Below are positions 1 through 12,965 of a DNA stretch of 12,965 nt, one piece after another. The stretch lies in contig CP070751.1 in NCBI GenBank assembly GCA_020348445.1, positions 2,520,497-2,533,461 on the forward strand, given 5' to 3'. The number at the start of each line of letters is the position of its first letter. Within the stretch, counting starts at the first letter, position 1. The stretch comes from Thermoplasmata archaeon (GTDB lineage: Archaea > Thermoplasmatota > Thermoplasmata > GCA-020350865). The notes under the pieces were generated by a model. It was given only the letters and a program-made list of their open reading frames with translations, did not search any database and had not been told where the DNA came from. Made by a program: the position numbers and the translations under genes.

Positions 1-395
1 CTTTTACTTTTTTAGCTTCCTCGATTTCGCTCTTAAGCTTTTCAAGCTCCTCATCTCTTGATTTTAAGGTTTCCTCTCCAGCTTTCAGGCTTTCCTCAAG
101 CTCAGCGATCTTCTCACTCTTCTCTTTCACCTTCGAATCCAGCTCGCTGACCTTTTCAGATTCTGCTGCCACTTTTACTTTTTTAGCTTCCTCGATTTCG
201 CTCTTAAGCTTTTCAAGCTCCTCATCTCTTGATTTTAAGGTTTCCTCTCCAGCTTTAAGGCTTTCTTCAAGCTCTGAGATTTTATCGCTCTGCTCTTTGA
301 TCCTTGAATCCAGCTCACTGACCTTTTCAGATTCTACAACCTCTTCTACCTTCTTTTTTTCCTCGATCTCAAGCTTAAGCTCTTCAAACTCCTTT
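1..395. repeat. 171-nt (57-aa) intragenic tandem repeat: two near-complete copies plus a degenerate partial third, possibly continuing off the window
   Basis: cttttacttttttagcttcctcgatttcgctcttaagcttttcaagctcctcatctcttgattttaaggtttcctctccagcttt starts at 1 and again at 172. A diverged copy (cttctaccttctttttttcctcgatctcaagcttaagctcttcaaactcc) starts at 343. Confidence 0.92.
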
Positions 396-832
396 TCTTT
401 TACTACAAGCTCGCTTTCTCTCTTTGTAAGTTCTTCAGCTCGCCCTGACAATTCTTTCTCCTTGGATTCAAGATCAGCTTTTCCTTTTTCAAGTTCTTCA
501 GCCCGTCCAGTCACTTCCTTTTCCTTGGATTCAAGATCAGCTTTGCCTTTTTCAAGTTCTTCTGTCCGCTCTGATAACTCCCTTTCCCTTGCTGAAATTT
601 CCTCCTCCCTTCTATCCAGATCTTTAGTTTTTTCTGTTATCTTTACTTCTTTTACCTTTGTTTCTTCCTCAGAAACCTGCGGCTCCTCCTTTATCAACTG
701 ATCCAATTCTTGCTCTTGCGTAATTGTCTCGTTTTCAGTGGGAGTTTCCTTTTCAGGTTCTGGCTTTGCTTCTGCTTCCCCCTCTGAACCTGCCTCCTCC
801 CTCTTTGCTCTTGCCTTGTCTCTTAATCCCAT
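1..832 (-). CDS. Glu/Lys-rich coiled-coil protein with internal 21-aa and 57-aa tandem repeats (3' end beyond the left edge; not in the ORF track)
   Basis: Manual translation from ATG at 832: MGLRDKARAKREEAGSEGEAEAKPEPEKETPTENETITQEQELDQLIKEEPQVSEE...DLDRREEEISARERELSERTEELEKGKADLESKEKE...AAESEKVSELDSKVKEKSEKIAELEESLKAGEETLKSRDEELEKLKSEIEEAKKVK. No stop in 277 codons. GAGGT SD just upstream, 13 nt after the TAA of the 846-2285 gene. The Ser/Phe-rich + strand ORFs here are its antisense shadow. Confidence 0.92.
   Translation of the reverse strand, partial: MGLRDKARAKREEAGSEGEAEAKPEPEKETPTENETITQEQELDQLIKEEPQVSEEETKVKEVKITEKTKDLDRREEEISARERELSERTEELEKGKADLESKEKEVTGRAEELEKGKADLESKEKELSGRAEELTKRESELVVKEKEFEELKLEIEEKKKVEEVVESEKVSELDSRIKEQSDKISELEESLKAGEETLKSRDEELEKLKSEIEEAKKVKVAAESEKVSELDSKVKEKSEKIAELEESLKAGEETLKSRDEELEKLKSEIEEAKKVK
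429..617. repeat. 63-nt (21-aa, three-heptad) intragenic tandem repeat, about 3 copies
   Basis: agttcttc recurs at 429, 492 and 555. Copies 1-2 share ccttggattcaagatcagcttt. The unit encodes ELEKGKADLESKEKE(L/V)(S/T)GRAE. Confidence 0.88.
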
Positions 833-845
833 TAACCGACCTCGT

Positions 846-2285
846 TTACAATTTGTACTTCTCAAGAACCTTCTCGTAGAGGAGATAATCATTGGATTTT
901 GCGAACTTGTCAACGACCTCCTCCGGCAACAATTCAAGGAGGTCGTCTAGAATCTTCAATATCTTTCTCGTTTCCTCGTCGACGTTGAATCCAGGCCCAA
1001 CTTCCTTTAACTTTTCTATCTCTTTATCCTTTTCGATAATCATCGCTTTCAATTCCTCTAGCTTACTTGCGACGGTATTCAGTTCTTTTTCCTTTTCCTC
1101 GAGGTTATTCTCCAGATTCTTGATATCATTATCGAGGCTATCGATTTTCTGCATGTCTTTCTCGGCCTCGATCACCTCATCCTTCATCTTGAAAAGATCA
1201 GCCTGAAACTGTTTCTGTGCGGCAAGCCATTCCTCCTTAAGAGTCTCATTTGACTTGGTAGAGTCCACATTTGCTTGGGCTTGTGAATTCCTATTTGACT
1301 CAATCTCACTCTCCCATGTTTTTAGCTCCTCTTGCCTTGTCTCAAGATCTTTTTGGCTTCGTAGGATTTTTTCCTCTATTGCTCTTATTTCGTTTTCTCT
1401 GCTTTTGAGATCCAAGAATCTATGGCTTAGTTCCTCTTCTCTTCTATCCAGAGCTTCTTCCCTACCCCTTAATTTGTCTTTTTGCTTCTTTCTCCTCTCT
1501 ACTTCCTTTTGGAAAGCATCGACCCTTTTTTTCAGGTCTGCCTCTATCCTGAGAAGTTCGTTTTGATGAGCCCCTAAGATACTTCTGTAAGCCCCCCCTA
1601 TCATTAGAATGTTGGATTCATAAGATATCATGGCCTGCTTCTTCTTTTGTAGTATTTTTATCCTCCTCTCCAGGTGATTGCGCGCATCTTCATTTTCTTT
1701 CCCTTCCCCCCCCTCCAATTTTTTTAGTTCTTCCATTTTATCGTTTATCTCTTTATCTATGATGTTCATGTTGGCTACATTTCGTTCCAACAGGGTCTCG
1801 AAGGGTTTTCCAAGCTTCATAAGCTGTTTTCTGCGTACCTCAAAGTCCTCTTTTTCCATTGAGGTCTCATCTATATCCTTGATATGGTCCTCAATGGTTT
1901 CGTCTGGCTCTATTGTTGCTATGGATTCTAGAACCTTCATTGCCCTTTCTCTTTCTTGAACATCTTCCTCAGTATCGGGCGAGGCAACATCCCAGGACTT
2001 GGCCCAGCTCATCACTTTCACAAGAAATTCCTCATCCTCCTTTGCTAACTGCGTTGTTACGGGTTGCCCAGCCTCATTTGGATTTTCAGCCACCTTCTCA
2101 TTACATATGGGACATACATTGGCCTCCATACTGATCAAAGTCTCGCACGAGGGACAAGACTTGGCCTCCATCTCACCATCAAGCATGGTATCGCAGCTTT
2201 CACAAAACGTAGCATTTGGCTCAATTGTCTGATAACAATTGGAACATGCACACTTACCAGTGCTTAAACGTAGTTTAACTCCCAT
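846..2285 (-). CDS. Double zinc-ribbon (DZR-like) N-terminus plus long coiled-coil protein, 479 aa
   Basis: Four CxxC pairs in the first ~61 aa (CSNC, CESC, CPSC, CPIC), then a long E/K/R-rich heptad region, ending in a compact helical segment (DEETRKILKILDDLLELLPEEVVDKFAKSNDYLLYEKVLEKYKL). Confidence 0.88.
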   Translation of the reverse strand: MGVKLRLSTGKCACSNCYQTIEPNATFCESCDTMLDGEMEAKSCPSCETLISMEANVCPICNEKVAENPNEAGQPVTTQLAKEDEEFLVKVMSWAKSWDVASPDTEEDVQERERAMKVLESIATIEPDETIEDHIKDIDETSMEKEDFEVRRKQLMKLGKPFETLLERNVANMNIIDKEINDKMEELKKLEGGEGKENEDARNHLERRIKILQKKKQAMISYESNILMIGGAYRSILGAHQNELLRIEADLKKRVDAFQKEVERRKKQKDKLRGREEALDRREEELSHRFLDLKSRENEIRAIEEKILRSQKDLETRQEELKTWESEIESNRNSQAQANVDSTKSNETLKEEWLAAQKQFQADLFKMKDEVIEAEKDMQKIDSLDNDIKNLENNLEEKEKELNTVASKLEELKAMIIEKDKEIEKLKEVGPGFNVDEETRKILKILDDLLELLPEEVVDKFAKSNDYLLYEKVLEKYKL

Positions 2286-2372
2286 GTAGGTTCCGTACCT
2301 TTAATTTTCGACTTATGACACCTCTACGTTTACGTCGATCCTGACTCTTAAATCCCCCTCAAATTTGAACCA

Positions 2373-2891
2373 TCAACTGAACTTGTCGTAACATATAATC
2401 TCCGAAAGATTCTTTCTACCTGCTGACTCAGGCTCCTCGTTGGAATAACCCAATGGTATTAAGGCCAATACCTTTACATCAGAAGGAATTTTTAATAGGT
2501 CCTTTACCTTCTCCTCCTTGAATCGGCCTATCCAACAGGTTCCAAGGCCTTCATTAGTGGCACTTAATATCATATGGTCCAGGGCAATGGCCACATCAAC
2601 TGAAAAGCTATTCATGTAACCCCCCATATAACTATCAGCCTCATCAGGAAAACCACAGGCCACCACGATAACAGGGGCCTCTGCCATCCATTTCTTGTTG
2701 TTGCATGCTCCAGTGAGTTTCAATTTCATGTCCTCATCCCTAACCACTATGAACTTCCATGGCTGGGCATTGTTCGCAGAAGGAGCCAATCTGGCTGCAC
2801 CTAGAATCTTTCGTAAAACATCTTCAGCAATAGGTGTAGGTTTATACCTTCGGATACTCCTTCGGGCTTTAATGACCTCCGGTAAATCCAC
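2373..2891 (-). CDS. Nitroreductase family (FMN-dependent NAD(P)H oxidoreductase), about 172 aa
   Basis: Motifs RRSIRRY, ARLAPSANNAQPWKFIVV, A(x)EGLGTCWIG and LIPLGY. Start re-called to GTG at 2891 (VDLPEVIKARRS) because GGTGA lies 4 nt upstream. The track's 33-aa extension crosses the promoter region. Confidence 0.93.
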   Translation of the reverse strand: MDLPEVIKARRSIRRYKPTPIAEDVLRKILGAARLAPSANNAQPWKFIVVRDEDMKLKLTGACNNKKWMAEAPVIVVACGFPDEADSYMGGYMNSFSVDVAIALDHMILSATNEGLGTCWIGRFKEEKVKDLLKIPSDVKVLALIPLGYSNEEPESAGRKNLSEIICYDKFS

Positions 2892-3066
2892 CGTTTCACC
2901 CGCTGACAAATCATTGAGGACGCATATATATTTTTCTCCAAGGGGATTTGTTTTTGATAGTATAGAGGATTGATCGACGGGTATGAACACAACGACATTT
3001 TTATATGATGTTGAGAATATCTTTTTTTGCCTTGTTCGAAAATATCTGGGTTATAGGAAAGAAGTG
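2892..3066. promoter_or_regulatory. Divergent archaeal promoter region between the nitroreductase and the radical SAM gene
   Basis: Minus strand reads GAGAAAAATATATATG (BRE/TATA-like, about 2922-2938) upstream of the GGTGA SD. Plus strand has TTTTTATAT at about 2998-3006. Motif resemblance only. Confidence 0.5.
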
Positions 3067-3072
3067 ATGAGG

Positions 3073-4212
3073 ATGTTCAGAATCTTGCTGTCCAGGCCTG
3101 AAATGATAAAATGTACCATCTGTCAAAAGAGTTCAGAGTACATTTCAAAGGCCTTGGGAGTTTGTATAGGCTGTGTAAGAAGCGAGGCCAAATTAGCGCT
3201 GGCTGCCGCAGATAGGGCGCATGACCAGAGCAGGAAAAGATTTGCCCTCCCTTCCTTTCCACCGAAAAGCAAACTTGGTGCAAAGTGTAAAATCTGTGCC
3301 AATGGCTGTGAAATTCCCGAAGATGGCAGGGGTTTCTGCGGTCTGAGAGCCAACAAAGAAGGTAAAATAAGGCATCTTGCAGGAATCCCTTCTTCTGGGA
3401 TTTTGGAGAGCTACCATGATCCTCTGCCCACCAATTGCGTGGCTGACTGGGTTTGTCCAGGGGGGACAGGATGCGGCTTTCCTGAATTTTCGTATTCTGA
3501 CAGGAAACCAGAGTACGGCTACAATAACCTGGCTGTCTTTTATGGAGCTTGCACTTTCGACTGCCTATTCTGCCAGAACTGGCACTACAGGCTGCTTTCA
3601 AAGGAGCTTTCACCTCTTGTAAGTGCCCATGAATTGGCATCCAGGGTGGATGAGAAAACCAGCTGCATTTGTTACTTTGGAGGCGATCCAACAGCACAGC
3701 TGCCTCATGCCATCAAAACCTCGAAGATCGCTTTGAAGAAGGCCAAAGGCAGGATATTGAGGGTCTGCTGGGAATCAAATGGCACCATGACGCCCTCATA
3801 TTTGAAAACCATAGCTGAAATTTCCATGAAAACAGGGGGCTGCATCAAGATAGACCTGAAGACCTGGGATGAGAATTTGAATCGGATTTTATGCGGTGTG
3901 CCAAATACCCAGACAAAAAAGAGCATCAAATTCCTGGCTGAATATGGGAGGCAGAGGAGGGAGCCTCCATTTCTAGTGGTAAGCACCCTTCTTGTCCCTG
4001 GTTATGTGGATGTCCAGGAGGTGGGAAATATCGCCAAGTTCCTTGCATCTCTTGATCCTCAGATCCCCTATTCACTTCTTGGATTTCACCCAGATTTCGA
4101 GATGAATGACATGCCCACAACATCAAAATCCGAGGCAAATGAGTGTAAAAAGGCTGCTTTGGAAGCTGGACTTGAGAATGTGAGAATCGGAAATATTCAT
4201 CTTTTAGCTTAG
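3073..4212 (+). CDS. Radical SAM protein, PflA/glycyl-radical-activase-like (COG1180-like) archaeal type with Cys-rich N-terminal extension
   Basis: CTFDCLFC (CxxxCxxC) at 3550-3573, followed by YFGGDP, WESNG, IKIDLK, STLLVPGY and IPYSLLGFHP. N-terminal CxxC pairs and CKICANGC...GFCGLR. Start uncertain: ATG 3067, 3073 (after GAAGTGA) or 3103. The track's 2983 start is probably too long. Confidence 0.9.
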   Translation: MFRILLSRPEMIKCTICQKSSEYISKALGVCIGCVRSEAKLALAAADRAHDQSRKRFALPSFPPKSKLGAKCKICANGCEIPEDGRGFCGLRANKEGKIRHLAGIPSSGILESYHDPLPTNCVADWVCPGGTGCGFPEFSYSDRKPEYGYNNLAVFYGACTFDCLFCQNWHYRLLSKELSPLVSAHELASRVDEKTSCICYFGGDPTAQLPHAIKTSKIALKKAKGRILRVCWESNGTMTPSYLKTIAEISMKTGGCIKIDLKTWDENLNRILCGVPNTQTKKSIKFLAEYGRQRREPPFLVVSTLLVPGYVDVQEVGNIAKFLASLDPQIPYSLLGFHPDFEMNDMPTTSKSEANECKKAALEAGLENVRIGNIHLLA

Positions 4213-4227
4213 AAAGAGGTTTTCGGG

Positions 4228-4962
4228 ATGGAATTGAAAATTGGATGCTGCGGGTTTGCCAGGGGAAGGAAGAATTACCACAAGAAATTCGATTTGGTCG
4301 AGGTTCAGAACACTTTTTACATGCCTCCCAAATCTGAGACTGCAAGGCAATGGAAAATGGCGGCACCCCCCAATTTCGAGTTTTTGGTCAAGGCCTGGCA
4401 GCTTATTACCCATTCTCCCAAAAGTCCCACTTACAGAAGAGCCAAGATCATGATTGAAAAGGATAAACAGGACCGATATGGCCTTTTTAGACCCACGAAG
4501 GAGGTTCTCGATGCCTGGATTAAAACCCTTGAAATATGCGAAGTATTGAAGGCCAAGATCGTGGTATTTCAATGTCCAGCAAGCTTTAGACCTACAAAAG
4601 AGAACATCAAGAACATGAAGGTTTTTTTCTCTTCAATTGAAAGGGGTGCAATGGATATCGCCTGGGAGCCTAGGGGAGACTGGCCTTCGGATGTGATTTT
4701 GGACATATGCCTCGATTTCAAGTTAATACACTGTGTTGATCCCTTCAAAGACATGCCTCTCACCCAACAAAAGGCCTACTTCAGGCTTCACGGCTCACCT
4801 CCTGGCAAGACAATGTACAATTACAGATACACAAAATCGGATCTCCAATTATTGAAAAAGAAATGCTCAGGCTTTGACGAGGTCTATTGTATGTTCAACA
4901 ATGTTTTTATGTATGATAATGCACTTGAGTTCATGGATATAATGGGGACTCAGCCCCGATAG
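4228..4962 (+). CDS. DUF72 (YecE/UPF0759-like) TIM-barrel protein, 244 aa
   Basis: IGCCGF start, VEVQNTFY, F.F.VKAWQ.ITH, FQCPASF, WEPRG.W, VDPF and YFRLHG. GAGGT SD 7 nt upstream. 15 nt after the radical SAM stop. Confidence 0.92.
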   Translation: MELKIGCCGFARGRKNYHKKFDLVEVQNTFYMPPKSETARQWKMAAPPNFEFLVKAWQLITHSPKSPTYRRAKIMIEKDKQDRYGLFRPTKEVLDAWIKTLEICEVLKAKIVVFQCPASFRPTKENIKNMKVFFSSIERGAMDIAWEPRGDWPSDVILDICLDFKLIHCVDPFKDMPLTQQKAYFRLHGSPPGKTMYNYRYTKSDLQLLKKKCSGFDEVYCMFNNVFMYDNALEFMDIMGTQPR

Positions 4963-6008
4963 GCACCCACAATGGGAATCTCGGAGCCACATTTTTTACA
5001 TTTCTTATCCTCTGTGAGCTGATATTTGGTAACGCTGTGTCCATACCTTTTAATAACTGTCTCTTTGCATTTTGGACAGTAGGTGTTCTCGTATTCATGT
5101 CCCAGGACGTTCCCAAGATACGGATATAAAACACCCTCTTTCTTGGCCTTCTCATAGGCCATTTCAAGTTTCTCGATTTTTGTGGCGGGATTGTGAAATT
5201 CATATGATGGATGATATCTTGTGAAGTGCAGAGGAGCTTCTTTATCTAAATATTTCAATTGATTATTAATAATATAATCTATACAATCCTCATCATCGTT
5301 CACATCTGTAATCAGCAGGTTCACTATTTCAACATGAAGGCCCATTTTCCTTGCAAATTGTGCGTTTTTCCATATCTTATCCACATCCACATCCCTGCAG
5401 TATTTATCGTAGACCTCCTTGTCTCCCTTCATATCTATTTTTAGGCCATCCAAGCCCGCTAAAGCTAGCATCTTAAGGGCTTCTTGGGTCTGATACCCGT
5501 TTGAGACGAAGCAGTTGAAAAGGCCTTTTTCCTTGGCCAGGGGGAAAACCTCAAGGCAGTACTCGAAAAGCAGTGTGGGCTCCTGGAAGCTCACGCAGAG
5601 GCCCGAATCCCCGTATTTAAGGGCCATATCCACCATTTTTTGGGGAGGAACATAATTACCTTCTTTTGGCTTAGGCTCGGCTCTGGAGAGGTGAAAATTC
5701 TGGCACCAGGGGCAGCGGAAGTTGCAGGAGAATGTGGAGAAGGTCAGGGCTGTGGAGCCTGGGTAATAGTGAAAGAAGGGCTTGATTTCGATTGGTCTGC
5801 TTTCCAGGGCGCTGATATCTCCAAATGTGAGGGTGTATAGTTTTCCCTGGATGTTTGCTTTTGTCTTGCAGAAGCCTTTTCGACCTGGGGAGATTTCGCA
5901 TTTTCTTTCGCAGACCCCGCATCTTACTTTGTCGTTTGCTAGTTTTTCGAAAAGGGGAGAGGGTTTTACAGTATCATATTGCAGGTATTCTTCTGTAATG
6001 GGAGGGAT
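4950..6008 (-). CDS. amrS: AmmeMemoRadiSam-type radical SAM enzyme (TIGR04337-like), about 352 aa, non-canonical start (ATC proposed); the track shows only the C-terminal 228 aa
   Basis: The frame of the 5636 Met is open upstream to TGA at 6033-6035 and encodes IPPITEEYLQYDTVKPSPLFEKLANDKVRCGVCERKCEISPGRKGFCKTKANIQGKLYTLTFGDISALESRPIEIKPFFHYYPGSTALTFSTFSCNFRCPWCQNFHLS. The SAM motif CNFRCPWC is at 5703-5726. Downstream motifs: EPT, LHFTRYHPSY, YLGNV, NTYCPKC. GGAGG at 6016-6020. Confidence 0.85.
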   Translation of the reverse strand: MPPITEEYLQYDTVKPSPLFEKLANDKVRCGVCERKCEISPGRKGFCKTKANIQGKLYTLTFGDISALESRPIEIKPFFHYYPGSTALTFSTFSCNFRCPWCQNFHLSRAEPKPKEGNYVPPQKMVDMALKYGDSGLCVSFQEPTLLFEYCLEVFPLAKEKGLFNCFVSNGYQTQEALKMLALAGLDGLKIDMKGDKEVYDKYCRDVDVDKIWKNAQFARKMGLHVEIVNLLITDVNDDEDCIDYIINNQLKYLDKEAPLHFTRYHPSYEFHNPATKIEKLEMAYEKAKKEGVLYPYLGNVLGHEYENTYCPKCKETVIKRYGHSVTKYQLTEDKKCKKCGSEIPIVGAYRG

Positions 6009-6043
6009 AAGAGGGCCTCCTTGTGATTTAAGTCATCAAGGTA

Positions 6044-9000
6044 TTATTTCCTATTCTTTTTTTTCCTTGATTTTTTGGAATAAACAAAAAAGATTGCAAT
6101 TATGCTGATGGTTGGGATGAGAATGTCCTGGAATTCGGGGAGGGTAAGATCACCCCAAGTTGAGGGATCGGTATCACTTGGGGTACTGGAATCAGGCCAC
6201 CAATCTCCGGTATCAGCATCCTCATCATAAACATATACTGCGAAACCAACTGTTTTATCATACAGTGGAGACGAACCAAAAGCTTCCTCTAAATAGATTT
6301 TAAATTCATAGGTAATATCAGAATCACCACTATCAAGACTTGATGCCGAATCTTGGCCTGCATTTCCAGTAAATACTCCATCATTCCACGCTCCACTTGA
6401 AACCCCATAGTCAGTGAGGGTGTCAGGGCCTGTGGTGTCCAAGCTTTGCCATTTAAAATCCTGCCCATCATCAAGGACTGTATCATGGAGGTGGTCGGTC
6501 TCAAACATGACCTCACAATAATCTCCAGAAGCTTCGGTTCCATCGTCGTTTCTTTTCACCATAATATATAACCAAGTACCGTCTTGCATAACCCAGACAT
6601 CGATATTTCCAGAAGTGTATGAATCGGCATCATCCCATTCACTTCCAGTAGTTAAGGCGCCATCTATTGTTGGTGGACTGCTTGTTGGTAGGGAGGTAAG
6701 TGCAGTAGTGGTACCTCTTGTTCCTCTTTTTGCAGGAAGGGTGATTCTCATCTTACCATCCTTTAAATCCAAAAACCTTGTTCTCGTATTCCTATCATTC
6801 GAATAATCCTTATTCTTATTGCTCCAATCCGTCGTCCTAATCAAATAACTGAAATTGCTATGTAATCCCATGGCATCTGAATCCACGCCTATCTCCATTT
6901 GGGAGAAATCGATTTCAGCCTCGACACCCAAAATCAAGTCTGTCCAGGCCCCTGAATCCTCAGTTAAAGCAGTGTACTTCTTAAACTCCCTTTCTACAAT
7001 GCTGCCCTCCTTACCCTTTACTACTATAAGATATTCAGCCCCTAATGAGATTTTACCCTCTGAATATCCAGTTGCTGAGTTATTGTCAGAATCTACGAAA
7101 ACATGGACTGTATCCAATCCACTGGCCTTTGATATCTGTTGAGAAGGACCTATATACACACGTACCTCCTTTCCCCTGAATCCCTCAGGAAAATTTGAAG
7201 GAAGGGTTGTGGTCAACCACATATCATCCCCATCAGGGTAATCCCGTATACCATCGGAATCCACGTCCTGGTCCTCGTATTTATCATCAACAAAATCGTT
7301 ATCAAAATCATTGGGATGCGGATCAATAGAATCCACTACTGTATCCCTATCACTGTCCACCCCACCCCTCGCTTGTGGTCCCACGTATTTCTGATTGTTA
7401 ATAGATGGCACTGATTTTCCTGCCAGCATCTCGCCATTTACATTAAAATAGAAAAACAGTTTGTCTGGCTCAGTGTATGAGGCATTATAGTTCCATATAT
7501 CGACATTTACGTTGTCCACATCGTTGATGGAATCCTGCAAAACAGATGTTTTATCCCAATCTCCAAATGCACCATCAATAATAATTTCATTGGGTGAATT
7601 GACATAAACATATTTGATTTTACCAGTGGATAGAAAAGCAACACCAGATTCCACTACCACATCATCCTTATTAGCTATTCTGAAGCCCACGGATTTTCCC
7701 CGTAGGCTCTGGGTGTTTGCATATATTACGACCGAGGCATAGTCAGCTACTTCCTTGTCGATTTGAAAAGTTGCAGAATTACCTACAAAATGTGCAGATG
7801 CAGAAAAATGTCCTTGCATTTGCAGCTGGACAGCGGCAGCGTTACTAGGTTTGGTGACTGTTATGGTTTTTAGCCTCACCTTTTGATTTAGGCTGTGTAG
7901 ATTCAACTCCAGAATATGTTGATTTGGATTTGGGAATACGATATCATCCAATTTTGTGGAACTCTGGCTTATTGATAGAACCCCGCCGATATTTGTGGCA
8001 ATCGTATCTGAGAAATCCTCGTAACCCTGAAAATCCTGGGTATGGAAGTAGACCTCCACAGGCTGTGATTTCATCATACCAATGGTAGAACGAGGGATTC
8101 CTGCTTCCAGTTCATCACCAGAGACAACACTTGCTACTTCCTCCCTCTTTTGAAAGTCAAACCAATTATGCTGATCTGGGGAGTCGAACTCGTACAGAAG
8201 GGAGGTAAGCACATTACCCTCCCTTCCATATATCTGAACCATATAATCTGCACCAGTTCCTCTTACAAAATAACCTGTGCTTGAATCACCATCCAAATCA
8301 ATGAATATATGGATGGTTTCCACATGACCTTCCAAGTCGCCTTCCAGAATCTTCCCTTTTACCTTGAGATTGAAAAATATGTTACCCTCGGCTTCTTTTA
8401 CTCCATATTCTGTGATATCGATATTCTCAATTGGAGTATCCCAGACTTCATCCTCATAGCCAACAATATCCTTCCAATCAGAAAAATCACCGTCCACCTC
8501 CATGGAGGGCTCAGATTCAGATAATTTTATCTGCAAATAGGGAACTAAAATAAGAAGTAATATAATCACAGGTATTATGATGAACTTCCAATTGCTGCTT
8601 TTTTTATCCAGATATCCTCTTTTTCTGTCAATGCCATTTGTAAATCCATTGCCATTTGTGATTCCGTTTGTGATTCCAATTCTTATATCTTTTAATCCGT
8701 TTGTTAATCCATTTGTTCGGCCATTTGTAAGCCCCCTTCTCGCCATAGCCAGGCCGTTTGTTAGACCATTTGTTAATCCATTTGTGAGACCATTGACTGC
8801 TCCTCTTCCAACCCTTTTAAATTCACGGGGTGTGATTCCCTCCTTTTTCTTTGAAATCCTGGAAAAAACCGTAATCTGTTCGGTCTCTTTTGGTTTTTTG
8901 GTGTCTGGGACATGATCCAATAAACCTTCTTCTTCTTCATCAGAAATTTCAGCCCCAGTAAAATATCTGATTAGATCTTGCTCCTCCTCTGGTTTTTTAG

Positions 9001-9148
9001 GGCCCCTCTCTTTGGGGGATTTCATTTTACAGATTACTTCATGAATTTTCTTTTCTTGGTTGGTATGAAACGAGCGGTTACAATACTGGCAAGCATATTT
9101 ATCAGTTTTTTCTGGTTTCTCCCCCGTGCTTTTTTTTGGCAATTGCAA
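6044..9148 (-). CDS. Large membrane/surface protein: C2HC zinc finger, GLTNG repeats, TM helix, two homologous acidic beta domains (DOMON/CBM9-like by resemblance) with a Ca-binding-like insert, a third IDG domain, and a PEF-CTERM-like tail, 1034 aa
   Basis: CQYC-x12-H-x3-C at aa 20-40. (L/I/F/R)TNG repeats at aa 118-172. Hydrophobic WKFIIIPVIILLLILVPYL at aa 187-205. VDGDFSDW, IDGAFGDW and IDGALTTGSEW domain starts. C-terminal PEF + hydrophobic + KKSRKKKNRK. Start is TTG (9148 or 9142). Confidence 0.9.
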   Translation of the reverse strand: MQLPKKSTGEKPEKTDKYACQYCNRSFHTNQEKKIHEVICKMKSPKERGPKKPEEEQDLIRYFTGAEISDEEEEGLLDHVPDTKKPKETEQITVFSRISKKKEGITPREFKRVGRGAVNGLTNGLTNGLTNGLAMARRGLTNGRTNGLTNGLKDIRIGITNGITNGNGFTNGIDRKRGYLDKKSSNWKFIIIPVIILLLILVPYLQIKLSESEPSMEVDGDFSDWKDIVGYEDEVWDTPIENIDITEYGVKEAEGNIFFNLKVKGKILEGDLEGHVETIHIFIDLDGDSSTGYFVRGTGADYMVQIYGREGNVLTSLLYEFDSPDQHNWFDFQKREEVASVVSGDELEAGIPRSTIGMMKSQPVEVYFHTQDFQGYEDFSDTIATNIGGVLSISQSSTKLDDIVFPNPNQHILELNLHSLNQKVRLKTITVTKPSNAAAVQLQMQGHFSASAHFVGNSATFQIDKEVADYASVVIYANTQSLRGKSVGFRIANKDDVVVESGVAFLSTGKIKYVYVNSPNEIIIDGAFGDWDKTSVLQDSINDVDNVNVDIWNYNASYTEPDKLFFYFNVNGEMLAGKSVPSINNQKYVGPQARGGVDSDRDTVVDSIDPHPNDFDNDFVDDKYEDQDVDSDGIRDYPDGDDMWLTTTLPSNFPEGFRGKEVRVYIGPSQQISKASGLDTVHVFVDSDNNSATGYSEGKISLGAEYLIVVKGKEGSIVEREFKKYTALTEDSGAWTDLILGVEAEIDFSQMEIGVDSDAMGLHSNFSYLIRTTDWSNKNKDYSNDRNTRTRFLDLKDGKMRITLPAKRGTRGTTTALTSLPTSSPPTIDGALTTGSEWDDADSYTSGNIDVWVMQDGTWLYIMVKRNDDGTEASGDYCEVMFETDHLHDTVLDDGQDFKWQSLDTTGPDTLTDYGVSSGAWNDGVFTGNAGQDSASSLDSGDSDITYEFKIYLEEAFGSSPLYDKTVGFAVYVYDEDADTGDWWPDSSTPSDTDPSTWGDLTLPEFQDILIPTISIIAIFFVYSKKSRKKKNRK
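6047..6139 (-). other. PEF-CTERM-like archaeosortase sorting signal
   Basis: The last 31 aa are PEFQDILIPTISIIAIFFVYSKKSRKKKNRK: PEF motif, TM segment, basic cluster. This is the tripartite layout of PEF-CTERM (archaeosortase C targets). Confidence 0.75.
8633..8797 (-). repeat. 12-nt (4-aa) degenerate xTNG repeat tract (GLTNG repeats)
   Basis: Encodes VNGLTNGLTNGLTNGLAMARRGLTNGRTNGLTNGLKDIRIGITNGITNGNGFTNG, with 9 TNG and 11 NG units. DNA units such as ccatttgttaat, ccatttgtgaga and ccgtttgttaga differ at synonymous sites. Confidence 0.93.
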
Positions 9149-9356
9149 TCCCCTGCCTTCACAATGTCAGTTTGCAATACGTGTATGAATTTTACGGCCT
9201 AAATATTTTTGAAAATAATATACTAGTCGAATTATAAATAATTATGCACAATCCGCCGAAATTCGCCTCTCAGGGCCCAAATCTATCGGTAAATGCTCAA
9301 AAACAAAATTTTAATAATTGCTCAGTCATATAGGACTACTATTGGAGAACTAAAGC
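9149..9356. promoter_or_regulatory. AT-rich divergent intergenic promoter region (surface protein / S8 protease)
   Basis: 208-bp gap between divergent starts. TATA-like TAAATATTTT (about 9200-9210), TTATAAATA (9232-9240) and TTTAATAA (about 9310-9317). GGAG SD at 9344-9347 before ATG 9357. Confidence 0.6.
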
Positions 9357-11348
9357 ATGGAACTATCGAAAAATATTGTATTGATATTGACCATTCTGTT
9401 GATAACATGTGCATTGACCGATTCCACAGGTTCACCTTCAGAGGATACAAACAACGAAAAGGAGGATGAGGCGCCAAAGTGGTGGGAAAACTGGTATCGG
9501 GATTCAAATCACAATAAAATCGACGATCTGATCGAGGATCTGGAGCCGTGGGAGAAAATCGGGATTTTCATAAATTACGAATGCCATCCTGAAGAGGAGG
9601 ACATAGAAAGACTCTCTTCGTTTGATTTAGATGTAAAATATGTTTATAACTATATTGATGTTATATGCGCTCGAAATGTTGTTGTTTTTGATGTACCTAA
9701 GATATCTGAATTACCTCGTGTAGTTATGGTTAAAATCGAGCCTAAGATCTATCCCGCCCTAGATGTAAGTGCAAGGGCTATTAAGGCCAGGGAATCTGAT
9801 CTATATTCTCCATATACAGCTTTTGACTTGGGCTTTACTGGAGATGACATCTCCATTGCTATTCTTGATACAGGCGTAGATGATGGTGGTGCGCTACCAA
9901 ACCAACATCATGAATCTCTGGATGACCTAGATGATAATCCTAGCACAACGGACCCAAAGTTTAAAGCTGGCGTAGATTTGACACAGGAAGAGAGTGTTTT
10001 AGCGCCCCGAGACGGCAGTTTCAATCCTGATGACACCCATAGTCACGGAACACATTGTGCCGGTGTTGCCATGGGTACCGGAGGTGAAACTGGGGGTGGT
10101 CAGCACATAGGTGTGGCACCACAGGCTAGATTGATAGATGTAAGGGTCGGAGAGGTCTGGGGCGGCAATGCCGGTGATTCCATAGCAGGTATTGAATGGT
10201 GTATCCAGCATAAAAATGAGTTTAATATTCGCGTTTTGAGTTGTAGTTTTGGCAGTAGATTCGGTGAAAGCGATGGTACGGATGAGGAATCTCAAACTGT
10301 TAATAATGCTGCGGATGCAGGATTGATAGTGGTGGCAGCCATGGGAAACGATGGAGAGAACCGCGTTACGGCTCCTGCTGCTTCAGACAAAGCTATTGCA
10401 GTTGGCTCTGTAGATGACATGGGCACAGTAGACAGAAGTGATGACACATTATCTGATTTCTCAAATACCGGTCCTAGGCAAGATGATGGCGATGATGACC
10501 ACATAGATGAATTGAAACCCGACGTAGTTGCTTATGGTGATGATATTACAGCAGCCCAAGCAAATACTAATTCAGGTACTGTTACATACTCGGGAACCTC
10601 AATGTCAACACCGCACGTAGCAGGTGTTGTAGCACTGATTCTGCATGCCAACTCCGAATTGACTCCTGAGCAGGTAAAGAAGGTTCTCCGTGTAACTGCT
10701 GAACCTAGAGGTGAACCTTCATATCCAGATTTAGATCCCAAATACAACACGCATTATGGATGGGGTATAGTAGATGCTGGTAAGGCAGTTGATATGGCTG
10801 CTGGTTTTAGGGATCTAACAATCAGTATAGATCATCCATCAGAAGATACAATTGTCAGTGGAACAATTGAGATAATGGGCTCGGCCTCTGTTATTATGGG
10901 TGGTGGTAGTGTAGGTTCGGTGGAGGTCTCTATCGATGATATTAACTTTCAGAGTGAAGTTCTAACAGCAGAGGGCACCACAGAGTGGAGTGTATCCTGG
11001 AATACGGCAGGATATGATGGGCCCCGGACGATATATGCGAAGGCGACTAGCGGCGAATATTCGGCCATAGCCTCTATTGATTTGATAGTTGACAACTCAG
11101 TTGAATATAATGGAGATGGAGGTCAGGAAGGAGACGAGGGCCCTCCTACAATTAATCTTGGATTTATGAGGGTCAGTATATATGCAGCAGCAGCGTTTAT
11201 AGGGATCATCGCATTTATTATCGTGGCAATTGTTGCAGCCGTGGTCCTCAGAAGGAGAAGAATGTACAGGGAGCTTCTTGCTGCAAGGCAGGCTCAGCAG
11301 GGCCAAGAGGTGGTTGTAGTAGAACAATATAAAAAGGGCTTGAGGTGA
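9357..11348 (+). CDS. Membrane-anchored subtilisin-like serine protease (peptidase S8) with signal peptide, propeptide, Ig-like domain and C-terminal TM, 663 aa
   Basis: ILDTG (D171), HGTHCAG (H230), AMGN (oxyanion N331) and GTSMSTPHVAG (S415). N-terminal hydrophobic signal. Ig-like ISIDHPSEDTIVSGTIEIMGSA...WSVSWNT. TM YAAAAFIGIIAFIIVAIVAAVVL followed by RRRR. Confidence 0.95.
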   Translation: MELSKNIVLILTILLITCALTDSTGSPSEDTNNEKEDEAPKWWENWYRDSNHNKIDDLIEDLEPWEKIGIFINYECHPEEEDIERLSSFDLDVKYVYNYIDVICARNVVVFDVPKISELPRVVMVKIEPKIYPALDVSARAIKARESDLYSPYTAFDLGFTGDDISIAILDTGVDDGGALPNQHHESLDDLDDNPSTTDPKFKAGVDLTQEESVLAPRDGSFNPDDTHSHGTHCAGVAMGTGGETGGGQHIGVAPQARLIDVRVGEVWGGNAGDSIAGIEWCIQHKNEFNIRVLSCSFGSRFGESDGTDEESQTVNNAADAGLIVVAAMGNDGENRVTAPAASDKAIAVGSVDDMGTVDRSDDTLSDFSNTGPRQDDGDDDHIDELKPDVVAYGDDITAAQANTNSGTVTYSGTSMSTPHVAGVVALILHANSELTPEQVKKVLRVTAEPRGEPSYPDLDPKYNTHYGWGIVDAGKAVDMAAGFRDLTISIDHPSEDTIVSGTIEIMGSASVIMGGGSVGSVEVSIDDINFQSEVLTAEGTTEWSVSWNTAGYDGPRTIYAKATSGEYSAIASIDLIVDNSVEYNGDGGQEGDEGPPTINLGFMRVSIYAAAAFIGIIAFIIVAIVAAVVLRRRRMYRELLAARQAQQGQEVVVVEQYKKGLR

Positions 11349-11352
11349 TGCA

Positions 11353-12498
11353 ATGCGCCCTCTCAGCTATTCTTCTATCTCAACATATATCGAGTGCCCA
11401 CTAAAATATAAACTCAAGTACATCGATGATTTAAAAGAGAAGCCAAAACCGTATCTTTCATTTGGCAGCTCTTTACATGATGCGCTGCAGTTCATGTATT
11501 CGTTCCGTCCCCCTCCTCCAAGCCTGGATGCTGTTTTAAAGTACTACGAGGAAAACTGGATTTCCGAGGGTTATGCAAATTACGAGGAGGAAGAGGGATA
11601 TTTCTCTTATGGTAAAGATATTTTGCGAGCCTTCTACATTACGAACATCAAGAAATTTAAACCACCTGTTGCTGTTGAATACAAATTCGATATCGAAATC
11701 GAGGGTGTGCCTGTCACGGGTTTTATAGACAGAATCGACAAGGTGGATGAAAACAAGGCCGAGATTATCGATTATAAATCAGGTAAGAACATCTTTGATA
11801 AATCCCATGTTGAGGAGAACGAGCAATTGACGATGTACCAGCTGGCAGTGGAGGATTCAGTGGGTCTTTCTGTTGGAAAACTCACACTCTATCATCTGCC
11901 TTCCCAGACTCCTGTGAGTGTAGGGGCTCGCGATCCAAAAAAAATCGAGAAGCTGAAAAAGAAAGTCAAAGAAGTATCAGAGAATATCGCAAATGGTGAA
12001 TTCCCAGCTAAAAAAGGCAGGTTCTGCCCCTGTGATTTTCCAGAGCACTGTCCTTATTACAGACATCTTTATTTAAAGGAAGAGGAAGTAAAAAAGGAAG
12101 TTACCAAGGTAAATATTCAAAAGACAATAGAGGAATACAGCGAACTAAAAGAAAAGGAGAGGGAGTTAAAGGATAAAATGAAGGTCTTGGCAGAGAAGAT
12201 ACATGTATATTGCGAGGAAAAGGGCCTTGCTCGGGTATTTGGGGACGAGCATGTTGTGACCAGGACAACATCTGAAAGAAAGGGATTTGACGAGGATAAA
12301 TTAAAGGAATTACTTGAACCCAAGGGCCTCTGGGAGAGGCTGCTTTGCTATGACGATGCATTAACAAAAGAGCTTCTTGATAGTGATGAGATAGATGATA
12401 CCCTGAAGAATGAGATAAGAAAATTAGAAGAAGTTAAAAAAACGATTCACCAGTTGCGTGTTAGGGAGCGAAAGGAAGAGAATGTGAATTCTTATTGA
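11353..12498 (+). CDS. PD-(D/E)XK RecB-family/Cas4-like nuclease (PDDEXK_1-like) with Fe-S-staple-type cysteines and a ~140-aa C-terminal extension, 381 aa
   Basis: LSYSSISTYIECPLKYKL start, GFIDRID, IIDYKSG and QLTMY (RecB QxxxY). Cys15 plus C225/C227/C233. GAGGTGA SD overlaps the S8 stop codon. Confidence 0.92.
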   Translation: MRPLSYSSISTYIECPLKYKLKYIDDLKEKPKPYLSFGSSLHDALQFMYSFRPPPPSLDAVLKYYEENWISEGYANYEEEEGYFSYGKDILRAFYITNIKKFKPPVAVEYKFDIEIEGVPVTGFIDRIDKVDENKAEIIDYKSGKNIFDKSHVEENEQLTMYQLAVEDSVGLSVGKLTLYHLPSQTPVSVGARDPKKIEKLKKKVKEVSENIANGEFPAKKGRFCPCDFPEHCPYYRHLYLKEEEVKKEVTKVNIQKTIEEYSELKEKERELKDKMKVLAEKIHVYCEEKGLARVFGDEHVVTRTTSERKGFDEDKLKELLEPKGLWERLLCYDDALTKELLDSDEIDDTLKNEIRKLEEVKKTIHQLRVRERKEENVNSY

Positions 12499-12500
12499 GG

Positions 12501-12518
12501 TTATTTTTATTTTTTTTT
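12501..12518 (+). terminator. Oligo-T archaeal-type terminator candidate
   Basis: TTATTTTTATTTTTTTTT begins 3 nt after the nuclease TGA. The T9 run is at 12510-12518. Confidence 0.55.
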
Positions 12519-12522
12519 ATGA

Positions 12523-12965
12523 AGTTTGGACGATCTAGGCAAGTTCCAAAACGGTTTGAATCCCCAGACCCCTGATACGGACGGAGATGGGATTCTAGAT
12601 TCGGTTGAGGTTTCTTTGCGGGACTCAGGCAAGGAGGGATACGATCCAAATATACAAGAAAAGATACCTCCAGAGATCAAAGAGGTTCAACTAAATGTGG
12701 AGGTTGCCTTGGATGGTTGGGCCAAACTCGTCGTGAAGGTCAAGGCCTTTGACTATGCCAGGATAAAGAGCATAGAGGTCACATATGATGGCAGGACCCA
12801 TACTGCAACCGAGTCCGGCGATTATTACAAGACAGAGTTTGGCCTTGGCAGGAATTTCATAGGAACCTGGTGCAGCTACGATGTGAAAGTCAAGGCTGCT
12901 GATTTTGCCGACAATTCTGTCGAGAAAAAGGCCCATTATGAGGGGACCTTCGAGAAGGTGGCCAA
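12523..12965 (+). pseudogene. Probable 5'-truncated fragment of a DxDGDG Ca-binding-repeat / Ig-like surface protein (open to the right edge; not in the ORF track)
   Basis: The frame after TGA (12520-12522) reads SLDDLGKFQNGLNPQTPDTDGDGILDSVEVSLRDSGKEGYDPNIQEKIPPEIKEVQLNVEVALDGWAKLVVKVKAFDYARIKSIEVTYDGRTHTATESGDYYKTEFGLGRNFIGTWCSYDVKVKAADFADNSVEKKAHYEGTFEKVA, with no stop. It begins mid-repeat, with no SD or signal peptide. TTG 12526 is the only nearby start. Confidence 0.6.

Follow-up and report, generated by a model that had tools for sequence, protein, structure and literature searches.

The gene described here lies on the reverse strand of a 12,965-nucleotide window, the whole stretch of DNA analysed, from a sediment Thermoplasmatota genome of 5.16 Mb. 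Its sequence identifies the product as the minimal member of a large Thermoplasmatota cell-surface family, in which the zinc finger is one of many interchangeable cytoplasmic heads. Sequence analysis and structure models strongly support a layout that runs from the finger, an acidic linker and a GxTN repeat tract (together about 185 cytoplasmic residues) through a proline-bearing transmembrane (TM) helix to four beta-sandwich domains and a PEF-type tail. The gene is genuine, and all features of ORF 6044-9148, whose stop-free translation comprises 1034 aa, were confirmed. Residues are numbered from the TTG at 9148, and the features are collected in Table 1.

Table 1. Features of the gene and its surroundings (window coordinates)
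Feature	Position	Strand	Remarks
Gene	6044..9142	-	1032 codons from TTG at 9142 (probable start); stop 6044-6046
Shine-Dalgarno-like AGGGGA	9149..9154	-	six bases (9148-9143) between motif and TTG at 9142
C2HC zinc finger, classical ββα type, aa 18-40	9029..9097	-	cytoplasmic, Lys-rich flanks on both sides
Acidic linker, predicted disordered, aa 44-103	8840..9019	-	pLDDT <50 except helix 56-63
G-x-T-N tetrapeptide repeat tract, aa 116-173	8630..8803	-	cytoplasmic, juxtamembrane
Internal signal-anchor TM helix, aa 189-207	8528..8584	-	basic stretch DRKRGYLDKKSSNWK just before
D1, DOMON/CBM9-like beta-sandwich, aa 212-387	7988..8515	-	IDGxFxDW start and FIDxDxxxxTGY...GADY loop
D2, cohesin/CLIPPER-like beta-sandwich, aa 389-518	7595..7984	-	VIA structure comparison
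D3, CBM9-like, aa 520-793	6770..7591	-	internal duplicate of D1; Asp-rich loop (~aa 583-660) inserted
K-R-G-T-R-G motif, aa 807-812	6713..6730	-	in low-confidence linker between D3 and D4
D4, canonical CBM9-like, aa ~815-1005	6134..6706	-	AF2 and VIA
PEF-CTERM-type tail, aa 1004-1034	6047..6139	-	PEF, hydrophobic helix with Pro1012, then KKSRKKKNRK
Membrane-anchored subtilase	9357..11348	+	divergently transcribed; Peptidase_S8 E 9.5e-50; context only, link to the gene putative

Family architecture

The host genome encodes about 20 paralogs of the protein, and the family has more than 270 database matches. Among the approximately 120 homologs listed and the paralogs of the same genome, a single order is conserved: a variable cytoplasmic head, GxTN repeats, a proline-bearing TM helix, a three-domain pedestal, variable distal domains and PEF-CTERM. 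The present protein carries the family marks, namely a GxTN cluster directly before a single TM helix with a W-K...P...P pattern. The conserved core corresponds to aa 115-780, with 30-53% identity to homologs, and most complete homologs end in the same type of PEF tail. The heads of the relatives include KaiC-like ATPases, TPR, zinc ribbons and HhH, and some headless members (P0061 and P0110) have repeats plus TM only. The giant paralogs headed by KaiC, TPR or zinc-ribbon modules share the GxTN tract, TM helix, three-domain pedestal and PEF tail with the present protein (35-53% identity over aa 115-780). In contrast to these paralogs of 1055-4377 aa, the present protein is the shortest (1032 aa), with a lone C2HC finger as its head, a lone distal CBM9-like domain and neither a KaiC nor a regulator gene alongside. 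Because it has only one finger and four ectodomains, it is the member best suited to expression, topology, structure and binding work.

The first-pass annotation knew of no characterised system with such an architecture. This holds insofar as no paper describing the family was found in the literature, but the protein is by no means unique, given its paralogs and database matches. The survey of architectures among homologs with GLTNG repeats, which the same annotation had proposed, recovered the order of finger, GxTN tract, TM helix, pedestal and PEF tail in relatives. New for the family are the ββα finger head, the ectodomain folds, the GxTN tract as the best conserved part, the G-T-R-G boundary, the near-exclusivity of the PEF tail and the co-occurrence with an ArtC-like gene.

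Cytoplasmic region and transmembrane helix

The finger ligands, C-x2-C-x12-H-x3-C, span aa 20-40, and Tyr18 and Phe27 occupy the positions known from classical fingers. The AF2 model (pLDDT ~87) contains strands 18-19 and 26-27 and a helix at 30-43, the predicted ββα fold. All 46 matches (46/46) in a phmmer search of the finger against the PDB were C2H2 fingers, the best being ZBTB38 (E 5.9e-6). None of the Pfam C2H2 models reached its gathering threshold on the finger (best 12.5-13.3 bits, cut-offs 22.6-27). Its PDB matches and predicted fold place the finger in the classical C2H2 type, as first annotated, with Cys as the last ligand. Classical C2H2 fingers (PF00096 and relatives; ZBTB38, 6e94; Zif268, 1aay) share its Y-x-C-x2-C-x3-F-x8-H-x3 spacing and predicted fold, and the TGEKP-like string known from them is also found ahead of the present finger. 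Unlike them, it ends with a Cys ligand and has Lys or Arg at the conserved core Leu position (Lys in the present protein). It also differs from classical arrays in being a lone finger, below every Pfam cut-off and joined to an archaeal membrane protein. A single finger with Lys in place of the core Leu may be just a structural zinc knot. It is one of the rare archaeal examples of a classical C2H2-type finger, and its fusion partner is a membrane protein. At another locus of the genome, a finger of the same kind forms the head of a soluble coiled-coil protein, and the neighbouring gene at 846-2285 is headed by a zinc ribbon.

The acidic linker that follows has a net charge of -5; within it the short helix motif LIRYFTG (aa 56-63) is conserved, recurring in a paralog and in the metagenomic fragment P0126. 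The GxTN tract contains nine TNG units within aa 122-172. Since the 12-nt period of the underlying DNA shows only 80-84% matches, the units are maintained at the protein level. No other region of the family alignment is as well conserved as the tract (mean 2.95 bits per column; G, T and N at 80-100%), which precedes the TM helix in essentially all homologs. AF2 gave no confident structure for the tract, and the region around it (aa 101-187) has a net charge of +11.

The TM helix has a hydropathy of 2.83 and is modelled by AF2 as a helix at 187-210. The 15 residues on its N-terminal side include 5 basic and 2 acidic residues (+3), and the 15 on its C-terminal side 0 basic and 5 acidic (-5). Conserved positions around it in the family alignment are W187 (59%), K188 (75%), P193 (63%) and P203 (86%). 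It is strongly supported by these sequence features as an uncleaved signal anchor with N-in/C-out orientation. No N-terminal signal peptide was found: the N-terminus is not hydrophobic, and the first TM helix occurs only at aa 189-207. The adjoining subtilase, which also has a C-terminal TM helix, starts with an ordinary signal peptide; consequently, the absence of a signal peptide is a property of the gene and not of the organism. The first-pass annotation had described about 186 residues without a signal peptide, containing GLTNG repeats and followed by a TM helix with basic residues on its N-terminal side, and each of these elements was recovered. The doubly anchored topology with a cytoplasmic finger that it derived from them is likewise supported, by the predicted N-in/C-out layout and by a second, sortase-type C-terminal anchor that is conserved in relatives.

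Ectodomain

The acidic ectodomain of about 800 aa noted initially corresponds to aa 209-1003, where 141 residues are acidic and 58 basic. Its membrane-proximal part, the pedestal (D1-D3, aa 212-793), is modelled by AF2 with pLDDT >90 and starts with IDGxFxDW no more than about 15 aa after the TM helix. In VIA comparisons, D1 matched 2ivf_C (Z 10.8, rmsd 3.6, 164 aa) and 7b04_C (Z 9.6); its invariant residues are W225, D286, G292 and Y293. D2 matched 9ifr_A (Z 9.7, rmsd 3.5, 119 aa) and cohesins (Z ~7.7), and because these scores are middling its assignment denotes a fold class only. D3 matched 1i82_A (Z 12.0, rmsd 3.4, 154 aa) and 1ulv_A (Z 10.7). The collinear BLASTP matches between D1 and D3 (E 8e-8 and 5e-6) mark the two domains as duplicates.

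The distal domain D4 was modelled from aa 780-1034 (alignment A2) with pLDDT 79, and matched 1i82_A with Z 18.2 (rmsd 2.6, 165/189 aa, 21% identity) over a background of Z ~7. It is common to only about 14 of the 120 homologs listed. A Pfam scan of the whole protein (P0001) and its parts gave no match to CBM9_1 (PF06452), and in homolog P0100 this model matches the domain equivalent to D4 (E 2.2e-6). The folds of D4, D3 and D1 thus correspond to those of the CBM9 of Thermotoga maritima Xyn10A (1i82), the DOMON-type EBDH gamma subunit (2ivf_C) and NxrC (7b04_C). The present protein differs from these in the Asp-rich insert of about 80 aa in D3 and in having no enzyme domain attached. A shared fold does not imply a shared function, because CBM9 and DOMON folds also bind heme or nothing.

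The linker between pedestal and distal domains carries a recurrent motif. In 32 of the 55 family sequences, the pattern [GASP][TS]R[GAS] occurs 11-33 aa past the end of D3; in control windows it was found in 9/416 cases within the pedestal and 7/302 within the distal part, an enrichment of approximately 25-fold at the boundary. The G-T-R-G motif is therefore a family-wide mark of the pedestal/distal boundary, at which the chain may be processed or hinged.

C-terminal tail and archaeosortase

The tail consists of P1004-E-F, a hydrophobic segment at 1009-1023 and a basic end (8 basic residues among the last 11), with an AF2 helix at 1005-1033, in agreement with the PEF-TM-basic tail first described. 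The PEF-CTERM model TIGR03024, which had been proposed as a check, gave this tripartite tail 13.8 bits (protein scan) and 20.4 bits (genome scan), both below the curated cut-off of 23; three paralogs exceed it, with 23.4-31.2 bits in the genome scan. A search for an archaeosortase C gene had been proposed as well. The genome encodes ArtA and one ArtC-like gene, whose best model, TIGR03762, scores 53.8 bits, below its cut-off of 100, and whose exo_archaeo signature scores 43.9 bits, above its cut-off of 23.

Across 41 genomes, which are related so that the counts are not independent, the sortase homolog and the family occurred together in 27, the family only in 2 (74% and 57% complete), the sortase only in 0 and neither in 12. 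The weak sortase matches in four genomes are confined to the shared exosortase core, and other archaeosortases may account for them. Within the host genome, 15 of the 18 ORFs with a PEF-type tail also bear the TM helix plus pedestal.

According to PMC5244752, citing Haft 2012, the PEF-CTERM proteins of other organisms are surface proteins that are exported. The tripartite C-terminal signal is common to the PEF-CTERM/archaeosortase C system (TIGR03024/TIGR03762; Haft, Payne & Selengut 2012, as cited in PMC5244752) and to the present family, and an ArtC-like archaeosortase is encoded in the present genome and co-occurs with the family. In contrast to the PEF-CTERM proteins described, an internal N-in anchor after about 185 cytoplasmic residues replaces the N-terminal signal peptide. 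The statement of the first-pass annotation that sortase substrates normally have a signal peptide and a single anchor is consequently not the norm of this lineage, since PEF tails here are nearly always found on internally anchored proteins. The PEF signal occurs in this lineage almost only on proteins that cross the membrane near the N-terminus and bear cytoplasmic modules. As archaeosortase substrates have been described as signal-peptide proteins with one C-terminal anchor, the family alters the view of the clientele of the sorting system.

Possible function

It is somewhat probable that the protein is a bitopic N-in/C-out surface protein that is processed by a sortase, doubly tethered, binds glycans outside and is coupled by its head and tract to the cytoplasm. 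Archaeosortase A replaces the C-terminal helix of its substrates with a lipid. The ArtC-like archaeosortase would process the present tail, probably with the same exchange, and an ectodomain so processed would be held to the membrane by both ends. Glycans on particles or other cells would be the ligands of the lectin-like domains, and the conserved GxTN/TM module together with the head would couple the outer part to cytoplasmic partners, in scaffolding or in outside-in signalling. In this scheme the finger would be a small head that docks nucleic acid or protein, and would correspond to the zinc-ribbon, TPR and KaiC-like heads found among the paralogs. The lack of a KaiC or regulator gene near the present locus counts against this reading. 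The G-T-R-G linker is a possible processing site at which the precursor would be split into two separately anchored pieces, which would account for the need of two anchors. With the finger and tract inside, the lectin-like domains outside and anchors at both ends, the protein may form a connection between surface and cytoplasm.

That the protein is purely structural, as an adhesin or a component of the envelope, is possible, though rather doubtful. The head and GxTN tract would then be a topogenic plug and cytoplasmic anchor that forces the very large acidic ectodomain into N-in insertion, and the finger a stabilising zinc knot that takes no part in signalling or nucleic-acid binding, in keeping with the adhesin-like distal domains of the paralogs, the headless members, the use of similar zinc modules on the coiled-coil protein and the neighbouring gene, and the positive charge of the tract region, which is in line with the positive-inside rule. 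However, a topogenic signal needs charge only, and not near-invariant G, T and N across dozens of residues. KaiC-like ATPase heads would be costly as a plug, and the conserved W/K/P pattern of the TM region suggests specific contacts.

A coupled surface protein of the kind favoured above could plausibly serve as a sensor or receptor; the release or clustering of the finger for signalling, which the first-pass annotation had proposed, is putative. The fullest form of this idea appears improbable: an undescribed archaeal outside-in system with GxTN as a docking or assembly motif, a G-T-R-G cut into two anchored subunits and a tethered finger regulator released or clustered upon binding of a ligand by the CBM9-like domains. 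If true, it would be an archaeal counterpart of Notch- or integrin-type receptors built on an archaeosortase substrate. ToxR/CadC regulators, Notch and integrin alpha chains offer a functional analogy, in that a cytoplasmic head of nucleic-acid-binding type, one TM helix and a beta-sandwich sensor or leg on the far side of the membrane are combined. The present protein differs from them in lacking homology, in its head type and in its second anchor, and its DNA binding and cleavage are only putative. The top Foldseek matches are integrin alpha legs, with TM-scores <0.1. Two-component and chemotaxis systems aside, little is known, to our knowledge, of archaeal surface-to-interior information transfer. 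A concrete candidate for such signalling is the present widespread family, in which a highly conserved tract connects lectin-like ectodomains with zinc-finger, KaiC-like ATPase and TPR modules.

A membrane-tethered transcription factor, the strong version of the first-pass reading, is likewise improbable. Notch, SREBP and RsiV-type systems are models of regulated proteolysis for such a factor: ligand binding or shedding, for example by the subtilase at G-T-R-G, would lead to cleavage within the proline-bearing TM helix, and the finger thus set free would bind DNA. The classical finger with Lys-rich flanks, the conserved helix-breaking prolines of the TM helix, the conserved basic motif in an exposed linker and the divergent subtilase, which is also kept in a same-genus relative (G001), are compatible with this scheme. 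However, sequence-specific DNA binding is rare with one finger, and most family heads are not of DNA-binding types, though the TM helix and tract are the same. Subtilase adjacency is not general either: only one of 16 S8 loci in the genome adjoins a family member (the present gene), another is contained in a paralog, and the locus of the closest paralog has no S8 gene. No protease was linked to the TM helix.

It is very unlikely that head, tract and TM helix form a long leader cleaved after export, leaving an ordinary PEF-CTERM protein held by its C-terminal anchor only. Such a product would resemble the exported PEF-CTERM proteins described elsewhere, and the pedestal does start only about 10-15 residues past the TM helix. 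Nevertheless, no conserved cleavage motif was found after the TM helix (columns 208-216 at 0.6-1.9 bits), leaders that reach 500-1200 aa and contain folded ATPase and TPR domains are implausible as disposable signals, and other exported proteins of the organism carry normal short signal peptides.

Start codon

That the true start lies downstream, at Met42 or near the TM helix, with the finger as untranslated sequence, is disfavoured to the point of being negligible: ATG is absent upstream of the finger in all three loci compared at the DNA level, and codon 42 is the first ATG of the present ORF, but five sequences of only ~50% identity keep the C-x2-C-x12-H-x3-C pattern together with its flanks, a TTG start with Shine-Dalgarno motif is conserved in the same-genus relative, and no part of the family is better conserved than the repeats upstream of the TM helix. 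Because finger, repeats and TM helix are all kept in relatives, the N-terminal region is taken to be translated, which goes against both caveats of the first-pass annotation, a start just before the TM helix and a lack of conservation of finger and repeats. The ORF list places the start at TTG 9148, but translation probably begins at the TTG at 9142. This codon is preferred because the relative has GGAGGT, 7 nt and then TTG-CCT-CAG-AAA, which aligns with TTG-CCA-AAA-AAA of the present gene, because the N-terminus of P0126 reads MPTK, and because the ESM Atlas record begins at residue 3 of the 1034-aa ORF.

Architecture and Proposed Role of P0001

The architecture of P0001, the protein of the minus-strand reading frame, is secure, and its features are collected in the table below. 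The reading that is somewhat favored is that of a surface protein that binds glycans and is anchored at both ends, with the cytoplasmic head and the GxTN/TM module linking it to partners in the cell interior. P0001 is a surface protein of the PEF-CTERM kind in a variant form not found described; neither the repeat tract nor the pedestal (ectodomain domains D1-D3) nor the double-anchor arrangement of its family is the subject of any paper that the literature search returned. The net charge is +3 over the 15 residues before the TM helix and -5 over the 15 residues after it, and by the positive-inside rule the N-terminus would consequently be cytoplasmic. At the DNA level the repeats recur every 12 nt with matches of only 80-84%, which indicates that the TNG units are kept by selection at the peptide level and do not stem from recent slippage.

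Features of P0001 and of the genes next to it (AF2: prediction from A1, the 60-sequence family alignment)
Feature	Position	Strand	Description
P0001 ORF	6044-9148	-	1034 codons, open throughout
C-x2-C-x12-H-x3-C motif	aa 20-40		Tyr18 and Phe27 at classical zinc-finger positions
Charged linker			between finger and TNG repeats
TNG units	aa 122 to 172		n=9
TM	aa 189-207		single hydrophobic helix, basic stretch just ahead
Ectodomain			~795 residues; acidic, 141 D/E vs 58 K/R
C-terminal tail			PEF, hydrophobic stretch, KKSRKKKNRK
Finger, AF2	aa 18-43		bba unit, pLDDT about 87
Linker and repeat region, AF2	aa 44-184		confident structure absent
TM region, AF2	aa 187-210		helix
Pedestal region, AF2	aa 210-790		pLDDT above 90
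Distal region, AF2	aa 791-988		low confidence
Terminal helix, AF2	aa 1005-1033		
K-R-G-T-R-G	aa 807-812		D3-D4 linker, left unstructured by AF2
Radical SAM gene	4950-6035	-	directly downstream of P0001, same strand
Subtilase	9357-11348	+	divergent; normal signal peptide, C-terminal TM

Ectodomain Structure and the Domain Boundary

Foldseek on the whole model returned generic multi-sandwich matches only (integrin legs, adhesins) with TM-scores < 0.1, and domain-level VIA alignments were used in its place. D1 (aa 212-387) is similar to DOMON-type gamma subunits, with Z 10.8 against that of ethylbenzene dehydrogenase and Z 9.6 against that of nitrite oxidoreductase. D2 (aa 389-518) resembles CLIPPER (Z 9.7) and cohesin (~7.7) sandwiches, with scores that indicate fold class only, while D3 (aa 520-793) aligns with CBM9 (1i82_A, Z 12.0). 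D1 and D3 are internal duplicates. When aa 780-1034 were refolded on A2, an alignment dedicated to this segment, the pLDDT was 79 and the distal domain, D4, matched the same CBM9 structure (Z 18.2, rmsd 2.6, 165/189 residues). From the domain-wise alignments and this refold, the ectodomain is predicted to consist of a DOMON/CBM9-like, a cohesin-like and two CBM9-like domains.

Among the 55 family sequences with a locatable D3 end, 32 have a motif of the form [GASP][TS]R[GAS] 11-33 residues beyond it, against 9/416 control windows inside the pedestal and 7/302 in distal regions. The motif marks the junction between the conserved pedestal and the variable domains, where it may serve as a hinge or be subject to processing. 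A cut at the G-T-R-G linker would yield two pieces, each with its own anchor, and the presence of two anchors would thereby be explained.

Family and Distribution

A database search with P0001 gave 276 matches, nearly all of them in MAGs of Thermoplasmata or Thermoplasmatota. Nearly every one of the 120 listed proteins has the same order: a variable N-terminus, a cluster of 4-26 GxTN (TNG) units, one TM and, ~10-15 residues after it, IDGxFxDW. Most of the complete homologs among those listed close with a PEF/TM/Arg-rich end. The first-pass annotation knew of no characterized system with this architecture; the GxTN/TM/ectodomain/PEF order stands and recurs in homologs, and the protein is no singleton. 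The heads are cytoplasmic domain types, comprising a KaiC-like ATPase with DUF7504, TPR, double zinc ribbons, helix-hairpin-helix, or repeats alone. The conserved core of P0001 spans aa 115-780, and its final domain is common to only ~14 of the listed matches. Neither the pedestal nor the repeat tract has any match in Pfam or NCBIfam, and a metagenome contig scan with P0001 gave zero confirmed relatives.

The own genome (5.16 Mb, one contig, C1) holds ~20 family ORFs; the others measure 1055-4377 aa, so P0001 is the shortest member there. Within the class, 29 of 41 related genomes have family matches; a phylum-wide sample gave matches in 25 of 151 genomes, with the highest copy numbers in the largest genomes. 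The paralog at C1:3423525-3430217 (-) carries a Peptidase_S8 domain within its ectodomain (S8 match 3426171-3427178), and PF00082 is precomputed for the database homolog P0077, which bears an S8 peptidase annotation. A subtilase can thus be cargo on the pedestal.

The GxTN Tract and the Membrane Helix

In A1 the mean for the GxTN tract is 2.95 bits per column, with its G, T and N 80-100% conserved, and the ectodomain segments are lower, at 1.3-2.3 bits. The TM is also conserved at particular residues (W187 59%, K188 75%, P193 63%, P203 86%). A role of P0001 as a purely structural anchor is unlikely, if still to be reckoned with, since conservation of the helix, together with a cytoplasmic repeat that hardly varies, speaks for specific contacts and against a generic anchor.

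The Zinc Finger and the N-Terminus

The finger of P0001 is predicted to be of the classical type, with Cys as its fourth ligand and with Lys/Arg where the core Leu usually stands. Pfam C2H2 models match it below threshold only. A comparison of aa 3-45 with all PDB sequences gave 46 matches, every one a classical C2H2 finger, including ZBTB38 (E 5.9e-6), Gfi-1 (2.4e-4), PRDM9 and Zif268. With the predicted bba unit, these matches support the classical finger that had been claimed. When aa 3-112 were compared with 1.8 billion representatives, seven matches came up: the 103-aa metagenomic ortholog fragment P0126, four multi-stretch matches (the two that were read, P0130 and P0132, are C2H2 arrays in which the linkers are of the HTGEKP type), one to the linker at aa 43-68 instead of the finger, and one more. 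Five residues ahead of the finger, at 9112-9126 (-), aa 8-12, stands T-G-E-K-P, which is identical to the canonical linker of tandem eukaryotic C2H2 fingers and is aligned in the PDB matches; the resemblance may be due to chance.

A small HMM built from five fingers found one further own-genome copy at C1:1190620-1192587 (+), in a 656-aa soluble protein. This third copy in the genome, CRFCGRIFKNERARKTHEHHC, heads an acidic coiled-coil protein with a compact C-terminal domain and without a TM. Since the finger also occurs on a soluble protein, it behaves as a portable N-terminal head in this organism. That P0001 is a regulator whose zinc finger is released from the membrane is considered improbable.

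A long cleaved leader as the explanation for the N-terminus is more doubtful still, because the 8-10 residues after the TM are weakly conserved in A1 and lack a cleavage-type motif. ATG is absent ahead of the finger, and AGGGGA at 9154-9149 stands six bases ahead of a TTG at 9142. The P0001 relative in G001, a genome of the same genus, has GGAGGT, 7 nt and TTG-CCT-CAG-AAA, aligned to TTG-CCA-AAA-AAA of P0001. P0126 starts with MPTK and bears the same finger, and the ESM Atlas record of P0001 starts at residue 3. Three independent lines agree and point to TTG at 9142 as the probable start. A mis-called start has a negligible probability, since the same finger pattern, flanks included, is shared by five sequences only ~50% identical overall (P0001, the database homolog P0003, P0126, the own-genome paralog C1:1540767-1544411 and the G001 protein). 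A start next to the TM is thereby excluded for practical purposes, and the conservation on which the original proposal depended holds for the finger in these five sequences and for the GxTN repeats in nearly all 120 listed proteins.

A scan for bacterial-type promoters and terminators gave counts equal to those of shuffles, with bacterial models whose range does not include archaeal promoters. The sequencing runs listed as containing the stretch are of sediment metagenome DNA only.

The PEF Tail and Its Proposed Sortase

Processing by ArtA swaps the C-terminal helix for a lipid, and by analogy processing of the PEF tail would do the same. The proposed PEF-CTERM tail is borne out in its shape, with scores under the cut-off: it reaches 13.8 and 20.4 bits with TIGR03024 (cut-off 23), which three paralogs pass. 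Besides archaeosortase A the own genome encodes a second, ArtC-like enzyme whose best model, TIGR03762, gives 53.8 bits (cut-off 100). Archaeosortase C recognizes PEF-CTERM, according to a passage of PMC5244752 that cites Haft et al. 2012.

Among the 18 own-genome ORFs with a PEF-type tail by the authors' pattern, 15 bear an internal TM and a pedestal. Of the three outside the family, C1:1054974-1059098 (+) scores higher on PEF-CTERM than any other protein of the genome (31.2 bits); it carries no pedestal, and apart from the tail its single TM spans aa 73-91. Across the 41 related genomes, which are kin and hence not independent, the family and a homolog of the ArtC-like gene occur together in 27 and are both missing from 12; two genomes, 74% and 57% complete, have the family without the sortase, and the reverse case does not occur. 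Four weak sortase matches cover the shared catalytic core only.

Neighboring Genes

The divergent subtilase arrangement is also present in G001. As a general partner of the family the subtilase was rejected: of 16 S8 loci, only that next to P0001 adjoins a family member, and a second sits within a paralog ectodomain. At the locus of the closest paralog the S8 gene is absent. A protease-substrate pairing of the subtilase with P0001 is possible, with support that ends at one conserved adjacency in a close relative. The G001 locus (C1:2997966-3002837 of that genome, minus) encodes a finger, a CPDC...CPDC zinc ribbon, repeats, a TM and a pedestal. Past a masked N run, in another frame, SxDxGxTW (Asp-box/BNR-like) repeats replace the CBM9-like D4, which suggests domain swapping distal to the pedestal.

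The radical SAM frame opens just after an in-frame TGA (6033-6035), 8 nt below the P0001 stop (6044-6046). Its CNFRCPWC cluster lies upstream of the first ATG/GTG/TTG, and no canonical start comes after the GGAGG at 6016-6020. An 83-aa ORF at 5671-5922, which overlaps the upstream extension of this gene in another frame and has no family match, is probably spurious. No KaiC or regulator gene was found within the window.

The subtilase is closely followed, at 11353-12498 (+), by a stand-alone PD-(D/E)XK/Cas4-like nuclease (PDDEXK_1, E 2.9e-36) whose C-terminus is extended by a long stretch of charged helix. The window shows no CRISPR context. Two adjacent coiled-coil genes occupy 2-937 (-) and 846-2285 (-). 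The latter encodes an N-terminal double zinc ribbon (DZR, E 1.6e-8) followed by ~400 aa of charged coiled coil, a "zinc head plus rod" plan that it shares with the finger/coiled-coil protein at C1:1190620-1192587, and its ribbon is comparable to the P0001 finger as a portable head.
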